This document shows, one piece after another, positions 1 through 64,000 of a stretch of DNA of 64,000 nt. Numbering within the stretch: the stretch's first letter is position 1; every line of letters begins with the position of its first letter. The stretch lies in NCBI GenBank assembly GCA_934501115.1, contig CAKSTO010000001.1, forward strand, positions 2,022 through 66,021, in the 5' to 3' direction. The translations under genes were made by a program, and so were the position numbers. The DNA is from an uncultured Faecalibacterium sp. GTDB taxonomy: Bacteria > Bacillota > Clostridia > Oscillospirales > Ruminococcaceae. The notes below the pieces were generated by a model. That model saw nothing but the letters and a program-made list of their open reading frames with translations, ran no database searches and was not told the origin of the DNA.

Positions 1-107
1 TTAACAACAGCCAATGAATTGTTGGTGGATAATACGCATGAAAGGGGCATAGTAACACCAGCATCGTATACCTTAACAATTTGCATGACATGAGGAACCG
101 TACCCAT
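1..107 (-). CDS. Partial CDS, the 5' end of a gene that continues past the window start; hypothetical protein
   Basis: On the minus strand an ATG (reverse complement of 105-107) with an upstream GGAAGTGGTG-like RBS opens a frame with no stop up to the window edge (MGTVPHVMQIVKVYDAGVTMPLSC...). It is not in the ORF track because it is truncated. Confidence 0.25.
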   Translation of the reverse strand, partial: MGTVPHVMQIVKVYDAGVTMPLSCVLSTNNSLAVV

Positions 108-229
108 CACCACTTCCTTACTTGATACATATTATTATAGCATTCTGGTGGATTCTTGTCGATACGTTTCGATTGGACTCTTTTTACATTTTAGAAGAGT
201 GTTTTTGGACAAGAGTACTAAAATTAACA

Positions 230-272
230 GCCGCCCAGCGACCTTACGGTCTTGCTGGGCGGCTTATTTTTT
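230..272. terminator. Intrinsic terminator hairpin (gccgcccagc...gctgggcggc followed by a T-run) at the 3' end of the HTH regulator gene
   Basis: A 10-bp perfect inverted repeat at 230-239/254-263 is followed by ttatttttt on the plus strand. It lies immediately downstream of the minus-strand HTH gene stop, so it may act in both directions. Confidence 0.45.
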
Positions 273-590
273 GCGTTTCCACAACAGATATTCTTCGTAG
301 CGGTGCATCTCGTTCTGTTCTTCTTCGGTCAGACGCTGGCGCTGCTTGCGGGCTTCGTCCGAGGGATCGATGTCGGTCAAGCCCAGAAGGTAGTCGGCGG
401 AGGTGCCGTAGAGCTTGCAGATGGCAATCAGCATCTCGTGGTTTGGGGAACTCTTTTCATGCTCCCAACTACGGATGGTAGAAGTTGCAACATTAAGGGC
501 TTTGGCGAGTTCTTCCTGTGTTTGGTTATTCCAATCTCGCAGGTCAGCTAATCGTGCTCCAATCATCCTTTTCCCGCCTTTCTTTGCCAT
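264..590 (-). CDS. XRE-family helix-turn-helix transcriptional regulator (Cro/C1-type); possible controller of the adjacent RM-like operon
   Basis: The 108-aa ORF contains QTQEELAKALNVATSTIRSWE, a typical HTH_XRE motif. It is transcribed divergently from the methyltransferase gene. Confidence 0.8.
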   Translation of the reverse strand: MAKKGGKRMIGARLADLRDWNNQTQEELAKALNVATSTIRSWEHEKSSPNHEMLIAICKLYGTSADYLLGLTDIDPSDEARKQRQRLTEEEQNEMHRYEEYLLWKRKK

Positions 591-603
591 AAGTATAGAT
601 GCT

Positions 604-664
604 TCTTATCACTTTTGGCAAAAAGCGCCGAGAATCTTGTTAATTCACCTTGAAAGTGATAAGA
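604..664. promoter_or_regulatory. Pair of 12-bp perfect inverted repeats (tcttatcacttt / aaagtgataaga), a putative operator in the divergent intergenic region between the XRE regulator and the methyltransferase
   Basis: Read directly: 604-615 is the exact reverse complement of 653-664, with 37 bp between the arms, inside the AT-rich divergent promoter region. Confidence 0.35.
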
Positions 665-743
665 TACTTATTAGTATAGGGCGGAAGCGCTAAGAACATT
701 ATCACTTCCGCCGCAACGCTAAGGCAAAGCGAGGGAATCCCCG

Positions 744-2750
744 TTGGAACAACTGATCGACTTTCACGCACCGGAAGTACAGGCGGTGCTTGAGACCCTT
801 TTAAAAGACCGCTCCACCGGTAAAAACATCATCTGGGCAACCGACCCGCCGGAGGAACTGCAAACGGTAATGTACGAGCCGGTGACGGATAGATCCCAGA
901 TCAATACCCAGCAGCTCGGGCTGACCCACTACGAGGTAGTGCTGCCCCGGATGATGAAGCAGACCGACACCCAGCAGCAGCGCACCCGCAAAAAAGGCGA
1001 AGTATTCTCGCCCGCATGGGTCTGCAACAAAATGAACAACGCACTGGACGCCGACTGGTTCGGTGCGCTGGGGGCAGGGGAGAGCGCCGGGCAGTTCACG
1101 GTGGAGCTGCCCCAAGGCTGGCAGACAGTGGAAACGCCGGTGCAGTTTCCGGTTTGCAAGGGCAGGACCCCGGCATGGGTGCAGTATGTGCAGAGCCGCC
1201 GCTTGGAGGTGACCTGCGGCGAAGCCCCCTTTCTGGCGTCCCGGTACGATGCCGCCACCGGCGAGATGATCCCGGTAGCCCGGCGCATTGGTATTCTGGA
1301 CCGCAAGCTGCGGGTGGTAAGCGAGAACGCCGTCACGGAGGAAGAATGGCTCAAGTTTGCCACCCATGCGGTGCAGTCCACCTACGGCTACGAGTATCAG
1401 GGCGATAATTTGTTGCTGGCACGGGTCAACCTTCTGCTGACCTATGCAGAGCATCTGCAAGCCCGCTGGCAGCGCAAACCCACAAAAGAAGAGTTACAGC
1501 CCATCGCCACCATCATCAGTTGGAACCTGTGGCAAATGGACGGTTTGCACCTCTCTGTGCCCGGCGGCAAGCCTCAGCCGGAGGCAGAACAGCTTGATCT
1601 CTTTTCCATGTTCGGGGCGGCAGAGCCGCAGCCGCCCACGGTATCCTGTAAAGTGAAAAACTGGCGCAAGGGCAGCCATGGAACCGCCCAGAACTTTGAA
1701 ACCATTCAGGAAGGGAGTACCAGCATGAAGTTTGATTATATCATCGGAAACCCGCCGTATCAAAGTATAAACGACCAAAATCATAGACAAAGCCCTGTGT
1801 ATGATAAGTTTATGGAGGAGATATTCAAGACAGGGCGATGTATTGAACTTATTACGCCGGCTCGATTCTTGTTCAATGCAGGTCAAACTCCAAAAGAATG
1901 GAATGAAAAGATGCTGAACGACGAAAACTTTTCGGTTTTGGAATATTATCCAGATAGTTCGAAAGTTTTTCGAGATGTTGAGATTAAAGGCGGTGTTGCA
2001 ATAACGATTCGGAACGAAAAGATAAATTATGGCAAGATTGGATTCTTTACGATTTATGATGATTTGCGACGAATAGTTAGAAAGGTAAAAGACAGTAGAT
2101 TTGTGCCGCTGTCCAATTATGCATACCCAAAGAGCACATATGGATTAGACGTAAAACTATATATTGACCATCCTGAACTGAAAAGCAGGCTGACAAAAGG
2201 TAATCAGAGCATTATTGATGCTAATATTTTTGAAAAAATGCCTGAAATATTTAAGGATGATACTCCGGCAGTTGAAAATGACTATGTCAAAGTCTATGGA
2301 CGACAAAATAGTAAGCGTATTACTAAATGGATTTCCAAAGACTACATCAAAAAGAATGGACATCTGACCCAATATAAAGTTTTTGTGCCGGGAGCTAATG
2401 GTTCAGGTACGTTGGGCGAAACCCTTAGTTTGCCGGAAATAGGCACACCGGGTTCATGTCATACACAAACTTATATGAGCATAGGGGCCTTTGGCACGGA
2501 ACAAGAAGCGATAAATTGCGTCAAGTACATAAAAACAAAATTTTTAAGGGCACTTTTGGGATCTTTGAAAGTAACTCAAAATAATCCGAGAGATACATGG
2601 TCAAACATTCCATATCAAGACTTTACCGCCCATTCCGACATTGATTGGAGCAAGTCGGTGGCGGAAATTGACCGGCAGCTTTACCGCAAGTATGACCTGA
2701 CCGCTGACGAGATCGAATTTATCGAGACCCATGTAAAGGAGATGGCATAA
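744..2750 (+). CDS. Gamma-class N6-adenine DNA methyltransferase (NPPY motif; Eco57I/type IIG-like N6_Mtase family), probably including the target-recognition region
   Basis: The frame opens after the stop at 720-722. The likely TTG start at 744 has a GAGGGAA RBS. The N-terminal region has an FxP/W/KM motif-X-like segment (GEVFSPAWVCNKM), a G-rich loop (FGALGAGES) and the catalytic motif IV IIGNPPYQ (nt ~1746-1763). The 3' ~900 nt are strikingly AT-rich relative to the rest of the gene. Confidence 0.8.
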   Translation: MEQLIDFHAPEVQAVLETLLKDRSTGKNIIWATDPPEELQTVMYEPVTDRSQINTQQLGLTHYEVVLPRMMKQTDTQQQRTRKKGEVFSPAWVCNKMNNALDADWFGALGAGESAGQFTVELPQGWQTVETPVQFPVCKGRTPAWVQYVQSRRLEVTCGEAPFLASRYDAATGEMIPVARRIGILDRKLRVVSENAVTEEEWLKFATHAVQSTYGYEYQGDNLLLARVNLLLTYAEHLQARWQRKPTKEELQPIATIISWNLWQMDGLHLSVPGGKPQPEAEQLDLFSMFGAAEPQPPTVSCKVKNWRKGSHGTAQNFETIQEGSTSMKFDYIIGNPPYQSINDQNHRQSPVYDKFMEEIFKTGRCIELITPARFLFNAGQTPKEWNEKMLNDENFSVLEYYPDSSKVFRDVEIKGGVAITIRNEKINYGKIGFFTIYDDLRRIVRKVKDSRFVPLSNYAYPKSTYGLDVKLYIDHPELKSRLTKGNQSIIDANIFEKMPEIFKDDTPAVENDYVKVYGRQNSKRITKWISKDYIKKNGHLTQYKVFVPGANGSGTLGETLSLPEIGTPGSCHTQTYMSIGAFGTEQEAINCVKYIKTKFLRALLGSLKVTQNNPRDTWSNIPYQDFTAHSDIDWSKSVAEIDRQLYRKYDLTADEIEFIETHVKEMA

Positions 2751-5700
2751 TGGCTGGCATAACCCTGCGCACTGCCCGGCAGGTGGTGCCCATGATCTAC
2801 GCCTATACCACCCCGGAAATTGCCCGGCACAACGGCTGGACGAAGATCGGCTACACCGAGCAGTCGGTGGACAAACGCCTGAAACAGCAGACCCACACCG
2901 CCGATGTGCTGTTCCACGAGGAGTGGCGGGGCAATGCCGTCTACGATGACGGCAGCGGCGAGGTGTTCACCGACCACGATTTCCACGCCTACCTCCGCAA
3001 GCTGAACGTGGAGAACGACCGCAAAAACGAGTGGTTCCATCTGGATGGGCAGCAGTCCCGGCGGTATTTTCAGGATTTCCGCATGAACCGGGGCCGGGTG
3101 CAGCTGGATGCCGCCATCGCCTACACCCTGCGGGAAGAACAGGCAAGGGCTGTCCGCGACACCAAGACCTATTACCAGAGCCACCCCGGCGGAGAATACC
3201 TCTGGAACGCCAAGCCCCGCTTTGGCAAGACCCTTTCCGTCTACGACTTCTGCAAGCAGGTCGATGCACAGACGGTGCTCATCGTCACCAACCGCCCCGC
3301 CATCGCCAACAGCTGGTACAGCGACTATGTGCGCTTTCTGGGCAGGGAGTCCGGCTATCTGTTCGTCAGCCATGTGGATGCCCTTGCCGGGCAGCCCCAT
3401 GTGCTGGACGAGCAGGGCTATCTGGATGCCGCCGCACAGGGCGAGGAACTGTATAAGCGCATCGAGTTCGTCAGTTTGCAGGACATGAAAGGCTCCAAGT
3501 ATTTCGGCGGCGAGTACGACAAGCTGCGCCACCTGACCGAGCTGAACTGGGATGTGCTGGTCATCGACGAAGCCCACGAGGGCGTGGACACCTACAAGAC
3601 CGACCTTGCCTTTGACCGCATCCGCCGCAAGTTCACGCTGCACCTGTCCGGCACGCCCTTCAAGGCGCTGGCGAACGATAAGTTTGCCGGGGATGCCATC
3701 TTCAACTGGACCTACGCCGACGAGCAGGCCGCCAAGCGGAACTGGCAGGGCGCACCGGGGCAGCAGAACCCCTACGCAAACCTCCCCATGCTCAACCTCT
3801 ATACCTACCAGATGTCCGAGATCATCCGGGACGAGATTCGGCAGGGCGTGGAGATCGACGGCGAAACGCAGGAATTTGCCTTTGATCTGAACGAGTTCTT
3901 CAAGGTGAAGCCCAGCGGCAGCTTTGAGCACGACGCCGAGGTGGACCGCTTTCTGGATGCCATGACTACCCAGAACAAATTTCCGTTTTCCACCCCGGAA
4001 CTGCGTGCCGAGCTGAAGCACACCTTCTGGCTGCTGAACCGGGTGGACAGTGCCAGAGCACTGGCGAAAAAGCTGCAGGCGCACCCGGTGTTCCGGGACT
4101 ATGAGGTGATCCTTGCCGCCGGTGACGGCAAGCTGGACGACACGGACGAGAACCAGAAAAGCTTTGACCGGGTAAAAGCCGCCATCGCCCACCACGAAAA
4201 GACCATCACCCTGTCGGTGGGGCAGCTGACCACCGGTGTCACCATCCCGGAGTGGTCGGCGGTGCTGATGCTCTCCAACCTGAAAAGCCCGGCGCTGTAT
4301 ATGCAGGCGGCGTTCCGTGCCCAGAACCCCTGCCTTTTCCACGAAAACGGCACCTTCCGCCGCAAAGAGAACGCCTATGTGTTCGATTTTGACCCTGCCC
4401 GCACCCTGCTGATCTACGAGCAGTTCGCCAACGACCTTTCACAGGACACCGCCAGCGGCAAGGGCGACACCGAGGAGCGCAAGGCGCACATCCAGAATCT
4501 GCTCAACTTCTTCCCGGTCATCGGCGAGGACGAGGAAGGGGAGATGATCCCGCTGGATGCAGAAAAAGTCCTCAGCATCCCCCGGAAGATCAAGTCCAAG
4601 GAAGTGGTGCGGATGGGCTTCCAGAGCAACTTCCTGTTCCAGAACATTTCCAACGTGTTCAGTGCCCCGCAGGAGGTGCTGGACATTCTGCAAAACTTCC
4701 AGCCCATCAGCGAAGCCAAGGCAAAGCCCATCCAGATCACCCCGGAGACCGGCGCAGACCTCTCCCTGAACGACAAGGGCGAGGTGGATTTGGACGAGGG
4801 TTACGTCATCGGCAAGGCAGCGGATGTGTTCGGGGCGAAGATCTACGAAAGCACCCCGGCGCTGGACACCGCCCTGCAAGACCTGACCGATGCCCCGGCT
4901 CCTGCCAAAGAAGAGCATCTGGAACCCCTGAAAAAGAGCATCACCAAGGAGATCATCACCCCCATGGTGGAGCAGGCAAAGCAGGAGTATGGGCGGGACC
5001 TGAAGCTGTCCGACCAGAAGCGGTTTGAGAGCACCGCCAAAGCCAAGATGGACGTGGCGGTGAACAAGGTGGTGGACAACTACCGCATCGACCAGAGCCA
5101 GCTGGAGACCCAGCGCACCCAGCAGCTGCAAAGCTGCACCACCGCCCAGCAGCGCCAGCAGGTGAACCGGGAGTTTGACGCAAAGCAGCAGCAGAGCACC
5201 GCCGCCCTGATGGAGACGCTGCAATCCACCATCCAGCAGACGGCGCAGGAAATGCAGCAGACCATCGTGCGCACCGTGGAGACCAACCAGAAGGAGCAGG
5301 AGAAAAAGGGCTACGAGGACACCGTCCGTGACCATCTCCGGGGCTTTTCCCGCACCATCCCGTCCTTCCTCATGGCCTACGGCGACGAGACCGTGACGCT
5401 GGCAAATTTTGACCAAATCATCCCGGACAAGGTCTTTCAGGAGGTCACCAGCATCACGCTGGAACAGTTCCGCTTTTTGCGGGACGGCGGGCCGTACATC
5501 AACCAAGCCACCGGACAGGAGGAGCACTTTGCAGGCCACCTGTTCGACCCGGTGGTGTTTGACGATTCGGTGAAGGAATTCCTGAACCTGAAGGTCAGGC
5601 TGGCGGATTACTTTGACGAGAGTCGCACCGAGGATATCTTCGATTACATCCCGCCCCAGAAAACCAACCAGATCTTCACCCCCAAGTGGGTGGTGAAAAA

Positions 5701-6058
5701 GATGGTGGACTTGCTGGAACAGGAAAACCCCGGCTGCTTCGATGACCCCGGCAAGACCTTCCTGGACCCCTACATGAAGTCCGGCCTGTACATTACGGAA
5801 ATCGTCAAGCGCCTTTACCGCAGCGAGAAGATGCGGCAAGCCTTCCCGGACGATAACGCCCGGCTGGAACATATCTTTGCCAAGCAGGTCTATGGGCTTG
5901 CCCCCACCGAGATCATCTACCGCATTGCCATCAGCTACATTCTGGGCTTTGCAAAGGATCACGGCATCACCGCCCACCATATCCGTCAGGCCGATACGCT
6001 GGAATTTGCCAAGGCGGGCACCATGGAAAGGGAACTGGATAAGATTTTCAGAGACTGA
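2750..6058 (+). CDS. Large multidomain protein: N-terminal T5orf172/Mug113 (GIY-YIG-like nuclease) domain, SNF2/DEAH-type SF2 helicase, Gln-rich coiled region, and a C-terminal methyltransferase-like N-lobe (motif X and motif I-like, no NPPY)
   Basis: The ATG at 2750 overlaps the TAA of the upstream methyltransferase, which indicates translational coupling, and has an AAGGAG RBS. The N-terminus reads IYAYTTPEIARHNGWTKIGYTEQSVDKRLKQ...NEWFHL, a T5orf172-like pattern. Walker A is FGKTLSV, motif II is VLVIDEAHEG (nt ~3561-3580), the SNF2-type motif is LHLSGTPFKA, and motif VI is QAAFRAQNP. The C-terminus carries QIFTPKWVVKKMVDLL and FLDPYMKSGLYI, which resemble methyltransferase motifs X/I, but the protein ends before any NPPY. 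Confidence 0.8.
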   Translation: MAGITLRTARQVVPMIYAYTTPEIARHNGWTKIGYTEQSVDKRLKQQTHTADVLFHEEWRGNAVYDDGSGEVFTDHDFHAYLRKLNVENDRKNEWFHLDGQQSRRYFQDFRMNRGRVQLDAAIAYTLREEQARAVRDTKTYYQSHPGGEYLWNAKPRFGKTLSVYDFCKQVDAQTVLIVTNRPAIANSWYSDYVRFLGRESGYLFVSHVDALAGQPHVLDEQGYLDAAAQGEELYKRIEFVSLQDMKGSKYFGGEYDKLRHLTELNWDVLVIDEAHEGVDTYKTDLAFDRIRRKFTLHLSGTPFKALANDKFAGDAIFNWTYADEQAAKRNWQGAPGQQNPYANLPMLNLYTYQMSEIIRDEIRQGVEIDGETQEFAFDLNEFFKVKPSGSFEHDAEVDRFLDAMTTQNKFPFSTPELRAELKHTFWLLNRVDSARALAKKLQAHPVFRDYEVILAAGDGKLDDTDENQKSFDRVKAAIAHHEKTITLSVGQLTTGVTIPEWSAVLMLSNLKSPALYMQAAFRAQNPCLFHENGTFRRKENAYVFDFDPARTLLIYEQFANDLSQDTASGKGDTEERKAHIQNLLNFFPVIGEDEEGEMIPLDAEKVLSIPRKIKSKEVVRMGFQSNFLFQNISNVFSAPQEVLDILQNFQPISEAKAKPIQITPETGADLSLNDKGEVDLDEGYVIGKAADVFGAKIYESTPALDTALQDLTDAPAPAKEEHLEPLKKSITKEIITPMVEQAKQEYGRDLKLSDQKRFESTAKAKMDVAVNKVVDNYRIDQSQLETQRTQQLQSCTTAQQRQQVNREFDAKQQQSTAALMETLQSTIQQTAQEMQQTIVRTVETNQKEQEKKGYEDTVRDHLRGFSRTIPSFLMAYGDETVTLANFDQIIPDKVFQEVTSITLEQFRFLRDGGPYINQATGQEEHFAGHLFDPVVFDDSVKEFLNLKVRLADYFDESRTEDIFDYIPPQKTNQIFTPKWVVKKMVDLLEQENPGCFDDPGKTFLDPYMKSGLYITEIVKRLYRSEKMRQAFPDDNARLEHIFAKQVYGLAPTEIIYRIAISYILGFAKDHGITAHHIRQADTLEFAKAGTMERELDKIFRD

Positions 6059-6078
6059 GAAATAGAATACGGAAAACC

Positions 6079-6125
6079 AAAGGCGGCTGTCTGCATGGGT
6101 GCAGATGGCCGCCTTTGCGCTTTTT
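6079..6125 (+). terminator. Rho-independent terminator after the helicase/nuclease gene
   Basis: A perfect hairpin aaaggcggc...gccgccttt is followed by gcgcttttt. Confidence 0.6.
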
Positions 6126-6317
6126 ACGGAATGGAAGGGAGGAATAAGCAATTATTAGAAGGACGAGAATCGTAGGTTTAAAATTAGTTGGAGGTGAACG
6201 ATGCCCATCTGGGCAAGTACCAAAAATTTTCGGTAAATTCTGTGCAGCCTGCAGAAACTAATGGGTACTGTTGCAAAATAACGTAAAATGCGTTACAATA
6301 AAGTTGAGGTGATAACC

Positions 6318-6623
6318 ATGGAAAAAACGATGACGCTCAATCTTCGTGTCAACCCTACCGTCAAGCAGCAGGCCGAAGACGTGCTGAAGCAGCTCGGCAT
6401 CCCGATGGCAACTGCCATTGATATGTACCTGCGCCAGATTACCATGACTGGCGGCATTCCCTTCTCACTATCCCTTCCGAAGGCTCCTGCGGCTCTGAAT
6501 GCTGACACCATGACCGATGACCAACTCCATGCAGCCCTGCAGGTGGGCATCAAAGAGATTCAAAACGGTGATACCGTGGATGCCGCAAGCGCATTCGCAC
6601 AGTTCAGGGAACAGCACAGATGA
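6318..6623 (+). CDS. relB: RelB/DinJ-family type II antitoxin
   Basis: TMTLNLRVNPTVKQQAEDVLKQLGIPMATAIDMYLRQI is a typical DinJ/RelB ribbon-helix-helix antitoxin sequence. The start at 6318 is chosen from GAGGTGA with a 6-nt spacer. The stop overlaps the downstream toxin start (ATGA). Confidence 0.8.
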   Translation: MEKTMTLNLRVNPTVKQQAEDVLKQLGIPMATAIDMYLRQITMTGGIPFSLSLPKAPAALNADTMTDDQLHAALQVGIKEIQNGDTVDAASAFAQFREQHR

Positions 6624-6940
6624 AGCAATATGACGTGAAAATTTCTCGTGCAGCCCTCAGCGATATGGAGCAGATTTACAGCTACATTGCTGACCGTCTG
6701 CTGGAACCTGACACGGCCATGGGACAGTATAACCGCATCGCAGAAGCCATCCAATCGCTGGACATCCTGCCGGAACGCTGTGCGCTGGTTGAAAGTGAGC
6801 CGGAGCGCACCCAGGGGCTGCGGCAGATGCTGGTGGACAACTACTCGGTGTTCTACATCGTGGGCGAGGATACCGTGTCGGTGGCTCGTGTGCTGTACAG
6901 TGCATCTGACCTTGTGCGCCGCCTGCGGAGAATGAAGTGA
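6620..6940 (+). CDS. parE: ParE/RelE-family type II toxin
   Basis: The 106-aa protein has ParE-like features (YDVKISRAALSDMEQIYSYIADRL...). It shows 4-bp ATGA overlap coupling with the upstream antitoxin. Confidence 0.8.
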   Translation: MKQYDVKISRAALSDMEQIYSYIADRLLEPDTAMGQYNRIAEAIQSLDILPERCALVESEPERTQGLRQMLVDNYSVFYIVGEDTVSVARVLYSASDLVRRLRRMK

Positions 6941-6953
6941 AAGGGGTGTTTGC

Positions 6954-8435
6954 ATGACCGCCGTAATCTACGCCCGCTATTCATCGGACAACCAGCGTGA
7001 AGAATCCATCGAAGGGCAGATTCGGGAATGCACGGACTATGCGGAAAAGAACGGCATCACGGTCATCAAGCACTACATTGACCGTGCATTCTCTGCCAAA
7101 ACGGACAATCGCCCGGAGTTCCAGCAGATGATCAAAGACAGCGGCAAGAAGCTGTTTGATGTTGTTCTCGTCTGGAAATTTGACCGCTTTGCCCGGAATC
7201 GTTTTGATAGCGCAAACTATAAGATGATCCTGAAAAAGAACGGCGTCCATCTGATTTCCGTCATGGAACCCATTGCCGAGGGCTCACAGGGAATTCTGGT
7301 GGAAACGCTGCTGGAGGGTATGGCAGAATACTATTCCGCTGAGTTGTCCGAAAAGGTGATTCGTGGTCAGACCGAAAACGCCCTGAAGGGTAAGTGCACT
7401 GGTGGTACGGGAACCATCGGCTACAAAATCGACGAGGACAAGTTTTATCATCTTGACCCGCTGACCGCTCCGCTGGTGCTGGAAGCCTTTCAGCGGTATG
7501 ACAACGGCGATAAGATGGTGGAAATTGTAAACTTCCTCAACGACAAAGGCGTCCGCAATATGCTGGGCGGAAAAATGACCCACAGCAGCGTGAATACCAT
7601 GCTGAAGAACCGTCGGTACATTGGTGAACTGTCTTTCCGGGATATCGTTGTGCCGGATGCAATTCCGGTTATTGTTCCGAAAGACCTGTTTGACCGGGTG
7701 CAGAAGCGTCTGGATAAGAACAAGCGTGCCCCTGCCTGTGGCAAGGCAGACGAGGAATATCTGCTGACCACCAAGCTGTTCTGCGGCAAATGCGGTGCGC
7801 TGATGTTCGGCGAAAGCGGAACCAGTGCCACCGGGCGCACCTACTATTATTATAAATGCGCCAACGTCAAGCGGCGTAAGGGCTGCAACAAAAAGACCGT
7901 GCAGAAGGATTGGCTGGAAGATCTGGTTGTTCGGGAGACCATGAAGCTGATTCAGGACGATGCGGTGATCGATAAGATCGTTCAGCTGGTCATGGATGTC
8001 CAGAATCAGGAGAACACCACGATTCCGCTGCTGGAAAAGCAACTGCGAGAGGTTAACAAAAAGTTGGACAACCTGATGAAGGCGATCGAGGACGGCTTGT
8101 ACACCCGGACAACGAAAGAGCGTCTGGAAGCACTGGAGAACCAGAAAGATGAGCTGACTGCAAAAATTGCAGATGAAAAATTGAAGAAGCCTAGCTTCAA
8201 TGAGGATTTCATCCGATTCTGGCTGATGAAATTTAGAAAGTTCGATATTTCGCAGAAAAAGCAGCGGAAGGCGCTGATTGAAATTTTTGTAAATGCCATT
8301 TTTCTGTACGATGACCGGATGCTGATTACGTTCAATTACAAGGATGGCACCAAAACCGTCCGTTTTGAGGACACTTTGACCGCTGATGGGGTAGAAGGAA
8401 AAAGTTCGGATTTGTCCAGCTCTGCTGGACCATAA
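6954..8435 (+). mobile_element. Large serine recombinase (resolvase/invertase N-terminal catalytic domain, recombinase domain, zinc-ribbon/coiled-coil C-terminus)
   Basis: The N-terminus MTAVIYARYSSDNQ contains the catalytic Ser context of serine recombinases. The 493-aa size, the Cys cluster CGKCG...YYYYKC and the coiled-coil tail match large serine recombinases of integrative elements. Confidence 0.9.
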
Positions 8436-8474
8436 ATCCAACGGTTTCACGTTAGAAATCGTTGGATTTTTTTG
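8434..8474 (+). terminator. Rho-independent terminator directly after the recombinase stop
   Basis: A 10-bp perfect stem aaatccaacg/cgttggattt (8434-8443 / 8460-8469) is followed by a T-run. Confidence 0.6.
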
Positions 8475-8711
8475 TTTGTGTGCTGGTATTATTTGGATTT
8501 ACCCCTCCCCCGATAAAAGATGCTCCGCGAGCCGGACTGTGCGGAATTGTTGGATGTTGCTTGGAGGAGATCGTGCCGCTGGAATGGCAGGACTCTGGAA
8601 AACAAAATATTTTTTTTTTTGTGTGGAATGTGTAGAATATCGCTGAAAGAACTGTGCAGAATCCCCAACAAAAATTGCCCAAACGTGTTGATATTGAGAA
8701 AAATGCTTCAC

Positions 8712-8740
8712 AATCGTTTACAAAATGGTTACAAGATGGT
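8712..8740 (+). promoter_or_regulatory. Putative sigma-A promoter (TTTACA, 17 bp spacer, extended -10 TGgTATACT) upstream of the peptidase gene
   Basis: Read in the sequence cgtttacaaaatggttacaagatggtatactt. An 11-T homopolymer lies ~100 bp upstream at 8610-8620. Confidence 0.35.
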
Positions 8741-8796
8741 ATACTTTATAAATGTGAACGACAAGGATCTTTGGAAGCCGAAAGGAGCATCTACCC

Positions 8797-9816
8797 GTGA
8801 ATACTGTTGCACCGTCCCGAAAAAAGCTGCTGAGTTTTGTGCTGACACTGGTGTTCCTTTTCACCTGTCTGCCAGCGGCTTTGGCGGTGGATCTGAATGT
8901 GGATGCAGGCTTCTACTTCAAGCAGAGCCGCGGCGGTACCTGCACATTGGCCTCGGCCGCTATGATGCTGCGCCGCAGAGCTTATCTTGACGGTTTGACG
9001 GACTGGTCTGCCGTTACCGAAAACAGTGTTCGCTCTACGGCATGGGCCAACGGGCTTTCTCACAGCTTTACATACAAAGAAATGCAGGTAGGTTACGCAA
9101 CCCTTCCCTCCCGCAAACAGGAAAAGATCCAGACCCTCATCACGCTGCTGTCTCAGCATCCGGAGGGGATCGTGTTGTATGACCGCAGCCAGCCGCACGC
9201 TGTTCTGTTGACGGATTACACCAACGGCGTGTTCTACTGCTCCGACCCGGCGGGGAATATTTCCTCCGGGCGCATCCCGCTCACCAGTTCCAGCGTTTCG
9301 GTAAACGGTTCGTCCTGCTACTGGTACGTGACCTCTGACCATAACGCGGTGGCGACCTCTCCGGACAGTCTGCGTCTGGAAGGAATGAGCTATCCGGTTA
9401 ATGTGCAGACGGGCAAGGGTTTGGCTCTGGCCGGTACGGCCAACAGCCCGTTGGGAGCAACGCTGACCAATGTTCAGGTGGCGATTCTGGATGGAAATGA
9501 CCAGCTGGTGCAGAGCGCAGAGGCTGCCCCCAACGCGGTGAGCTTCTCGTTCAAGACGCTGGACAGCCAGATCCGCTTTGGTGAGCTGCCGGTAGGCAGC
9601 TATACCTACATGGTCGTGTTGACGGATTCCAACGACGAGAACCTCTGCTTTACAAGCGACTTTACGGTCTCGGACGGCTCCAACAGCAGTGCGACCTATT
9701 GGTCGGTGAAGGATACTGACGGTGCAAAGCTTCTGGACAGCGTTCAGGAAATCCAGACGACCTTTACCGATGCGGCAGAGGCTACTATGGACTGGCTTGA
9801 AAGCCTCTTCCACTAA
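8797..9816 (+). CDS. Secreted papain-like cysteine peptidase, C39-like (YvpB-type) domain with a C-terminal beta-rich domain
   Basis: It has a GTG start and a signal peptide (LLSFVLTLVFLFTCLPAALA). FKQSRGGTCTLASAAMMLRRRAY matches the Q...C(G)xAxxxMxL C39-like catalytic Cys region, and PHAVLLTDY is a candidate catalytic His. Confidence 0.6.
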   Translation: MNTVAPSRKKLLSFVLTLVFLFTCLPAALAVDLNVDAGFYFKQSRGGTCTLASAAMMLRRRAYLDGLTDWSAVTENSVRSTAWANGLSHSFTYKEMQVGYATLPSRKQEKIQTLITLLSQHPEGIVLYDRSQPHAVLLTDYTNGVFYCSDPAGNISSGRIPLTSSSVSVNGSSCYWYVTSDHNAVATSPDSLRLEGMSYPVNVQTGKGLALAGTANSPLGATLTNVQVAILDGNDQLVQSAEAAPNAVSFSFKTLDSQIRFGELPVGSYTYMVVLTDSNDENLCFTSDFTVSDGSNSSATYWSVKDTDGAKLLDSVQEIQTTFTDAAEATMDWLESLFH

Positions 9817-9893
9817 AATTCAAAACAAAAAGATGACCCGGGGCCTGCCGCTTCGGGTCATCTTTTTTGGTGTTATGGGTGTCAGAAGAACAT

Positions 9894-10805
9894 TCAATTG
9901 TCGGAGAAATAATCGCTGTCAACACGCTTGATCAAATATGCTTTTTGGGTAGAAACCCCAACGCCATATTCGATCATCAATTCGGTCAGGCGTTTGCCAT
10001 CCACCAGAATAATATGCTGCGCGTTGGCAAAGTCTCTGGCTTTGGGAGAAAACTTTGCGGTTGTGATAAAAAGACCTTTTTCTACTCTGGGTGGGCCCAT
10101 CATGGCTCCGGCAAATTTTTGCAGTTCTGGTTTGCCTATGGTAACATCCGGTTTCCAACGCTTGGCCTGAATGTAGATCAAATTAAAACCGAGCTGGTCT
10201 TCATGAATGATTCCATCGATTCCGTCGTCGCCGCTGTATTTGGTGACAAAGCCTTCGCCGTAGTTCATGGCTTTCATTAAATCGACGACTAGTTGTTCAA
10301 AAAATGCTGGAGTCTGGTTCAGAACCTCGGCCAGAAGATCGTCGGCCAACTGCTCATTGATAATGGCGTAGACCCGGTCAAATGTTTCCTGTGGTGTTTC
10401 TGGGGCTTCTGCCTGAACTTCGTCGGGCGCGAGTGTAATAGAATCGCTTCCGCTGTTTTTACGCCGATAAAAATCCAGAAATTCTGGGCACTTTTGAGCG
10501 AGAACGGTGTTGGTAATAGAAATGCCGCTTTCCAGCAGAGCCTTTCCAGAAGGTGTTATGAAAATGTGCCCGCGTTGGGGTGAATCTATCATCTGGGCTT
10601 TCAGCAGGTAGGTCTTAGCCCAGCCGACGCGACCGGAAAAAACACTGCTTTTAGGGTTGCTGGGCAATGTTTCGGCAAGGTCTTGCTCGGTCAGATGCAG
10701 AGTCGAAATGATAAAATCTCGAACTTCTTTCATAGAGTGCGTACCGCCGTCCTGCAAGGAAAGCAGTACCAGACGATAGAGTTCATTGTATTTTGGAATG
10801 GCCAT
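9894..10805 (-). CDS. mrr: Mrr-family type IV (modification-dependent) restriction endonuclease
   Basis: It has an N-terminal winged-helix region and a C-terminal Mrr_cat pattern, GDDGIDGIIHEDQLGFNLIYIQAKRW. The gene is clearly lower in GC than its flanks and has a GGGGGAAG RBS. Confidence 0.85.
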   Translation of the reverse strand: MAIPKYNELYRLVLLSLQDGGTHSMKEVRDFIISTLHLTEQDLAETLPSNPKSSVFSGRVGWAKTYLLKAQMIDSPQRGHIFITPSGKALLESGISITNTVLAQKCPEFLDFYRRKNSGSDSITLAPDEVQAEAPETPQETFDRVYAIINEQLADDLLAEVLNQTPAFFEQLVVDLMKAMNYGEGFVTKYSGDDGIDGIIHEDQLGFNLIYIQAKRWKPDVTIGKPELQKFAGAMMGPPRVEKGLFITTAKFSPKARDFANAQHIILVDGKRLTELMIEYGVGVSTQKAYLIKRVDSDYFSDN

Positions 10806-10837
10806 AAAACTTCCCCCAAATTGAAAAACTGAAAAAC

Positions 10838-11788
10838 TTATTTCAGTGTGCCGTCCAGTACCTGATTATAGTACCAGGGCTTTGGGGCGTGGAAGGTCTT
10901 GCCACTGAGAAACTCAAAGTCCGGCTGGCTGAAGTGTGGCATGGTGAGCTCCCAGGCGCACAGAGCCTGATACTTCAGCTTCAGCTCGCGATTGGCGGTG
11001 TTGTTGCCGTACTTACTGTCGCCCAGAATGGGACAGCCGATGCTTGCCATGTGGGCGCGGATCTGATGGGTGCGGCCGGTGATGAGCTTCACTTTCAGCA
11101 GAGCCAGACGGCCGGAGACGGCGATGGTCTCGTACCGGGTCTCCACTTCCTTGGCACCGGGCTGCTTGTCCTCCACGATCTTCACGATGCCGCGGTCGGC
11201 GTCCTTGAGCAGGTAGCCGCCCAAGGTGGCGTCCGGCGGGGTCGGGCGGCCAAAGGTGACGCAGAGGTAGGTCTTTTGCACCTCGCGGTTCTTGATGGCT
11301 GCAAGGAACAGCTCCTCGGCTTCCGGGGTCTTGGCGATGATCACAAGGCCGCTGGTGCCGGTGTCCAGCCGGTGGCACAGCGCCGGGGTATACAGGTCGT
11401 TTTCCTTGTATTCGCCCTGCTGGTTCAGGTAGAGCAGGGTGCGGTTCAGCAGCGTGTCGTCCTCCGGGCCGTCCACGGCAAGACCGGCGGGCTTGTTCAC
11501 AATGACGATCTGCGGGCAGTCATACACCACCTGTGCCGGGCCGCGGGCGTTCTTCCACGCAGGGCCTTCCACACGGCGGTCGGCGTCCAGCACGTCATCC
11601 AGAATGAACAGCTTGATCTCGTCACCGGCCATCACGCGGGTGGAAAGCGGCTGCTTTTTGCCGTTCAGCTTGATCTTGTTCTCCCGCAGCGCCTTGTTCA
11701 GGCGGCCCGGGTTCAGCGCTGGGTACTGCTGCATCAGATAGTTGTCCAGCCGGGTGGGGGCGAGACATTTTACCTTTAAGATTTTCAC
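10838..11788 (-). CDS. RluA-family 23S rRNA/tRNA pseudouridine synthase with an S4 domain
   Basis: It carries HRLDTGTSGLV and GRTHQIR, the hallmark RluA motifs. It has a GTG start. Confidence 0.85.
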   Translation of the reverse strand: MKILKVKCLAPTRLDNYLMQQYPALNPGRLNKALRENKIKLNGKKQPLSTRVMAGDEIKLFILDDVLDADRRVEGPAWKNARGPAQVVYDCPQIVIVNKPAGLAVDGPEDDTLLNRTLLYLNQQGEYKENDLYTPALCHRLDTGTSGLVIIAKTPEAEELFLAAIKNREVQKTYLCVTFGRPTPPDATLGGYLLKDADRGIVKIVEDKQPGAKEVETRYETIAVSGRLALLKVKLITGRTHQIRAHMASIGCPILGDSKYGNNTANRELKLKYQALCAWELTMPHFSQPDFEFLSGKTFHAPKPWYYNQVLDGTLK

Positions 11789-11970
11789 GGAAATTTTCCT
11801 CTCTATCTTGAAATAGAATGTGTCTTTGAATCGTTTTTATTGTAGCGGAACAAAAACCGCGCGTCAAGCGCAGAGAAAAGGAAATGTTGACTTTTCCGCG
11901 CGGGTGACGTATGATACCGAGACAGGTGCGGAAGACACCGCCCCGACAACAACAGAAAAAGGTATAGAAT

Positions 11971-12687
11971 ATGAAACTGAACAAAAAGGTGCTGGCCGTT
12001 ACGGCCATTCTGGCAGTGGGCATTCTGGCAGGCTGCGGCAGCAGCAACAGCACCGCAGGCAGCGTGGCAAGCGCACCGGCTTCCGGCGTGGAAAGCAGTG
12101 CGGCTTCGTCCGAAGCAGCCGGTGAGATGGGCGATGTGCTGCCCATCGACGCCGGGGATCTGAACGAGATCAAGACGGGTTCCTACAAGTTTGCAGCCAG
12201 CATCACCAAGGTGGCCGACGGCCAGGCGACCCTGAGCGTATACGGCTACGACAGCTACCTGCCTGAGGACATCGACGCCTTGCAGGAGGGCAGCGTGCTT
12301 CGGATCCACGACCAGGGCGACACCACCGTGACCAAGCTGACTGTGACCAGCATCGACAGGGATGCCGACAACGGCTATGTGACCATCAACGGCGGCATCG
12401 AAGCGGGCGGCGTGGAGCTGACGCTGGACCACGATGTGTACCGCACCGTGACCTTTGACGATTACCCCGTCTACTATGAGATGGGCGAGGTGACTCTGCC
12501 TCTGGCCGGGGGCGTGACCCTGAGCGACAGCTCGGCCGACCCGCAGGCTTCCGCCGTGGAGACGGACGGCGCCGATGCCGTGGCCGAGGCCGTCAACGCC
12601 GAGCCGGACGGCTGGATGCCCAACAACACCCTGGTCTTTACCGAGGATGGCACCATCAGCAGCATCGTCCGCATCTGGGTGCCGTAA
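11971..12687 (+). CDS. Lipoprotein of unknown function
   Basis: It has a signal peptide with a lipobox, LAGC, and a Ser/Ala-rich linker. No catalytic motifs were recognised. Confidence 0.6.
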   Translation: MKLNKKVLAVTAILAVGILAGCGSSNSTAGSVASAPASGVESSAASSEAAGEMGDVLPIDAGDLNEIKTGSYKFAASITKVADGQATLSVYGYDSYLPEDIDALQEGSVLRIHDQGDTTVTKLTVTSIDRDADNGYVTINGGIEAGGVELTLDHDVYRTVTFDDYPVYYEMGEVTLPLAGGVTLSDSSADPQASAVETDGADAVAEAVNAEPDGWMPNNTLVFTEDGTISSIVRIWVP

Positions 12688-12703
12688 ATTTTGCTCAAAA
12701 CCG

Positions 12704-13030
12704 TTGACAAATGCCCGGCTCATGCTATAATTTAGTTGTGCGCGAGAAGAACTGTGTGCTTTTCGCAGTGCGTAAAATTATGACAGATGGCAATGATGGG
12801 GTCAAAGATGCGTACCGCCGTCCAGAGAGAGTGCCCGCAGGCTGCAAGGCATTCCGGTCGGATGCATTTTGTGCCGCCCCGGAGCTTCCGGCGAAACAAG
12901 TCGGACGCAGCGCAGCGTTACCGCGCCGAAAGCGGCAGGGGACAAGCGATTTTATCCTTTGCAATTTGGGTGGTACCACGGAGCAGTTTTACACAGCCTC
13001 GTCCCTTTTGGGATGGGGCTGTTTTTGTTT
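12704..13030 (+). promoter_or_regulatory. Consensus promoter (TTGACA-16-TATAAT) followed by a T-box riboswitch leader (Ala specifier) regulating alaS
   Basis: TTGACA is at 12704-12709 and TATAAT at 12726-12731. The leader has an AGAGAGAG box at ~12826. A GCU codon lies in gcaggcugcaagg. The T-box sequence aatttgggtggtaccacgg is at 12963-12981. A terminator hairpin cagcctcgtccc...gggatggggctg with a T-run follows. The ORF-track frame 12711.. upstream of the true ATG at 13110 is leader, not coding. Confidence 0.75.
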
Positions 13031-13109
13031 TTGCGCCTGCCCGCCCCTCTGCCATAACATCATAAAAACTGACGTGCAAACGCCAAGGACAATCGAGGAG
13101 AGAAAACCT

Positions 13110-15773
13110 ATGCAATGGACCGGTTTGAATGAACTGCGTGAAAAGTACCTGAGCTTCTTTGAGAGCAAGGGCCACCTGCGTCTGGACAGCTTCCCGCTGG
13201 TGCCGAAGAACGACCCCAGCCTGCTGCTGATCAACAGCGGCATGGCCCCCATGAAAAAGTGGTTCCTGGCTCAGGAAGAGCCGCCCCGCCACCGTGTGAC
13301 CACCTGCCAGAAGTGCATCCGTACTCCGGATATCGAGCGCGTGGGCATCACTGCCCGCCACGGCACCTTCTTTGAGATGCTGGGCAACTTCTCCTTCCAG
13401 GATTACTTCAAGGAGGAGGTCATTCCCTGGGCATGGGAGTTCCTGACTTCTGACGAGTGGATGGCCATCCCGAAGGACCGCCTGCACATCTCTGTGTACG
13501 AAGAGGACGACGAGGCTTACGATATCTGGACCAAGAAGGTGGGCATCGCCCCCGACCACATGGTGCGTCTGGGCAAGGAAGACAACTTCTGGGAGCACGG
13601 CTCCGGCCCGTGCGGCCCCTGCTCCGAGATCTACTTTGACCGCGGCCCTGAGTACGGCTGCGGCAAGCCGACCTGCGGCGTGGGCTGCGACTGCGACCGC
13701 TATATGGAGATCTGGAACCTCGTGTTCAGCCAGTTCGATGCCGACGGCAAAGGCCACTACGAGCGTCTGGCGCGCCCCAACATCGATACCGGCATGGGTC
13801 TGGAGCGTCTGGCCTGCGTGATGCAGGGCGTGGGCAATCTGTTTGAGGTCGATACCGTCCAGAGCGTGCTGCACCATGTGGAGCACATCGCAAACAAGAC
13901 CTATGGCGAGGACGCCAAGAATGATATTTCCATCCGCGTCATCACCGACCACATCCGCAGCTGCACCTTTATGGTCTCGGACGGCATCCTGCCTTCCAAC
14001 GAGGGCCGCGGCTATGTGCTGCGCCGCCTGCTGCGCCGCGCTGCCCGCCATGGCCGTATGCTGGGCATCACCCGCCCGTTCCTGGTGGAGCTGGTGGAGA
14101 CTGTCATCCAGTCCAGCGAGACCGCATACCCCGAGCTGCGCGAGCATGATGCTTATATCAAGAAGGTCATCGGCACCGAGGAGGCAAACTTTGCCCGCAC
14201 CATTGATGCCGGTATGAACATCCTGAACAACATGATCGACGGTCTGGAAAAGGCGCATGAGCACCTGCTGAAGGGTCTGGACGTGTTCAAGCTGAACGAT
14301 ACCTTCGGCTTCCCGCTGGATCTGACCAAGGAGATCGCTGCAGAGCAGGGCATTGAGATCGACGAGGAAGGCTTCCACGCCGAAATGACCAAGCAGAAGG
14401 AGCGTGCCCGTGCGGAGCGCCTGAAGAAGAACATCTCCGGCTGGAGCGAGGATCTGTTCGGTGCGCTGGATGCAGAGCCTACCGTCTTTACCGGCTACGA
14501 GACCCTGAAGGACACCGGTGTCGTGGTCGCCCTGAGCGACGAGGAGACCCTGACCGACGCCATTGCGACCGATGAGGAAGCAAAGGACGGCGTGCTGGTG
14601 GTTCTGGATAAGACCCCCTTCTACGCTGAAATGGGCGGTCAGGCTGCCGACCACGGCGTGCTGAACAGTGCTGACTGCAGCCTGCGCGTGCTGGATGTGA
14701 AGAAGACCCCCAAGGGCTACTACGTCCACACCTGCGTGCTGGAAAGCGGCATCGTGAAGGTGGGCGACCACCTGACTGCACAGGTGGACAAGGAATACCG
14801 CATGGCCATTGCCCGCAACCACACCGCTACCCATCTGCTGCAGGCAGCTCTGCGCGAGGTGCTGGGCGATCATGTCCATCAGGCAGGCTCCTATCAGGAT
14901 GCAGAAATCACGCACTTCGACTTTACCCACTTCAGCGCTGTCACTCCCGAGGAGCTGGCGCGCGTGCAGAAGATCGTGAACGACAAGATCTATGAGTCCA
15001 TGAACGTCACCGTCCGGGAAATGCCCATTGAGGAAGCCAAGAAGCTGGGCGCAATGGCTCTGTTCGGCGAAAAGTACGGCAAGGTCGTGCGTGTTGTGGA
15101 TATCGAGGGCTGGTCTACTGAGTTCTGCGGCGGCACCCACGTGAAGAACACCGCCCAGATCGGCGGCTTCAAGATCGTGAGCGAGGCCTCCGTTGCTGCG
15201 GGCATCCGCCGCATCGAGGCTGTCACCGGCCGCAACCTGCTGATCCGTGCAAACCTGCAGGAGGCTATGCTGCATACCGTGGCAAACACCCTGAAGGCAA
15301 ACAACGTGACCGCTCTGCCCGTCCGTGCCGAGGCCGTGATGGCTGAGAACAAGGCTCTGGCCAAGGAGCTGGAAGAGATCAAGGCACAGGTCGCCGCTTC
15401 CAAGGTGACCAGCCTGTTCGACAATGCCGAGGAGATCGGCGGCGTGAAGATCGCTTCCGCGTACTTTACCGGCACTACCGGCGACACCCTGCGCGGCATG
15501 TGCGATACCATCCGTGACAAGGCTGTGAAGCCTGCTGTGGCGGTTCTGGTGGGCAAAGCTGAGGATAAGATCACTATGGCTGTCACTGTGAGCAAGCAGG
15601 CACAGGAAAAGGGTCTGAAGGCCGGTGCACTGGTCAAGGAGATCTCCGCGATCGCAGGCGGCAAGGGCGGCGGCAAGCCGGACTTTGCAATGGCCGGCCT
15701 GAAGGACGAGACTAAGATCGACGAGGCTCTGGCTGCCGTCGCTTCCATCGTCAAGAAGGCTCTGGGCGAATAA
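13110..15773 (+). CDS. alaS: Alanine--tRNA ligase
   Basis: MQWTGLNELREKYLSFFESKGHLRLDSFPLVPKNDPSLLLINSGM... is the canonical AlaRS N-terminus. The protein is ~887 aa and has the C-terminal DHHA1-like region. Confidence 0.95.
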   Translation: MQWTGLNELREKYLSFFESKGHLRLDSFPLVPKNDPSLLLINSGMAPMKKWFLAQEEPPRHRVTTCQKCIRTPDIERVGITARHGTFFEMLGNFSFQDYFKEEVIPWAWEFLTSDEWMAIPKDRLHISVYEEDDEAYDIWTKKVGIAPDHMVRLGKEDNFWEHGSGPCGPCSEIYFDRGPEYGCGKPTCGVGCDCDRYMEIWNLVFSQFDADGKGHYERLARPNIDTGMGLERLACVMQGVGNLFEVDTVQSVLHHVEHIANKTYGEDAKNDISIRVITDHIRSCTFMVSDGILPSNEGRGYVLRRLLRRAARHGRMLGITRPFLVELVETVIQSSETAYPELREHDAYIKKVIGTEEANFARTIDAGMNILNNMIDGLEKAHEHLLKGLDVFKLNDTFGFPLDLTKEIAAEQGIEIDEEGFHAEMTKQKERARAERLKKNISGWSEDLFGALDAEPTVFTGYETLKDTGVVVALSDEETLTDAIATDEEAKDGVLVVLDKTPFYAEMGGQAADHGVLNSADCSLRVLDVKKTPKGYYVHTCVLESGIVKVGDHLTAQVDKEYRMAIARNHTATHLLQAALREVLGDHVHQAGSYQDAEITHFDFTHFSAVTPEELARVQKIVNDKIYESMNVTVREMPIEEAKKLGAMALFGEKYGKVVRVVDIEGWSTEFCGGTHVKNTAQIGGFKIVSEASVAAGIRRIEAVTGRNLLIRANLQEAMLHTVANTLKANNVTALPVRAEAVMAENKALAKELEEIKAQVAASKVTSLFDNAEEIGGVKIASAYFTGTTGDTLRGMCDTIRDKAVKPAVAVLVGKAEDKITMAVTVSKQAQEKGLKAGALVKEISAIAGGKGGGKPDFAMAGLKDETKIDEALAAVASIVKKALGE

Positions 15774-15784
15774 AAAAGCGGGTT

Positions 15785-15926
15785 CGCCCTCTCAGGCTCA
15801 CGTTCGTTCGCCAGCTCCCCCAAAGGGGGGAGCCCTTGGCAAAACCGGAAGGTTTACCGTACTGCCAAGGCCTCTCACTTTGGGAGAGGTGGCACGGCGT
15901 AAGCCGTGACGGAGAGGGCGAGGGCG
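15785..15926 (+). repeat. Copy A of a ~135-140 bp intergenic repeat element with terminal inverted repeats (cgccctctc...gagagggcg) and two internal GC hairpins
   Basis: It shares gctcccccaaaggggggagc and gcctctc...gagaggtggca modules with three other loci in the window (52931-53067, 54375-54507, 61343-61478). Confidence 0.7.
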
Positions 15927-15956
15927 TTTATAAAATACCGGAAGGAGTTGTTCCCC

Positions 15957-16289
15957 ATGGAAGATTGTCTGTTTTGCATGATCGCAGAGGGTAAGATCCC
16001 CTCCAAGAAACTGTACGAGGACGAGCAGGTGGTGGCGTTCTACGACATCAACCCGCAGGCGAAGGTGCATTTTCTGGTGGTGCCCAAAAAGCACATCACC
16101 TCTGCCGCCGCGCTGACCGAAGAGGATGGCGCACTGCTGGGCCATATCTTTGCGGTAATCGCAAAGCTGGCTGCGGAGCAGGGTCTGGAAAACGGCTACC
16201 GTGTCATCTCCAATGTTGGCGAGGACGCAGGCCAGACCGTGAAGCATCTGCATTTCCATGTTCTGGGCGGCGAAAAGCTGCCTGTCTGA
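15957..16289 (+). CDS. HIT-family (histidine triad) nucleotide hydrolase/transferase
   Basis: MEDCLFCMIAEGKIPS is the typical HIT N-terminus and HLHFHVLGG is the HxHxHxx motif. It has a GGAAGGAG RBS. Confidence 0.85.
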   Translation: MEDCLFCMIAEGKIPSKKLYEDEQVVAFYDINPQAKVHFLVVPKKHITSAAALTEEDGALLGHIFAVIAKLAAEQGLENGYRVISNVGEDAGQTVKHLHFHVLGGEKLPV

Positions 16290-16316
16290 TTTCGACTGAA
16301 AAGGGAGATTTTGACT

Positions 16317-16856
16317 ATGGCTGAGACTTATACCCTGCATGTTGCAGGCCTTACACGTGAACTGACGATCTGCAAGGTGAACGACCACATGGATATTGCG
16401 GCCTTTATCATGCTGGGTGACGCCGAGCTGACCGTGGCTGCCGCTGCCGAGCTGCTGAAAAAGTGCCCGGATTTTGATATCCTGCTGACCGCTGAGGCCA
16501 AGGGCATCCCTCTGGCTCACGAGATGAGCCGTCAGAGCGGCAAGCCCTACGTCTGCGCACGCAAGGGTGAAAAGCTGTATATGACCGACCCCGTGGTGGT
16601 GGAGGATCAGTCCATCACCACTGCCGGCAAACAGAAGCTGGTCATTGACCGCAAGGAGCTGGATAAGATGAGCGGCAAGCGCGTTCTGGTGGTGGACGAT
16701 GTCATTTCCACCGGTGGCTCGCTGAAAGCTCTGGACGCTCTGGCCGAGCAGACTCAGTGCACCATTGTGGGGCAGGCAGCAGTTCTGGCCGAGGGAGACG
16801 CAGCTGAGCGCAAGGATATCATCTTCCTCGAGCCGCTGCCCCTGTTCTTCCACTAA
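16317..16856 (+). CDS. Phosphoribosyltransferase-family protein (adenine/xanthine PRTase-like)
   Basis: VLVVDDVISTGGS is the PRPP-binding motif. It has an AAGGGAG RBS. Confidence 0.7.
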   Translation: MAETYTLHVAGLTRELTICKVNDHMDIAAFIMLGDAELTVAAAAELLKKCPDFDILLTAEAKGIPLAHEMSRQSGKPYVCARKGEKLYMTDPVVVEDQSITTAGKQKLVIDRKELDKMSGKRVLVVDDVISTGGSLKALDALAEQTQCTIVGQAAVLAEGDAAERKDIIFLEPLPLFFH

Positions 16857-16862
16857 GCTGTC

Positions 16863-18977
16863 ATGCGGCGCCCGCTCTGTGTTTTTGGCATGGGAATGCT
16901 GGGTGCTGAATTAGTGTACGCTTTTTTGCCGCAAACGGGACTTTTTGTGCCGCTTGCGGCATTTTTTGCTGCTGTTTGTCTGGTGCTTTGCTGCCTTGAT
17001 AAGACCCGGAAGCCTGCGTTCTGCATTTTGCTGGGGGTCGCCGCTGGAGCGCTGTCTGTTTCCTGTACGCAGGCACGGATGAACAGGGTCCGTGTGCAGT
17101 ATGCCGGGCGGCCGGTCGTTCTGACTGCGGAAGTGGAAAGTGCATCGGAATCCTACTACCGGGGCATTGTGGATGCAGTGCTTCTTGTGGAGGAAGTAAA
17201 CGGAAAGGCGGAGCGCTTCCGGGTCGAGTGCGGGAACCTGCGCGCCTGCGAGGCAGGGGAGCGGGTGCAGGGCAGATTTACCCTGTATGCGCCGGAAAAA
17301 GAGGAGCAGACGGAGCTGTATCCGGACGGGATCGCATTATGGGCCGAGCCGGACGAGGAAAAGCCTGACTTCAGGATCCTGGGCAGGAGTACGAGCTTCC
17401 GCGCCCGGACCCACCGGCTGCGGCAGAAGCTCAGCGCATCGCTGCGCCGCTGCATGGATGGAAAGACCGGCGGCGTTCTGGCAGCGATGACGGTAGGCGA
17501 CCGGGAACATCTTTCTTCCGGGCTGCGCAGCGCCTACCGGGGTGCCGGGCTTGCCCATGTGCTGGTGGTCAGTGGAATGCATGTCTCGGTGCTGTGCGGA
17601 GATCTGTTTGTTTCGCTGCTGTCCCGCCGGAAGCGGGAGCGCAGTTACCGCTCACGCAGACTCAAAGCGGTGTGGGCTGCATTTCTGGCTCTTGTTCTGG
17701 TGGGCGTGACCGGCTTTACGCCCTCTGTACGCCGGGCTGCAGCAGCCGTGTGGGTCAGTGCATTGGGCGTTTGGGTATACGGCGCACCGGACACGCTCAC
17801 CTCTCTGGCTGCGGCCGGCATCCTGATGACGGCGGGCAACAGCTACGCTGTGTGTGATATTGGCTTTGAGCTGTCTTTTGCATCGGTATTGGGCACTCTT
17901 GCGGGAGCAGAATGCTTCCGGCGTACCGAGAGCGCCCGCACGAAGCAGAGCGATCTCGGGAAGAAACGCCCGGTCGGGAACCGTGCAGAGCGCTGGCGCA
18001 CACACCTGCTGTTGGAGCTGTGGCAGGCAGTGTGCATTTCGGCTTGTGCATCGGCGGCAGCATTTCCGGTGCTGGTGCTGCGGGGGCTGAGCGTAAGCAT
18101 CTATGCGGTGCTGTCTGGTATCGTGGTGCTCTGGATGGTCAAGCCTATGATGCTGCTTGGCCTTGGTGCGGCGTTTACCGGCCTTGTGCCGGGCATTGAG
18201 ACGGTCTGCGAAATGGTTTCCAAAGCTGCGGCACTGCTGACGAGTCTGCTGAATGCGTGGGCAGTACGAATCGCTGCATTACCGGGTGCAGGGCTCTATT
18301 TTGACACAGCCTATGCGGCAGCTGTGTGTCTTGTTCTGATCGCACTGTGCACGCTTGCCCTGCACTGGAAGCTGCGCTTTCGTGCGGCGCTGCCGGGGAT
18401 CCTGCTGACAGCGGTGGTCGCCGTGGGGCTGGGCAACGCCCTGAGCCGGGATGTGGTGCATGTTGACCTGACAGGCAGTGCCAATGCTCCGGCAGTGGTC
18501 ATTTCGCAGAGCGGCACCGCAGTGGTTCTGTTCCGCGGCGGAGAGTCCACTCAGCGGGCAGTGGAAAACCAGCTTGCCCGGCGGGGTGTGCGGGAGGTCG
18601 AACTGCTCGTAGACCTGCGCATAAATCCGGAGTCGCACTGCTCGTTGGAAGCAAAGCAGACACTTCTGGCCGAGAGGATGTCTGTAAACACTGCGCAGAA
18701 ACGCAGGTGCACGCCGGCTGCCGTGGAGCTTCTTCGAACCCGGAACGGCTGCCTTGTGCGGCTGACCATCGGCAACCGGCAGTTTGCGGCGATCAACGGC
18801 AGTGTGGAGCTGGCAGAACCGGTTCCGGTACAATGGCTTCTGGCCTCACCGGCCAAGCCTGAAGCGGTGCGGTATGAAAAGATCCTGACGCTGCGCCGGT
18901 ACGGATGGATCAGGAGCGCGGAAGAAGCGTCTGCTTCTCTGAGTCTGCGCCGCAGCGGCGGAGTAAAGATGGAGTGA
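16863..18977 (+). CDS. comEC: ComEC/Rec2-family competence membrane channel, apparently lacking a recognisable metallo-beta-lactamase domain
   Basis: It has a DUF4131-like N-terminal TM region and a competence-domain motif, GLAHVLVVSGMHVSVL. No HxHxDH motif is visible in the C-terminal ~250 aa. Confidence 0.7.
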   Translation: MRRPLCVFGMGMLGAELVYAFLPQTGLFVPLAAFFAAVCLVLCCLDKTRKPAFCILLGVAAGALSVSCTQARMNRVRVQYAGRPVVLTAEVESASESYYRGIVDAVLLVEEVNGKAERFRVECGNLRACEAGERVQGRFTLYAPEKEEQTELYPDGIALWAEPDEEKPDFRILGRSTSFRARTHRLRQKLSASLRRCMDGKTGGVLAAMTVGDREHLSSGLRSAYRGAGLAHVLVVSGMHVSVLCGDLFVSLLSRRKRERSYRSRRLKAVWAAFLALVLVGVTGFTPSVRRAAAAVWVSALGVWVYGAPDTLTSLAAAGILMTAGNSYAVCDIGFELSFASVLGTLAGAECFRRTESARTKQSDLGKKRPVGNRAERWRTHLLLELWQAVCISACASAAAFPVLVLRGLSVSIYAVLSGIVVLWMVKPMMLLGLGAAFTGLVPGIETVCEMVSKAAALLTSLLNAWAVRIAALPGAGLYFDTAYAAAVCLVLIALCTLALHWKLRFRAALPGILLTAVVAVGLGNALSRDVVHVDLTGSANAPAVVISQSGTAVVLFRGGESTQRAVENQLARRGVREVELLVDLRINPESHCSLEAKQTLLAERMSVNTAQKRRCTPAAVELLRTRNGCLVRLTIGNRQFAAINGSVELAEPVPVQWLLASPAKPEAVRYEKILTLRRYGWIRSAEEASASLSLRRSGGVKME

Positions 18978-19077
18978 GCGAAATGCAGGGGCAAAATAAT
19001 CCCCGTCTGCTTGACATTGCCGCCGGGAATATGGTATTTTTGTACCAACAAATTCAAGTAAAGGATCCTGCGTACAG

Positions 19078-20088
19078 ATGAACATTTATGACGTTTCCAG
19101 AGAGGCGAATGTATCTGCTGCCACGGTGTCCAGAGTGATCAACGGAAGCAGCAAGGTCAGCCCGGCTACCCGAAAAAAAGTGCTGGATGTGATCCATAAA
19201 AGCGGATATATCCCCAATGCCTTTGCACAGGGACTCAGCCATGATACCATGCGCACGGTTGGCATCCTGTGCGTGGATCCTTCCGACCCGAATGCCTGCG
19301 GTAATTTTTCCATGGGGATCGGCTATGTACAGCGGGAGCTGCGCGGTTTTGATTACGATACCATCATCTATTGCGTGGGTTACGATATGGAAGATAAGGC
19401 AAACTGCCTGCAGACCATGTGCGACCGCCGCGTAGATGCCATTGTGGTGCTTGGCTCTTTCTTTGTGGAAAGCGACCCGGAAAAGAATGCCTGTATCATC
19501 AAGGCCGCCCAGCAGGTGCCGGTTTTTCTGGTAAACGGCTACATCGATGCGCCTAACGTATACTCCTTCCGCTGCGGTGACCGCAAGGGCGCGTTTCAGG
19601 CGGTGAACCAGATGGCAAAGAGCGGTGCCAAAGATATTCTGTTTCTGCATCACAACATGACCGGCAGTGTGCGCAGCAAACTGGAGGGCTATCAGGAGGC
19701 GCTGCACCAGAACGGGCTTGCCGTGCGGCAGGAATACATCTGTTCCTGTTCGCTGGATATTCAGGAAAGCGCTGCCGAGGTCGAGCAGCTGGCCGAATCG
19801 GGGCTGAAGTTTGATGGCGTAATTGCCACAGAGGACAGCATCGCAGTGGGAGTGCTCAAGTATGCCCAGCGGCATGGTATCACTGTGCCGGACGATCTGT
19901 GTGTGATCGGCTTTGGCAACACGAACCTTACGGAAAGCTGTACCCCGGAGCTGAGCTCTGTGGATAACAGCGTGGAAGCTGCCTGTGTGGCCGCAGTTTC
20001 CATGCTGATCCATAAACTCAAAAATCACCGCATCCCCTCGGAGCTCACGGTCTCCTCGGCGGTGGTGTACCGCAAAACCACACGGTAA
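19078..20088 (+). CDS. LacI-family transcriptional regulator
   Basis: MNIYDVSREANVSAATVSRVINGS is the N-terminal HTH, followed by a periplasmic-binding-like sugar-binding domain. Confidence 0.85.
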   Translation: MNIYDVSREANVSAATVSRVINGSSKVSPATRKKVLDVIHKSGYIPNAFAQGLSHDTMRTVGILCVDPSDPNACGNFSMGIGYVQRELRGFDYDTIIYCVGYDMEDKANCLQTMCDRRVDAIVVLGSFFVESDPEKNACIIKAAQQVPVFLVNGYIDAPNVYSFRCGDRKGAFQAVNQMAKSGAKDILFLHHNMTGSVRSKLEGYQEALHQNGLAVRQEYICSCSLDIQESAAEVEQLAESGLKFDGVIATEDSIAVGVLKYAQRHGITVPDDLCVIGFGNTNLTESCTPELSSVDNSVEAACVAAVSMLIHKLKNHRIPSELTVSSAVVYRKTTR

Positions 20089-20127
20089 GGAGAGGCTGCT
20101 GCGAAACAGCACCTTGAGTAAAGTGCA

Positions 20128-20187
20128 CAAAACCCGGGATCTCTTCGGGGCGGTCAGCCCAGAAAAGATCCCGGGTTTTGCTTTTTG
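20128..20187. terminator. Bidirectional terminator hairpin between lacI-family gene and glgP (convergent)
   Basis: A 13-bp stem aaaacccgggatc/gatcccgggtttt is followed by gctttttg. Confidence 0.5.
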
Positions 20188-20300
20188 TATGTGCAGGCTT
20201 TGGCCGTATTCTGACCGTGCGAGCCGGAATAAAAAACTGCCGCACGGCAGGAGCGTGCAGCAGTCTTTTGAGAAAATGATCGTGAAACGCGCAGGAACGG

Positions 20301-22562
20301 TTATTTGCCCAGATGCCAGATGTCGCGGTCATACTCGGCAATGGTGCGGTCAGAGGAGAACATGCCCGCTTTGGCAATGTTTACCAGACACTTGCGCCGC
20401 CAGCCCATGGGGTCGCAGGCGTAATCGCTGAGTGCCTGCCCTTTGCGCACGACGTAGGCGTTGAAGTCCGGCAGGGTCTGGAACCAGTCCTTGTGGATCA
20501 GTTCGTCGTGCAGGCGGGTCAGGTTTTCGGCATGACCGGCGGCCAGCATCTCCGGGCCGGTGAGGAAATCGATGGCGCGGCGGATGTTGGCATCGCCCTC
20601 CACCCACTGTGCGGGGTCGTAGTCGCCCACGGCATAGCGGTGGATGACCTGATCGGAGGTCTGGCCGAAGATATAAATGTTTTCTTCGCCCACCTGCTGG
20701 CTGATCTCCACGTTGGCACCATCCATGGTGCCCAGCGTCAGCGCACCGTTCAGCATGAACTTCATGTTGCCGGTGCCGGAGGCCTCCTTGGAGGCAAGGC
20801 TGATCTGCTCAGACAGGTCACAGGCAGGGATGAGCTTTTCGGCAGCGGTGACGTTGTAATTTTCCACAAATACCACCTGCAGCCACTTGGACACCTCCGG
20901 GTCTGCGGCGATGACCTTGGAGAGGGTCAGCAGGGCATGGATGATGTCCTTTGCAATGATATACGCCGGTGCTGCCTTGGCACCGAAGATGCTCACCAGC
21001 GGTGCGGCAGGCAGATGCCCTGCCTTGATCTCATAATACTGATGGACGAGGTACAGCAGGTTCAGCTGCTGGCGCTTATACTCATGCAGGCGCTTGGACT
21101 GGATGTCGAACACGGCGTCGGTGTTCACGCTCACCTTCTGGGTGCGCAGCAGCCAGTCTGCCAGTGCTTCCTTGTTGGCCTTCTTCACGGCGGTCAGCTC
21201 GCGGAGCACGGTTTCGTCGTCGGCAAAAGCCAGCAGCTTTTCCAGCTCGGCAGCGTCCTTGCGGAATCCGGAGCCGATGTGCTGTTCCAGTGCAGCGGTC
21301 AGGCGCGGGTCGCATTCCAGCAGCCAGCGGCGGAAGGTGATGCCGTTGGTCTTATTGTTGAACTTTTCCGGGTACAGCTCATAGAAGCCGTGCAGCTCGG
21401 AGTTTTTCAGGATCTCGGTGTGCAGCGCCGCTACGCCGTTGGTGGAGTGGGTGAAGTGGATATCCATGTGTGCCATGTGCACCCGGTCGTCCTTGTCGAT
21501 GATGGCAAGGCTCTCGTCCTTGGTGCGGGTGCGAGCCAGCGCATCCAGCTTTTCGATGATGGGCATCAACTTAGGCACCACGGCATCCAGATAGGCGCGA
21601 GGCCACTTTTCCAGCGCCTCGGCCAGAATGGTGTGGTTGGTATAGGCGCAGGTTTTGGTGACGATCTTTACGGCCTCTTCAAACTTGATGCCCTTTTCGC
21701 CCAGCAGACGGATCAGCTCCGGGATGACCATGCTGGGGTGGGTGTCGTTGATCTGGATGGCTGCGTAATCGGCCAGATCGTGATAGTTGCAGCCCCGGGC
21801 TGCGCACTCGGCCAGGATCAGCTGCGCACCGGCGGAGACCATCAGATACTGCTGGTATACCCGCAGACGGCGGCCTGCCTCGTCGGAATCGTCCGGGTAG
21901 AGGAACAATGTCAGATTCTTGTCGATGGCGGTTTTGTCGAAGGCGATGCCGTCATGGACGATGCTCTCGTCGATGGTATCGAGGTCGAACAGGTTCAGGG
22001 TATTGGTGCGGCCTTCGTAGCCGGTGACCGCCAGCTTGTACAGCCGGGCGGTGTACTTCTTGCCGGCCAGCTCCACCGGGTAGGTGGTGTCGGTCTTTTC
22101 TGCCCAGCTGTGGGCGGTGAGCCACGGGTCGGGCTTTTCGTTCTGCACGCCGTTTTCAAAGGACTGATGGAACAGGCCGAAGTGATACCGCAGACCCACA
22201 CCGTCGCCGGGCAGGTTCAGCGTTGCCAGCGAGTCGAGGAAGCAGGCAGCCAGACGGCCAAGTCCGCCGTTGCCGAGAGAAGGTTCCGGCTCTACCTCCT
22301 CGATATCCGAGAGGCGTTTGCCTGCGGCAGCCAGTGCATCGCGAGCCTCGTCATACAGCCCCAGATTGATAAGGTTGTTGGACAGCAGCTTGCCGATGAG
22401 GAACTCGGCACTGATATAATACAGCTTGCGTCCGGTGACCGGCTTCACACGGTCGGCGCTCTTCTGCCGGACAAGCTCCAGCAGGGCAAGATACAGCTCC
22501 TGATCGGTGCAGTCCGCCAGCAGCTTTCCGGTGAGACCCTGTAACGTTTCGGTGAAGTTCAT
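20301..22562 (-). CDS. glgP: Glycogen/maltodextrin phosphorylase (GT35), paralog 1
   Basis: [28 protein letters not shown] is the pyridoxal-phosphate site signature. The start at MNFTE is chosen from a GGAGG RBS. The ORF track extends it to 22622. Confidence 0.9.
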
Positions 22563-22691
22563 AAATGGATCCTCCTTTGATACGGAAAACAGGTTTGACA
22601 TCTTTGATTCAAGATATACCACACAAAACGTGCAAAATCTTGTGCAAAAAGAGCAAAATGTGGTATTATTCTATCATCAGGAGGAAATGTT

Positions 22692-23549
22692 ATGAAAAAT
22701 CAGCCTTCTTTGCAGGAAACAAAACAACACGGAGCCGTGCGGTTCCCGTTCAACCTCTATCCCTGCACCATCCCGGGGGATTTCTCACAGGTAGCGCTCC
22801 ACTGGCACGACAGCATGGAGCTGGTCTTTGTCAAGCGCGGCGCGGGGCAGGTGCAGGTGGGTGCCGTGACCTATCCGGCACGCATGGGGGAGATTTATGT
22901 TTTTACGCCCGGCACGCTCCACGCTCTGCGGCAGACCGAAGGGCAGTCCATGGAATACGAAAACTTCATCTTTGAGCTGGAGCTTCTGGGTGGCGCGGGA
23001 GATCTGTGCGCTGAAAAGTACATTCTTCCGCTGCAGAGCGGCCGGCTGCCGCTTATGGCGCGTCTGACCCCAAACGATCTGTGCTACCTTCCTGCAGCCG
23101 CCTGCCTGCGTGAGATCGAGGACTGCAACCGTGTCAAGCGCCCGGGCTATGAGCTGATCATCAAGGGTGAGCTGCTGCATTTTCTCGCCCTGCTGATCGA
23201 ACAAAGCAAGACCCTACCCTCCGCAGGGATCGCGGATCCCCAGCGGCTGAAAAACGTTCTGCAGTGGTTGTCTTCCCATTACAGCGAGCCTTTGTTCGTT
23301 GCTGATGCTGCATCGGTCTGCTCGTGCAGCCCCAGCCATTTTATGCGCTGGTTCCGGAGGATGACCGGACAGAGCTTTGTTTCCTTCCTGAACGAGTACC
23401 GTCTGAATCTGGCGGCAAAGGCGCTCCGTTCTACAGATGATACGGTGCTGTCCATTGCCGCTCAGTGCGGATTTGAAAATCTGTCCTACTTCAACCGGGC
23501 GTTCAAGAAGCATTTCGGCATGACCCCGCGTGAGTACCGGAAAAAGTGA
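22692..23549 (+). CDS. AraC-family transcriptional regulator (cupin sensor plus HTH_AraC)
   Basis: The C-terminus LNEYRLNLAAKALRSTDDTVLSIAAQCGFENLSYFNRAFKKHFGMTPREYR is a typical AraC HTH. Confidence 0.85.
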   Translation: MKNQPSLQETKQHGAVRFPFNLYPCTIPGDFSQVALHWHDSMELVFVKRGAGQVQVGAVTYPARMGEIYVFTPGTLHALRQTEGQSMEYENFIFELELLGGAGDLCAEKYILPLQSGRLPLMARLTPNDLCYLPAAACLREIEDCNRVKRPGYELIIKGELLHFLALLIEQSKTLPSAGIADPQRLKNVLQWLSSHYSEPLFVADAASVCSCSPSHFMRWFRRMTGQSFVSFLNEYRLNLAAKALRSTDDTVLSIAAQCGFENLSYFNRAFKKHFGMTPREYRKK

Positions 23550-23599
23550 AAAAGCAGGCATCCCGCACTTCCGGGATGCCGCAGGAGGGGAAACTTTCG

Positions 23600-25360
23600 A
23601 TGAAACATGAAAGACCGTTCCGCCCGGACAGGATCCTTTCCTATTTCCGGGTCGAGTGGCTGCCGCTGACCTTTGTGACCCTGTCAGGTCTTGCGTACAA
23701 CATCGGGCTGCTGACGGGGCCGTGGTTCGAGGGCAGGCTTGCGCAGTGTCTGGCCGATATCCTCAGCGGCAGTGAGACATCTGCCCGAATGGTCATGCTG
23801 GTGCCGGCCTACCTCGCTGCTGCGCTGGCCGTGCAGGCAGCGCGGTTCATCAAACGATTTTATGTGCGCCGCTTTGCCAACAAGATCAACCGCCGGATGA
23901 AGGGCTGCCTTTACGCCAATCTGGTGCGGCAGAGCCGGACGGCGCTGGAAAAAGAAGGCGTCGGTGAGCTGATGACCAAGGCCATCTCCGATGTGGACGA
24001 CTGCGTGGAGGGGATGCGCAAGTTTACCACCGAGATCTTTGATACCGGTGTGGCGCTGGCAGGCTATCTGGTCATGCTGCTGGCGTACGATTGGCGGCTT
24101 GCGCTGCTGAGCCTGATGCTCACGCCGGTTTCCTACCTTTGCGCGGCATGGATGAAAAAGCCGGTGCAGCGCGCCGGTGCGGCCTACAAAAAGGCGGCAG
24201 GCGCTTTGAGCGCTGCCACGCTTGACCGCGCGCAGAATGCCGTGACCTACCGCATCTACGGCTGTGAGGATGTCCGCGCAGAGAAGTACGAGCAGGCACT
24301 GGAGACCTACGAAAAAACGGCGGTGCGTAATAACGTGTGGCAGTCGGCGCTGCCGCCGCTGTATCTGGTCGTATCCGAGGCAGGTGTACTGTTCATCCTG
24401 TGGTTCGGCGCGAAGAATGTGCTCGGTACCGGCTGGAGCAATTGGGACATTGCGGCGTTCACCACCTTTCTGTCCTGCTTTACCAGACTGGTGGTCAAAT
24501 CCTCCAAAGCGGCAAAGCTGTTCAACGCAGTGCAGAAAGCAGAAGTCTCGTGGAGACGCATCAGGCCGCTGATGAAGCGTCCGGAAAAGCTGGATGCGCT
24601 GAATGTTCCGGCAGCCGAGGATGTGACACTGGAAAACCTCTCATTTTCCTATGGGGAAAAGCCTGTCTTCTCCGGCCTGAGCCTGACGGCGCACCCCGGC
24701 GAGATCATCGGCGTCACCGGCCCGGTGGCCTGCGGCAAATCGACCTTTGGCAGGGTGTTCCTGTGCGAAGCGCCTTACGGAGGGTCCGCACGGTTCGGCG
24801 AAAAAGAATTTTCAGCGCTGACCCCGCGGCAGATCTCTGCTGCAGTCGGCTATCTGGGGCACGACCCGGAGCTGAGCGCTGACACGGTGCGGGAAAATGT
24901 CCTTTGCGGCAGCGAGCAGGACGTCATGCCGTGGCTGGAGGCCGTTGCTCTGCGGGACGAGGTGCTGGCTATGGAAAACGGCGCAGACACGGTCATCGGC
25001 AGCAGCGGCACCCGCCTTTCCGGCGGACAGGCGCAGCGGCTGGCACTGGCGAGAACGCTGGCGCACCCACGCCCGGTACTGATCTTGGACGATCCGTTTT
25101 CTGCGCTGGATCGCAATACGGAGGACGCCGTGTTTGCAAACTTGCAGAACGACGCAAGGGATAAAGTCGTATTCCTCATCTCTCACCGGCTGTACCACTT
25201 CCCGCAGATGCAGAGAGTGATCTTCATGGAGGACGGAAGGGTCACGGTGGGCACCCACGACGAGCTGATGGCGTCGGCTCCGAGGTACCGGCAGCTGTAT
25301 GAAAGCCAGAGCACTCAGAAAGGAGGCGGCCTGCATGAAACAGAGAAACAACGTGTTTGA
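23600..25360 (+). CDS. ABC exporter subunit (fused TMD-NBD, type I exporter fold)
   Basis: It has six predicted TM segments, a Walker A GPVACGKST, the signature LSGGQAQRLALAR and a Walker B VLILDDPFSALD. The start at 23600 has a GGAGGGG RBS. Confidence 0.8.
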   Translation: MKHERPFRPDRILSYFRVEWLPLTFVTLSGLAYNIGLLTGPWFEGRLAQCLADILSGSETSARMVMLVPAYLAAALAVQAARFIKRFYVRRFANKINRRMKGCLYANLVRQSRTALEKEGVGELMTKAISDVDDCVEGMRKFTTEIFDTGVALAGYLVMLLAYDWRLALLSLMLTPVSYLCAAWMKKPVQRAGAAYKKAAGALSAATLDRAQNAVTYRIYGCEDVRAEKYEQALETYEKTAVRNNVWQSALPPLYLVVSEAGVLFILWFGAKNVLGTGWSNWDIAAFTTFLSCFTRLVVKSSKAAKLFNAVQKAEVSWRRIRPLMKRPEKLDALNVPAAEDVTLENLSFSYGEKPVFSGLSLTAHPGEIIGVTGPVACGKSTFGRVFLCEAPYGGSARFGEKEFSALTPRQISAAVGYLGHDPELSADTVRENVLCGSEQDVMPWLEAVALRDEVLAMENGADTVIGSSGTRLSGGQAQRLALARTLAHPRPVLILDDPFSALDRNTEDAVFANLQNDARDKVVFLISHRLYHFPQMQRVIFMEDGRVTVGTHDELMASAPRYRQLYESQSTQKGGGLHETEKQRV

Positions 25361-26999
25361 TGCGATCCGGATGGCGGCAGCGTCCTGCCGCTTTCTCACG
25401 GCAGGCACTCTTTTGTGCGTAGCTGCGTCGGTTGCGGCATCGCTGCTGCCGCCGCTGCTGCTGGCGGGCATCATTGACAGGCTGACGGCAGGTGCCCCGC
25501 TGACCATTGCAGCGGTGCTGCTCTACTTCGGCAGTCTGGTGCTGGAAGGGGGGCTCTCGTCTGCGCAGGAAAGCCTTCTGGTGTTGTTTGGCCAGAAAAT
25601 GACCCATGCCCTGCGTTCGGAAATGTCTCAAAAGCTGACGCGTCTGCCTGCCGGTACATTGGCAGGCCAGAATCCCGGCGAGGTGGCCGCGCGTTTTTCG
25701 GGCGATGTGGACACGGTGGAAGCGCTGTTTGCCTCCGGCATCATCAGCATGGCGGCCGATGCCTGCCGCATCATCTCCATCATGGCGGTCATTGCGGTGA
25801 AAAACACCGGCCTTGCACGGATTCTGCTTTTGGTGCTGCCGCTGTTCGCAGTGTTCACCCGCCATGTGCAAAAGCGGACGCTGGCCGCACAGCTGGACAA
25901 CCGCCGCGCTGTTGCGGCAGTGTCCGGTCAGGTGCCAGAGACCCTGCACAACATCCGCACCATCCGGGCGCTGGGTCTGGAAGGCTACAGAGAGCACCGC
26001 TACGACCGCTGCATCGGCGAAAGCTATGCTGCCATGGAACGTACGAACTTTTATGATGCTGTCTATTCGCCGGTGGTGCTGGTGCTGAACGCCGCTGTCG
26101 TGGGTATCGTGATGCTGCTGTCGGCTTCCGGCAATGCAGCAGTCCTGACCCTGTTCGGGATGTCGGTTGGCACCTCGGTGGCCGTCATCAACTATGTTTC
26201 CCGCATATTTGCTCCGATCGAAAGCCTTGGCATGGAGCTCCAGACCATCCAGTCGGCCATGGCGGGCGTGAAACGCATCGACGCCTTTCTGGCGCAGCCG
26301 GAACGCACCGTGCCTGCTGTGCGGAGGGAGGCTGCACGGGGCGGCGTGGAGCTCTCGCACGTGACCTTTCGCTATGACGAAACGTGTGTCCTGAATGACT
26401 TTTCCATGAGGGTCAGGCAGGGGGAGCAGGTCACGCTGACCGGACGCACCGGTGCAGGCAAGAGCACGGTTTTCAAGCTGCTGCTGGGGCTGTATCAGCC
26501 GGAAGCCGGCAGCGTGACCATTGGCGGTGTAAAGGCTGCAGACATCTCCGACCGGGAACGCCGCACCTGCATCGGCTGTGTGGAACAGCACTTCTCCCGC
26601 ATACCGGGTACGGTGCTGGAACAGATCACGCTGGGCGACCCGGAGATCACCCGGAAAATGGCGGAGAAGGCGGCAGAGCTGGCCGGCATCGATGCGGTGA
26701 TCCGGGCTCTTCCGGAGGGATATGATACGGAATGCACCGGCGGCATGTTCTCGCAGGGCGAATGGCAGCTGCTGTCCATTGCCCGCGCCGCGGCAGCAGA
26801 CCCGGCGGTGCTGCTGCTGGACGAGATCACAGCCGACCTTGACGCGGAGACCGAAGCCCGTGTGCTGGAGGCGCTGCATCGCGCCTCGGCAGGCCGCACA
26901 GTGCTGTCGATCTCCCACCGTATTTACGAGGATCTCGGTGGGCGGATTGTGGAGATCCGAACGCAGACACAGGGCGGAGAAACACCGGAAGCAGGATGA
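25335..26999 (+). CDS. ABC exporter subunit (fused TMD-NBD) with a degenerate signature motif; likely the heterodimer partner of the preceding gene
   Basis: It has Walker A GRTGAGKST, a degenerate signature FSQGEWQLLSIARA and Walker B LLLDEITADLD. Its start overlaps the end of the upstream gene. Confidence 0.8.
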   Translation: MKQRNNVFDAIRMAAASCRFLTAGTLLCVAASVAASLLPPLLLAGIIDRLTAGAPLTIAAVLLYFGSLVLEGGLSSAQESLLVLFGQKMTHALRSEMSQKLTRLPAGTLAGQNPGEVAARFSGDVDTVEALFASGIISMAADACRIISIMAVIAVKNTGLARILLLVLPLFAVFTRHVQKRTLAAQLDNRRAVAAVSGQVPETLHNIRTIRALGLEGYREHRYDRCIGESYAAMERTNFYDAVYSPVVLVLNAAVVGIVMLLSASGNAAVLTLFGMSVGTSVAVINYVSRIFAPIESLGMELQTIQSAMAGVKRIDAFLAQPERTVPAVRREAARGGVELSHVTFRYDETCVLNDFSMRVRQGEQVTLTGRTGAGKSTVFKLLLGLYQPEAGSVTIGGVKAADISDRERRTCIGCVEQHFSRIPGTVLEQITLGDPEITRKMAEKAAELAGIDAVIRALPEGYDTECTGGMFSQGEWQLLSIARAAAADPAVLLLDEITADLDAETEARVLEALHRASAGRTVLSISHRIYEDLGGRIVEIRTQTQGGETPEAG

Positions 27000-27127
27000 T
27001 GTAAAAACAGGAGCTTCGCTGCCGGTAAAACCGACAGGAAGTCTTTGCGGCAGCTCTTTTTTCTGCACGCAAAGCGTGGTAAAATGAAGGAACAGCAAAA
27101 AGAACGCTTGCTGGGAACGGAGGATCT

Positions 27128-29098
27128 ATGGCAGTACGAAAAATCTATCTTTCCATACCGGAATATCCTTACGCGAAGGAGATCTCGGTCACATTCCCTT
27201 GGGCGAACGGCTCCAGACATCAGAACGTGCAGGCGGTGCTGGATACGTTTCATGATGTATACCCGGAAGTGCCGGCGCTGGAAGTGAGTCTGGCGTCTTT
27301 GCAGCCGGAGGGCATCCATGCGGCTGCTATGAAGCTGCCGCTGCATCTGGTGGGGAGCGGTCAGGATGTGCCTGTAGGCATCGTGTATGAGGCATCCAAG
27401 GTGTTTGAAAACGGCGGACCGTACGCAGACCTGCTGCAGTGCTCCCGGCAGAAGGTTCTGAAGGATGCCCGGCTTCAGCAGAGCGGGAAATGCGTGGGAT
27501 ACCGGCTGGAGGATATGGAATATCCGGCAGAGCCGCATCCCTATGCGTTTTTCAACTGGCTCTATGCCTGTGCTCTGCGCCAGAACCATGAGAAGACGGA
27601 CAGCATCCTGAAGTTCGGGGCGTTCTCGGATCTGGAGCTTGGCAGCACCAAAAAGGATCGAAACAGCCCGGCGCGGGCAGCGGCGGTATATGCAGGGCTT
27701 GCCGCAGCCGGAAAACTGGCCTGTCTGGAGTCGTATGAGGCTTTTGTGGCGCAGACCTGTGTGGAGCCTGCAGCTCCGGAATCTGCGGCGGGAGAAAATG
27801 CAGAGCAGCAGCTCCCGGAAGCGGAAAATACAGAGCCTGCCGCACAGGAAAATACGCCTGATGCACCCCAAAAGGAGGGTACAGTTCCGGCACCGACCGA
27901 GGAAATGCCGGCTGCTGCGCCGGAAGAGCCGCCGACGGCGGAGGGCGTGCCGATCCCCACAGTAGAGCAGATGAAGGAGATCAGCTACGCGCCGAAGGTG
28001 AAGAATCTGCTGATCTCCATGGCAAAAAATGCAGGCCTTTCGGCCAGAACAGCCGCAGGGATCGTAAAACTCGGACGCAGCCTTCTGCTGACGAACTATC
28101 AGAAAGCGCTGGAGGAAGGGACACTTTGCATCAATCCGGAAAAGAACAAGGTCACCTTTGTGCTGGAAAATCCGGAGACCGGGTTCCGGACGGTCGGGCA
28201 GCTGACCCGCTGCCCGGTGTTCGTGCACGGGTGGAAGCTCAACTATCAGTCCTGCGAGCCGGCTGCTGCGCCGGAAGAACCGCCGATGCCCGCAGAGCCT
28301 GTTTATCCGACCGCAGAGGAATATCTGCGCAGCCATGGCTATACGATCACGCAGCAGGTGCTGGAGGCAGACCTGCCGCCGATGGCAGTTCAGAAACTGG
28401 CATGGGAGACGGGAGAGGCTCTGCGTGATCCGGCTGCGGCTGCATTCCTGCAATTCATCCGCAGTCATCTTCAGTTCCATGATCTGTTCACCTTCCGGAT
28501 GCCGAAGGATGCCGCGCAGGAGTCGAAGGAGCTTGTGGTGGCGCTTGCCCAGAGCTGGGATCATCTGGGGCTGTTTTCGGAATGCAGCGCCACCACTGCC
28601 CGCATCGTCTGCAGGCTGGCGTCGGAGAACGAAATGGTGCGCAGCTTTGCCAGCGGCCATTGGCTGGAGCTTTACGTGGTGCACAGTGTGCAAAAGGTGC
28701 TGGAACGCTTCCGCACGGAGCAGGACGCGGCGGTTTCACTGTGCTCCAATGTGATCCTTTCCGACTCGCCGGAGGTAAGCTCGTCCCACGAGCTGGATGT
28801 TGCATTCTCGGTAAACGGGGTCTTTTTCTGGGTCGAGGCAAAATCCTCCAGCCGGAACATCAACTATGGAAAATACGCAGATCTGTGCAAAAAACTGCAG
28901 GTAACGCCGGATCAGCTGCTGCTGGTCAACAGCGACCTCTCAGAGGAGGACTGCAGCGGAGTGTCCTACTTCTGGCCTTATCGCATTGCAAACTGCGCAA
29001 TGATGGAGCAGAGACTGGAGGAAATGATTCGCGGACAGCTGGGGATCGATGCGGCACACAAAGAGGAAAATGCAGGGGCAGCGCGGCAAAATACGTGA
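27128..29098 (+). CDS. Multidomain hypothetical protein: unknown N-terminal domain, two Pro/Ala/Glu-rich linkers, a central domain and a C-terminal NERD/PD-(D/E)xK-like nuclease-fold domain
   Basis: The C-terminus GHWLELYVVHSVQ...HELDVAFSVNGVFFWVEAKSS fits a D...E-x-K restriction-endonuclease-fold / NERD pattern. The linkers PAAPESAAGENAEQQLPEAENTEPAAQENTPDAPQ and EPAAAPEEPPMPAEPVYP are low-complexity. It has a GGAGG RBS. Confidence 0.5.
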   Translation: MAVRKIYLSIPEYPYAKEISVTFPWANGSRHQNVQAVLDTFHDVYPEVPALEVSLASLQPEGIHAAAMKLPLHLVGSGQDVPVGIVYEASKVFENGGPYADLLQCSRQKVLKDARLQQSGKCVGYRLEDMEYPAEPHPYAFFNWLYACALRQNHEKTDSILKFGAFSDLELGSTKKDRNSPARAAAVYAGLAAAGKLACLESYEAFVAQTCVEPAAPESAAGENAEQQLPEAENTEPAAQENTPDAPQKEGTVPAPTEEMPAAAPEEPPTAEGVPIPTVEQMKEISYAPKVKNLLISMAKNAGLSARTAAGIVKLGRSLLLTNYQKALEEGTLCINPEKNKVTFVLENPETGFRTVGQLTRCPVFVHGWKLNYQSCEPAAAPEEPPMPAEPVYPTAEEYLRSHGYTITQQVLEADLPPMAVQKLAWETGEALRDPAAAAFLQFIRSHLQFHDLFTFRMPKDAAQESKELVVALAQSWDHLGLFSECSATTARIVCRLASENEMVRSFASGHWLELYVVHSVQKVLERFRTEQDAAVSLCSNVILSDSPEVSSSHELDVAFSVNGVFFWVEAKSSSRNINYGKYADLCKKLQVTPDQLLLVNSDLSEEDCSGVSYFWPYRIANCAMMEQRLEEMIRGQLGIDAAHKEENAGAARQNT

Positions 29099-29150
29099 GC
29101 GTACGCCAATGAATCCCGGAATGAGATTTGACGGAGGGGCAGGGAGCAGA

Positions 29151-30062
29151 ATGGAGATCGGTCACGGCGGAACAGCATACTATCATCTCCCGGGGCTCTT
29201 TGAGTTTTATGAGCTGTACCGCCTGTTTTTGCCGCTGTTCCGGGAGCACAGAGAATATTTTTACGACTGGTGCGAGATCGGCTCCATCTACGGCGCACCG
29301 GCAGACTGCATCTGGGGCGGAGGGCGCACAGGCTCCGGAGAGCAGAGTGCCGGAGAAGTGCTGGCGCTGCTGCGGGAATACGGGATCTCTGCCCGGCTGA
29401 CGTTCAGCAATTCACTGCTGCGGGAAGAACATCTTTCTGACCGGAAGTGCAATGCCCTCTGTGCACTGTTTGAAAAAAGCGGCGGGGTGCGCAATGGTGT
29501 GATCCTTTATTCGGATCTTTTGCTGGATCACCTGAAAAAGCATTACCCGGGGCTTTATTTCGTTTCCTCCACGACCAAGGTGCTGACGGAGTTCCGGCAG
29601 CTCCGGCAGGAGCTTGACCGGGAAGAGTTCCGGTTTGTAGTTCCGGATTTCCGGCTGAACACGGCAGCGGCAGAGCTGGCCGGGCTGACAGACCGGCAGA
29701 AAGATAAGGTGGAGCTTCTCTGCAACGAGTGCTGCTGGCCGGGCTGCACGGATCGCAGGCGCTGCTACGAAAATGTCAGCCGCAGAAATCTGGGCGAGAT
29801 CTGCCCGGAACACCATTGCGCCGCGCCGGACGCACAGGAAGGCTACCGCTTTTCCAAAGCCATGGAAAGCCCCTGCTTTATTGGCACGGAGGAGATCCAA
29901 ACGCGCTGGATGCCGATGGGCTTTTCCAATTTCAAGATCGAGGGGCGCGGGCTGGGCAGCGCACTGATCCTGGAATTTCTGCTTTACTATCTGACGAAGC
30001 CGGAGGCTCAGCTGCGGGTCCGGGAAGCGATCTATCTGGACAATATGCTGGATCTGTTCTGA
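29151..30062 (+). CDS. Cys-rich hypothetical protein
   Basis: It has an AGGGAG/GGAGGGG RBS. The cluster CNECCWPGC...C...CPEHHC suggests metal binding. No family was recognised. Confidence 0.45.
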   Translation: MEIGHGGTAYYHLPGLFEFYELYRLFLPLFREHREYFYDWCEIGSIYGAPADCIWGGGRTGSGEQSAGEVLALLREYGISARLTFSNSLLREEHLSDRKCNALCALFEKSGGVRNGVILYSDLLLDHLKKHYPGLYFVSSTTKVLTEFRQLRQELDREEFRFVVPDFRLNTAAAELAGLTDRQKDKVELLCNECCWPGCTDRRRCYENVSRRNLGEICPEHHCAAPDAQEGYRFSKAMESPCFIGTEEIQTRWMPMGFSNFKIEGRGLGSALILEFLLYYLTKPEAQLRVREAIYLDNMLDLF

Positions 30063-30109
30063 AAAAAACCGGATCCGGCAGGGATCCGGTATGGGGCGAG
30101 AAAAAGCCC

Positions 30110-31042
30110 TTAGTCCACCACTGGGATGTCCAGCCCGAATTCCAGCGGGCGGAAGCGGGGGCAGACATTCTCGGTGATGCAGATGACGGATGCCGCCAGA
30201 CGGCTGCCGATCTCGCAGGAATCGGCCAGAGTCTTGCCGTAGGTCAGTCCGATGACCGTACCGGCAAAAAAGGCATCGCCTGCACCGGTGGTGTCGATGA
30301 CATCCACTTTCTTGGCGGGCACGATGCCGGAGCCGCCGTCTGCACAGGCGTACACAGCACCCTGACTGCCCATGGTGATCACCATGCTGGGGATGTTGGC
30401 GCTGTGGACGTTTGCGGCCAGAACGCTGCGCATCTCGTCAGGAGCCAAATGGCCGTAGTCGTCTGAAAAAAGCAGACCGGCCTCCTGCTGATTGCACACG
30501 AAACAGTCGATCTGTTGCAGAAAATCGCGCCGCTCCATGGCGATGCTCATGTTGGAAATGGCAGCAAAAACCTTCTTGCCATATTTTTTGGCATAGTGCA
30601 GCACCTGCTTGACGGTGTCTTTTTCCAGATCCAGCTCCAGCGCAATGGCATCGCAGCCGGCAAAGATCTCATCGCCTTTTTCTTTCAGCAGACCGGTGAG
30701 CGGGGTGGTGTCCGGCCGCTTGGAAATGGCCGCGTGCACATCGCCGTCGTTGTCAAAAATGGCCAGCCAGGTGCCCATGCCGTCTGGTACGCGTTGGATA
30801 TACCGGGTGTTCACCTTGTGATTTTCCAGCTTGGTGATCACATCCTGCCCCATGCCGGTGTCGTCCACAAGACTGACAAAGGTAGGGCGCAGCTCCACGT
30901 TGGCGATATCCTCCACGACGTTGCGGCATACACCGCCATGCACCTGCTCAATGCGCCCGGCGTTGCGCCCGCCCGGGATATAGGTGGACAGAGGATACCC
31001 CTTGATGTCCACAAAAACAGCTCCGATTACAACGATTCCCAT
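30110..31042 (-). CDS. PfkB/ribokinase-family carbohydrate or nucleoside kinase
   Basis: DTTGAGDAF is the PfkB signature 2. The start at MGIVVIGA has a GAGAGG RBS. Confidence 0.8.
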   Translation of the reverse strand: MGIVVIGAVFVDIKGYPLSTYIPGGRNAGRIEQVHGGVCRNVVEDIANVELRPTFVSLVDDTGMGQDVITKLENHKVNTRYIQRVPDGMGTWLAIFDNDGDVHAAISKRPDTTPLTGLLKEKGDEIFAGCDAIALELDLEKDTVKQVLHYAKKYGKKVFAAISNMSIAMERRDFLQQIDCFVCNQQEAGLLFSDDYGHLAPDEMRSVLAANVHSANIPSMVITMGSQGAVYACADGGSGIVPAKKVDVIDTTGAGDAFFAGTVIGLTYGKTLADSCEIGSRLAASVICITENVCPRFRPLEFGLDIPVVD

Positions 31043-31183
31043 AGCAAAAACCTCTCTGCAGAAAATAGTTATACGCATTATACCGTATTCTGACGCAATA
31101 TGCTATCCCTTTTGCCGATTCGGGACGAAAACAGCACCGGGATGCAGTTCCCGGTGCTGTTGATGCAAAGGTGCGGACAGGAG

Positions 31184-32137
31184 TTACAGTGCCGTCTGTG
31201 CCGTCCGTACAAGATATTCCATGGCTTCCACAGGGTAGCGGCCGGCGGCAGTCTCGCCGGTCAGCATGACACTGGCAGCACCGTCCAGAACGGCGTTGTA
31301 GATATCGCTCACCTCGGCGCGGGTAGGCACAGCCCGGGTGCACATGCTGTCCAGCATCTGGGTCACGACCATGAAAGGAACGCCCGCCTCCCGGCAGAGC
31401 GCCGAAAGCTGCTTCTGACAGCGGGGCAGCTCCCACAGCGGCATGGCGTTGCCAAGGTCGCCCCGGGCGATGACCACTTCGTCCACCAGATGCACAAACT
31501 CCGGCAGAGCGCGCACCCCGGCCTGATTCTCGATCTTGGCAAAGATGCGGATCTCCGGCGCACAGGCTTCGTCCAGTGCCCGGCGCAGATGACGGATGTC
31601 CTCCGCACCCCGCACAAAGGGCAGCATGACACCGGTGACACCGCACTGCTTTGCAATCTTCAGATTCCGCAGGTCTTCCGCTGTCAGGGTGGGAGAGGGG
31701 ATCTCCGCGCCCGGCACGGCAATGCTTTTGCGGCTCTGCAGCACACCGCCCCGCAGCACGGTGCAGACGAGGGCACCGGCTTCGGCGTATTCGGCCTGCA
31801 CCAACAGCCTGCCGTCATCCAGCAGGAGCTGCTGTCCGGGTGCTGCGGTTCGTACCAGAGCTTCCGGACAGGGGATGCCGCCGGTGCCGAGACGCACCGT
31901 GCTGCCTTCGGTCAGAGGAAGCGGCGCAGGAAGAACGCCAATGCGCAGCTCCGGCCCCTGCAGGTCGATGAGCAGCTCCCGGATGCCGGCTTCACGGATC
32001 ATCTGCAGCCAGTCGGTGTGCTGTGCGAGAGAGCCGTGTGAAAGATTCATACGGATGCCGGTCATGCCGACACCTGCCATGCGGCGCAGCATTTCCGTCT
32101 GGGCGCAGGCCGGGCCGATGGTACCATAGAAGTCCAA
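31184..32137 (-). CDS. Pyruvate-kinase-like protein with A and B domains only and no C-terminal regulatory domain
   Basis: It has the PK motifs GIRMNLSHGS, KIENQAG, IARGDLG, MVVTQMLDSM and MLTGETAAGRYP. It is 317 aa, where typical bacterial PykF is about 470 aa. Translation starts at TTG. Confidence 0.7.
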   Translation of the reverse strand: MDFYGTIGPACAQTEMLRRMAGVGMTGIRMNLSHGSLAQHTDWLQMIREAGIRELLIDLQGPELRIGVLPAPLPLTEGSTVRLGTGGIPCPEALVRTAAPGQQLLLDDGRLLVQAEYAEAGALVCTVLRGGVLQSRKSIAVPGAEIPSPTLTAEDLRNLKIAKQCGVTGVMLPFVRGAEDIRHLRRALDEACAPEIRIFAKIENQAGVRALPEFVHLVDEVVIARGDLGNAMPLWELPRCQKQLSALCREAGVPFMVVTQMLDSMCTRAVPTRAEVSDIYNAVLDGAASVMLTGETAAGRYPVEAMEYLVRTAQTAL

Positions 32138-32276
32138 GAATGATCCCTCGATTCTGCTTTTTTTCTATTGTAACATGAACTGCCCGGGATGAAAAGGGGC
32201 AGCTTGCGGTCGATGAGGGCAGAGTAACGAAAAAGGCATGTGCAAGGAAAAGCACATGCCTTTTTCGTTACAGGTC

Positions 32277-33668
32277 TTATCGCTCGGATGCAAAAAATTC
32301 CCGGGTCAGTCTGGCCACTGTGCCGGAGAGCAGCAGCAGCGCGATAAGGTTCGGGATGCTCATCAGGCCGTTGAAAGTGTCGGCGATGCTCCATAAAAGC
32401 CCTAAGTCTACCGTTGCGCCCAGAATGGACACGAAGGAGTAGACCACGAAAAAGGGCTTTGCCACCTTGTCGCTGCGGCACAGGAACACGAGGAACCGGG
32501 AACCGTACAATCCCCAGCCGATGATGGTGGAAAAAGCAAAACAGCACAGCGCCACAGCGGTAAAGATGGATGCCCAGCCGCCATAGGTGGTGGTAAAGCC
32601 GCTGATGGTCAACTCGGCACCGGCGGCAGTGCCGTAATTCACGGGGGTGCCGCTGCACAGGATGACCATGGCGGTCAGGGTGCAGATGACGATGGTATCG
32701 GCAAATACCTCAAAAATGCCGAACATCCCCTGCTTGGCCGGCTTTTTGGTGTCGGCGCAGGCGTGAGCGATGGAACCGGTGCCGAGGCCGGCTTCGTTGG
32801 AGAAGATGCCGCGGGAGACGCCCTTCTGCATACTGACGAACAGGCTGCCGATGGTGCCGCCGGTGAAGGCGGCCGGGGTGAACGCACCGGCAACGATGGA
32901 CGTGAATACATGGGGCAGACGCTCAAAATTCAGCACCATGACGCCTGCGGCCAGCGCGATATAGAACAGCGCCATAAAGGGCACCAGCTTTTCGCTGACG
33001 CTGCCGATGCGCTTGATGCCGCCCAGCAGCACCATTGCCACCAGCATGGCCACGGCGATGCCCACCACAAGGTTCAGGGTGGAAAGCATCCCGCTGCCCA
33101 CTACGCCATACTCCAGCAGTGCGGTATCAATGGCGGCAACGATGGTGTTGACCTGTGTGGCGTTGCCGGTGCCAAACACGGTCAGCACGCCGAACAGGGA
33201 GTACAGCACGGCAAGGAACTGCCAGTTCCGGCTCAGGCCGTTTTTCATGTAATACATGGGGCCGCCGACCCATTCGCCGGTCTCACTGCGCTCACGGTAG
33301 TACACGGCCAGAGTGACCTCGGCAAACTTGGTGCACATGCCCAGCAGGGCAGAGCACCACATCCAGAACACCGCACCCGGGCCGCCGATGGCAATGGCAC
33401 CTGCCACACCGGCGATATTGCCGGTGCCCACGGTGCCCGCCAGTGCGGTGCACACTGCCTGAAACGGGGTCATGGCACCGTCGGAAGCATCTTTTTTGCG
33501 GAACATGCGCCCGATGGTGGTCTTGATGGCGTAAGGAAATTTGCGGATCTGCAAAAAGCCTGTGCGCACGCTGAGCAGAAGCCCCACACCGATGATGCAC
33601 ACCATGGCGGGCACGCCCCAGATGAAATTGTTGACCGCCTGATTGACGGCCGTGATCGTTTCGATCAT
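32277..33668 (-). CDS. Alanine/glycine:cation symporter (AGCS family)
   Basis: It is a multi-TM protein with FQAVCTALAGTVGTGNIAGVAGAIAIGGPGAVFWMW, which is characteristic of AGCS. Confidence 0.85.
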   Translation of the reverse strand: MIETITAVNQAVNNFIWGVPAMVCIIGVGLLLSVRTGFLQIRKFPYAIKTTIGRMFRKKDASDGAMTPFQAVCTALAGTVGTGNIAGVAGAIAIGGPGAVFWMWCSALLGMCTKFAEVTLAVYYRERSETGEWVGGPMYYMKNGLSRNWQFLAVLYSLFGVLTVFGTGNATQVNTIVAAIDTALLEYGVVGSGMLSTLNLVVGIAVAMLVAMVLLGGIKRIGSVSEKLVPFMALFYIALAAGVMVLNFERLPHVFTSIVAGAFTPAAFTGGTIGSLFVSMQKGVSRGIFSNEAGLGTGSIAHACADTKKPAKQGMFGIFEVFADTIVICTLTAMVILCSGTPVNYGTAAGAELTISGFTTTYGGWASIFTAVALCCFAFSTIIGWGLYGSRFLVFLCRSDKVAKPFFVVYSFVSILGATVDLGLLWSIADTFNGLMSIPNLIALLLLSGTVARLTREFFASER

Positions 33669-33728
33669 GATTTTCCCACATCCTCTGTCGTTTTTGCGTT
33701 TTCAGGCCGCAATGCCGGAAAACAATTT

Positions 33729-33758
33729 ATTCTATCGCTTTTTCCACACGGTGTCAAA
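33729..33758 (-). promoter_or_regulatory. Putative promoter (TTGACA-17-TAGAAT) for the symporter/PK-like/PfkB operon
   Basis: Read on the minus strand: ttgacaccgtgtggaaaaagcgatagaat. Confidence 0.4.
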
Positions 33759-33900
33759 TAAAAATGCTCAGAAAGCGGAGGAAAAAGTCCCGCACGGCTC
33801 TTTTTGCGTCCGGACATCTTTTCTGCAGCGGTAAGACGTGGTAGAATAGAAAAAACAGCCTGCAGCGAAGAAAAGTGAGATTCAGAGAGGAGATGTTTCT

Positions 33901-35640
33901 ATGCAGCCAGATGCGCTGAAATGCAGGATCCCGGCAGGCAGGGGAGATGCTCCTGCCGATCTGGTTTTGAAAAATGCCAGAATCGTCAATGTGTTTACCG
34001 ATGAGATCGACACTGCGGATATTGCCGTCTGCGGAAACTGCATTGTGGGCGTGGGTGCGTATCACGGCCGTAAAGAAGTCGATCTGCAGGGCAGGTATGT
34101 CTGTCCCGGCCTGATCGATGGGCATATCCACATCGAAAGCTCCATGCTCTGCGGGCCGGCGTTTGAGCAGGCAGTGCTGCCGCACGGTACCACCGCAGTG
34201 ATCACAGATCCGCACGAGATCTCGAACGTTGCGGGGCTGGAAGGCTTGGATTTTATGCTGGAAACGACAAAAAATCTGACCCTTTCGGTTTATTTCATGC
34301 TGCCCTCCTGTGTTCCGGCCACGGATCTGGATGAATCGGGCGCAGTGCTGAATGCGGAACAGCTTCGGCCTTATTACCGCAGTCCCCGCGTGCTGGGGCT
34401 TGCGGAACTGATGAATGCGTATGGAACGGTTCACTGTGATCCCGGGATTTTGCAGAAGATCTGTGACTGCACCGAAGCGGGGAAGATCGTGGATGGACAC
34501 GCGCCGCTGCTGAGCGGCAGCGAACTGAACGCCTACATTGCGGCGGGCGTTCAGTCGGATCACGAATGCTCTGATTTGAAGGAAGCAATGGAAAAACTCC
34601 GGCGCGGACAATACATTATGATCCGTGAAGGCACCGCCGCCAAAAATATGGACGCGCTGATGCCGCTGTTCCGGGAGCCATATTGCAGCCGCTGTATGCT
34701 GGTGACGGACGATAAGCACCCGGATGATCTGCTGCGCAGCGGACACATCGACCACAACATCCGCAAGGCGATCCGATCGGGTGCAGACCCGGCGCTGGCG
34801 GTCAAAATGGCAACGCTGATCCCGGCGCAGTATTTCGGTCTAAAGCAGCATGGTGCCGTGGCACCGGGGTATCTGGCCGATCTGATCGTAGTCTCTGATC
34901 TGGAGTCTTTCACGGTCGAACAGGTTTACAAGAACGGCACGCTGGTGGCAGAGCACGGAAAAACGCTGAAACCCGCATCGCTTCAAATCGACCATGCACG
35001 CTTTGCACGCGTGATGGATTCGTTTGATATGGAGGAGATCACGCTTCACGATCTGGAGCTGCGGCAGAGCGGCGATCACGAGCGCGTCATCTGCCTGAAT
35101 CAGAATGAGCTGTTCACAGATGAGAAGATCATACCGTTTCAGCAGCATCCGGGCAAGGCTCCCGGTGTGGATCCGGAACAGCAGATCGTGAAACTGGCCG
35201 TTTTTGAGCGGCATCATCATACCGGACATACGGGCATCGGTTTTCTGGGAAATTTCAGTTTGAAATGCGGAGCAGTCGCATCGAGCATCGCACACGATTC
35301 TCATAATCTGATCGTAGCAGGTGACAACGACGCAGATATGATGCTGGCCGGAAACACTGTGCGGAAAAACAAGGGCGGGCTTGCATTTGTGGCAAACGGA
35401 CGTGTTATGGCAGAGATTGCTCTTCCGGTGGCCGGATTGATGAGCACGGAAAGCGCCGAGAGCGTGGCGGTAAAAATGCAGGCGATGAACGATGCCCTCA
35501 AGGCACACGGTGTAACGGAGGATATCGGCATCTTTATGACGCTTGCCTTTGCCAGCCTTCCGGTGATCCCGAAGCTCAGGCTGAATACTTACGGTGTTGT
35601 AGACGTGGCACAGCAGAAAATCGTTCCGGCTGTTTTCTGA
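33901..35640 (+). CDS. ade: Adenine deaminase
   Basis: It has amidohydrolase-fold metal-binding motifs PGLIDGHIHIESSM, and its ~579 aa length is typical of the Ade/AdeC family. Confidence 0.85.
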   Translation: MQPDALKCRIPAGRGDAPADLVLKNARIVNVFTDEIDTADIAVCGNCIVGVGAYHGRKEVDLQGRYVCPGLIDGHIHIESSMLCGPAFEQAVLPHGTTAVITDPHEISNVAGLEGLDFMLETTKNLTLSVYFMLPSCVPATDLDESGAVLNAEQLRPYYRSPRVLGLAELMNAYGTVHCDPGILQKICDCTEAGKIVDGHAPLLSGSELNAYIAAGVQSDHECSDLKEAMEKLRRGQYIMIREGTAAKNMDALMPLFREPYCSRCMLVTDDKHPDDLLRSGHIDHNIRKAIRSGADPALAVKMATLIPAQYFGLKQHGAVAPGYLADLIVVSDLESFTVEQVYKNGTLVAEHGKTLKPASLQIDHARFARVMDSFDMEEITLHDLELRQSGDHERVICLNQNELFTDEKIIPFQQHPGKAPGVDPEQQIVKLAVFERHHHTGHTGIGFLGNFSLKCGAVASSIAHDSHNLIVAGDNDADMMLAGNTVRKNKGGLAFVANGRVMAEIALPVAGLMSTESAESVAVKMQAMNDALKAHGVTEDIGIFMTLAFASLPVIPKLRLNTYGVVDVAQQKIVPAVF

Positions 35641-35742
35641 CGGACGCTCTGACCGGAGCAGCATGGGATCCTGCAGAGAAACGAAAAGATCCGGATCTTT
35701 TCCAATCAGGGAGAGATCCGGATCTTTATTTTGTGAAATGGA

Positions 35743-35871
35743 TCATTTCCGGCTTGTCAGCCGGTTGAGCAGCATCACAGCCAGAACAATGACGCCGATC
35801 ACAAGAACGATGCCGACCATCCCGATGAGCATCATCGGCAGTGTGGTCATCCACGAAGAAAGATGAAGCAT
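35743..35871 (-). CDS. Unlisted small membrane protein (43 aa, single TM), possibly a decarboxylase-associated (OadG-like) subunit
   Basis: A GGGAGG RBS lies 7 nt upstream of the ATG. It starts 13 nt after the stop of the beta-subunit gene. The peptide is MLHLSSWMTTLPMMLIGMVGIVLVIGVIVLAVMLLNRLTSRK. It is below the 60-aa cutoff of the ORF track. Confidence 0.4.
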   Translation of the reverse strand: MLHLSSWMTTLPMMLIGMVGIVLVIGVIVLAVMLLNRLTSRK

Positions 35872-35884
35872 AAATGTACCTCCC

Positions 35885-37015
35885 TTAAGCCATCAGGGTC
35901 AGGATCAGGCCGCCTGCAATGACGGATGCGATCTGCCCCGAAACATTGACGCTGATGGAGTACATCAGCAGGAAATTCTGGTTGTCTTCTTCCAAGCCCA
36001 TCTTGTTAACGACACGGCCGCTCATGGGGAAGGCGGAGATGCCGGCCGCGCCGATCATCGGGTTCAGCTTTTTGCCTTCGGGCAGGAACAGGTTCAGCAG
36101 CTTTGCAAACAGCACGCCGCCTGCTGTGTCAAAGACGAAAGCTACCAGCCCCAGCGCAAGGATGAGCAGAGTGTCCGGCCGGACGAACTTGTCTGCGGTC
36201 ATCTGCCCGGCCACGGTCAGACCCAATACGATGGTGATGAGGTTTGCCAGCACATTCTGTGCGGTTTCACTGAGAACATTCAGCACGCCGCACTCCCGCA
36301 GCAGGTTGCCGAACATCAAAAAGCCAACCAGCGCGACACTGGCGGGGGCGACTATGCCTGCAATGATGGTGACGACAATGGGGAACAGGATCTTGGTCAG
36401 CTGGGAAACGCTGCCTTTTTCGTAAGGCATCCGGATGAGGCGCTCCTTCCGGGTGGTCAGCAGCCGGATGACCGGCGGCTGCACGATGGGAACCAGTGCC
36501 ATATAACTGTAAGCTGCCACCATGATGGCACCGAGATACTGTGAATTGAGAGTGTTTGCTACAAAAATGGCGGTAGGACCGTCCGCAGCACCGATCACGG
36601 CAATGGAAGCGGCATCCTTCAGGTCAAAGAAGAACCCTGCCAGAAACAGGGTGAAAAAGATGCCGAACTGTGCGGCGGCACCAAAGAGCATCAGCCACGG
36701 CTTTTCCAGCAGCGGGCCAAAATCGATCATGGCACCAATGCCGATGAAGAGCAGAAGCGGAAACAGCTCATTGGACATTCCCGCTTCAAACAGAGCGGAA
36801 ATGGGGCCGACGCTGTCGCCTTGGGTGATGGCGCCTGACAGGGGCAGGTTGACCAGAATGGCACCGAAGCCCATGGGCAAAAGCAGGCTCGGCTCCATCT
36901 TTTTGGCAATGGCGAGGTAGATGAGCAGCGCGCCGATGCCCCACATCACCACCATCTGCCAGGTCAGGTTTCCGAAGTTGGAAAACAGACTCGCGAATGT
37001 GTTCAGAAAATTCAT
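35885..37015 (-). CDS. Na+-translocating decarboxylase beta subunit (OadB/GcdB/MmdB family)
   Basis: It is a polytopic membrane protein, MNFLNTFASLFSNFGNLTWQMVVMWGIGALLIYLAI..., with the conserved LLPMGFGAILVNLP. The start has an AGGAGG RBS. Confidence 0.8.
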   Translation of the reverse strand: MNFLNTFASLFSNFGNLTWQMVVMWGIGALLIYLAIAKKMEPSLLLPMGFGAILVNLPLSGAITQGDSVGPISALFEAGMSNELFPLLLFIGIGAMIDFGPLLEKPWLMLFGAAAQFGIFFTLFLAGFFFDLKDAASIAVIGAADGPTAIFVANTLNSQYLGAIMVAAYSYMALVPIVQPPVIRLLTTRKERLIRMPYEKGSVSQLTKILFPIVVTIIAGIVAPASVALVGFLMFGNLLRECGVLNVLSETAQNVLANLITIVLGLTVAGQMTADKFVRPDTLLILALGLVAFVFDTAGGVLFAKLLNLFLPEGKKLNPMIGAAGISAFPMSGRVVNKMGLEEDNQNFLLMYSISVNVSGQIASVIAGGLILTLMA

Positions 37016-37342
37016 GTTTTTTGCCTCCTTGTGTTCCGGTACGGCGGCAAGAAAAAGAGACTTCCGCCACAGCACCTTGTCTGTGACAAAAGTCTCAAGC
37101 GAACACATGACATCGGGCATTTTTGCCGTGATGACGCTGCCATGTAGCAGCCTCCCGAAGCGTAAGCCGGAAAACTGCCCTTTACTCCCTTTTATCAGAT
37201 GTATTAAAACAGAATATGAGAAAGCTGTCAAGGAAAATGCGAAAATCTTTCCTGCATCTTATCCGGCTTTCTGAGATCCGGATGCCGACAGGGGGAGCGC
37301 TGCCCATACCGGGCATCACGAACCGGGAGAAGAACGGCGCTC

Positions 37343-37714
37343 TCAAAGCACTTTGGCAGCTGCAACGTTTTTGGTGACCATCACGTCGCTGTCCAGTCCG
37401 CAGACCTTGTGCAGAACGATGGTGCCTGCCTTGACGGGGGCGGTCAGCACCACCTTGCGGATCTCGTCCATCACGGGGAAGATCATATCCTTGGGGATGG
37501 CCTTGGTCAGGCGGACGCTGGTGACAGGCAGCTCGCCGCCCTTGACCAGCACCGAGCTGGCGATGGTGCGGCGGGGCGCGGTCAGCTCCTGACGGACATA
37601 CTGTTCGCCGCGGGGGCAGGTGTGGCCGGTGACCGAGATCACCTGACCATTTTCAACTTCGGCTTCGATCTCGCAGCCGTTGGGGCAGACGATACAGGTA
37701 AATTGCTTTTTCAT
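37343..37714 (-). CDS. DUF1667-domain protein (partner of FAD-dependent G3P-dehydrogenase-like enzymes)
   Basis: FTCIVCPNGCEIEAEV...VTGHTCPRGEQY is the Cys-rich DUF1667 pattern. Confidence 0.7.
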   Translation of the reverse strand: MKKQFTCIVCPNGCEIEAEVENGQVISVTGHTCPRGEQYVRQELTAPRRTIASSVLVKGGELPVTSVRLTKAIPKDMIFPVMDEIRKVVLTAPVKAGTIVLHKVCGLDSDVMVTKNVAAAKVL

Positions 37715-38943
37715 TCCACCGACACCTCCAGTGCGCCTTCCTGCTGCAGCTTTTCCGCAGAGACCTTGAACTGGATCATCTCCGCAGGAATGGCTTTCTT
37801 CATCTTCTTGGCAGCAACTTCCACACCGTTCTGGCGCACCACGATGCGGCAGTCACGGTAGTGGTTCCGCACGCGCAGCGACAGGCTGAAGTCGTTCTTG
37901 CCGCTGACCTTCTGCGGAATGGTGTGGCCCACGCCCTCGCCGCACTTCACGTCCAGCGTGCAGGGGTCGATGCCCTTGCCCTCAACGTAGGCGGCAGCGT
38001 GGCGTGCCAGTGCCTCGGACTCCATGGAAACGAAGTCCACCAGATCATGCACATGCAGCACATTGCCGGCAGAGAACACGCCGGGCACGTTGGTCTGCAG
38101 GTTCTCGTCCACGAAGGCACCGTTGGTGTGGGGGTCAATGGCGATGCCGGCATCCTCCAGCAGCTTGTTTTCCGGGATCAGGCCGACGGAGAGGATCAGG
38201 GTATCGCACTTGTACTCCTTCTCGGTGCCGGGGATAGGCCGGCGGTTCGCGTCCACCTCGGAGATGGTCACACCGGTCAGACGATCGCGGCCATGGATCT
38301 CGGTGACGGTGTGGCTGAGATAGAGCGGGATCTTGTAGTCGTCCAGACACTGCACGATGTTGCGCGGCAGGCCGGAGGGGTAAGGCATCAGCTCGAACAC
38401 TGCCTGCACATGAGCGCCTTCCAGCGTCATGCGGCGAGCCATGATCATACCGATATCGCCGGAGCCGAGGATGATGACCTCCTTGCCGGGCATCCGGTTG
38501 TAGAGGTTCATGTAAGCCTGTGCGGTGCCTGCGGTGAACACGCCCGCCGGACGCTCGCCGGGGATGCCCAGTGCACCGCGGCTGCGCTCCTTGCAGCCCA
38601 TGGCAAGCACCACGGCCTTTGCCTGATACTGGCGCAAGCCGCTGCGGGTGGAAGCGGTGACGACGCGATCCGCCGTCAGGCTCAGCACCGTGGCGCTGGT
38701 CTCACAGGGGATCTCACGCTTGTTCACCTCATCAATGAAAGCCTGTGCATACTCGGGGCCGGACAGGCTCTCGCCGAAGCGACCCAGACCAAAGCCGTCA
38801 TGGATGCACTGGCGCAGGATGCCGCCCAGCATCGCCTCGCGCTCCAGAATGATCATGCTGCGGATGCCCTGCTTGTGCAGCTCCACCGCTGCGGCAAGAC
38901 CTGCGGGGCCGCCGCCGATAATCACAACGTCCTTCTGTTCCAT
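37711..38943 (-). CDS. NAD(P)/FAD-dependent pyridine-nucleotide-disulfide-family oxidoreductase
   Basis: VVIIGGGPAGLAAA is the dinucleotide-binding motif, and a second Rossmann motif IILGSGDIGM is present. Its stop overlaps the DUF1667 gene start. Confidence 0.8.
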   Translation of the reverse strand: MEQKDVVIIGGGPAGLAAAVELHKQGIRSMIILEREAMLGGILRQCIHDGFGLGRFGESLSGPEYAQAFIDEVNKREIPCETSATVLSLTADRVVTASTRSGLRQYQAKAVVLAMGCKERSRGALGIPGERPAGVFTAGTAQAYMNLYNRMPGKEVIILGSGDIGMIMARRMTLEGAHVQAVFELMPYPSGLPRNIVQCLDDYKIPLYLSHTVTEIHGRDRLTGVTISEVDANRRPIPGTEKEYKCDTLILSVGLIPENKLLEDAGIAIDPHTNGAFVDENLQTNVPGVFSAGNVLHVHDLVDFVSMESEALARHAAAYVEGKGIDPCTLDVKCGEGVGHTIPQKVSGKNDFSLSLRVRNHYRDCRIVVRQNGVEVAAKKMKKAIPAEMIQFKVSAEKLQQEGALEVSVE

Positions 38944-38946
38944 CGC

Positions 38947-40407
38947 TCAGTTTTCCTCCTTCCGCATTTCCCCGGTCAACACCCACGAGCCCTGACGGCT
39001 GTAACGGATGTCCTCCGGCTTGATGCCCAACTCCTGCTCAATGAACTGCTCGATCTTCATCTGGCAGAAGCCGCCCTGACAGCCGCCCATCATGGCGCGG
39101 GTGCGGTACTTGATGCCGGTCATGGTGGAGACGCCCAGCGGGTTGTGAATGGCCTGCAGGATCTCCGCCTTGGTCACTTCCTCACAGCTGCAGATCATCT
39201 CGCCGTAATCGGGGTTCTGCGCGATGAGCTCTGCCTGCTGCTCCGGAGTGCACTCTGCAAACTTGACGATGCCCCTGTGGTGGGGGTCGAAGCCGGGGTT
39301 TGCTGCGAACTTCTCGCGCTCCAGCATCAGGCCGATGACGTAGCGTGCCAGCGGCACACTGCCGGTCAGACCCGGAGACTCGATGCCTACGAGGTTGACG
39401 GCATTGGGAGCTACATCGTCCCGGATCTCCACCTTCCAGTCCTGAATGGCTCCGTTCTCGTCCACCCACTTGGGCTGAATGCCGGCGAAGGTGCGGATCT
39501 GATCCTTCTTGAAGATGTGGGGCCACAGCTTTGCGCCCTCCACGGCCAGACTGTCCATGTTGGCCTGCGGCACACCGTAATCGTCCAGCACATCGGTGTT
39601 CTCGGCATCCGGGCCCACGGTGACATTGCCGTCCACGGTGGGGGTGATGTGGATGCCCATATAGGTGTTGCTGGGCACCGGGTACACTGGCATGGGCAGC
39701 AGCCTGCCCATGCGCTTGTGGAGGATGATGTAGTTGCTGCGGGAGCCGATGACACGGTAGCCGGTCAGACCCAGCAGGTCGGAGATCTGTTTTGCGCCCA
39801 GACCTGCGGCGTTGACCACCCAGCGGGTGCAGACATCGCCGTGTTCGGTGTGCAGATAGTACAGCCCGTTTTCCCGGGTGATGGCCGTGACCTTGTGGTC
39901 AAAGAAGAAGTCCACGCCGTTGGCGTGTGCGTTCTCGGCCAGAGCCACCGTGTACAGGAACGGATCCATGATGCCGCTGTTTTTCGACCACATGGCAAAC
40001 TTGCCCACCACGGCGGGCACCAGCTCATGCAGCTTTGCTTCATCGATCATTTCCAGACCGGTGCAGCCGTTGACCGCACCCTGCTTCATGGTGCGCTTCA
40101 GCTGCTCCATGTCCTCGGAGGTGTTGCCCACCAGCACCTTGCCGCAGCGCTTGAACGGGAAGTTCAGATCCTCGGCCAGCTGATCCATGATCCTGTTGCC
40201 CTCCACGCAGCATTTTGCCTTCAGGCTGCCGGTGGGGTTGGCAAAGCCGCCGTGCACCACCGCAGAGTTGCGGCCGCTGGTCTCGTTGCAGACATCCAGA
40301 TTCTTTTCCAGCACTGCAATGCTCAGTTTGTACCGGGAAAGCTCCCGGGCAAGGGCACTGCCCACCACACCTGCGCCGATGATGATAACATCGTATTGTT
40401 TCAGCAT
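38947..40407 (-). CDS. FAD-dependent oxidoreductase of the anaerobic glycerol-3-phosphate dehydrogenase (GlpA-like) family with a C-terminal BFD-like [2Fe-2S] domain
   Basis: It has DVIIIGAGVVGSALAREL. The C-terminus is CSCEEVTKAEILQAI...GCQGGFC. The start at 40407 is supported by AAGGTGG. Confidence 0.8.
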   Translation of the reverse strand: MLKQYDVIIIGAGVVGSALARELSRYKLSIAVLEKNLDVCNETSGRNSAVVHGGFANPTGSLKAKCCVEGNRIMDQLAEDLNFPFKRCGKVLVGNTSEDMEQLKRTMKQGAVNGCTGLEMIDEAKLHELVPAVVGKFAMWSKNSGIMDPFLYTVALAENAHANGVDFFFDHKVTAITRENGLYYLHTEHGDVCTRWVVNAAGLGAKQISDLLGLTGYRVIGSRSNYIILHKRMGRLLPMPVYPVPSNTYMGIHITPTVDGNVTVGPDAENTDVLDDYGVPQANMDSLAVEGAKLWPHIFKKDQIRTFAGIQPKWVDENGAIQDWKVEIRDDVAPNAVNLVGIESPGLTGSVPLARYVIGLMLEREKFAANPGFDPHHRGIVKFAECTPEQQAELIAQNPDYGEMICSCEEVTKAEILQAIHNPLGVSTMTGIKYRTRAMMGGCQGGFCQMKIEQFIEQELGIKPEDIRYSRQGSWVLTGEMRKEEN

Positions 40408-40579
40408 GGAAACCACCTTTTCTCTTTGCTTCATATATTTGCCTTATTGAAATATATTTCATTACTGTAAATATATATCTTGAAATTGGGATTGTCAAGC
40501 CGTTTTGACAAAAAACGTGCACAAAAAGAAGCCCTGTCCTTTGGAAAAAGTGACAGAGCTTCTGGAAATTCGAGGAGAT

Positions 40580-41257
40580 TCACTTGAAATACTGGGGGAA
40601 GGACTCCCGGATGGTGGCAAGGTTTTCGGTGTACCGCTGCATGTGCCGGGCGGCAATGGCCCGTGCAGCAGCAGCGTCCTTTGCTTCGATGGCCTTCAGC
40701 AAGCTGGTGTGGTCGTCCAGAATCGCCTCTGCCGGACGGCACCGGAAGCTGAGCATGGTAGTTCGGTCAAAATGAGGTGCCAGATTTTCCACCAGTTCGT
40801 ACCAGTAGGGGCAGCCGCACAGCTGATACAGCATCCGGTGGAACTCTTTGTCCAGCGCAAAGATCTTTTCTTCCTGCGCGCGCTGAATGTACATCTGCCA
40901 CAGTGCCACATTTTCCCAGAGACGATCCAGCTGCTGTTTGTTCAGCATTTCGCAGGCCATCCCGGCCAGCTCAGTCTCCAGCACCGCCCGGAGGTGCCGT
41001 ACTTCCTCCACCAGCTCTGCGTCGATGAGAGAGACATAGGTGCCGATCTTAGGACGGATCTCAATGAGCCGCCGCTGTGCCAGCTCCAGCTCCGCCTCCC
41101 GGAAAGGCGTCCGGCTGACCCCCAACTGCTGGCATAATTCCGGCTCGTTGAGTTTTTCTCCGGGTTCCAGACGGGTGTTGACAATGTTATCAATGAGCAC
41201 CCGAAGAACAAAATTTTTAGCAGATTCCTGCGCTCTGCGCTCAGAGATCGATACCAT
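40580..41257 (-). CDS. GntR/FadR-family transcriptional regulator (winged HTH plus FCD domain)
   Basis: It has an N-terminal GntR HTH (LNEPELCQQLGVSRTPFREA) and a C-terminal all-helical FCD-like domain. Confidence 0.85.
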   Translation of the reverse strand: MVSISERRAQESAKNFVLRVLIDNIVNTRLEPGEKLNEPELCQQLGVSRTPFREAELELAQRRLIEIRPKIGTYVSLIDAELVEEVRHLRAVLETELAGMACEMLNKQQLDRLWENVALWQMYIQRAQEEKIFALDKEFHRMLYQLCGCPYWYELVENLAPHFDRTTMLSFRCRPAEAILDDHTSLLKAIEAKDAAAARAIAARHMQRYTENLATIRESFPQYFK

Positions 41258-41548
41258 CGTTCGCCGCTCCTTTTATTGATTGCTTTTTGCATTATACGCG
41301 ATTTTGGGGCGAGTTGTCAAACCCGAAAAGCGGGACGCCGACGCTGCACCTGTCTGGGCAGAGACCCTATTATAATAGAAACGCAGTGCACCCGTTCCAC
41401 TTGCAGAAAGAGTGTAATTTTTAGTGAAAGGCGTTTCTTTTGTAAAACATGGAGAAAAGTTGTAGAAAGCAAATCTGCCAAAAATTGCTGCAATAATTGG
41501 TCAAAGCGACCATAAAATTTAAGAAACGACAAAAAGATTAAAAACTAC

Positions 41549-41577
41549 TTGACAAAAATGAAGCAAAGACGTATCAT
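41549..41577 (+). promoter_or_regulatory. Putative promoter (TTGACA-17-TATCAT) for the TRAP transporter operon
   Basis: Read directly: cttgacaaaaatgaagcaaagacgtatcatgaa. Confidence 0.4.
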
Positions 41578-41712
41578 GAAATCACAATGAAAGCGGATAC
41601 ACGAAGATTCACGCCGGAGTCCGCGGGCCATGCCGATGGCCGAAACGAACTGTGTCTCAGGTGGAATGTTCCACACAAATGCAAGAGGATAAAAAACAAG
41701 GAGGCTATTGAA

Positions 41713-42774
41713 ATGAAAAAGATCTCTCGTCGCCGTTTCCTGCAGATCACTGGTATCTCGGCAGCTGCAGTCGGCCTGACTGCCTGCGGTGGAAGCTCCG
41801 GCAGTTCTACGGGCACCGCAACTTCCGGCGGCGCAAGCACAGCCCCGGCAGCGGACGGAAAGAAGTACACCCTGCGTGCTTCTTCCAATCAGGCGGCCAC
41901 AAGCACTGTCGGCATGGCACTGGCAAAGTTTGTGGAGCTTATCAATGAAAAGAGTGCGGGTCGGATCAGTGCAACGGCAAACTACGGCTCAGAGCTGGGC
42001 AGTCAGGCCGAGCAGGTGGCAATGGCCATCGCAGGCGATCTGGAGCTGGTGCTGTCCACCCCCGGTACCGGCCCGGGCGCATACGACGGCCTGGAGCAGA
42101 TGCAGATGTTCGAGTTCCCCTTCCTGTTTGAGGATAACGATCAGTACCGCCGTGTGCTGAAGGGAGCCGAGGAGCAGGTGAACGAGCTGGCCAACACCAT
42201 CGGCCTGAGCGGCATGGGCGGTATGTCCATGGGCTCCCGCGATATGCTGACCACCGTGCCCGTAAAGACGCTGGCCGATATGAAAGATCTGGTCATGCGC
42301 GGCCCCAACGCCATTTACAACGGGATGTTCGAGTGTCTGGGCGCTGCCGGCATCACCATGGACTGGAACGATATTTACACGTCCCTTTCGCAGAATGTCT
42401 GTCAGGGCTGTGAGGGCTCTCCTGTGATGCTGAACGCTTCCAAGCTGCAGGATAATGCAAAGTATCTGGCCATCACCAATCATATCATTGCCTGCGTTTA
42501 CTTCTTCTTCAACACCGACTGGCTGGAATCTCTGCCGGAGGATGTGCGCACCATCGTCACCGATTGCGTGAAGGAAGCGGTGGATTATCAGGAGTCCATT
42601 GATGACGATGCACAGAAGGATGCATTGGAGCAGATGAAGAATGACGGCGTAGAGGTCACCGAGCCTGCCGATATTCAGGCATGGAAGGACGTGTGTGCAC
42701 CGATGCTGGACGAGTATCGCGCAAAGGGCGATGCATGGGCCAAGTTCACTGACCTGCTGCTCTCCATCAAGTAA
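41713..42774 (+). CDS. TRAP transporter substrate-binding protein (DctP family), Tat/lipoprotein signal
   Basis: MKKISRRRFLQITGISAAAVGLTACGG is a twin-arginine signal with a lipobox. The DctP-like body follows. It has an AAGGAGG RBS. Confidence 0.85.
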   Translation: MKKISRRRFLQITGISAAAVGLTACGGSSGSSTGTATSGGASTAPAADGKKYTLRASSNQAATSTVGMALAKFVELINEKSAGRISATANYGSELGSQAEQVAMAIAGDLELVLSTPGTGPGAYDGLEQMQMFEFPFLFEDNDQYRRVLKGAEEQVNELANTIGLSGMGGMSMGSRDMLTTVPVKTLADMKDLVMRGPNAIYNGMFECLGAAGITMDWNDIYTSLSQNVCQGCEGSPVMLNASKLQDNAKYLAITNHIIACVYFFFNTDWLESLPEDVRTIVTDCVKEAVDYQESIDDDAQKDALEQMKNDGVEVTEPADIQAWKDVCAPMLDEYRAKGDAWAKFTDLLLSIK

Positions 42775-42901
42775 AAAGCCGGCATCGGCTATTCCTGTAT
42801 TTTAGATGGAACTGTCCGGGCTGTATCTTTCTGGAACCAGAAACTTTCAGCCCGGACTTTTTAGGTAAAAAAACAAATCATTACGGCAGGAGGTGTCTGC
42901 T

Positions 42902-43435
42902 TTGAATACACTACGAAAAGTTGATAAGATCCTGAATGGGATCCGGTCGGTCGCGCTGGTTGTGCTGCTGGTTTCCATGATGGGGATGTGCACGATGAAC
43001 GTCGTTCTGCGCTACCTGATCAAAGGCGTGTCGTTCCTGCGCCCGTTTTCATGGGTGAACGAGATGATGCAGGTGCTGGCGATCTGGGTGGTGTTTCTGG
43101 CGGCGGGGCTTGGTGTGCGGCAGGATGCCCATGTCAGTCTGGAAAGCCTTACAGAGAAATATCTGCCCGCAAAGGCATCCCGGATCCTGCGCAAGGCCGC
43201 GCAGGTGATCGTCATTGCGGTGCTGGTGCTGCTGATCGTGATCGGCATCCAGCAAACGATCAAAATGCGCACGAGCTTTCTGCAGAACCTGCCCATCTCC
43301 AATGCATGGTTCTATGCAGCGATCCCGGTGGGATGTGCGTATCTGCTGTACGAATATGTTCTGATCCTGGTGTTCGGCAAAAACCCGTTTGCGCCCGCAC
43401 CCGGTGATGACGACAATGTGACCGGTGCGTTTTGA
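42902..43435 (+). CDS. TRAP transporter small permease (DctQ family)
   Basis: It has four TM helices, typical for this family. The TTG start has better RBS spacing than the GTG at 42893. Confidence 0.7.
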   Translation: MNTLRKVDKILNGIRSVALVVLLVSMMGMCTMNVVLRYLIKGVSFLRPFSWVNEMMQVLAIWVVFLAAGLGVRQDAHVSLESLTEKYLPAKASRILRKAAQVIVIAVLVLLIVIGIQQTIKMRTSFLQNLPISNAWFYAAIPVGCAYLLYEYVLILVFGKNPFAPAPGDDDNVTGAF

Positions 43436-43453
43436 GAAGGAGGGAGAACGCAG

Positions 43454-44737
43454 ATGCTTACCGTTTTTTTGATCTTTGTCGTTCTGCTTGCCTTTATTTT
43501 TCTGGGCTTTCCCATCTTCATGTCGCTGCTGATCACCGGCATCCTGTTTCTTACATTGGGCGGCAACTCGCTGGGACTTACCGTCATTAAGATGTTTGGC
43601 AGTGCCAACAGCCTTTCGCTGCTGGCGATCCCATACTTTGTCATTGCGGGCAACATCATCATGAAGGCTCGCATCACCGATAAGCTGGTCAACTTTGCAG
43701 ATGCAGCCGTTGGCTGGCTGCCCGGCGGCCTCGGCCACGTGAACGTGCTGACCTCTATGATCTTTGGCGGCATTCAGGGCAGCGGCTGCGCCGACGCTGC
43801 AGCCATTGGCGGCATGCTGATCCCTGCCATGGAAAAGCAGGGATATGACAAGGATTATTCTGTGGCGGTCACCGCAGGCTCCTCCATGCTGTCTCCCATC
43901 ATCCCGCCCAGCATCGCCATGATCCTGTATTCTTATTATACAGAGGTGCCTGTGGGGCGCCTGTTCATGGGAGCGCTGGTGCCCGGTATCCTTTTGGGAA
44001 TCCTGCAGATGGGCGTTGTGTATCTGGAGTACCGGCTGCGCAAATATGATATTCCACGCACCCGCTTTTCGTTCGGAAATCTGCTGAAGACCGCATGGCA
44101 CTCTCTGGGAGCGTTGATGATGCCTCTGATCATCCTCAGCGGCATCTGCTTCGGCATCGTTACGCCCACCGAGTCCGGTGTGTTGGCCATCCTGTACGGT
44201 CTGCTGTATGGCTTCTGCATCAGCAAGACCCTGAAGTGGAGCGACATTCCCGGTATCCTGATCGACTCTGCCGTGACGACCTCCGTGGTGTACATGACCA
44301 TTGTGGGCGCCGGTGTGCTTTCCAATGTGCTGGTGCGCCTGCATTTCCAGACCGAGGTGCAGAATTTTGCCGTCAACACGCTGGGCAGCCCGGTGCTGGC
44401 GGTGTTGTTCCTCATCGTGACGTTTGTGATCCTGGGCATGTTCCTGGATCCCACCGTCATCATTGCCATGTTTGCAGCCACCGTGCTTGCCATCGGCAAC
44501 TCGCTGGGCTTTGATCCCATTCAGTTCGGCGTCCCCATGGTCATTGTGATGCAGCTGGGCGCGATCACCCCGCCGGTAGGCACCTTCCTGTTCATCTCCT
44601 GCGGCGTGGCAAAGCTGCCGGTAGAGAAAGCGGTCAAACCGTTGCTGCCTTACATCGCGACCGTCGTGATCATCGTTGCGCTGGCATTTGTATTCCCGCC
44701 GCTGGTCACCTGGCTGCCGGGTCTCATCTACAGCTGA
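43454..44737 (+). CDS. TRAP transporter large permease (DctM family)
   Basis: It is a 427-aa polytopic membrane protein with DctM-like conserved G/P-rich helices. It has a GAAGGAGGGAG RBS. Confidence 0.9.
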   Translation: MLTVFLIFVVLLAFIFLGFPIFMSLLITGILFLTLGGNSLGLTVIKMFGSANSLSLLAIPYFVIAGNIIMKARITDKLVNFADAAVGWLPGGLGHVNVLTSMIFGGIQGSGCADAAAIGGMLIPAMEKQGYDKDYSVAVTAGSSMLSPIIPPSIAMILYSYYTEVPVGRLFMGALVPGILLGILQMGVVYLEYRLRKYDIPRTRFSFGNLLKTAWHSLGALMMPLIILSGICFGIVTPTESGVLAILYGLLYGFCISKTLKWSDIPGILIDSAVTTSVVYMTIVGAGVLSNVLVRLHFQTEVQNFAVNTLGSPVLAVLFLIVTFVILGMFLDPTVIIAMFAATVLAIGNSLGFDPIQFGVPMVIVMQLGAITPPVGTFLFISCGVAKLPVEKAVKPLLPYIATVVIIVALAFVFPPLVTWLPGLIYS

Positions 44738-44758
44738 TAAAGAAAAGGGGGTATCCTG

Positions 44759-45844
44759 ATGCAGGAAAAAAAAGATGGAGCAATGTATGCGCCCAAGGGC
44801 AAAGCAAAGCCGGTATGTGCCCCGGGTGAGTTCCCTGTAGGGGTCATCGGGCTGGATCATGGCCATATTTATGGCATGTGCAATGGTCTGACCGAGGCGG
44901 GTGCCGAGATCACACTGGTATACGACCCTGACCCTGAAAAGGTGGTGCGATTCCAGCAGGCGTTTCCCACGGCGAAGGCAGCGGTCAGCATGGATGAGGT
45001 GTACGCCTCCAATGTAAAGATGATCGCTTCTGCATCCATCCCGTTGGATCGTGGGCCGCTGGGAGTGGAGGCTATGCGCCACGGCAAGGACTTTTTTGTG
45101 GACAAGCCGCCGCTGATCACACCCGAACATCTGGAACAGGTGCGTCAGACCGTGCGCGAGACCGGGCAGAAGTTCTTCTGTTACTTCAGCGAGCGTCTGC
45201 ACGTGGAGGGCTCGGTGTATGCACAGCAGCTGCTGGAACAGGGCAAGATCGGTAAGGTAGTGCAGGTAATGGGTTGGGGCCCCCATCGCATGGGCCCTGA
45301 AAACGGCCGTCCGGACTGGTTTTTTGAGAAAGATGTTTACGGCGGCATCCTCACGGATATCGGCTGCCATCAGATCGAGCAGATCATCTTCTTCTCCGGG
45401 GCCGGAGATGCCCGCATCGTGCATAGCCGCGCAGGCAACTATAACCATCCGAACCGCCCCGGATTCGAGGATTTTGGCGACTGCATGATCGAATGCGACA
45501 ACGGTGTGACCGGTTACTTCCGGGTGGACTGGTTCACCCCGAAAGGGCTGGGTGCATGGGGGGATGGCCGTACCATCATTGAGGGTACGGACGGCTACAT
45601 TGAGATCCGAAAGTATATCGATGTGGCGAACAGCGCGGAAGGCGATCAGGTGTATTATGTTGACCACGAAGGTGAGCATCACTGCTGCGCCAGCGGCAAA
45701 TGCGGCTTCCCCTTTTTTGGCGGCATGATCCGTGACTGTCTGGATCGCACCGAGCTGGTGATGAAGCAGGATTATATTTTCCGCGTGATCGAGCTTGCGA
45801 TGCAGGCAGAGCGCGAAGCTGAAAAAGTTGGCTTTAAGGGGTGA
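44759..45844 (+). CDS. Gfo/Idh/MocA-family oxidoreductase
   Basis: It has an N-terminal Rossmann fold, VGVIGLDHGHIYGM. The downstream gene overlaps. Confidence 0.75.
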   Translation: MQEKKDGAMYAPKGKAKPVCAPGEFPVGVIGLDHGHIYGMCNGLTEAGAEITLVYDPDPEKVVRFQQAFPTAKAAVSMDEVYASNVKMIASASIPLDRGPLGVEAMRHGKDFFVDKPPLITPEHLEQVRQTVRETGQKFFCYFSERLHVEGSVYAQQLLEQGKIGKVVQVMGWGPHRMGPENGRPDWFFEKDVYGGILTDIGCHQIEQIIFFSGAGDARIVHSRAGNYNHPNRPGFEDFGDCMIECDNGVTGYFRVDWFTPKGLGAWGDGRTIIEGTDGYIEIRKYIDVANSAEGDQVYYVDHEGEHHCCASGKCGFPFFGGMIRDCLDRTELVMKQDYIFRVIELAMQAEREAEKVGFKG

Positions 45845-47022
45845 AAATGATGGAACAGAAAAAGATCGGGATCGCCATTATTGGCGCAGGCGCGATTGCG
45901 GATGTACATATTAAGGCCTATGCGCAGTATCCGGATCTGTGCGAGGTGCGCGCGGTATGCGACCTTTTCCCGGAGAAAGCCGAACAACTCATTCAGGCAA
46001 ACGGGCTGACCGCTGCAAAAGCCTATAAGGACTGCAGGGAAGCCATTGTTTCCGGCGGCATCGATGCGGTGTCTATCTGCTTACCGCCGCAGATGCACGC
46101 GGAGATTGCCGTGGAAGCTCTGCACAGCGGCTGCCATGTCATCTGCGAAAAGCCTATGGCCTGCTCGCTGGAAGAGTGCGATGCCATGATCGCCGCAGCC
46201 AAAGAAAGCGGAAAGATCCTGAGCGTAGTGGTGCAGAATCGCTGCAAGACCCCCAACCAGAAGGTGAAAAAGATCCTGGACGAGGGGCTCATCGGCAAGG
46301 TGCTGTTTGCCACCGTGGATTCGCTGTGGTGGCGCGGCCAGAGCTACTACGACCTGTGGTGGCGCGGCACTTGGGATAAAGAGTCCTCCGGTGCGATGGC
46401 GAGCCACGGCGTGCACCATATCGACCTGATGCAGTGGATGCTTGGAATGCCGGAAAGCGTGTACGCGGTCATCCGCAATGTGGGGCACGATAACTCCGAG
46501 TGTGAGGATCTGGGCGTTGCCATCCTGAACTATCCGGATAAACTGGTGCGGCTTACCACCTCCATCGTGAACCATGACGAGGCGCAGGAGATACAGTTCA
46601 ACGGCGAAAAGGCCAGCATTGCAGTGCCGTGGAAGGTGGCGTCCAACACCTCCATGGTCAACGGGTTCCCTGAGGAAAACAGGGAAGAAGAGGCAAAGCT
46701 GCAAAAATATTACGACGAGCTGCCCGACCTTGAGCGCGAAGGCCACCCCGCTCAGCTGCTCAACTTCCTGCGGGCGATCCGCGGGGAAGAGGCGCTGTTT
46801 GTAGACGGCACCGAAGGCCGTAAGACCATTGAGCTGATCACTGCTATCTACAAATCCGCCAACACGGGTACCACTGTCACACTGCCCATCGCCGGTGACG
46901 ATGTGTACTACCAACGGGGCGGATTTGCTAAGGTGATGCCTCACTTCCACGAAAAACACCGCAGTGTGGAAAATTTTGTGGGTGCAAAGCCCATCACGCT
47001 GGGGCGTGACGTAGGCAAGTGA
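45841..47022 (+). CDS. Gfo/Idh/MocA-family oxidoreductase
   Basis: It has IGIAIIGAGAIADVHIKAY and the conserved EKP motif ICEKPMA. Confidence 0.85.
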   Translation: MKMMEQKKIGIAIIGAGAIADVHIKAYAQYPDLCEVRAVCDLFPEKAEQLIQANGLTAAKAYKDCREAIVSGGIDAVSICLPPQMHAEIAVEALHSGCHVICEKPMACSLEECDAMIAAAKESGKILSVVVQNRCKTPNQKVKKILDEGLIGKVLFATVDSLWWRGQSYYDLWWRGTWDKESSGAMASHGVHHIDLMQWMLGMPESVYAVIRNVGHDNSECEDLGVAILNYPDKLVRLTTSIVNHDEAQEIQFNGEKASIAVPWKVASNTSMVNGFPEENREEEAKLQKYYDELPDLEREGHPAQLLNFLRAIRGEEALFVDGTEGRKTIELITAIYKSANTGTTVTLPIAGDDVYYQRGGFAKVMPHFHEKHRSVENFVGAKPITLGRDVGK

Positions 47023-47264
47023 TGCAGCAGGATTCACCCGGAAAGCCATTGAAGATTGATTGCCGGTAAGCGAAAAGCCGGCGGCGGTCTGCGCCTGCTG
47101 CAACCTGCATGGTTTGTGGATGACGAAACTCTAAAAAATAAACGGGCTCCTGCCAGCGGCTGAACGCTTGCAGGAGTCTTTTTGCGTGCTGAATCTTTTC
47201 TGAAGGGAAAAACCATGGTATACTGAGGGCGACGACCCGGAACCGGCCATGGAGAAAAACAGAT

Positions 47265-47510
47265 GTGATCCGCTTGTGCGGAACGATGGCTGAATTGGAT
47301 TTCAGGGATTCATTCTGTAAGGTGTCTTGTCCGGTATTGATCGTTTGCGGCGAAAAGGACAACGCAAACAAAAAAGTCTCAAAAGAGCTTGCCGGTTATT
47401 TGAGCGATTCCTGTTTCCATGAACTCGTAAAAACGGGTCATGAAGCAAATATAGAATTTTCGGAGAAATTGGCAACCGTGTTACAGAGATTTTATGATCA
47501 GATCGAATAA
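47265..47510 (+). pseudogene. Remnant of the C-terminal part of an alpha/beta-hydrolase gene (low-GC fragment)
   Basis: The 81-aa ORF matches only the C-terminal end of alpha/beta hydrolases (CPVLIVCGEKD...GHEANIE). It has no upstream coding partner. GC here is much lower than in surrounding genes. Confidence 0.4.
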
Positions 47511-47543
47511 ATTCTGACCTGTCAAAGGAAGAGGACTGTAAAA

Positions 47544-47933
47544 ATGAACATCGAAGAACGGGCAGCACAGGCTGCCGCATGGAAAGCTGCCGGACAGTGC
47601 AACTGCGCACAGGCGGTGATGAAAGCATTTGAGGACAAGCTGCCGGTGGATGCCGACACCCTGATGAAGCTGGGCGCAGGCTATGCTGCCGGTATGGGCT
47701 GCTTGGAAAGCACCTGCGGTGCACTGATTGGCGCGGTAATGGTGGCAGGCGTCGCTACCGACGGTAAAGGCACGCCCCATATTTCCAAGGAATTGCTGCA
47801 AAATTTTGAGGAGAAGTGCGGCGCTACCCTCTGCAAGGATCTGAAGGGCGTGGAGACCGGCGCACCGCTGTGCCCCTGCCCGGAGTGCGTCCGCAGCGCA
47901 GTGCTGGCATTGAGTGAGGTGCTGGGGGAGTAA
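47544..47933 (+). CDS. C_GCAxxG_C_C-family redox protein
   Basis: GQCNCAQAVM...TCGALIGAVM...CPCPEC is the characteristic Cys pattern of this family. Confidence 0.7.
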   Translation: MNIEERAAQAAAWKAAGQCNCAQAVMKAFEDKLPVDADTLMKLGAGYAAGMGCLESTCGALIGAVMVAGVATDGKGTPHISKELLQNFEEKCGATLCKDLKGVETGAPLCPCPECVRSAVLALSEVLGE

Positions 47934-47934
47934 G

Positions 47935-48384
47935 ATGAAGAAGATCCTTTTCATCTGCCACGGCAATATCTGCCGCAGCCCCATGGCGGAATTTGTGATG
48001 AAGGACTTGGTGGAAAAGGCCGGGCTTTCCGCACAATTTGAGATCGCATCGGCAGCTACAAGCACTGAGGAGATCGGTAACACGGTCTATCCGCCTGCCC
48101 GGCGGAAGCTGGCAGAGCATGGCATCTCCTGTGCAGGCAAGACCGCCCGGCAGATGACCCGGCGGGACTATGAGAGGTTCGATCATCTCATTGCCATGGA
48201 TCACAACAACCTGCGGAACATGGCTCGCTTTGTTGGCAATGATCCGGATCGCAAGGTGTCGCTGCTGATGGATCACACCCGCCGCCCCGGCGATGTAGCA
48301 GACCCTTGGTACACCGGGGATTTTGAAGCCACGTGGCAGGATGTGCTGGAGGGCTGTACCGCACTGCTGGAAGAGCTGCGATAA
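47935..48384 (+). CDS. Low-molecular-weight protein tyrosine phosphatase (or arsenate-reductase-fold phosphatase)
   Basis: It has the CHGNICRSP P-loop (CX5R) and a downstream DP motif. Confidence 0.85.
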   Translation: MKKILFICHGNICRSPMAEFVMKDLVEKAGLSAQFEIASAATSTEEIGNTVYPPARRKLAEHGISCAGKTARQMTRRDYERFDHLIAMDHNNLRNMARFVGNDPDRKVSLLMDHTRRPGDVADPWYTGDFEATWQDVLEGCTALLEELR

Positions 48385-48451
48385 AAGAGGACAGATATGA
48401 CGGAACGTTATTCTGAAGGATTGCAGTCTGAAATACAACACCTTTACCGAA

Positions 48452-48706
48452 ATGAACTTTAACCGTTTCGATTTTTCAAACGGGAACGAGATCGTGGGCT
48501 CCATGTTTGCAAAGTGTGAGATGCAGCTGACAAATTTCAAGGGCACCGAGCTGCACGAAACGGAATTCTACCAGTGCGATTTGCGGAAAGCGGACTTCCG
48601 GGATGCTGCAGGCTACAAGGTGGATATTCTGGGCAGCACGGCAGCCAGACGTGAATCGGGTCTTTTCTTTTGTGGCAGGGGAGTGTATACTGGAAGCAGC
48701 TTTTGA
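48452..48706 (+). CDS. Short pentapeptide-repeat protein (possibly a truncated fragment)
   Basis: Repeats of the A(D/N)LxG type are visible (TNFKGTELHETEFYQCDLRKADFRDAAGYKVD). It is only 84 aa. Confidence 0.4.
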   Translation: MNFNRFDFSNGNEIVGSMFAKCEMQLTNFKGTELHETEFYQCDLRKADFRDAAGYKVDILGSTAARRESGLFFCGRGVYTGSSF

Positions 48707-48747
48707 GCGTTTCTTCTCAGAATAAGAAGTGTAAAGGAGATACAGCT

Positions 48748-49629
48748 ATGCAGGCAACCATTCAAAACGATTTTTTGACCCTCACGGTGGATACTCACGG
48801 TGCCGAAGCCGTCAGCCTGAAAAATGCAGCGGGCGAAGAGCTGCTTTGGCAGGCCGACCCGGCTGTGTGGAAGCGCCACGCACCCATTCTATTCCCGTGG
48901 ACGGGCAAGCTGCCCGGCGGAACCTTTGAGGTGGATGGAAAAACGTACAAGGGAGGTCAGCACGGCTTTGCTCGTGATTTGGAGCACACTTTGCTCAAGG
49001 CGGAAGGGGATACCATCCAGCTGGAGCTGCGCTCGGATGATGCCATCAAGGCTGAGCGCTTCCCCTTTGATTTTGTGCTCACCAGCACTTTCCGGCTGGA
49101 CGGAAAGACTGTGCACCACACCCTGCAGGTGACGAATCCGGGCAGCGGGGAGCTGCGGTTCGGCATCGGCTATCACCCTGCGTTCAACATTCCCTTCGAC
49201 GATCAGCACACCACCAAAGATTACGAGTTCCGCTTTGACCGGCCGGAGAGCCCGGTCATCCTCGACGCCTGCCCCAACGGCCTGCTGAGCGGCAAGTGCT
49301 ATTATCAGTGGAAAAACCAGCAGGCGATCCCGCTGACCGATGACCTGTTTGCCAACGACAGCTTCTGCATGGCAGGCCTGCGCACCAGAATCATCAGCAT
49401 CTGTGAAAAGGACACCGGCCGCAGGATCACCTGCAATGTGGAAGGCTACCCCTATTCGCTCATCTGGTCGGCTCCCGCAAAGCCGGTGCGGTTTGTGTGC
49501 ATCGAGCCGTGGCACAGCCTGCCTGCCGCTGAGACCGATCCGCAGGCGTGGAGCCAGCGTGCAGCCGCCGCCTGCCTTGCCCCGGGTGAAAGCTGGGAAA
49601 CCACACTGAGCACCACGTTTGAACGATAA
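48748..49629 (+). CDS. Aldose 1-epimerase (mutarotase) family protein
   Basis: It has an HGFAR-like motif (GGQHGFARD) and a galactose-mutarotase-like beta-sandwich of length ~293 aa. Confidence 0.8.
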   Translation: MQATIQNDFLTLTVDTHGAEAVSLKNAAGEELLWQADPAVWKRHAPILFPWTGKLPGGTFEVDGKTYKGGQHGFARDLEHTLLKAEGDTIQLELRSDDAIKAERFPFDFVLTSTFRLDGKTVHHTLQVTNPGSGELRFGIGYHPAFNIPFDDQHTTKDYEFRFDRPESPVILDACPNGLLSGKCYYQWKNQQAIPLTDDLFANDSFCMAGLRTRIISICEKDTGRRITCNVEGYPYSLIWSAPAKPVRFVCIEPWHSLPAAETDPQAWSQRAAAACLAPGESWETTLSTTFER

Positions 49630-49659
49630 AAAAGCACGCAGAAACGAAGCTGCGTGCAC

Positions 49660-49789
49660 TTGACAGAACCTTTGAAAATGAGTATACTGTAAACAGAAAA
49701 GGCACTGCGACAAGCGGTCAGCCTTTTTGATGAACAGTCTTAGAAACTAAGAACCGTCACCGGCCAGGGTGGCGGTTCTCGCTTTTTAC
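49660..49789 (+). ncRNA. Candidate small antisense RNA: near-consensus promoter (TTGACA-17-TATACT) driving a ~95-nt non-coding transcript that ends at an intrinsic terminator
   Basis: TTGACA is at 49660-49665 and TATACT at 49683-49688. No ORF longer than 6 codons follows. An 11-bp hairpin gaaccgtcacc/ggtggcggttc plus tcgcttttt lies at 49751-49789. The transcript is fully complementary to the 3' end and 3' UTR of the minus-strand small ORF. Confidence 0.4.
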
Positions 49790-49840
49790 CTTGATAGTAA
49801 ATACCAATCCGAAGATATGGAATGTCAAAGTAATTGGCAT
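49757..49840 (-). CDS. Candidate type I toxin-like small hydrophobic peptide (27 aa)
   Basis: An ideal RBS AAAGGAGGTG lies 7 nt upstream of the ATG. The peptide is MPITLTFHIFGLVFTIKVKSENRHPGR. A possible promoter TTGTAA-17-TATCAT lies upstream at 49921-49949 on the minus strand. The 3' end of the ORF is overlapped by the convergent plus-strand sRNA. Confidence 0.35.
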   Translation of the reverse strand: MPITLTFHIFGLVFTIKVKSENRHPGR

Positions 49841-49950
49841 GAGCTTCACCTCCTTTCGGAAGTGGGGCCGAACCGCCTGCCGTTGTATGCAGTGCCTTGC
49901 CGCCTGAAAGCGACAAATTCATGATAACACAAAAATTGTCAAATTACAAG

Positions 49951-49983
49951 AAAAAACGGAGCACCGAAGTGTTCCGTTTTTTG
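49951..49983. terminator. Bidirectional intrinsic terminator downstream of proS
   Basis: It reads aaaaaacggagcaccgaagtgttccgttttttg: a hairpin flanked by an A-run and a T-run. Confidence 0.6.
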
Positions 49984-50007
49984 TTATATTGTCAGTAAAA
50001 GGAAAGC

Positions 50008-51447
50008 TTAGTACGCCACGCCCCAGTAGACCATGGTCTTGGCGGGCTTGCCGCAGCAGGGGCACACATCGCTCAGGTGTTCCTGCTCAAAGGGCATGCA
50101 GCGGCTGGACAGGCCGACTTCTTCCTTCATCTTCATTTCGCAGGCAAGGTCGCCGCACCACATGGTCTTGATGTAGCCGGTGTTTGCCTTGGCCAGTTCC
50201 TTCACCTCATCCATGGTGGTAGCTGCCCAGGTGCGCTTCTCACGGTTGGCGAGGGCACGCTCGTACAGATCCTTGCGCAGAGCTTCCAGCTGGGCGGGGA
50301 TGGCGGTCTCCAGCTCGTCCAGAGAGACAAAGACCTTTTCGCGGGTGTCGCGGCGCACCAGCACGCACTGGTTCTTTTCCAGATCCTTGGGGCCGATCTC
50401 CAGACGCAGAGGCACGCCCTTCATCTCCCACTGAGAGAACTTCCAGCCCGGGGCATTGTCGCTGTCATCCAGCTTCACGCGGGCATACTTGCTGATCTTC
50501 TCAGCCAGCTCGGCAGCCTTCTCGCTGACGCCGGGCTTGTGGGCGGCGATGGGCACCACAACGACCTGAATGGGAGCCACTGCCGGGGGCAGGATCAGGC
50601 CGTCGTCGTCGCCGTGGGTCATGATGATGGCACCCACCAGACGGGTGGAAACGCCCCAGCTGGTCTGGAACGGATGATGCAGCTGGTTATCACGGCCGGT
50701 AAAGGTGACGTCGTAGGCCTTGCTGAACTTATCGCCAAAGTAGTGGCTGGTGCCGCTCTGCAGAGCCTTGCCGTCCTTCATCATGGCCTCGATGGTGTAG
50801 GTGGCCTCAGCACCGGCAAACTTTTCTTTGTCGGTCTTGCGGCCCTTCACCACGGGGATGGCCAGATCCTGCTCGCAGACGTCTGCGTAGCAGTTCAGCT
50901 GCTGCTGGGTCTCAGCCTCCGCCTCGGCGGCAGTCTCGTGGATGGTGTGGCCTTCCTGCCACCAGAACTCGCGGCTGCGCAGGAAGGGACGGGTGGTCTT
51001 TTCCCAGCGCACCACGCTGCACCACTGGTTGTACTTCATGGGAAGCTCGCGGTAGCTGTGCAGCACGCGGGACCAGTGGTCGCAGAACATGGTCTCGCTG
51101 GTGGGACGCACGGCCAGACGCTCTTCCAGCTTGTCGGAACCGCCCATCGTGACCCACGCCACCTCCGGCGCGAAGCCATTGACCAGTTCGCCTTCCTTCT
51201 GCAGCAGGCTTTCCGGGATCAGCACGGGCATTGCCACGTTCTCATGGCCGGTGGCCTTGAAGCGGGCATCCATGTCCTTCTGGATCAGCTCCCAGATGGC
51301 CTGACCATAGGGGCGCAGGATGATGAAACCCTTCACACTGGAATACTCCACCAGCTCTGCCTTGACGCAGATGTCGGTGTACCACTGTGCAAAGTTTTCC
51401 TCCTGACTGGTGATCGCCTGTACGAGCTTCTTTGAATCTTTTGCCAT
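50008..51447 (-). CDS. proS: Proline--tRNA ligase (archaeal/eukaryote-like type)
   Basis: It has class II aaRS motifs and a C-terminal zinc-binding domain typical of ProRS type 3 ([23 protein letters not shown]). It has a GGGAGG RBS. Confidence 0.9.
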
Positions 51448-51569
51448 TTGTATTTATCCTCCCAAGGCCGTGCGCCAAACGCTGTGCGTTCCGCACGAAC
51501 CGTAATAAAGCCCCGCCTGCAGCCGCGGCCGGGTGCCGCAGCGCGGAGAACGGGGCTTTTCGACTGAAA

Positions 51570-51806
51570 TCAGTTCTGCGCGTGGCTGTCCACAAAGTTT
51601 ACCACATCGCCCACGGTGCGCAGGGACTCGATGGCATCGTCCGGCACCTCGATGCCGAACTCATCCTCCAGCGTCATCACCATGTCCACGATGTCCAGAC
51701 TGTCGGCCTCAAAATCGCTCATGATGTCACTGTCCATCGTGATCTTTGCAGGGTCAACGTCCAGCTGCTCCGCCAGCAATGCACGGATTTTTTCAAAAGT
51801 ATCCAT
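51570..51806 (-). CDS. acpP: Acyl carrier protein
   Basis: The protein is 78 aa, and DSLDIVDMVM contains the phosphopantetheine-attachment Ser. The ORF track over-extends it to 52025. Confidence 0.9.
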   Translation of the reverse strand: MDTFEKIRALLAEQLDVDPAKITMDSDIMSDFEADSLDIVDMVMTLEDEFGIEVPDDAIESLRTVGDVVNFVDSHAQN

Positions 51807-52080
51807 TCCGGTGGTCTCCTTTTTGCAGTTGTATTGCCTGTTTTGCACACCTGTGCCATGCGTCGGTGCGGCACAGCAGAGTCGGCTGTACAAAACGCTC
51901 TCTTTTTTTATATCCCATGCCATGCGTCTTGTCAAGCCCTGTTTTCCATTCTGCCGGATTCCTTTGCGAAAAATTGCCGGAAACCTGCTTTTTCGCTTGA
52001 CAGATGGCCTTCGGTTTCTTATCATTATATAGTAGCAAGTTTAAGGAGACATACTGAAAGTCCCCGAAGGAGTTTTGAGC

Positions 52081-52920
52081 ATGAAGCTTTCATTTACCAA
52101 AATGCAGGGGTGTGCCAACGACTACATCTATCTGGACTGCCGCAAAAGTGGTGTGCCGGAGAATATCGCAGCTCTTTCAGAAAAATTGTCCCGGCGGCAT
52201 TTTTCCATCGGAGCCGACGGCATCATCTGCATCTGCGCTGCACAGACGGCAGGCGCCGACGGCATGATGCGCATCTTCAACGCCGACGGCAGCGAAGGCA
52301 GGATGTGCGGCAACGGCATCCGCTGCGTGGCCGAGTGGCTGTATACCCACGGCATTGCCAAAGAGACCCTTGCCATTGACACCCTCAGCGGTCTGAAGAC
52401 CGTCACCCGCAAGGGCGAGGGTCTGTGGCAGGTGGAGATGGGTGCTTACAGCACACTGCCCGCTGACCTGCCCGCTGTAAATATGGGCGAGGAGCCGTTG
52501 GTGGACAAGACTCTGACTGTAGACGGCAAAAACTGGCAGGTGACCTGTATCAATGTGGGCAACCCTCACTGCGTGACCGTGGTGGAGAATGTGGACAGCC
52601 TGAAGCTGGAGGACATCGGCCCCGGCTTTGAGCACCACGCAAACTTCCCGGAGCGCATCAACACCGAGTTCGTGCAGGTGGCGGATGCCACCCACCTGAA
52701 AATGCGGGTGTGGGAGCGCGGCAGCGGCGAGACATGGGCCTGCGGCACCGGCACCTGCGCCACTGTGGCAGCCCTGACCGAGCTGGGCATCTGCCCAGCC
52801 GGGGAGAACATCCATGTGCAGCTGCGGGGCGGTGTGCTGACCATCCGGGTATTGCCCGGCCGCCAGCTGCTGATGACCGGTGCTGCCGAAACCGTGTGCG
52901 AGGGCACGACGGAAGTGTAA
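52081..52920 (+). CDS. dapF: Diaminopimelate epimerase
   Basis: It has MQGCANDYIYLD... and the two catalytic Cys contexts GNGIRC and CGTGTCA. It has a GAAGGAG RBS. Confidence 0.9.
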   Translation: MKLSFTKMQGCANDYIYLDCRKSGVPENIAALSEKLSRRHFSIGADGIICICAAQTAGADGMMRIFNADGSEGRMCGNGIRCVAEWLYTHGIAKETLAIDTLSGLKTVTRKGEGLWQVEMGAYSTLPADLPAVNMGEEPLVDKTLTVDGKNWQVTCINVGNPHCVTVVENVDSLKLEDIGPGFEHHANFPERINTEFVQVADATHLKMRVWERGSGETWACGTGTCATVAALTELGICPAGENIHVQLRGGVLTIRVLPGRQLLMTGAAETVCEGTTEV

Positions 52921-52930
52921 GAGAAACGTC

Positions 52931-53067
52931 CTCGCCCTCTCCGTCACGGCTTTGCCGTGCCACCTCTCCCAAAGGGAGAGGCCTTGGCAAAACTGCGGAC
53001 TTTGCCGCACTGCCAAAGGCTTCCCCTTTGGGGGAGCTGACGCCCGTGGGCGGCTGAGAGGGCGAGC
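52931..53067 (-). repeat. Copy B of the intergenic repeat family, inverted relative to copy A
   Basis: Its start cctcgccctctccgtcacgg...gccacctctcccaaagggagaggc is the reverse complement of the end of copy A. It also contains the cccctttgggggagc hairpin. Confidence 0.7.
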
Positions 53068-53095
53068 GATCAATTATAAAGTGAGGGAAAGTATT

Positions 53096-54283
53096 ATGAA
53101 GATGAACAAACACTACAACGAGCTGAAGGCCAGCTATCTGTTCGTGGACATTGCCCACAAGGTGGCTGCTTATCAGGAAGCACACCCGGAAAAGGAGATC
53201 ATCCGTCTGGGCATCGGCGATGTGACCCAGCCGCTGGCAAAGTGCGTGGTCAAGGCCATGCGTGACGCTGCCGACGAAATGGGCACAAAGGAAGGCTTCC
53301 ACGGCTATGGCCCGGAGCAGGGCTACCCCTTCCTGAAGCAGGCCATTCAGGGCTACTACGCAGGCCGCGGTACCCAGCTGGCAGAGGACGAAATTTTCAT
53401 TTCGGACGGTGCCAAGAGCGATCTGGCCAATGTGCTGGGCCTGTTCGATGTGGACAACACCGTGCTGGTGCCGGACCCCGTTTACCCCACCTATGTGGAC
53501 GACAATGTGACCGACGGTCGTAAGATCATCTACAGCCGCACCGGGCAGGAGAACGGATTCCTCGGCATGCCGGACGAGAACGTAAAGGCAGACATCATCT
53601 ATATCTGCAGCCCCAATAACCCCACCGGTGCCGCCTACACCCGCGCACAACTGAAGGCATGGGTGGATTACGCCCGCAAGAACGATGCCATCATTCTGTA
53701 CGATGCCGCCTACGAGTGCTTTATCTCGGACGGCGAGCTGGCCCGCAGCATCTTCGAGATCGAGGGTGCACGTGAGTGCGCCGTGGAGATCTGCTCCTTC
53801 TCCAAAATCGCAGGCTTCACCGGCACCCGCTGCGGCTACACCGTGGTGCCCAAGGAGCTGGAGCGCGAGGGCATGAACATCAATAAGCTGTGGCTGCGCC
53901 GCCAGACCACCAAGTTCAACGGTGTGCCTTACGTGGTGCAGCGCGCCGCCGCTGCGGTGTTCACCGAGAGCGGCATGGCCGAGATCCAGCAGAATCTGGA
54001 CTACTACCGCAAGAATGCCAAGGTCATTGCGGACGCTCTGGACGAGTGCGGCGTGTGGTACTGCGGCGGCAAGAACAGCCCCTACATCTGGCTGCGCTGC
54101 CCCGGTAACATGAAGAGCTGGGAGTTCTTCGACTGGCTGCTGGAAAACTGCGGCGTGGTGGGCACCCCCGGTGTTGGCTTCGGTGAGTGCGGCGAGGGCT
54201 ACTTCCGCCTGACCGCTTTCGGCGACGCCGAAAAGACCAAGCTGGCTGCCGAGCGCATCAAGGCTGCCATCAAGGCACTGTAA
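53096..54283 (+). CDS. dapL: LL-diaminopimelate aminotransferase
   Basis: It is a PLP fold-type I aminotransferase with the typical DapL N-terminus MNKHYNELKASYLFVDIAHKV and the Lys region SFSKIAGFTGTRCGY. Confidence 0.85.
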   Translation: MKMNKHYNELKASYLFVDIAHKVAAYQEAHPEKEIIRLGIGDVTQPLAKCVVKAMRDAADEMGTKEGFHGYGPEQGYPFLKQAIQGYYAGRGTQLAEDEIFISDGAKSDLANVLGLFDVDNTVLVPDPVYPTYVDDNVTDGRKIIYSRTGQENGFLGMPDENVKADIIYICSPNNPTGAAYTRAQLKAWVDYARKNDAIILYDAAYECFISDGELARSIFEIEGARECAVEICSFSKIAGFTGTRCGYTVVPKELEREGMNINKLWLRRQTTKFNGVPYVVQRAAAAVFTESGMAEIQQNLDYYRKNAKVIADALDECGVWYCGGKNSPYIWLRCPGNMKSWEFFDWLLENCGVVGTPGVGFGECGEGYFRLTAFGDAEKTKLAAERIKAAIKAL

Positions 54284-54374
54284 AAAATCTAAAATACTTT
54301 GGGCCATTGCACGGTTTTGTGTAATGGCCTTTTTTATTTGAGCGGAAAATTATTTGAGAGTGATTACGGGATGA

Positions 54375-54507
54375 ACCCTCTCAGTCATCGCTTATGCGAT
54401 GCCAGCTCTCCCGAAGGGCGAGCTTTTGGATGAGCCGGAAAGATTGGCCTTCTCGATAAAGCTCCCCCTTCGGGGGAGCTGCTGAGCGCAGCGAAGCTGA
54501 GAGGGTT
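54375..54507 (-). repeat. Copy C of the intergenic repeat family
   Basis: It has the accctctc...gagaggg termini and the gctcccccttcgggggagc hairpin. Confidence 0.65.
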
Positions 54508-54603
54508 TCTCTATCACTTTTTCGCCTTTACTCTTGACAAACCTGTATCTACTGTATATACTGTACATATACAGACGAAACGCAAGTACCAAAGGAGCAG
54601 CCG

Positions 54604-54975
54604 ATGGAACTGTTTATCAACAACAAAAGCGGCGCGCCCATCTATGACCAGATCTACAACCAGATCAAGCAGCAGATCATCAGCGGGGCTTTGCAGCCGG
54701 ACGAGGCCATGCCCTCCATCCGGGGGCTGGCGCGGGATCTGCGCATCAGCGTCATTACCACCAAGCGCGCCTACGATGAACTGGAAAAAGAGGGCTTTCT
54801 TTACGCAGTACCGGCAAAGGGCTTTTTTGTAGCCCCGAAAAACACCGAGTTGCTGCGGGAAGAAAACCTGAAAAAGATTGAAGCGCATCTTACCGAGGCC
54901 GTCCGCCTGTCTGCATCCTGCGGGCTGAGCAGGGAAGAGCTGCGGGAGATGCTGGAACTGCTGTGGGAGGGCTGA
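54604..54975 (+). CDS. GntR-family transcriptional regulator, YtrA subfamily
   Basis: The protein is 123 aa. APIYDQIYNQIKQQIISGALQPDEAMPSIRGLARDLRISVITTKRAY is a GntR HTH with a short C-terminus typical of YtrA. Confidence 0.8.
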   Translation: MELFINNKSGAPIYDQIYNQIKQQIISGALQPDEAMPSIRGLARDLRISVITTKRAYDELEKEGFLYAVPAKGFFVAPKNTELLREENLKKIEAHLTEAVRLSASCGLSREELREMLELLWEG

Positions 54976-54977
54976 AC

Positions 54978-55823
54978 ATGAACGCACTGGAACTGCGGGG
55001 ACTTACAAAGCACTATAAGGACTTTACCCTCGGACCGCTGGACCTGACCCTGCCCGGCGGCACTATCTGCGGATTGATCGGTGAAAACGGAGCGGGCAAA
55101 AGCACCACTATCCGGTTGGTCTTAGACATGGTGCGGCGGGACGGCGGTACCGTGACCATCCTTGGCAGGGACAGCCGCACCGCTTCCGTCTGCACCAAAG
55201 AGGAGATCGGCGTGGTGCTGGGCAGCGAGGGCATCCCCCTGTGCCTGAACGCGGTGCAGACGGGTAAGGTGATGGCAGGCATCTACCACAACTGGGACGC
55301 TGCCGCCTACGCAGAATTGTGCCAAAAGTTCGGTCTGCCGGACAAAAAGCAGTATAAGGACTACTCTACCGGCATGAAGATGAAACTGTGCATCGCCGTG
55401 GCGCTGGCGCACCACCCGAAGCTGCTGCTGTTGGACGAAGCCACCAACGGGCTGGACCCGGTGATGCGAGACGAGGTGACCGACCTGCTGTTGGATTTTG
55501 CCCGGGACGAAAACCACTCCATCCTTATCTCCTCCCATATCGTCAGCGACCTGGAAAAGCTGTGCGATACCATCGCCTTCCTGCACAAGGGCGGGCTGCT
55601 GCTCTGTGAGGAAAAGGACGCCCTGCGAGAGGAATACGCCCTGTGGCACGGTACGGCGGCGCAACTGGCGGCACTGGATACGCGGGTGTACGGCAAGCGG
55701 GTCACCCCCTACGGGGTAGAGGCGCTTGTGCGCCGGGATGCAATGCCCGCCGGGGCTGAGCTTGCCCCGGTAAGCATTGAGGAACTGTTTGTGCTGATGG
55801 TGAAAGGGGAGTGTGCTGCATGA
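54978..55823 (+). CDS. ABC transporter ATP-binding protein
   Basis: It has Walker A GENGAGKST, the signature YSTGMKMKL (degenerate LSGG) and Walker B LLLLDEATNGLD. Confidence 0.85.
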   Translation: MNALELRGLTKHYKDFTLGPLDLTLPGGTICGLIGENGAGKSTTIRLVLDMVRRDGGTVTILGRDSRTASVCTKEEIGVVLGSEGIPLCLNAVQTGKVMAGIYHNWDAAAYAELCQKFGLPDKKQYKDYSTGMKMKLCIAVALAHHPKLLLLDEATNGLDPVMRDEVTDLLLDFARDENHSILISSHIVSDLEKLCDTIAFLHKGGLLLCEEKDALREEYALWHGTAAQLAALDTRVYGKRVTPYGVEALVRRDAMPAGAELAPVSIEELFVLMVKGECAA

Positions 55824-56464
55824 AAGGCTTGCTGTTAAAGGACGCATATCAGGCATGGTATTACGCAAAAACGGTCGTTGTGGTGGCTGTAGTCATGATG
55901 GGTGTGGGTGTGATCTCGATCATGAACGGAGCCAATTTCTTCATTGTCTATGCGGGCTTTTTGCTGGGCATGATGCCCATGACACTGCTGGCATACGACC
56001 AGACCAGTAAATTCAACGAATACAGTGCCGCGCTTCCGGCCACAAAAGAGCAGCTGGTGGGGTGTAAATACATTGTTGGTCTGTGCGGGCTGGTGCTGGC
56101 AGAGGTTTTTGCCGCCGCAGCGCTTGGCGCGGCACAGCTGCACTGGGTAGCCGTGGATGGTGCGCTCGTGATCTCTACGCTGGTGCAGGTGGGCATGACC
56201 ACCCTGCTCGGCAGTACCATCCTGCTGCCGCTGAGCTACCGTTTCGGCTACGAAAAGGCAAAATATGCGTTTTATCTTATGGTCGGCCTGGTTGCGGCTC
56301 TGATGGGGTTTGGCGTGTCCGCCAATGAGGACGGCCTGGCCCGGAACCTTCTGCCGCAGGGCATCTCGTCGCTGGGGCTTCTGGGCATTGCGGTGGCGGC
56401 TCTGGCGCTGTATGCGCTTTCGTGGCGGCTGTCTGTTGCATGGTACGGAAAGGCGGAGCAGTAA
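55811..56464 (+). CDS. ABC-2-type membrane permease
   Basis: It is a 217-aa protein with six predicted TM helices. Its start overlaps the stop of the ATPase gene. Confidence 0.65.
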   Translation: MCCMKGLLLKDAYQAWYYAKTVVVVAVVMMGVGVISIMNGANFFIVYAGFLLGMMPMTLLAYDQTSKFNEYSAALPATKEQLVGCKYIVGLCGLVLAEVFAAAALGAAQLHWVAVDGALVISTLVQVGMTTLLGSTILLPLSYRFGYEKAKYAFYLMVGLVAALMGFGVSANEDGLARNLLPQGISSLGLLGIAVAALALYALSWRLSVAWYGKAEQ

Positions 56465-56465
56465 A

Positions 56466-56624
56466 ATGAAGAAAAGTCAAATCGCTGGCATCCTGTTCGG
56501 CGTTGCTATGGGCGTTTTGTTCAGCGTGCCGCTGGGAACAGTCGGTTTTGTGCTGGGCGCCAGCTTTGCAATTCTGGGCATGGTAATGTTCAAAGGGCTG
56601 GATGACCCACAGGATAAAAAGTAA
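56466..56624 (+). CDS. Small membrane protein (52 aa)
   Basis: Its ATG lies 1 nt after the permease stop. MKKSQIAGILFGVAMGVLFSVPLGTVGFVLGASFAILGMVMFKG contains two hydrophobic helices. A bidirectional terminator follows at ~56638-56690. Confidence 0.35.
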   Translation: MKKSQIAGILFGVAMGVLFSVPLGTVGFVLGASFAILGMVMFKGLDDPQDKK

Positions 56625-56682
56625 GGCGTAAAAAAGCGCCGCCCCTGCCGGAAAAGCTTCTCCGGTAAGGGCGGCGCTGTAT

Positions 56683-56922
56683 TTATTTCTCGGTCTTTTC
56701 GGCGTTTTTCTGCGCGGCTTCCAGCTCCTCCACCCGCTTTTGCAGGGCGGTGATCTTATCATCCATCTTGATGAAAGTCCAGATCAAGACCGCAAGCACC
56801 AGTGCAGGCGGAACGACCATCCACAGGGACTGCTGACACCAGCGCAGCAGCGAATAGCCGCCGAACACGATAAAAAGGAATACGGCAAACAGGCTTGCGG
56901 CCAGTACAGCAAAAAATCCCAA
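56683..56922 (-). CDS. Small membrane protein with a C-terminal coiled coil
   Basis: It has two TM segments followed by ITALQKRVEELEAAQKNAEK. Confidence 0.5.
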   Translation of the reverse strand: MGFFAVLAASLFAVFLFIVFGGYSLLRWCQQSLWMVVPPALVLAVLIWTFIKMDDKITALQKRVEELEAAQKNAEKTEK

Positions 56923-56941
56923 GCAGAAAGTCTCCTTTCGA

Positions 56942-57418
56942 TTATTCCTCTGTCTCTTCCTCGTCCGGGTCCAGCTCGATGCTGAACACGGCTTTTTTCA
57001 GCTTACCGCAGCCCTGTGCCTTCAGGCCGGATTTATAGGGCTCTCCGGCCAGATACAGGGCGAACCGCCCCTCGCACAGCATTCCGGCAATGCTGGTGCC
57101 TGCGGTGCCAACGGTGGTGTCGGCGGCTTCATCGGTGGGCTTGGTAGGGGTCAGTTCTGCAAGGCTCACCTCAAACAGCTCACAGCCGTCCAGATCGGTC
57201 TCCAGTGTGATGTGGTTGTCGTGCCGCTGGAACAGGGCCTTGTCGGAGGTCTGGGGCGTGACGGTGCTTACAGTGACCACAGCCTTATCGCCGTCGATGC
57301 GGGTGCGCCCGGCGGGCAGGGTGGTGATATCCCGCGCCATGATGTACTCGATGACGGTGTCCAGATTGTCGCTGACGCCCAGATAGTTGGGCAGGTTGTT
57401 CAGGGTATCGTAGATCAT
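56942..57418 (-). CDS. YhcH/YjgK/YiaL (DUF386) family protein
   Basis: MIYDTLNNLPNYLGVSDNLDTVIEYI is the typical N-terminus of the cupin-like DUF386 family. Confidence 0.7.
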   Translation of the reverse strand: MIYDTLNNLPNYLGVSDNLDTVIEYIMARDITTLPAGRTRIDGDKAVVTVSTVTPQTSDKALFQRHDNHITLETDLDGCELFEVSLAELTPTKPTDEAADTTVGTAGTSIAGMLCEGRFALYLAGEPYKSGLKAQGCGKLKKAVFSIELDPDEEETEE

Positions 57419-57762
57419 GGGAAAGTCCTCCAGCTGTATTGTTTTGGTTATCTGTATGGTATCACAGGCAGAGCACAGATGCAATATCAAACATGCCAGA
57501 CGATTGGGATGCGCTCCGCTTCCGCTCTGCGCATATACAGAGGAAGAATTATTTTAGATAGAGCAATCCCGGGCAGACTGCGGTCTGCCCGGGATTGCAT
57601 TTTCACGGGAAAGGCCAGGACGGAAAAATGCAGCTTACGGTTCCGACCCTCTGCGTGAAAAAAGGGTTCCAGAAATCCGCAGACTTCTGGAACCCCAATC
57701 TAAAAAATCAAATTTCCGCTGATTATGCGCAGAGCGGAAGCGGAGCGCATTTTAAATTAAAC

Positions 57763-58668
57763 TTACTCTGCGTCCTTGGGGTCGGTCATCAGTTCCTTGA
57801 TGCTGGGCACGACGCCGCCCAGATTCTGCAATTCCGAGGGAATGATGATCTTGGTTGCCTTGCCGTTGGCGACCTTGGCCAGCGCTTCCAGACTGCGGAT
57901 GGCCAGCACCTTGTCGCTGGGCATGGCCTCGTTCAGCAGGCGGATGGCATCGGCGTTGGCTTTCTGAACGGCCAGAATGGCCTGTGCTTCGCCCTCGGCT
58001 TCCAGAATGCGCTGCTGCTTCACAGCGTCTGCACGCAGGATGGCGGCTTCCTTTTCGCCCTCGGCGGCAGTGATGGCGGCCTGCTTTTCGCCGTCGGCCT
58101 TCAGGATCACGGCGCGCTTTTCGCGCTCAGCCTTCATCTGCTTCTCCATGGCTTCCTGGATTTCACGCGGCGGGATGATGTTCTTCACCTCTACGCGGTT
58201 CACCTTGATGCCCCACTTGTCGGTGGCTTCGTCGAGGATGGCGGTGATCTTGCCGTTGATGACATCACGGCTGGTCAGGGTGTGATCCAGCTCCATTTCG
58301 CCGATGATGTTGCGCAGGGTGGTGGCAGACAGGCTTTCGATGGCGGCGATGGGCTGGTTGACACCGTAGGTGTAGAGCTTGGCGTCCATCACCTGAAAGA
58401 ACACCACGGTATCGATCTGCATGGTAACATTATCGCGGGTGATGACCGGCTGAGGGGGAAAGTCGGCCACCTGCTCCTTCAGGCTCACCTTTTTGGCGAT
58501 GCGCTCGATGAAGGGAATCTTGATGTGCAGGCCTGCCGACCATGTGTCGGAGTAGCTGCCCAGCCGCTCAACGACGTACACCTTGGACTGCGGCACGATG
58601 ACGATGTTGGTGATGACCACCAGCAGGACGACAAAGACCAGCGCGAGGATTAGAAAAAACATGACCAT
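57763..58668 (-). CDS. SPFH/band-7 (stomatin/prohibitin-like) membrane protein
   Basis: It has an N-terminal TM segment, an SPFH core (VVERLGSYSDTWSAGLHIKIPFIERI) and a coiled-coil Ala/Glu-rich tail. Confidence 0.85.
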   Translation of the reverse strand: MVMFFLILALVFVVLLVVITNIVIVPQSKVYVVERLGSYSDTWSAGLHIKIPFIERIAKKVSLKEQVADFPPQPVITRDNVTMQIDTVVFFQVMDAKLYTYGVNQPIAAIESLSATTLRNIIGEMELDHTLTSRDVINGKITAILDEATDKWGIKVNRVEVKNIIPPREIQEAMEKQMKAEREKRAVILKADGEKQAAITAAEGEKEAAILRADAVKQQRILEAEGEAQAILAVQKANADAIRLLNEAMPSDKVLAIRSLEALAKVANGKATKIIIPSELQNLGGVVPSIKELMTDPKDAE

Positions 58669-58718
58669 AGGGGTGCTCCTTTTTTCAGATGAATGTAACA
58701 TTTCAGCGCAAAAAGCGA

Positions 58719-59168
58719 TCACGCTCTGCGGCTTTCGGTCAATACGGGCTCCACGATGAGCAGGGTGCTGTGCAGTTCGGTCACGCGGCAGCGCTGCCCG
58801 GGGGTGAGGGTGTCACCGGGGGTGGCGCAGCGGGCATTCCAGTCCACGCCGTCCAGCCGCACACGTCCCGGCAGGTCGGCGGTGACGGTGGTCAGCACGG
58901 TGGCCTCCCGGCCAAGGTTGCGGTCGCCATTGGTGGGAACGTTTTTCTGGCGCAGCTTTGCGGCCAGTGGACGGAATGCCAGCAGGCACAGGATGCTCAC
59001 CACGATGAACACCAGCGCCTGCACCCGGAACGAACCGGTGAACAGGCAGGTGAGCAGGGCAGCAGCAGCCCCGGCAGCGAACCAGACGGAAGTCATGCTG
59101 AAGGTGGAAGCCTCTAACAGCAGAAAGCCCACCACGGCAGCCAGCCAGAGAAATGGAACAGGATTCAT
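58719..59168 (-). CDS. NfeD-family membrane protein (short form, OB-fold), partner of the SPFH protein
   Basis: It has N-terminal TM helices and a C-terminal beta-rich domain (GRVRLDGVDWNARC), and sits immediately upstream of the SPFH gene. Confidence 0.75.
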   Translation of the reverse strand: MNPVPFLWLAAVVGFLLLEASTFSMTSVWFAAGAAAALLTCLFTGSFRVQALVFIVVSILCLLAFRPLAAKLRQKNVPTNGDRNLGREATVLTTVTADLPGRVRLDGVDWNARCATPGDTLTPGQRCRVTELHSTLLIVEPVLTESRRA

Positions 59169-59425
59169 GGGTCTCCCTCCTTATGCCCCTATTATAGAGT
59201 ATCCCCCGGGTGGAAGGTCAAGCGTTTTTTGCTGGAACGTTGCGCAGAAAACGAAATAAAGAACAAAATAAATGAAAAGCAGTGCAAGATGTAGTTTGCG
59301 GATACGGCCCTTTGCGTGAAAATGCAACAACGGGCAGCCCGCAGGCTGCCCGTTGTTGCGATAATAAAAGATAAAATTTCCTCTGAATGTGCCCAGAGCG
59401 AACGCGGCGGGCATTCAAATCGTTT

Positions 59426-61282
59426 TTACTGGATATCGTAATAGCTGTGATCCGGGTTGTGGCCGTTCTCCTCCACCACGATGGTAAAGCCCATGGGGTT
59501 CACTTCCGTGTGCTTGCCGGACGCCAGCGGCTCCACGATGATGTGCTCAGAGCGGTTCACGATGACCTCAGCCGTTTCAAGCGCACCCACGCGCTGGTAG
59601 TGCAGGATGCCGTCCTGCGCCCGCAGCACCCGCAGCTCACCGGTGCGGAAGGCCTCGCAGCTGTGGCGCAGCTGTGCCAGCTGTGCCAGCACCGGCTTCA
59701 GGCGCTTTTCGTGGCTGTCCCAGCAGAAGAAGGCGCGGTTGAAGGGGTCGCGGTAGCCCTGCATCCCGATCTCGTCGCCGTAGTACAGGCAGGGCACGCC
59801 GGGCAGCGTGTAGATGATGGCATAGGCCATGCGCAGGCGCAGCATCCCTTCCTCGTAGGCTTCGCCGGTCACACAGCGGCCGCTCTGCCACTCGCGGCCA
59901 CGGCCATTGGCGGGCTCGTCCGCAATGACAGTCAGGGCACGTTCGGTGTCGTGGGTGGAGAGAAAGTTCAGTGCAGTGTCCATGGCAGGGGCGGGGTAGT
60001 GCTCACAGATGGACAGGATCTCGCCCATGGCCTGTTCGGCGGGCTTACCCTTTACAAAATCCAGCACAGCATTCTTGAAGGGGTAGTTCATCACGCTGTC
60101 CAGCCCCTTGCCCAGCAGGTAGGTGCGGCGCTGGCCATAGCCGTATTTGGTGGTGGCGTCCTCCCACACCTCGCCCAGCAGGAACTTCTCCGGGCTGACC
60201 CGCTTGACAGCGGCGCGGATCTTTTCGATGAAGTCGTCCGGCAGCTCGTCGGCCACATCCAGACGGAAGCCTGCGGCACCGCGCCGCAGCCATGTGTCGA
60301 TGACGCCGCCCTCGCCGGTGATGAACTCCACAAACGATGGGGTCTCTTCGTTCACCTCCGGCAGGGTCTCAAACCCCCACCAGCTGCGGTAGCCGCCCTT
60401 ATACTTGGGGTCAAAATCGTACCAGCTGCGGTAGGGAGAACTGGGGTCGCGGTAAGCGCCGCCGTCACCATAGCGGCCCTCGCGGTTGAAATAGCGGCTG
60501 TCAGAACCGGTGTGGCTGAACACGCCGTCCAGCACGATGCCAATGCCGTACTTGGCTGCCTCGCGGCAGAGCACCTCGAACTCCTCATTGGTACCCAGCA
60601 GCGGGTCCACGTTGAGATAGTCGGCGGTGTTGTAGCGGTGGTTGGAGTGCGCCTCAAAGATGGGGTTGAGGTAAAGGTAGTCCACCCCCATCTCCTGCAG
60701 ATAGGGCAGCTTGATGCGGATGCCTTCCAGATCGCCGCCGAAATAGTCCTCATTCAGGTGGCCGCCGGTCTCGTTGGGCTGCCAGAAGGGCTCGGCGTGC
60801 TTGTCGGCCTGATACAGCCGATCCGGGAAGGGCATGGGCTTGTTCTCAATGCCCTCGCAGAACCGATCCGGGAAGATCTGATAAAATACCTTGCCCTTGA
60901 TGCACTCCGGGGTCTGGAAACCGGCGTCGTAGACGGTGATCTGCCACTTTTCGCCTTCCTGCCAGCTGACAACGCCGCAGTTGTCCGATCCGCGGTAGAT
61001 GCGGCGGAAGTCAGTGTAGAGGTCGAAATAGTAGAAGTACAGACCCGGGTCGTTCAGCGGCAGCTCCACCGAAAAATGGTTCTGGTGAGGAGTCTGGCCG
61101 TCGAACTTCATGCGGTAGTGCACCGGCACGTCGTATTTTCCTTCCTTCTGGAGCACCAGATGCGGATCGACATAGCCCAGCTCTTCCGGGATGCAGAGGG
61201 TCAGGTGCACGGTCTGACCGGCTCGCAGCGCACCAAATGGCTGCTTGAAATAGGGGTCGTAGCTATTGAACAGACAAGACAA
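59426..61282 (-). CDS. GH13 alpha-amylase-family enzyme (neopullulanase/cyclomaltodextrinase-like)
   Basis: It has GH13 conserved regions DGVFSHT, GFRLDVADE, EVWE and FLSTHD. It has an N-terminal domain typical of neopullulanases. Start is assigned to the TTG at 61282 (AAAGGA RBS); the ORF track extends to 61408, into a repeat element and a terminator. Confidence 0.75.
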   Translation of the reverse strand: MSCLFNSYDPYFKQPFGALRAGQTVHLTLCIPEELGYVDPHLVLQKEGKYDVPVHYRMKFDGQTPHQNHFSVELPLNDPGLYFYYFDLYTDFRRIYRGSDNCGVVSWQEGEKWQITVYDAGFQTPECIKGKVFYQIFPDRFCEGIENKPMPFPDRLYQADKHAEPFWQPNETGGHLNEDYFGGDLEGIRIKLPYLQEMGVDYLYLNPIFEAHSNHRYNTADYLNVDPLLGTNEEFEVLCREAAKYGIGIVLDGVFSHTGSDSRYFNREGRYGDGGAYRDPSSPYRSWYDFDPKYKGGYRSWWGFETLPEVNEETPSFVEFITGEGGVIDTWLRRGAAGFRLDVADELPDDFIEKIRAAVKRVSPEKFLLGEVWEDATTKYGYGQRRTYLLGKGLDSVMNYPFKNAVLDFVKGKPAEQAMGEILSICEHYPAPAMDTALNFLSTHDTERALTVIADEPANGRGREWQSGRCVTGEAYEEGMLRLRMAYAIIYTLPGVPCLYYGDEIGMQGYRDPFNRAFFCWDSHEKRLKPVLAQLAQLRHSCEAFRTGELRVLRAQDGILHYQRVGALETAEVIVNRSEHIIVEPLASGKHTEVNPMGFTIVVEENGHNPDHSYYDIQ

Positions 61283-61342
61283 AGCAGGGTCGTCCTTTCT
61301 CAAAAAAGCCCCGGCGGGCCAAACGCCGCCGGGGCAGATGAA

Positions 61343-61478
61343 TTTTTTAGCAAACCCTCTCAGGCTGCCTTCGGCATCCAGCTCCCCCGAGGGGGGAGCT
61401 TTTTGCAAGAGAGGGAAACTTTCAGGGAAGAACTCTTAAACCTCGCCCTTCGGGAGAGGTGGCATTGCGTAGCAATGA
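61343..61478 (+). repeat. Copy D of the intergenic repeat family, in the same orientation as copy A
   Basis: It reads aaccctctcaggct...cagctcccccgaggggggagc...cctcgcccttcgggagaggtggca...gacggagaggg. A GC hairpin plus T-run terminator lies adjacent at ~61301-61335 on the minus strand. Confidence 0.7.
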
Positions 61479-61492
61479 CGGAGAGGGTTTTC

Positions 61493-63898
61493 TTACTTGC
61501 CCATGGGCACCGGGGAAGCGTACCAGATATCGTGTGCGTAATCCAGCACAGAGCGGTCGGCGCTGAAGATGCCGCTGTTGGCAATGTTCTTCAGGCTCAT
61601 GTGTGCCCACTTCTCGCGGTCAGCATACAGCTTCTGCAGGTCGGCCTGTGCGCGGCGGTAATCCTTGAAGTCGGCCATGACCATATACGGGTCGCTGCTG
61701 CGCAGGTTCTCGGTCACTTCGTGGAAGTTCTCGCCGTTCCAGCCGCGCTCCAGGAAGTTCAGAGCGTTGTTGGCAACATCGTCGCCCATGATGAAGGCGT
61801 TGGGGTGGTAGCCCACCTGCTTGAGGTTGTTCACCTCGGGGGTCAGCATACCGAAGATCAGCTCGTTCTCCTTGCCGGCAGCGTCTGCGATCTCCACGTT
61901 TGCGCCGTCCAGAGTGCCCAGAGTGATAGCGCCGTTCAGCATGAACTTCATATTGCCGGTACCGGAAGCCTCGGTGCCTGCCAGAGAGATCTGCTCAGAG
62001 ACCTCGGCAGCGGGCATCAGATGCTCGCTCAGAGAGACGCAGTACTCTTCCAGATAGACCACGCGCAGCTTGTCGCGCACGGCGGGGTCGTTATTGATGA
62101 GGTCGCCCAGCTTGCAGATCATGCGGATCATCTGCTTTGCCATGTAGTAGCCGGGGGCAGCCTTTGCACCGAAGATATAGGTCTTGGGGATGAAGTCGGC
62201 GTTGGGGTTTTCCTTCAGGTACAGGTACTGGGCAGCGATGTTCAGCGCGTTCAGGTGCTGGCGCTTGTACTCGTGCATACGCTTGACCTGGCAGTCAAAG
62301 ATGGAGTTCGGGTCGATGACCTGACCGGTGCTCTTTGCCAGATAGCTGGCAAAGCTGGTCTTGTTCGCCAGTTTGATCTCGTTCAGGCGCTTGAGAACGG
62401 TCTTGTCATTCTCGAACTTGTTCAGCTTGGACAGGTCGGCGGCATCGTGCTTGTAGCCGTCGCCGATGGTCTCATCCAGCAGCTTGCACAGGCCGGGGTT
62501 AGAGGCCAGCAGCCAGCGGCGGTAAGCGATGCCGTTGGTCACGTTCTTGAAGGCCTGCGGCTTGAACAGGTAGTAATCGTGGAAGACGCTGTCCTTGATG
62601 ATCTCGCTGTGCAGCTTGGACACGCCGTTGATGCTGTTGGCGGTGTAGGCGCAGATGTTTGCCATGCGCACCTGATTGTCGCCGATCAGTGCCATATAGT
62701 CGATCTTGCCCTTGTCGCCGGGGAATGCCTTCTCCAGCTCAGCGCGGGCACGGCGATCCATCTCGACCACGATCTGGTAGATGCGGGGCAGGGTCATCTT
62801 GAAGATGTCCACATTCCACTTTTCCAGAGCCTCAGCCATGACGGTGTGGTTGGTGTAGGAGAAGACCTTCTGGCAGATGCTGAAAGCCTTGTCCCAGCCA
62901 AAGCCGCACTCATCCAGCAGGATGCGCATCATTTCGGGGATGGCCAGAGTCGGATGGGTATCATTCAGCTGGATAGCGACCTTGTCAGGCAGGTTCTCCA
63001 GAGTGGCATAGCTGGACAGGTGGTTCTGGACGATATCGCCGATGGATGCAGCAGACAGGAAATACTGCTGGCGCAGACGCAGGATCTTGCCCTCGACATG
63101 GTTGTCGTTGGGGTACAGCACCTTGGAGATCAGCTCGGCATTGGCATTTTTGCTCATGGCCGTGTTGTAGTTGCCCAGAGAGAAGCTGGACATATCGAAG
63201 TCAGGAGCCTTTGCCTGCCACAGACGCAGCTTGGCAACACCCTTTCCGTCGTAGCCCTGCACATACATATCGGAGGGAACAGCCATGACGCTGTTGTAGT
63301 TGGTGTGCTGGATGTAGTGGAAGCCGTTGTCCCAGTTCTCGTGGATCTCGCCGTCAAAGCGGACTTCCACGGCCTGATCGGGGTGGCTCTTCAGCCAGAC
63401 CTGACCGCCGGGCAGCCAGTTGTCGGCACGCTCCTGCTGCCAGCCGTCCACGATCTTCTGTTTGAAGATGCCGTATTCATACAGGATGGAGTATCCGGTG
63501 CCGCAGATGCCAGTGGTGGCCATGCCGTCCAGATAGCAGGCAGCCAGACGACCCAGACCGCCGTTGCCCAGACCTGCATCCGGCTCTTCCTCAAAGATAC
63601 TGTCAATGCTGATGTCGGCGTCAGACAGAGCCTTCTTTGCCACCTCGTCCAGACCCAGATTCAGCAGGCTGGTCTTCAGGCTGCGACCCATCAGGAACTC
63701 CATGCAAAGGTAGTAGACCTGCTTGGTGCCGGTGCCGATGGCCTTGGACTGGAACTTTTTGTGGTTTTCGCTCATCATCTGGCGGCAGATCAAAGCCAGA
63801 GAACGGTAAATCTGCTGGTTGGAGGCAACGCTCAGCTCAACGCCGTACTCGCTGGTGAGCTTGTCCTGAAGAATTTTGCCAAATTCCTTCGATGTCAT
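61493..63898 (-). CDS. glgP: Glycogen/maltodextrin phosphorylase (GT35), paralog 2
   Basis: [28 protein letters not shown] is the PLP-site signature. The protein is 801 aa and sits directly upstream of the GH13 gene on the same strand. Confidence 0.9.
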   Translation of the reverse strand: MTSKEFGKILQDKLTSEYGVELSVASNQQIYRSLALICRQMMSENHKKFQSKAIGTGTKQVYYLCMEFLMGRSLKTSLLNLGLDEVAKKALSDADISIDSIFEEEPDAGLGNGGLGRLAACYLDGMATTGICGTGYSILYEYGIFKQKIVDGWQQERADNWLPGGQVWLKSHPDQAVEVRFDGEIHENWDNGFHYIQHTNYNSVMAVPSDMYVQGYDGKGVAKLRLWQAKAPDFDMSSFSLGNYNTAMSKNANAELISKVLYPNDNHVEGKILRLRQQYFLSAASIGDIVQNHLSSYATLENLPDKVAIQLNDTHPTLAIPEMMRILLDECGFGWDKAFSICQKVFSYTNHTVMAEALEKWNVDIFKMTLPRIYQIVVEMDRRARAELEKAFPGDKGKIDYMALIGDNQVRMANICAYTANSINGVSKLHSEIIKDSVFHDYYLFKPQAFKNVTNGIAYRRWLLASNPGLCKLLDETIGDGYKHDAADLSKLNKFENDKTVLKRLNEIKLANKTSFASYLAKSTGQVIDPNSIFDCQVKRMHEYKRQHLNALNIAAQYLYLKENPNADFIPKTYIFGAKAAPGYYMAKQMIRMICKLGDLINNDPAVRDKLRVVYLEEYCVSLSEHLMPAAEVSEQISLAGTEASGTGNMKFMLNGAITLGTLDGANVEIADAAGKENELIFGMLTPEVNNLKQVGYHPNAFIMGDDVANNALNFLERGWNGENFHEVTENLRSSDPYMVMADFKDYRRAQADLQKLYADREKWAHMSLKNIANSGIFSADRSVLDYAHDIWYASPVPMGK

Positions 63899-64000
63899 AA
63901 AGGTACTCCTATCCGCATAAGTTTTCAGCTTTGCTAAAATAATTGAAACAATTGGCGATCACAGGCACTTTCCCTCACATGCACTGCAGCCAACATAACA

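Follow-up and report, generated by a model that had tools for sequence, protein, structure and literature searches.

A gut Faecalibacterium gene cassette that most likely encodes an ATP-dependent restriction-modification enzyme with its methyltransferase split between the methylase and helicase-nuclease genes

Type III restriction enzymes such as EcoP15I are encoded by two coupled genes, a methylase followed by a ResIII-type helicase-nuclease that needs the methylase for target recognition; Mod is a beta-class methyltransferase with an internal TRD, and Res has a C-terminal PD-(D/E)xK nuclease. Type IIG and IIL enzymes (Eco57I, MmeI/DrdV) contain an Eco57I Pfam domain with NPPY, lack an ATPase motor and cleave at a fixed distance. 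Naturally split DNA methyltransferases also exist: in M.AquI alpha/beta one fold is made from two polypeptides, and the halves are dedicated methylase subunits. The Type ISP enzymes LlaGI and LlaBIII carry a nuclease, an SF2 motor, a coupler, a gamma-class N6-adenine methyltransferase and a C-terminal TRD, in that order (PMC3553950). They are single polypeptides, and their nuclease is of the Mrr/PD-(D/E)xK type. The DnmA(YeeA)-YeeB-YeeC cluster of B. subtilis and Vibrio combines an N6-adenine methylase without a nuclease, an SF2 helicase and a T5orf172 protein in one defence-island operon; in B. subtilis, dnmA-yeeB-yeeC gave neither restriction nor phage protection in the reported assays (PMC9973331). 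Within the GIY-YIG superfamily, to which T5orf172 belongs, the phage ICP1 T5orf172 protein Gp88 is described as an origin-directed nuclease (PMC8263062).

The window analysed here is a 64,000-nucleotide stretch of DNA from an uncultured Faecalibacterium sp. Positions 226-6126 are a genuine, self-contained gene cassette of this gut bacterium. By the ORF listing and comparison with related loci it contains only three genes, encoding an XRE regulator and two proteins, P1 and P2, and DNA homology to close relatives is confined to it, except for a swapped TRD segment; the right-hand limit of homology falls at 6116-6126. The cassette most likely represents a known kind of system, an ATP-dependent restriction-modification enzyme with Type ISP-like order; it is unusual in that its methyltransferase is split between the methylase and helicase-nuclease genes, and it has a T5orf172 nuclease in place of Mrr. 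Its features are as follows.

226..263, minus strand: left cassette boundary; homology with seven related loci starts at 226-229 and the sequence to the left is unrelated
243-229, minus strand: terminator-like hairpin downstream of the XRE gene
264..590, minus strand: regulator of 108 aa of the XRE/HTH_3 type, divergently transcribed (NCBIfam RstR/DicA-like; Pfam HTH_3 E=4e-12)
591..743, no strand: divergent promoter region with three TTATCACTT boxes, candidate operators, at 606-614, 699-707 and, inverted, 654-662
744-2750, plus strand: P1, 668 aa; A-lobe residues 1-315, MC residues 316-668
744..1688, plus strand: A-lobe, P1 residues 1-315, a divergent second methyltransferase N-lobe-like module (PADLOC PDLC03390, E=6e-86)
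1005-1034, plus strand: A-lobe sequence motif X
1203-1235, plus strand: A-lobe sequence motif I, LEVTCGEAPFL
1383-1400, plus strand: A-lobe sequence motif II, YGYEYQ
1590..1604, plus strand: QLDLF peptide, P1 residues 283-287, in the loop leading from the A-lobe core to the CKVKNWR strand
1689..2747, plus strand: MC, P1 residues 316-668, the C-half of a gamma-class N6-adenine methyltransferase with TRD and a conserved C-terminal tail
1749-1760, plus strand: NPPY motif (FDYIIGNPPYQ) in MC
1763..2523, plus strand: exchangeable specificity segment (TRD region) inside MC, with no DNA homology between cassettes otherwise 84-97% identical
2750..6058, plus strand: P2, 1102 aa, translationally coupled to P1 through the TAATG overlap
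2789..3064, plus strand: T5orf172/MUG113 nuclease domain (GIY-YIG superfamily) with IYAY, KIGYT, R43 and NEWF (E94)
3110..4609, plus strand: SF2 ATPase/translocase core (Pfam ResIII) with SGTP and QAAFRAQNP motifs; motifs invariant
3224-3232, plus strand: Walker A (GKT) of the SF2 core
3566-3577, plus strand: DEAH of the SF2 core
4610..5611, plus strand: linker or 'coupler', long Gln-rich helices and a conserved helical domain (residues ~860-954)
5612..6055, plus strand: B-lobe, N-half of an Eco57I-type methyltransferase fold, motifs X, I, II and III
6078..6126, plus strand: intrinsic terminator (18-bp stem, then a T-run) and right cassette boundary

The ORF check found all three genes at the coordinates of an earlier, sequence-only reading, which had called the locus an atypical restriction-modification-like module; matches to T5orf172, ResIII/DEAH and Eco57I profiles bear this out. 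The overlap it had reported for the pair 744-2750/2750-6058 is one base long, TAATG, joining the P1 stop TAA (2748-2750) to the P2 ATG (2750-2752), and a Shine-Dalgarno AAGGAG stands upstream. The P1 start codon is TTG, a correction to that reading.

The nuclease domain proposed for the P2 N-terminus was recovered by Pfam at residues 16-105 as T5orf172 (E=2e-5; 25.4 bits, cut-off 20) and MUG113 (E=6e-6; 27.1 bits, cut-off 22.3), both above the curated cut-offs, and Mrr gave no Pfam match there. Its Tyr/Tyr/Arg/Glu core is intact: Y17, Y19, G34, Y35, R43 and E94 are invariant in 29 homologues. In the motor, Pfam ResIII covers residues 125-304 (E=1e-9) and Helicase_C matches weakly (E=0.087). 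Of the DEAH/SNF2 ATPase originally proposed, the DEAH/ResIII part stands but the SNF2 assignment has no specific support (SNF2-rel_dom E=0.05). The top Foldseek matches are SWI2/SNF2 cores, though their TM-scores are low; RIG-I, RadD and XPB appear next to them, and HsdR ranks 50th. This comparison groups the P2 motor with the dsDNA-translocase-type SF2 enzymes. The Gln-rich segment, also anticipated as coiled, forms long helices in the AF2 model (residues 725-877, 4922-5380). The coiled part of the coupler is the least conserved region of P2, and residues 841-960 are conserved. Across phyla, every catalytic motif in the nuclease and motor is unchanged, and the nuclease, Walker A, DEAH and B-lobe motifs show no change in homologues down to 65% identity. 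Alternative C-termini were considered for the 991-aa variants of P2 and rejected, since these lack an internal stretch of about residues 580-657. Single-sequence searches of the PDB gave no chain at E<=1, and the P1 and P2 profiles nothing useful, UvrB, XPD and RapA being matched weakly and no others. An exact look-up of the window's P2 returned no record.

P2 ends in the B-lobe, which carries motifs X (FTPKWVVKKM), I (FLDPYMKSGLY), II (VYGLAPTE) and III (IRQADTLEF) and stops about 10 residues short of the point at which NPPY follows in fused relatives. Pfam N6_Mtase matches it weakly (residues 973-1098, E=0.039). The sequence-only reading had recognized a methyltransferase lobe without NPPY here, and this holds: a related phage operon encodes a complete Eco57I-family methylase whose N-lobe shares 41% identity with it (E=6e-18), and AF2 models it as half a Rossmann fold, beta1-alphaA-beta2-alphaB-beta3, at block-mean pLDDT values of mostly 72-88. 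In the phage relative B and MC form one ordinary 506-aa Eco57I methylase that covers positions 1-171 of the Pfam Eco57I model, and in single-chain relatives the B-lobe is followed directly by NPPY. The label 'vestigial' given to the lobe does not fit. It ranks with the most invariant stretches of P2 and is under very strong purifying selection, its motif I and III residues included, and it appears to be the cognate N-half of P1's Eco57I-type fold. That the lobe lacks NPPY through truncation of P2 by a downstream recombinase element was considered and rejected; the ~1100-aa length and the lobe are kept in 80/80 genome loci, and the serine recombinase lies outside the shared cassette.

Several Rosetta-stone fusions join the two proteins: P0295 is P2(1-1089) plus P1(324-668), P0384 is P2(16-1102) plus P1(324-667) with the junction at residues 1100/1101, and P0310 is P2(6-1093) plus P1(71-667), almost all of P1. 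Full-length fusions make up at least 13 clusters of the 150 best representatives. Since such fusions exist, P1 and P2 very probably make one enzyme together. Against solved structures a B+MC profile matched best, weakly but colinearly from motif X to NPPY, to the 1029-aa adenine methyltransferase chain 7lo5_A, which we take to be the Type IIL enzyme DrdV. On sequence grounds, then, the B-lobe is the native N-half (motifs X-I-II-III) of a fold whose C-half, with NPPY and the TRD, sits in P1.

The counterpart in P1 is MC. Pfam Eco57I matches P1 residues 316-409 (E=4e-17) over model positions 63-171 only; the N-part absent from it sits in P2. The motif order X-I-II-III-IV followed by the TRD is that of the gamma class. 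MC shares 42-45% identity with the C-terminal 350 residues of fused enzymes, and the C-half of P1 matches Pfam MmeI_Mtase at E=0.051. Two PADLOC models also match it, PDLC03375 and, over its last 360 positions, PDLC03626, the latter partially (135-199 bits on a 1359-position model). PADLOC labels pieces of the cassette 'MTase_II' and 'REase_MTase_IIG'; these REBASE-derived models ('Type II MTase', 'Type IIG') cover parts of the proteins only, and the match to a well-characterised restriction subunit that would have told against the sequence-only reading did not turn up, in PADLOC or in the literature searched. Across the exchangeable segment protein identity drops to 37-62% while the A-lobe and P2 remain 90-100% identical, and such exchange of MC/TRD between near-identical cassettes is the pattern expected of restriction-modification specificity variation. 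MC stands alone as a protein in 40 of the 60 complete genome loci and 14 of the 25 complete viral ones; there it starts at NPPY, without an N-lobe, and would therefore have to pair in trans.

The N-terminal module of P1 is a different matter. P1 had been described as a 'complete' methyltransferase, which is doubtful: in most relatives the 315-residue A module is a free-standing gene (310-340 aa, 40 of 60 complete genome loci) and the NPPY protein there has no N-lobe. Pfam gave no match to the A-lobe at E<=10, its profile found nothing useful in the PDB, and hhalign profile-profile comparison of the A and B lobes aligned motif X alone; the phage A protein gave a Pfam MmeI_Mtase match (E=4e-5) confined to the N-lobe. 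AF2 modelling of P1 gave no usable structure (pLDDT 36). QLDLF is a conserved short linear motif with the pattern Qxx[LIM]F, strictly matched in 50 of 76 A-lobes with near-variants at the same position in the remainder. Among A-lobes Q283 never varies and F287 is kept in at least 90%, and the motif is absent from all four single-chain B-A-MC enzymes (4/4).

The reading preferred here, at a probability of roughly 0.55, is that the cassette encodes a two-subunit, ATP-dependent, translocating restriction-modification enzyme with its fold split over P1 and P2. It draws on the Rosetta-stone fusions, the phage B+MC methylase and the colinear 7lo5_A match; on stand-alone MC, the invariant motifs, TRD exchange and mobility with defence neighbours; and on the T5orf172 superfamily with its Gp88 precedent together with the Type ISP order of the fused proteins. 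P2 would supply the T5orf172 nuclease, the SF2 DNA motor, the helical coupler and the AdoMet-side lobe B, and P1 the NPPY catalytic half and TRD, placed behind module A. Translational coupling would deliver the two in fixed proportion, and on their assembly B and MC would rebuild a single methyltransferase domain. An asymmetric site would be read by the TRD and host sites methylated on adenine; unmethylated sites on incoming DNA would lead to ATP-driven translocation and T5orf172 cleavage, as in Type ISP.

The earlier claim that the domain order is not classical holds for the split form only, as the fused relatives have the Type ISP order. The ResIII/DEAH motor, the B-lobe and then NPPY and TRD (in P1 or in fused relatives) match Type ISP, and in both a swappable TRD is carried on a constant body. 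The cassette differs in being made of two chains, split inside the methyltransferase fold, although single-chain relatives exist; in its T5orf172/GIY-YIG-type nuclease in place of Mrr/PD-(D/E)xK; and in the added N-lobe module A. A plain Type ISP-like model leaves A, present in every fully scorable locus, unexplained. [quoted passage not shown] The coupled gene pair, with the methylase gene first and a ResIII-bearing P2 second, resembles Type III but differs in gamma order, C-terminal TRD, N-terminal T5orf172 and the methylase part on the 'Res' chain. Type IIG enzymes share the Eco57I domain but join nuclease and methylase in one chain with no ATPase, whereas the cassette has an SF2 ATPase and split proteins. 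Unlike the M.AquI halves, one half here is the C-terminus of a helicase-nuclease, so that methylase assembly and restriction-complex assembly would be one event. By description, DnmA-YeeB-YeeC has separate helicase and T5orf172 proteins and an intact MmeI-like methylase, whereas the cassette has a T5orf172-helicase fusion, a split Eco57I-type methylase and the added module A.

It is possible, though the balance is against it, that P1 (A-lobe plus MC) is a self-sufficient methyltransferase on which a non-catalytic B-lobe only docks the helicase-nuclease, the model of the sequence-only reading. In B-A-MC single chains, and in 20 of the 60 complete genome loci, A stands directly before MC. Every fully scorable locus, those of fused enzymes included, encodes A, and A keeps an invariant motif II acid (Y214-G215-x-E217) where B has Ala. 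The solved 7lo5_A also lacks that acid, however, so its loss in B is no argument against activity. Spacing, too, speaks for B as the partner of MC: B-MC fusions are common, with NPPY at the canonical 10-12 residues after B, and the phage relative has an ordinary Eco57I domain, whereas A-MC places about 75 residues, with an extra loop and strand, between motif III and NPPY. The very strong purifying selection on B, motifs I and III included, likewise counts against this model. An unlikely further proposal gives both lobes a role in an obligate trans-assembled methyltransferase: MC with A would be a methylation-only, host-protecting state and MC with B a restriction-competent one, N-lobe exchange acting as a modification/restriction switch, and the invariant Qxx[LI]F peptide of A would either serve as a P2 docking handle or bind the beta-clamp and so link maintenance methylation with the replisome.

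Two other explanations dispense with restriction by cleavage. The lack of restriction or phage protection by the analogous B. subtilis methylase/helicase/T5orf172 cluster (PMC9973331) was counted against a two-subunit restriction-modification enzyme and favours instead an orphan or epigenetic methylase accompanied by a helicase-nuclease relic that does not restrict, as concluded for DnmA-YeeB-YeeC; decayed cassette copies, namely a locus with a 226-aa P1 remnant (L013) and several frameshifted loci, point the same way. This is improbable, given nuclease and motor catalytic motifs that are invariant across phyla, horizontal spread into at least 587 species genomes and the exchange of TRD alleles; the Vibrio homologues are reported to alter phage sensitivity (PMC9973331). 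Non-cleaving, methylation-dependent interference of the BREX or DISARM kind, or an anti-restriction/DNA-protection device of a mobile element, is very improbable. The Pfam family of P1's Eco57I-type domain is also annotated on BREX PglX and DISARM-type methylases (PMC9881135), and the cassette often lies at prophage edges and on viral contigs; but 226-6126 holds neither the Class 1 DISARM genes drmA, drmB (DUF1998) and drmC (PLD) nor PglZ or BrxC/L genes, PADLOC returned no BREX or DISARM match, and a conserved nuclease domain is present.

At least 587 species genomes carry a full-length P2 relative; they span phyla and include archaea, methanogens among them. The family is very frequent among the Bacillota and Actinomycetota of the human gut, and a single 90% cluster comprises 21,636 member sequences. 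The cassette is mobile and spreads by horizontal transfer. Its neighbours include the defence genes SIR2+DUF87 (HerA-like), HicAB, KAP NTPase, McrBC and Mrr. The island of toxin-antitoxin, recombinase and Mrr genes noted in the window is real (RelB/ParE, a serine recombinase and Mrr are present) but lies outside the conserved cassette. A plasmid collection gave no match, NCBIfam no family match for the system apart from the RstR/DicA-like one of XRE, and the literature searched (T5orf172-helicase-methyltransferase, GIY-YIG/Type ISP, clamp-motif methyltransferases, Faecalibacterium methylomes) neither a description of the family nor a characterised enzyme with this architecture. The system is likely to be overlooked by automated annotation. 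If the two-subunit restriction-modification reading is correct, the ATP-dependent restriction enzymes would gain a new architecture in which a Type ISP-like body bears a GIY-YIG-superfamily nuclease, and there would be a natural methyltransferase fold split between modification and restriction subunits, a design that would physically tie host protection to restriction-complex assembly. Being common and crossing phyla, the family probably hinders phage infection, gene transfer and the genetic manipulation of commensals, Faecalibacterium among them, on a wide scale.

The XRE protein is probably a controller, C-protein-like, and by binding the three TTATCACTT boxes it may set the timing of expression in this lineage. 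A small HTH gene with three candidate TTATCACTT operators would fit C-protein-controlled restriction-modification, but a similar XRE is found upstream in only 12 of the 65 loci with enough upstream sequence; XRE was thus rejected as a core component and is lineage-specific. The boxes comprise a 12-nt perfect inverted repeat and a third copy and are kept in a related locus (L012). Two promoter-like sites, 621-592 on the minus strand and 650-677 on the plus strand, overlap them.

The cassette encodes a regulator (XRE), a methylase gene product (P1) and a T5orf172-helicase protein (P2). Its features and right-hand neighbours, in window positions, are:

264-590, minus strand, divergent: XRE gene, HTH_3 (Pfam)
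606-614, 654-662, 699-707: TTATCACTT boxes, one copy inverted, in the XRE/P1 divergent promoter region
744-2750, plus strand: P1, 668 aa, TTG start
2750-6058, plus strand: P2, 1102 aa
6078-6117: terminator with an 18-bp stem, coinciding with the right cassette end
6288-6940: RelB/ParE, right of the cassette
6954-8435: large serine recombinase, right of the cassette
8797-9816: 339-aa protein with an N-terminal hydrophobic stretch; no Pfam match
9894-10805, minus strand: Mrr Type IV enzyme

The P2 ATG overlaps the P1 TAA stop by one base (TAATG), with AAGGAG upstream. Pfam matches are: Eco57I at P1 residues 316-409 (E=4e-17); T5orf172/MUG113 at P2 residues 16-105; ResIII at P2 residues 125-304 (E=1e-9); and, weakly, Helicase_C in P2 and N6_Mtase over P2 973-1098 (E=0.039). 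ORF coordinates and Pfam confirm the gene pair, overlap and domain set proposed in the sequence-only reading. Its "SNF2-type" label holds loosely: SNF2-rel_dom scores E=0.05, and the best Foldseek matches of P2 are SWI2/SNF2 cores with low TM-scores, alongside RIG-I, RadD, XPB and HsdR. Invariant among P2 relatives are the nuclease-core residues Y17, Y19, Y35, R43 and E94, Walker A, DEAH, SGTP and motif VI.

P1 is two modules fused, A (residues 1-315) and MC (316-668), the latter an NPPY half plus TRD. The partner of MC is predicted to lie in P2. In a distant phage operon (phage NatCom_35866, PV036449, 4839-15344), three genes encode A, B+MC and T5-helicase, B being the C-terminal lobe of P2 (~955-1102): a 260-aa N-lobe alone (MmeI_Mtase at positions 17-120), a normal Eco57I methylase of 506 aa, and a 974-aa T5orf172-helicase without the lobe. 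In pairwise alignments, P2 955-1055 matches residues 6-101 of the phage methylase across motifs X-I-II (41% identity, E=6e-18), methylase residues 182-505 match P1 328-668 (E=5e-17), and the 260-aa protein aligns weakly with P1 149-231. A B-lobe query against 1.84 billion representative proteins gave 893 clusters; among the best 150 of these, at least 13 are fused full-length proteins of 1300-1530 aa, ordered T5orf172, helicase, linker, B-lobe, NPPY 10-12 residues on, then TRD. Among single-chain relatives, P0295 is colinear with P2(1-1089) + P1(324-668), P0384 with P2(16-1102) + P1(324-667), the segments abutting at residues 1100/1101, and P0310 with P2(6-1093) + P1(71-667), i.e., P2 then nearly all of P1. 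AF2 models the lobe as beta1-alphaA-beta2-alphaB-beta3; its block-mean pLDDT is mostly 72-88, against a mean of 64.6 for P2. Over the stretch between motif X and NPPY, a B+MC profile can be aligned to a solved adenine methyltransferase, 7lo5_A; this enzyme likewise has no classical motif II acid. The lobe ranks among the most invariant P2 regions. The alignments and AF2 fold support the earlier claim of a methyltransferase-like lobe without NPPY at the P2 C-terminus; that it is vestigial is not borne out by the phage methylase, the single-chain fusions, the 7lo5_A colinearity or the strong conservation. The B-lobe is concluded to be the native N-half of a methyltransferase fold, with its C-half in P1.

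P1 and P2 are best read as a Type ISP-like translocating restriction-modification enzyme, in which B and MC would rebuild the methyltransferase, the TRD would read the site, and ATP-driven translocation would be followed by a cut by the T5orf172 domain. The main rival makes A+MC the working methylase, onto which B only docks P2. Both readings fit the data: the motif II acid is retained in A and A abuts MC at many loci; the B-MC spacing is canonical and B-MC is the ordinary arrangement among relatives.

Module A is a second, very divergent N-lobe-like module with no Pfam match, covered nearly in full by PADLOC model PDLC03390 ("MTase_II"). Its invariant motifs are I, E155-x-TCGEAP162, and II, Y214-G215-x-E217. 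The T5orf172-helicase-linker-B chain is kept in 80/80 genome loci; A (310-340 aa) and MC (340-365 aa, beginning at NPPY) are separate in 40 of the 80, fused as in the window in 20, and truncated or frameshifted in 20 (viral contigs: 14, 11 and 9). An A gene also lies directly upstream of fused T5orf172-helicase-B-MC enzymes, and A is encoded beside the system in every fully scorable locus. A Type ISP-like scheme leaves the role of this A protein unexplained. Deleted or frameshifted P1/MC stands beside intact P2 at L013 (7321-7998), L017, L031, L035, L085 and L089, which may reflect either decay of the copy or faulty assembly.

Within A lies a Qxx[LIM]F peptide with acidic residues after it, QLDLF (P1 283-287; window 1590-1604); Q283 never varies, and conservation of F287 is at least 90%. 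It recurs at the matching position in A-lobes of related loci L010-L091, L092, L093, L001 and L011, and QLDLF fits the bacterial beta-clamp-binding consensus, QL[S/D]LF / QxxLF (PMC12309361). Since the peptide is missing in 4/4 single-chain B-A-MC enzymes, where A forms part of the helicase chain itself, it may be a docking handle for P2 rather than a clamp tether.

P2 and the A-lobe share 90-100% identity with related locus L005, but MC/TRD shares just 37-62%, with identical flanking ends: a specificity-cassette swap. Window 1763-2523 (MC/TRD) is unrelated DNA in L005, L012 and L014, cassettes 84-97% identical elsewhere. Conservation of the flanking A-lobe and last ~28 P1 codons suggests that alleles were exchanged by homologous recombination.

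DNA homology with seven close relatives is confined to window 226 to 6116-6126, with a single internal gap (~1763-1996 to ~2523-2734); left of 226 the DNA is unrelated to related loci. Thus the mobile unit is XRE-P1-P2. The toxin-antitoxin pair, recombinase and Mrr, which the sequence-only reading placed in the same island, are indeed present to the right but are neighbours outside the cassette; none of the genes at 6288-10805 is common to related cassette loci. GC is ~0.50-0.53, rising to ~0.60 past roughly 12 kb. Elsewhere the cassette sits in an island next to groES/groEL, accompanied by HicAB, a KAP NTPase or a Tn916-type Xis/Int element, or at a prophage edge adjoining SIR2 and DUF87 (HerA-like). 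P2 has a 99% match in Faecalibacterium prausnitzii ATCC 27768, and at least 587 species genomes hold full-length relatives (58-72% identity) across Bacillota, Actinomycetota, Spirochaetota, Alphaproteobacteria, Melainabacteria and methanogenic archaea, a range that at such identity indicates horizontal spread. Near-full-length relatives (58-60%) occur in gut methanogens (L057, L079, L087; Methanocorpusculum, Methanomethylophilaceae), and may imply recent inter-domain transfer of the cassette.

[quoted passage not shown] At E<=1, neither P1 nor P2 is related in sequence to the solved enzymes of Type I, ISP or III, and literature searches did not find a description of the family. PADLOC matched parts of P1 and P2 and never the whole architecture, its REBASE-derived models bearing the labels Type II MTase and Type IIG. 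An analogous cluster, DnmA-YeeB-YeeC, was found not to act in restriction in B. subtilis, but in Vibrio it is reported to influence sensitivity to phage (PMC9973331). We rate the system as known in kind, an ATP-dependent restriction-modification system, and as new in its GIY-YIG-superfamily nuclease, methyltransferase fold split across two subunits, and additional N-lobe protein.

The TTATCACTT boxes, also conserved in L012, overlap promoter-like hexamers and probably serve as operators for XRE; the window-type XRE is present at only 12/65 loci. A 991-aa form of P2 (P0035 and relatives, L005-L008) is very common, lacking residues ~580-657, which separate the ATPase core from the linker, and otherwise 93-99% identical. 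Some P2 relatives extend ~130-280 residues past the B-lobe without NPPY: P0260 (1381 aa), L087 (P2-like ORF, 1440 aa) and L068 (1241 aa); the P0260 extension holds a "DFTTEDTVWDFKVSK" stretch that by eye appears PD-(D/E)xK-like. The PV036449 operon (L001) neighbours an AAA_13 ATPase and an EVE+AAA_5 (McrB-like) protein, and its helicase end (GSIVIHKSFGEGTVTKL...), at the usual B-lobe place, seems by eye to recall the UvrD/PcrA C-terminal Tudor-like domain.

Follow-up and report, generated by a model that had tools for sequence, protein, structure and literature searches.

Inverted pairs of triplex-type repeats in Faecalibacterium and their association with genes for DUF559 nucleases

The BoxC, PIT or triplex-motif (TM) repeats have been known since the 1990s and occur in hundreds of genomes, at hypervariable loci. 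DUF559, on the other side of the present comparison, is a large protein family with almost no assigned function. The BoxC/PIT/TM repeats (TMECO) have been described in E. coli, cyanobacteria, Neisseria and others (Holder et al., 2015; PMC4666352). Their loci are hypervariable and contain palindromic pairs with deletions at the centre, and remnants of a transposase or integrase have never been found near them (PMC4666352). In these motifs the third block is defined as a mirror of the purine arm, corresponding to G.G-C, A.A-T and T.A-T triads. The TM is defined with loops of 1–6 nt in the ITxF, and no stable triplex was observed by Holder et al. in duplex DNA or in vivo (PMC4666352); the PIT definition of Hoyne et al. 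has loops of 0–10 nt. A second group of short palindromic repeats, the CGTC-tagged REPs, has been reported in Proteobacteria, Chlorobi, Bacteroidetes, Spirochaetes and Thermotogae, and these "lack a dedicated transposase" (PMC3733652). As to DUF559, the Caulobacter member VsrA drives the SOS DNA-damage response in vivo, and that VsrA itself causes DNA breaks is a proposal of the authors (PMC12907096). That a DUF559 gene neighbors mam in F. prausnitzii has been noted earlier, with the repeats left without comment.

The window analyzed here, a stretch of 64,000 nucleotides from an uncultured Faecalibacterium sp., contains exactly four elements of 130–138 bp (c1 to c4), composed of eight modules of ~51 nt that are arranged as inverted pairs. 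A covariance model of the half-element, built from 136 half-elements, recovered the eight modules with E values of 7e-15 to 5e-08, pairing as four inverted doublets, and gave no convincing match in the window beyond these eight. The sequence CCCTCTCAG occurs five times in the window against 0.65 expected. The original prediction had described four related intergenic copies, and all four were recovered by both alignment and the covariance model. The termini proposed for them, (a/c)CCCTCTC...GAGAGGG, are present, as are the two hairpins, GCTCCCCC-loop-GGGGGAGC and CCTCTC..GAGAGG(TGGCA). By best alignment, c1 and c4 are in the plus and c2 and c3 in the minus orientation, which agrees with the claim that copies occur in both; for c3 the best alignment register is that of the reverse complement. 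The fourth copy is genuine, but its position had been placed ~10 nt too far to the left (61343–61478), so that the left flank was included and the right terminus GGAGAGGG (61480–61487) was cut off. The elements and their parts are as follows.

c1, 15784–15921: inverted doublet, between the stop of alaS (15773) and the start of the HIT gene (15957)
c1 left module, 15785–15838, plus strand: covariance model 54.8 bits, E 7.8e-13
c1 left module, 15787–15793: CCCTCTC terminal block
c1 left module, 15796–15811: variable linker hairpin region
c1 left module, 15814–15833: hairpin GCTCCCCC-AAA-GGGGGGAGC
c1 right module, 15866–15920, minus strand: covariance model 36.5 bits; strict triplex motif at 15871–15918
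c1 right module, 15871–15878 and 15882–15889: arms CCTCTCAC and GGGAGAGG, respectively
c1 right module, 15893–15908: linker hairpin CACGGC-GTAA-GCCGTG
c1 right module, 15911–15918: mirror block GGAGAGGG
c2, 52932–53065: inverted doublet, between the stop of dapF (52920) and the start of the dapL-type gene (53096)
c2 module of the CCTCTCCC/GGGAGAGG type, 52933–52986, plus strand: 47.1 bits; strict triplex motif on the minus strand at 52935–52981
c2 module of the CTCCCCC/GGGGGAG type, 53014–53064, minus strand: 62.5 bits, E 7.3e-15
c3, 54374–54507: inverted doublet, 3′ of the dapL terminator (54301–54330) and 5′ of the promoter of the GntR gene (54534–54562)
c3 module, 54374–54428, plus strand: hairpin CAGCTCTCCC-GAA-GGGCGAGC; linker hairpin CATCGC-TTAT-GCGATG; 53 bits
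c3 module, 54456–54507, minus strand: hairpin GCTCCCCC-TTCG-GGGGAGC; 57.1 bits
c4, 61353–61489: inverted doublet, between the stop of glycogen phosphorylase (61493, minus strand) and the terminator of that gene (61335–61308, minus strand)
c4 module of the CTCCCCC/GGGGGAG type, 61353–61404, plus strand: 56.8 bits
c4 module, 61436–61489, minus strand: 37.9 bits; strict triplex motif at 61441–61487
c4 minus-strand module, parts: CCTCGCCC, GGGAGAGG and mirror block GGAGAGGG; linker hairpin CATTGC-GTA-GCAATG

Pfam matches of the neighboring genes gave the order alaS, c1, HIT for the first element; dapF, c2, dapL-type aminotransferase, terminator, c3, GntR for the second and third; and glycogen phosphorylase, c4, terminator, alpha-amylase-domain gene, all three features other than c4 on the minus strand, for the fourth. 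The flanking genes predicted earlier (alaS, dapF, dapL and a glgP-type gene) agree with these matches. The DapL protein of the window is identical in sequence to one on a Hadza gut metagenome contig.

The order within a module is the terminal CCCTCTC, then (A/C)G, a small hairpin of variable sequence and length, CAG and a conserved hairpin, for example GCTCCCCC-NNN-GGGGGAGC or CCTCTCCC-TTTG-GGGAGAGG. Written on the purine strand, the terminal block repeats, in mirror order, the purine arm of the conserved hairpin, as in GGGAGAGG to GGAGAGGG. A triplex-type module reads pyrimidine arm, loop, purine arm, linker and, as its third block, the mirror of the purine arm, for example CCTCTCCC-TTTG-GGGAGAGG-(linker)-GGAGAGGG. 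The loop of the conserved hairpin is 3–4 nt long, and the second linker, of 20–21 nt, holds a hairpin of its own. Two such modules in inverted orientation and a variable centre, often with its own hairpin, make up each element, an imperfect palindrome that as a whole would be capable of forming a long hairpin or cruciform.

A strict finder for the three-block design, in which the linker could be as long as 40 nt, matched the window only at the three sites listed above in c1, c2 and c4 and had no match in shuffled sequence. The c3 modules failed the strict rule, and mirror agreement in the left-type modules is 6/7. Because the strict matches lie only inside c1, c2 and c4, what had been taken for terminal inverted repeats can be reinterpreted: the sequences are as predicted, but a better reading makes them the third-strand (mirror) blocks of a pair of inverted triplex motifs. 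Covariation of the mirror blocks within the family was significant but tiny (0.78 versus 0.75), since the family is nearly monomorphic in these blocks, and for this reason the relation was assessed across lineages. In 9 of 11 lineages the mirror is exact. The agreement of the third block with the mirror of the purine arm averaged 0.97 within a lineage and 0.70 between lineages, and none of the 108 cross-lineage pairs reached the own-lineage value. Judged by sequence design, the modules appear to be intrastrand-triplex motifs of the BoxC/PIT/TM type; like these, they are multi-copy, intergenic, found in either orientation and located at hypervariable loci, and the short connecting loop (1–6 nt) of that definition is exceeded by the linker.

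The distribution of the modules extends far beyond the window. A genome scan with a stringent pattern, in which each species was represented by one genome, gave at least 119 loci, mostly from Faecalibacterium, Oscillospiraceae and other Clostridia MAGs; a few of the records are labeled, as recorded, Veillonellaceae, Phascolarctobacterium, Duodenibacillus, "Bacteroides sp. CAG:545" or Chloroflexi. An HMM search of the listed genome loci found at least 250 modules, with at least 48 convergent pairs (mode 120–160 bp) and at least 162 unpaired modules. The same scan of viral contigs gave at least 120 loci and at least 278 modules; part of these contigs may represent prophages together with flanking host DNA. 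One viral contig (L298) carries tandem arrays in the same orientation with a period of 67 nt, and its neighboring units differ by a compensatory change of C-G to T-A. Across the collections the modules occur singly, as inverted pairs of either relative orientation, in compact pairs and in tandem arrays, with some copies inside ORFs; all four copies in the window are inverted pairs. A CRISPR-like array was considered and dropped, the L298 array having no spacers and a 67-nt period, and integron attC-like cassettes were dropped as no integrase was present. The at least 119 genome and 120 viral loci bear out the earlier proposal of a dispersed, multi-copy family of palindromic, REP-like intergenic repeats. 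The family is neither limited to the four copies and devoid of conserved termini nor a set of 3′ UTR motifs tied to particular genes.

Among the listed genome loci, the only gene enclosed by a wide module pair (locus L115) encodes a protein of ~120 aa that matched Pfam DUF559 with E values of 1e-28 to 1e-30. Modules also flank a DUF559 gene in loci L063 and L095. Every Clostridia DUF559 locus examined has modules at its flanks, in eight distinct gene contexts, and across these contexts the module sequence shifts with the protein clade. Homologues of the first clade were fetched by protein similarity alone, so that the modules played no part in their choice, and the gene was flanked by modules in 40 of 40 loci. 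The Faecalibacterium contexts of this clade are DUF711-spoIIR, the MAM/LcnD bacteriocin-export locus and hsdR; arrays of two or three module pairs precede the gene on its 5′ side at the MAM locus, and tandem duplications of the gene together with its modules were observed at hsdR. The second clade, 48% identical to the first, occupies four further contexts (prfA-tsaE, femAB, CODH/ACS and TPR-GHMP kinase). Its gene adjoins inverted modules of the same architecture, with the sequence CACCTCATC(A/C)G-hairpin-CAGCTTCTCCT-NNN-GGAGAAGC, and in three of these contexts has them on both sides; the module orientation is reversed, so that the termini point towards the gene. Orthologous DUF559 genes keep their synteny and descend vertically, and the gene itself is thus not obviously mobile. 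No DUF559 gene was found in 1.1 Mb of viral loci. There is also none in the window, and the partner of its four copies is therefore assumed to lie elsewhere in the genome.

Outside Clostridia, 13 DUF559 loci were sampled from a plasmid collection, which also contains mislabeled chromosomes. Strict triplex motifs were present at 10 of these 13 loci, compared to none in shuffled sequences, and the strict motif was absent from the other three. The motif-bearing loci belong to Proteobacteria and Deinococcota: N. gonorrhoeae, A. lipoferum, S. meliloti, Shinella, Methylobacterium, Sphingomonas, Photobacterium, two Deinococcus and E. coli ycjD. Within 50-kb surroundings, three of the seven motifs in S. 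meliloti lie no more than 110 nt from the DUF559 gene, and three of the four in D. aetherius no more than 15 nt. In E. coli, where the BoxC-like repeat occurs at a median of 16 places per genome (5426 genomes), the stop codon of ycjD falls within what remains of a BoxC copy, and a complete copy is found ~190 nt downstream. The residues D56, E67-x-D69 and H73, which correspond to catalytic residues of the PD-(D/E)xK/Vsr type, are invariant in 11 proteins, and the closest solved structure is that of the N. gonorrhoeae protein (3HRL).

On balance we favor, as the probable reading, that the elements are DNA-level triplex-type repeats in inverted pairs that are propagated or maintained by a DUF559 endonuclease. 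We infer from the association described above that DUF559 is the cognate enzyme of the repeats, which behave as a selfish or structural repeat at the DNA level, dispersed between genes and without target-site duplication. A structure- or sequence-specific, Vsr-like PD-(D/E)xK endonuclease would propagate or maintain the family much as RAYT does for REP/REPIN, with its gene embedded between or beside cognate modules, and the four copies of the window would be gene-less derivatives. DUF559 would recognize the extruded module and nick or cut it, and repair synthesis or recombination after the cut would result in modules being copied, converted or deleted. If the opposite arm of the hairpin served as the repair template, both sides of a stem would change at once, and such two-sided changes could be the work of an enzyme that attacks extruded hairpins as a Vsr-like mismatch nuclease. 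To our knowledge, a nuclease of 120 aa alone is not a known transposase. Extended to all Bacteria, the proposal becomes more tentative: DUF559 proteins might be the long-missing dedicated partners of the BoxC/PIT/triplex-motif repeats, and possibly of CGTC-tagged REPs. As for the window, its copies are most likely neutral or mildly destabilizing passengers in the alaS-HIT, dapF-dapL, dapL-gntR and glgP 3′ spacers; c2 lies within what is likely an operon, 30 nt 5′ of the start of dapL, and effects on expression are therefore possible.

The association could also come about in other ways, with DUF559 parasitizing the repeats or the repeats accumulating in unstable spacers. The most serious rival explanation, compatible with the same data but in our view unlikely, is that DUF559 is a selfish gene akin to a homing endonuclease that resides inside the repeats and targets the centre or junction of a pair without mobilizing modules, which would spread by slippage, template switching, recombination or phage transfer. 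The gene at DUF711-spoIIR does occupy precisely the spacer between two inverted modules, the clade-2 gene lies between facing termini with a gene-less pair (25-nt spacer) nearby, and strains carry different numbers of the gene at MAM and at hsdR. A homing endonuclease of a group I intron belongs to the Vsr/DUF559 clade (PMC3424549), and E. coli ycjD and eefRABCD are alternative alleles, described with the repeats left without comment. A homing gene, however, would be expected to be sporadically present and to decay, whereas the DUF559 gene is intact, syntenic and diverged in place (76%–99% identity) across Faecalibacterium lineages. No DUF559-less allele with an intact pair was recovered at the same site, and the arrival of modules at new sites is left unexplained by such a gene.

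A comparison of orthologous sites revealed large differences between Faecalibacterium strains. At 80 loci orthologous to the dapF-dapL region, the spacer was found as a 28-nt empty site, with a different hairpin and no element, as a stub consisting of the terminus only, as half-elements, as an 83-bp compact pair with one shared central hairpin, as full pairs and as the window's own variant. Faecalibacterium-type loci are 94%–98% identical to the dapF-dapL region of the window, which, with the DapL match to the Hadza gut contig, points to Faecalibacterium as the probable source. The compact form differs from the full form by a deletion of ~52 nt between the AGCTC(T/C)CCC repeats of the two conserved hairpins. 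Most strains have the terminator alone 3′ of dapL and the window has c3 after it; four other strains carry an element of a different subfamily between the dapL stop codon and the terminator, and this represents an independent event. The suggestion that the elements are associated with rearrangement is supported by this variation in presence, half-elements and internal deletions, and decay and rearrangement are quick, through deletion between internal repeats.

Such presence/absence polymorphism, together with terminal inverted repeats of 7–10 nt in two subfamilies, a size of 120–160 bp and the occurrence of both inverted doublets and singlets, as in REPINs, would also suit classical MITEs or RAYT-dependent REPINs mobilized by a transposase elsewhere in the genome, and the (A/C)GTC tag and CCA tail resemble those of CGTC-tagged REPs (Di Nocera, 2013). 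The inverted repeats consist of CCCTCTC/GAGAGGG and a further 2–3 complementary nt, an extension that is short because there are two subfamilies (tcg/cga and aa/tt), and the conserved termini are already accounted for by the mirror rule. Long palindromic flanks were seen by eye at two loci (L007 and L011), as exceptions. In 44 doublets the length distribution of flanking direct repeats was that of the shuffled control, and the comparison of filled with empty sites revealed no clean target-site duplication; for c2 and c3 no clean empty site was found, since the flanks of the empty locus L180 have diverged too far for the junctions to be placed. When 2583 ORFs from the 119 listed loci were clustered all against all, only housekeeping families and DUF559 emerged, the latter being the only gene enclosed by a wide module pair among them. 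No Y1 (IS200-like) transposase gene was seen in the loci examined, and the GTAG tetranucleotide is absent. The elements are thus not classical MITEs, given that flanking target-site duplication and a recurrent neighboring transposase are both missing; of the REP/MITE-like label, the REP-like part holds and the strict MITE part fails. The cognate TnpA-REP/RAYT that had been anticipated was likewise not seen in the loci examined, where the recurrent neighbor is the DUF559 nuclease, and mobilization of either kind is improbable.

The remaining question is whether the elements act as RNA. Within the linker hairpin the sequence is free to vary, with a hypervariable stem of 4–10 bp, a tag that is AGTC in 65%, CGTC in 14% and AGGC in 13%, and a tail of CCA (55%) or ACA (42%), and its pairing is strictly Watson-Crick. 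Among 136 modules, three stem positions show all four Watson-Crick pair types, each with 45–58 double changes against 0–2 single-side changes and with three G-U cells; shuffled and slid controls were far lower. In 405 hairpins parsed from 468 distinct modules, 2364 Watson-Crick pairs were counted compared to 20 G-T pairs (0.8%). Strict Watson-Crick pairing indicates a palindrome at the DNA level and counts against a selected RNA fold, so that the linker hairpin is a DNA palindrome rather than an RNA stem and a selected fold is unlikely. Rfam models gave no match at gathering thresholds in the window and two further loci, and an E-value search of c2–c3 returned only sub-threshold miRNA hairpin models and one small-RNA family, Whalefall-1. 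It had also been suggested that the elements double as terminators. Their hairpins, however, have no T-runs on the transcribed strand, and canonical terminators distinct from the elements adjoin c3 (54301–54330) and c4 (61335–61308), which indicates that the elements are not the terminators. The predicted RNA folds are very stable (z −5.7 to −8.7 for c1–c3; c4 is weaker), c1, c2 and c4 lie within likely transcripts, the blocks are SD-like and anti-SD-like, and the terminal GATGAGGTG of clade 2 lies 5–10 nt 5′ of the DUF559 start. Yet only c1 is sense to its upstream gene, the other three being antisense; most orthologous spacers lack the element, viral contigs contain modules in tandem arrays, some copies lie within ORFs, and PIT elements are described as having neither promoter nor terminator activity in work cited by PMC4666352. 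A structured RNA selected in transcripts, whether as 3′-UTR stabilizer, terminator or SD/anti-SD translational regulator, is therefore the least probable of these explanations and very improbable.

If the more tentative proposal, in which DUF559 endonucleases are the dedicated partners of these repeats across Bacteria, is correct, it would represent a second symbiosis of the REP-RAYT kind that is independent of HUH transposases. A small nuclease would recognize hairpin or mirror-repeat DNA while sitting embedded in its own repeats, and would drive the copying, Watson-Crick compensatory conversion and deletion of modules, resulting in the instability reported at these motifs. Both the origin and means of spread of the BoxC/PIT/TM repeats and the function of DUF559 gain a direct hypothesis, based on an association that extends from Clostridia to Proteobacteria and Deinococcota and on repeat sequences that follow the protein clade. 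In Faecalibacterium, a key gut commensal, the repeats explain strain-level variation of spacers within biosynthetic operons and form arrays in the MAM locus. Many DUF559 genes sit on very short contigs, which suggests that the repeats fragment metagenome assemblies, and modules in viral contigs may help to link phages to their hosts.

Compared to the BoxC/PIT/TM repeats, the modules share the Py/Pu hairpin with a mirrored third block, the intergenic location without strand bias and the lack of a nearby transposase, and, as at the E. coli TM loci of Holder et al., palindromic pairs with centre deletions at hypervariable loci. They differ in having other block sequences, in the 20–21 nt linker of the Faecalibacterium modules with its extra variable hairpin, in place of loops of 1–6 nt, and in the inverted pair of usually 120–160 bp in which they occur in the window and at most Faecalibacterium loci. 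The repeats as such, their palindromic pairs and their instability are already published. The hairpin-bearing linker in a repeat of the BoxC/PIT type is new, as is the DUF559 link: the survey of these repeats mentions no Firmicutes hosts and describes no association with DUF559 (PMC4666352), and a literature search of incomplete coverage found no paper linking DUF559 or ycjD to BoxC/PIT/REP repeats. It is the DUF559 association that merits follow-up.

With Correia, ERIC and RUP, which are MITEs, the elements have in common their size, terminal inverted repeats, the potential to form a long hairpin and an intergenic or co-transcribed location; unlike these, they have no target-site duplication and no cognate IS, and their termini obey a mirror rule with the internal hairpin. 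The resemblance to CGTC-tagged REPs is one of features: an (A/C)GTC tag, a short stem-loop and a CCA/ACA tail, with HH dimers predominating and intragenic copies present (PMC3733652). In those REPs the stem is conserved and 8–9 bp long, whereas here the tagged hairpin, with its hypervariable stem of 4–10 bp, is one part of a larger module. The REP/BIME/REPIN-RAYT systems likewise have a short palindromic unit that occurs as singlets, head-to-head and tail-to-tail pairs and clusters, with compensatory stem changes and no target-site duplication. The modules lack the GTAG tag, are larger and contain a mirror repeat, and they are spread over many families and viral contigs, whereas REPIN-RAYT is described as mostly vertical within lineages. 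In both, a single small nuclease gene is vertically inherited within its own repeats, whose sequence follows the protein clade; in REP-RAYT this is a HUH Y1 transposase, and in the present family it is a Vsr-like PD-(D/E)xK nuclease of Pfam DUF559.

At the MAM/LcnD export locus of F. prausnitzii (L225-L229 and L235-L239; MAM is an anti-inflammatory protein), a gene for the Vsr-like nuclease DUF559 has, upstream of it, arrays in which two or three almost identical doublets follow one another, each doublet being an inverted pair of the triplex-motif modules. An N-gap falls inside the doublet array in one scaffold, and a second copy of DUF559 is present at L226. In the protein search outputs, a large share of the DUF559-encoding contigs from metagenome collections are just 0.5-2 kb long, as would be expected if short-read assemblies were broken by the flanking repeats.

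The surroundings of ycjD, the DUF559 gene of E. coli, were inspected in K-12 (L384, NC_000913.3 1350900-1352300). The final ~45 nt of the gene (GGAGACGGTGCTGGAGAATATTC...CTGAACC) recur ~70 nt downstream (locus positions ~440-590), and its present stop codon falls within a remnant resembling BoxC, the E. coli triplex-motif repeat. Together, the duplication and the position of the stop codon suggest that the 3' end of ycjD was rearranged in association with the repeat. Directly 5' of ycjD lies a perfect hairpin, CACCTCATTCTGACAA...TTGTCAGAATGAGGTG (L371 and L384), the ends of which resemble the terminal motif CACCTCATC / GATGAGGTG of the second DUF559 clade. It is possible that this hairpin serves as the terminator of sapF, and the likeness of its ends to that motif may be due to chance.

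Modules also form tandem, same-orientation arrays in an IMG/VR viral contig (L298):

L298 1692-2072, module array
L298 4558-4672, module array
L298 6449-6903, module array

Each array holds up to six modules with a period of 67 nt, and adjacent units differ in the linker hairpin, where the change is compensatory. At two further loci, palindromic symmetry runs 16-25 nt past the conserved termini of a doublet, into otherwise unique flanks:

L007 4754-4905, doublet with extended palindromic flanks
L011 5475-5620, doublet with extended palindromic flanks

Insertion into a hairpin that was already there could account for this symmetry, as could inverted duplication via template switching; both are possible.

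Two other inverted repeats of the window bear no relation to the modules:

57509-57555 and 57704-57750, 47-nt arms, 148 nt apart, 85% complementary
57563-57636 and 59286-59359, 74-nt arms, 73%

A strong terminator-like hairpin is seen at 57696-57663. Downstream of dapL, L174 and L192 carry a distinct modular hairpin repeat, GCGGTTGCGTCAGCAAC-AAAAGCCCCAGTGGGGCTTTT-...-CTTGCGCAGCAAG-TGGAGGGGCCTCGCCCC, as a single copy in one strain and two tandem copies in another; it occupies the site held in the window by the doublet c3. The glgP paralog named in the original prediction agrees with the two glycogen-phosphorylase paralogues of the window (20703-22305 and 61889-63599), which share ~70-76% DNA identity across several segments.

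Modules were also found within hsdR (type I restriction) ORFs, in the annotated N-terminal region and apparently in frame:

L095 2490-2538, module within hsdR
L231-L233 ~1619-1712, module within hsdR

In sitting inside ORFs, these modules resemble the intragenic REP/RPE insertions of other bacteria.

Follow-up and report, generated by a model that had tools for sequence, protein, structure and literature searches.

Does the short spacer between two convergent genes of a Faecalibacterium genome hold a complete type I toxin–antitoxin (TA) module? Type I TA loci are almost invisible to annotation pipelines, and a first-pass annotation of this DNA, made from its letters alone, had proposed such a module here and had held that it would escape annotation; the cassette is indeed unannotated. 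The window is the whole stretch of DNA that was analyzed, 64,000 nucleotides from an uncultured Faecalibacterium sp., and all of the proposed elements were found in it, at positions ~49628 to 49950. These include a near-consensus plus-strand promoter, a 27-codon minus-strand open reading frame (ORF) with a strong ribosome-binding site, and the overlap of the two convergent units. Every cassette element, the peptide and the promoter included, recurs in the ~240 related copies that were collected by BLASTN and DNA pattern searches. Judged from sequence and predicted structure, the segment is probably an autonomous two-gene convergent cassette that works like a type I TA module.

The features of the cassette are collected in Table 1. 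Signals are denser here than expected by chance, with 2 promoter-like sites (0.4 expected) and 9 terminator-like sites (1.7 expected) in the 1.6-kb region. The folds of the two predicted RNAs are likewise unusual, with z scores of −5.05 for the small RNA (sRNA) and −5.87 for the peptide mRNA, neither equaled by any of 200 shuffles. The cassette has a GC content of 45.5%, compared with 57% for the window. The neighboring hairpin that ends proS gave a sub-threshold match to STnc320 in Rfam, a short hairpin-containing sRNA model (33 bits against a gathering score of 50 bits), and is taken as a generic terminator-like hairpin.

Table 1 Features of the cassette and its flank, in positions of the window
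Feature	Position	Strand	Basis or remark
Probable peptide-mRNA terminator, hairpin GCACGCAG-N8-CUGCGUGC + U6	49628..49657	-	Just past the antisense -35
Predicted peptide mRNA	49630..49914	-	Inferred from promoter, both covarying helix arms and terminator
Antisense sRNA promoter, TTGACA-17-TATACT	49660..49688	+	11/12 consensus matches
Predicted antisense sRNA of ~94 nt: stem-loop at the 5' end, variable center, terminator	49695..49788	+	Ends predicted
3' arm of long-distance 5'UTR–3'UTR helix	49699..49725	-	Same bases on the plus strand form the sRNA 5' stem-loop
Intrinsic terminator of the sRNA (central hairpin, 49750-49779, + U-tract)	49750..49788	+	Peptide stop codon in its arm
27-codon ORF MPITLTFHIFGLVFTIKVKSENRHPGR + stop TGA	49757..49840	-	ATG at 49840; stop 49759-49757
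Anti-SD/SD hairpin CCACUUCC-GAAA-GGAGGUG	49847..49865	-	Fold and covariation
5' arm of long-distance 5'UTR–3'UTR helix	49866..49898	-	Inverted repeat I4 and fold
5'-terminal stem-loop of peptide mRNA, GUCGCUUUCAGGCGGC	49899..49914	-	Minimum-free-energy fold
Extended -10 of peptide-mRNA promoter, TGtTATCAT	49921..49929	-	TA...T >=90% conserved in alignment A3
-35 hexamer of peptide-mRNA promoter, TTGTAA	49944..49949	-	TTG >=90% conserved (71 related sequences); neighboring bases vary
Bidirectional hairpin ending proS, flanking the cassette	49951..49982	.	Differs from the terminator of cassette-less genomes

Is the ORF a gene at all? Its Shine–Dalgarno sequence (SD), GGAGG at 49853-49849 on the minus strand, stands 8 nt ahead of the ATG. 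Among 63 unique relatives of 25 codons, pairwise differences at the first, second and third codon positions number 3120, 2032 and 13554. Synonymous and non-synonymous codon changes stand at 11377:3886 in frame, and at 1901:13431 and 510:14741 in the two other frames. By this pattern the ORF is a genuine coding sequence under purifying selection at the amino-acid level, and its translation is predicted. The type I TA class calls for a small coding gene, usually of fewer than 60 amino acids, and here there is one of 27 codons (20 to 31 across the family) that is selected as coding. The 27-residue peptide and two relatives are present, unnamed, in a large sequence collection, while an exact look-up of a 30-residue version with a GTG start returned no record.

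The second gene lies on the plus strand. Its promoter is strongly conserved in the family: compared with TTGACA-N16-18-TATAAT in 228 full-context copies, it matches 12/12 positions in 181 (79%), 11/12 in 37 and 10/12 in 7, so that 225 of 228 reach at least 10/12. The spacer between the hexamers is not conserved among related copies. Transcription would end at the central hairpin (49750-49779; 12 pairs, 7 of them G-C), which is followed by CGCTTTTT. This hairpin had been named as the shared terminator of the sRNA, and strand comparison bears this out, with 98.1% of pairs formed on the plus (sRNA) strand versus 88.8% on the peptide strand. On the peptide strand one C·A mismatch never varies; it falls at the A of the TGA stop codon, where the sRNA strand reads G·U. 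Compensatory changes are seen at 3 to 4 pairs. Selection on the central hairpin, to judge from these pairing patterns, acts through the antisense strand. The conserved promoter, together with a terminator selected on the plus strand, defines a predicted unit of ~95 to 100 nt (family median 100 nt), in good agreement with the ~95 nt proposed earlier, and fully complementary to the 3' region of the mRNA. An antisense RNA gene, the other component of the class, can therefore be recognized at the level of sequence. Its 3' end, near 49788, overlaps ORF codons ~18 to 27 and the 3'UTR, and does so in all aligned relatives. Because the sRNA terminator hairpin overlaps the last ~10 codons, the sRNA is predicted to be perfectly complementary to the final ~95 nt of the mRNA. 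A covariance model built from the sRNAs of relatives scored 88.8 bits at the locus; the next matches in the window (26.7 and 26.5 bits, 59271-59418) are an unrelated terminator hairpin.

Read on the peptide strand, the central hairpin invites a different explanation, in which the ORF is a leader peptide and the stop-codon hairpin a transcription attenuator for downstream minus-strand genes. The stop codon does lie in the hairpin, a U-rich tail follows it on this strand (4 to 8 T per 10 nt in 223 of 228 copies, mostly 6), and some phage copies have co-oriented genes 40 to 90 nt downstream. However, the next downstream gene is convergent both in the window, where it is the 3' end of an epimerase-family gene, and in the copy found in Vescimonas, and about half of the copies have a further terminator after the cassette. 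Since the hairpin is also selected on the opposite strand, and attenuation would leave the conserved antisense promoter unexplained, we regard this arrangement as extremely improbable.

The most conserved block in the unbiased, BLAST-derived alignment is the sRNA 5' stem-loop, which on the plus strand reads GGCACUGC-GACAA-GCGGUCAGCC at 49701-49723. Together with a promoter that is the best-conserved element of all and the existence of copies in which only the sRNA remains, this could indicate that the sRNA is the main product, a phage-carried regulator acting in trans for which the peptide mRNA is a secondary cis target or sponge. We find this very unlikely. The ORF is under clear purifying selection for its amino acids, 162 of 176 sRNA signatures retain both ORF and SD, and the conserved 5' block is explained by a covarying pairing partner in the 5'UTR of the mRNA.

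That partner belongs to a second, structured and likewise predicted transcript. The peptide mRNA has a promoter for which the first-pass annotation gave no coordinates: TTGTAA-17-TATCAT with a TG extension, spanning 49949-49921. It is weaker than the antisense promoter across the family (6 to 12 of 12 consensus matches), and transcription would start near 49914. The 5'-terminal stem-loop that would follow has an equivalent, optional hairpin in a subset of relatives. Beyond it, a long-distance helix of 23 bp joins the 5'UTR to the 3'UTR. Because this conserved helix needs its 3' arm, the minus-strand RNA must extend at least to 49699. The mRNA probably ends at the terminator at 49657-49634, a hairpin that can be assigned to the cassette allele because empty alleles do not have it; of 178 unique copies, 85 have a comparable hairpin and U-tract whose end falls ~46 nt beyond the antisense -10. 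An end near 49695 would give an mRNA of ~220 nt, and an end at the terminator one of ~280 nt. The predicted length is therefore ~220 to 280 nt, and the ~170 nt suggested before is too short.

Care must be taken in reading the conservation of these helices, as parts of their invariance were imposed by the search patterns, and only positions that the patterns left free contribute evidence of covariation. At such positions, compensatory changes affect 8 of 8 pairs of helix 1 and 4 of 4 pairs of helix 3 of the long-distance interaction (RNAalifold, pair counts). In helix H2 (15 pairs), 96.0% of cells are paired on the peptide strand and 79.7% on the other; the difference arises through G·U pairs, of which there are 384 as against 17 C·A. 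For the structure overall, 93.2% of cells are paired, compared with 36 to 50% in slid controls, and 19 pairs are changed on both sides, a result that 0 of 500 shuffles matched. In the anti-SD/SD hairpin, for instance, pair 69-86 is C-G in 100 sequences and U-A in 26. These base changes favor the peptide-mRNA strand for the long-distance helix and for the SD hairpin alike. The SD itself has a predicted unpaired probability of 0.03 to 0.05 in 160 family members, in all modeled states.

These data also bear on a simpler view of the locus, as a non-coding inverted-repeat element resembling a MITE or as chance signals in an AT-rich spacer. The inverted repeats 49699-49708 and 49889-49898 do flank the ORF, and insertion sites are variable. 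Conservation nevertheless runs beyond the repeats into both promoters, variation concentrates at third codon positions, and the alleles differ over the entire spacer, with no target-site duplication to be seen. The repeats moreover carry strand-specific G·U pairs and compensatory changes, which argue for selection at the RNA level. We give this view next to no credence; gene orientation, the bias toward third codon positions, covariation and the strand-specificity of the G·U pairs led to its rejection and to that of the attenuator.

The cassette also behaves in populations much as TA modules do. BLASTN homologs of 70 to 80% identity were found on three fecal phage contigs and one Vescimonas replicon, while pattern searches recovered the cassette on 47 and 106 IMG/VR contigs and at no fewer than 120 loci in 106 species-representative genomes. 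Paralogs had been suggested as something to look for. The window has none by BLASTN or TBLASTN, whereas 17 of the 106 assemblies carry 2 to 3 copies, and tandem pairs occur (among the matches listed). Genomes with identical ProRS have three alleles of the spacer, with the cassette in 7 of 10 (the 378-nt allele, seen for example in GCA_042854225.1 and GCA_040234585.1, carries it, and those of 186 and 115 nt do not), and other Faecalibacterium and Gemmiger genomes carry it at different insertion sites. The cassette is therefore an accessory, mobile and phage-associated element. Its decay is lopsided: orphan copies that retain only the sRNA begin exactly at the sRNA terminator, and lesions on the toxin side include a nonsense mutation at codon 2, deletion of the SD and 5' truncation, whereas loss of the sRNA half was seen for just 1 of 228 peptide genes.

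Copies in phage genomes adjoin endolysin, tail and integrase genes, and in several phages an endolysin or holin-like gene follows closely after the cassette in the same orientation. One could hence accept the architecture as described and suppose that the peptide is no toxin but the product of a phage 'moron', acting in lysis timing (as a mini-holin or antiholin), in superinfection exclusion or as a small regulator, with a cis-antisense RNA controlling its dose, in the way that lambda OOP targets the cII 3' end. In keeping with this, many copies lie in phage contigs, the gene directly downstream in the same orientation is an amidase in 8 unique contexts and holin-like in 4, the peptide has no classical transmembrane segment, and a part in phage release is known for some loci of the hok-like kind (PMC8621323). 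However, there is no constant neighbor gene in 217 unique contexts, and chromosomal copies, that in the window among them, have housekeeping genes on either side and no phage genes in the vicinity. Multilayer silencing, orphan sRNA genes and decay on the toxin side are also what a harmful product would be expected to leave. Such a non-toxic role is thus unlikely, and a toxin-like product remains our preferred reading.

What kind of toxin the peptide might be is a harder question. Type I toxins are not obliged to be membrane proteins, as SymE and RalR illustrate, although a transmembrane make-up is usual. The typical toxin has a hydrophobic transmembrane domain and a charged C-terminus (PMC6563280), and a hydrophobic helix with a charged tail had been read into this peptide. 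The tail is indeed charged, with a net charge of +3 to +7. The helix is doubtful: taking a mean Kyte-Doolittle value of 1.6 over 19 residues as the transmembrane threshold, 0 of 125 family peptides reach it, and the commonest variants have Arg, Lys or Pro in mid-peptide. The hydrophobic moment is of the beta type in 95 to 100% of family peptides, the periodicity of an amphipathic beta-strand. A single-sequence AlphaFold2 model of the window peptide gave a helix at pLDDT 79, which is weak evidence. Tentatively, and with more doubt than conviction, one may picture a new kind of type I effector: in place of a transmembrane helix, an amphipathic beta-hairpin of ~17 residues with a short Arg/Lys tail that attacks membranes from the surface or as an oligomer, or else acts on a soluble target. 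Gut Oscillospiraceae phages would carry it as a switch gated by antisense RNA, to maintain the prophage, to time lysis or for exclusion. The core of the proposed hairpin is I-T-L-H-I-G-x-F-T-V-T-I-x-V-K, in which Thr and His are invariant. Both the periodicity data and the positions beside lysis genes fit a beta-hairpin effector.

With these parts in hand, a working mechanism can be outlined. The minus strand would produce an mRNA of ~220 to 280 nt that encodes a cationic peptide of 27 residues. The design of this mRNA would keep it from being translated, with the GGAGG locked in the anti-SD hairpin and the 5'UTR paired with the 3'UTR in the 23-bp helix. The plus strand would supply an abundant ~95-nt sRNA from its near-consensus promoter. 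This sRNA may form a long duplex with the 3' region of the mRNA, displacing the weaker, G·U-containing 5' arm, and the duplex would mark the mRNA for cleavage by a double-strand-specific nuclease of the RNase III type. Occlusion of the SD by the sRNA was also modeled and had no effect: the SD lies outside the stretch covered by the sRNA, whose binding did not change modeled SD accessibility. Because of this, repression would have to rely on degradation. Only loss of the sRNA, or processing of the mRNA that frees the SD, would allow the peptide to be made; it would then harm or arrest the cell, and in this way stabilize the prophage or genomic site that carries the cassette. The transcript ends, the involvement of a nuclease, and the toxicity and its target are what we infer from this anatomy.

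The expected hallmarks of a type I mRNA are SD/anti-SD pairing and a 5'–3' long-distance interaction, and in Gram-positive systems the antisense RNA lies on the 3' side and overlaps the ORF (PMC8594479; PMC6563280). In sequence and fold, the cassette mRNA has the pairing and the interaction, either of which can mark an inert mRNA (PMC8594479), and the overlap of sRNA and ORF is that of the Gram-positive 3'-overlap architecture as grouped in T1TAdb. The TA layout first proposed matches known Gram-positive 3'-overlap families (PMC8594479, PMC6563280), and its interpretation as a whole is partly supported. Features beyond the first proposal strengthen it: the anti-SD hairpin, the covarying long-distance helix, the phage or prophage location, multiple and tandem copies, and the orphan sRNA genes. 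Searches of databases revealed no relatives with names. Rfam gave zero matches at the gathering score across the whole window, and nothing relevant at the locus with E values up to 10; no tRNA or tmRNA genes were found. Three peptide variants had nothing above noise in Pfam and NCBIfam, and peptide variants had no match above noise in PHROG, PADLOC and PDB. There was no Fst-family match, and the peptide has no sequence homology to txpA, bsrG or fst. With no toxin-profile or Rfam match, the cassette falls outside every named family (TxpA/RatA, BsrG/SR4, BsrE/SR5, YonT/SR6, Fst/RNAII, Hok/Sok and others). Literature searches, which covered the supplements of the Sberro et al. preprint and of the MetaRibo-Seq paper, did not find the peptide strings, and neither a search on type I TA and Faecalibacterium nor one on sRNAs found anything relevant. 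Most of what is known of such loci comes from Proteobacteria, Bacilli and C. difficile (PMC12390103, PMC6563280), and a review of C. difficile type I TA does not mention Oscillospiraceae or Faecalibacterium (PMC6563280).

Anatomy, mobility and the absence of family matches together point to a module like the Gram-positive 3'-overlap type I TA systems, and to a new family. It would be a first type I TA family for Faecalibacterium, the Oscillospiraceae and their phages. Faecalibacterium and other Oscillospiraceae are dominant commensals of the human gut and are hard to manipulate. The cassette could offer a compact, RNA-controlled kill switch or counter-selection part where genetic tools are lacking, and hundreds of natural variants already define the rules for its promoter, RBS masking and long-distance pairing. 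It is also a strain-variable marker in Faecalibacterium and likely a prophage-stabilizing or phage-interaction module, and it allows one to ask whether type I toxins can be very short peptides with a beta pattern.

How does the cassette compare with known systems? In the case of RatA and SR4 of Bacillus subtilis, repression proceeds through duplex-dependent mRNA decay, and the same would be expected here. The txpA/RatA, bsrG/SR4 and yonT/SR6 pairs resemble the cassette in being Gram-positive, prophage-associated and convergent. The cassette differs from them in having no sequence similarity, a shorter peptide (20 to 31 aa) without a classical transmembrane segment, and an added 23-bp 5'–3' helix. 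Antisense RNAs of B. subtilis type I systems, ~100 to 200 nt long, overlap the toxin mRNA at its 3' end and reach into the last part of the ORF (PMC8594479); SR6, for example, is a 100-nt RNA overlapping the yonT 3' end (PMC5848175). In hok/sok of plasmid R1 and aapA1/IsoA1 of Helicobacter pylori, as predicted here, SD sequestration and a 5'–3' interaction keep the primary mRNA inert, and activation is expected to need processing (PMC8594479, citing Franch et al. 1997). Unlike the cassette, these two are Gram-negative, encode transmembrane-helix toxins without homology to the peptide, and have their antisense RNA over the beginning of the ORF or within the 5' portion of the mRNA, not at the 3' end.

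The Clostridia also contain CD2517.1/RCd8, CD0956.2/RCd10 and relatives, type I loci of Clostridioides difficile with convergent, overlapping genes. Many type I loci of this species are prophage-located and were previously unannotated, and the toxins have a charged C-terminus (PMC6563280, PMC7699646). Those toxins differ from the cassette peptide in being 30 to 56 aa long, with a hydrophobic transmembrane region at the N-terminus and a tail rich in Lys, and there is no similarity between them. In the par locus (fst/RNAII) of Enterococcus faecalis, convergent RNAs share a hairpin terminator between the genes, and the cassette is alike in this. In par, however, the RNAs interact via 5' direct repeats outside the overlap, and the antisense RNA does not overlap the ORF (PMC8594479); in the cassette, which has no match to the Fst family, the overlap itself is the complementary region. 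The lambda system shares with the cassette a short antisense RNA directed against the mRNA 3' end of a small gene. OOP, a short phage RNA, is transcribed from a strong promoter of its own to its own terminator; it can pair with the cII mRNA at the 3' end and leads to cleavage by RNase III. The differences are that cII is a 97-aa regulator whereas the cassette peptide has 20 to 30 aa, and that OOP/cII is part of the core circuit of a phage, while the cassette is free-standing at many genomic sites.

The spacer between the convergent aldose-epimerase-family and proS genes holds everything that the first-pass annotation had seen in it, namely a plus-strand promoter, a terminator-type hairpin and, on the opposite strand, a 27-codon ORF with a ribosome-binding site. 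The region has two promoter-like sites against 0.4 expected from shuffled sequence and nine terminator-like sites against 1.7, and both predicted RNAs fold far better than their shuffles (z = -5.05 and -5.87). Folding of the minus strand reveals two further features that were absent from the annotation: a hairpin, CCACUUCC-GAAA-GGAGGUG, sequesters the Shine-Dalgarno sequence (SD), and the 5'UTR pairs with sequence ~180 nt downstream. We hold the anatomy described here, outlined in the table, with high confidence.

Features of the cassette and its flanking genes in the window
Feature	Position	Strand	Remark
Aldose-epimerase-family gene	48670-49629	+	convergent with proS
Probable mRNA-terminator hairpin, then T6	49657-49634	-	just past antisense -35
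Antisense sRNA promoter TTGACA-17-TATACT	49660-49688	+	11/12 consensus positions
Central hairpin, then T-run	49750-49779	+	
27-codon ORF	ATG at 49840; stop TGA 49759-49757	-	ATG preceded by GGAGG; stop within central hairpin
Peptide promoter TTGTAA-17-TATCAT	49949-49921	-	TG extension
Class II prolyl-tRNA synthetase gene (proS)	50008-51447	-	convergent with aldose-epimerase-family gene

As anticipated, the locus is unannotated, with no gene called at the site in ten assemblies. Rfam finds no match in the whole window at the gathering score, and at E values up to 10 the sole match at the locus is STnc320, a short hairpin-containing sRNA model, which falls below threshold (33 bits versus 50) and sits over the proS terminator hairpin. 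A search for tRNA and tmRNA genes came back empty, and searches of Pfam, NCBIfam, PHROG, PADLOC and PDB with the peptide and its variants gave nothing above noise. The exact window peptide is on record, unnamed, in two JGI contigs; the peptide strings were not found in the literature searched, including supplements searched from two gut small-protein surveys. The 90%-identity cluster of the 27-aa window peptide (P0001) also includes an unrelated 903-aa NCBI protein (P0003), whose membership looks like a clustering artefact. Elsewhere in the window, a spacer flanked by an NfeD-like gene and a glycoside hydrolase gene contains a strong GC-rich bidirectional hairpin, GCAACAACGGGCAGCC-CGCA-GGCUGCCCGUUGUUGC, at 59325-59360; this hairpin is the only other notable match to the sRNA covariance model (26.7 bits) and was rejected as unrelated to the cassette.

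The cassette is accessory. Among ten loci with a ProRS identical to that of the window (L001-L010 of the related loci collected), the proS/epimerase spacer (49630-50007 in the window) occurs as three alleles: 378 nt, with the cassette, in seven, 186 nt in two and 115 nt in one. The alleles differ over their entire length, each has its own terminator hairpins, and their comparison showed no target-site duplication. The cassette also occupies the same site in four MAGs ~87% identical to the window, three from uncultured Faecalibacterium and one (L198) labelled Barnesiella intestinihominis, and adjoins different genes in one other Faecalibacterium and two Gemmiger genomes. Its GC content is 45.5%, against 57% for the window. 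A second variable spot lies ~1 kb from the cassette in two loci of the same species (L004, 6018-7440; L006, 5826-7440), where the two-component system adjoining the epimerase-family gene has given way to a 201-aa ORF and to a large serine recombinase with Resolvase, Recombinase and Zn_ribbon_recom domains.

Related copies are widespread. By BLASTN, three 'Bacteriophage sp.' fecal contigs carry copies with 70-80% identity, and the 861-kb Vescimonas fastidiosa replicon pMM35_01 has matches at five places. Pattern scans with the 3' half and the 5' half match 47 and 106 IMG/VR contigs, the latter with 3 false among 73 unique sequences examined, and a combined pattern gives at least 120 loci in species-representative genomes. 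Among the matches listed, the great majority of named hosts belong to the Oscillospiraceae and Ruminococcaceae (Faecalibacterium, Gemmiger, Subdoligranulum, Oscillibacter, Evtepia, Dysosmobacter, Vescimonas and Yanshouia), and named strains include F. prausnitzii ATCC 27768 and Anaerotruncus colihominis DSM 17241 (complete chromosome). Some cassette contigs are binned to unrelated taxa: B. intestinihominis (L198), Escherichia coli (L230), Bacteroidaceae (L135, L140, L149) and Collinsella (L179). Since L198 is 88% identical to the window over 3.7 kb, it is probably mis-binned Faecalibacterium DNA, and at least some of the odd taxa would be binning errors of 'cleanbin' MAGs, not host range. Two or three copies occur in 17 of 106 assemblies among the matches listed, and complete cassettes stand in tandem, 200-400 nt apart, in L142, L159, L186, L213, L218, L222 and L224. 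Tandem cassettes often differ in peptide subtype, for example 25 aa and 27 aa in L218 and L222.

Neighbors on viral contigs include endolysin amidases, holin-like genes, tail sheath/tube genes, integrases and RHH-like genes, none of them constant across 217 unique contexts, so the cassette behaves like a self-contained 'moron'. In four viral contigs (L019, L034, L039, L041) it lies 45-85 nt upstream of a co-oriented endolysin gene (Amidase_2 or Amidase_3), and in L023 and L060 a holin-like gene lies downstream; these neighbors may hint at a link to lysis modules. The position of some phage copies upstream of endolysin genes keeps alive the main rival explanation, which retains the same anatomy and takes the peptide for a non-toxic phage product under antisense control; we consider it unlikely. 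Toxin-antitoxin function overall appears fairly probable to us, and the pattern of damaged copies would fit a harmful peptide product. Orphans with only the sRNA part (promoter, 5' stem-loop and terminator) start exactly at the sRNA terminator (L014, L140, L142, L155), and toxin-side lesions comprise a nonsense codon at position 2 (L212), an SD deletion (L190) and a 5' truncation (L013); the peptide gene without the sRNA half was seen in only 1 of 228 copies (L188). The L014 orphan occupies 3262-3316 of that locus, which lies on Vescimonas pMM35_01, and orphans at times directly adjoin a complete cassette.

Conservation of promoter and peptide in related genomes, a check proposed in the first-pass annotation, is found for both. 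When alignments are anchored on the 5' half, conserved hexamers with unconserved spacers between them mark both promoters. Against TTGACA-N16-18-TATAAT, the antisense promoter of 228 full-context copies scores 12/12 in 181, 11/12 in 37, 10/12 in 7 and 9/12 in 3; the peptide promoter, usually of the extended -10 type, is weaker, at 6-12 of 12. Such an arrangement would be expected if an antitoxin RNA must be in excess. The 3'-half pattern left the ORF unconstrained, and 56 of 60 copies nevertheless keep an ORF that follows an SD and stops at the same TGA. In 63 unique 25-codon ORFs, counted without the codons lying over the patterned hairpin, pairwise differences at codon positions 1, 2 and 3 number 3120, 2032 and 13554, and synonymous to non-synonymous codon differences stand at 11377:3886 in frame versus 1901:13431 and 510:14741 out of frame. 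By this substitution pattern, the ORF is coding.

The family comprises 126 distinct peptides of 20-31 residues with the core (M-R/P)-I-T-L-(T-F)-H-I-G-x-F/Y-T-V-T-I-x-V-K, in which one Thr and the His never vary, and a basic tail. The 20-residue variants, such as that of F. prausnitzii ATCC 27768 (L234), terminate ahead of the central hairpin, so the N-R-H-x-x-K/R tail is not essential, and its conservation is largely owed to the overlapping RNA hairpin. The hydrophobic helix proposed earlier is doubtful. Every family variant falls short of the hydropathy threshold classically used for transmembrane segments, the longest run of uncharged residues spans 7-18 positions, and the center of the commonest variants is an almost invariant Gly followed by Arg, Pro, Lys or Gln. 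The sequences alternate between hydrophobic residues and Thr or His, and in 95-100% of members the hydrophobic moment calculated for beta periodicity is two- to threefold the helical value. This pattern points to an amphipathic beta-hairpin that carries a cationic tail. On the other side, single-sequence AlphaFold2 returns a helix at residues 4-26 of the window's 30-residue GTG-start version (pLDDT 79), weak evidence for short peptides.

Four RNA helices are supported by RNAalifold (68 sequences) and by pair counts (150 sequences). Cells are paired in 93.2%, against 36-50% with partners slid, and 308 cells are changed on both sides, against 65 ± 7 in shuffles. For paired cells, cells with both sides changed, further pair types and covariation score, no shuffle out of 500 equaled the observed value; for the number of pairs altered on both sides, one did. 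The long-distance helix between the 5'UTR and 3'UTR has 8 + 11 + 4 pairs and a 6-8-nt bulge; compensatory changes, at positions outside the search patterns, affect 8/8 outer-segment and 4/4 inner-segment pairs (e.g., G-C in 106 sequences, A-U in 34). The strand under selection was judged from G·U versus C·A pairs. The inner 15 pairs of this helix (H2) are 96.0% paired when read on the peptide strand versus 79.7% on the other, and the SD hairpin 92.4% versus 84.4%, so the peptide transcript must span both arms of the long-distance helix. For the shared central hairpin the sRNA strand is favored, with 98.1% pairing versus 88.8% on the peptide strand, and the single invariant mismatch on the latter, the A of the TGA stop, is a G·U on the sRNA strand; the hairpin thus works as the sRNA terminator, as first claimed. 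The predicted sRNA is ~95 nt (family median 100 nt). In the window subtype, its 5' stem-loop (49701-49728, plus strand) is followed by UUUUU and could double as an early terminator yielding a ~35-nt RNA; this U-run is not conserved across the wider family. An extra hairpin and U-tract on the peptide strand, just past the antisense -35, are present in 85 of the 178 unique copies; the hairpin at this place in the window probably ends the peptide mRNA, making it ~220-280 nt.

Modeling shows an mRNA closed by the long-distance helix, with a constitutively masked SD (unpaired probability 0.03-0.05 in 160 members), and translation of the peptide would probably need mRNA processing or refolding. The complementarity claimed for the sRNA is perfect over the 3' ~95 nt of the mRNA, including the 3' arm of the long-distance helix, and the sRNA 5' stem-loop nearly repeats the mRNA 5' arm, without its G·U pairs and bulge. 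The sRNA could outcompete that arm, and the resulting ~95-bp duplex would be a substrate of RNase III-type cleavage. RatA and SR4 form such antisense duplexes with txpA and bsrG toxin mRNAs, leading to RNase III-type cleavage. Blocking the sRNA-bound region in silico did not change SD exposure, so repression is more likely to act by decay than by direct occlusion.

The cassette layout has the features by which type I toxin mRNAs and the Gram-positive 3'-overlap group have been described (PMC8594479, PMC6563280), in line with the 3'-overlap layout originally put forward. We rate it as a new family of a known kind, probably the type I toxin-antitoxin systems. It is similar to no named family and belongs to none. 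In its layout, a 3'-overlap geometry like that of txpA/RatA, bsrG/SR4 and yonT/SR6 goes together with a long-distance lock of the mRNA like that of hok and aapA.
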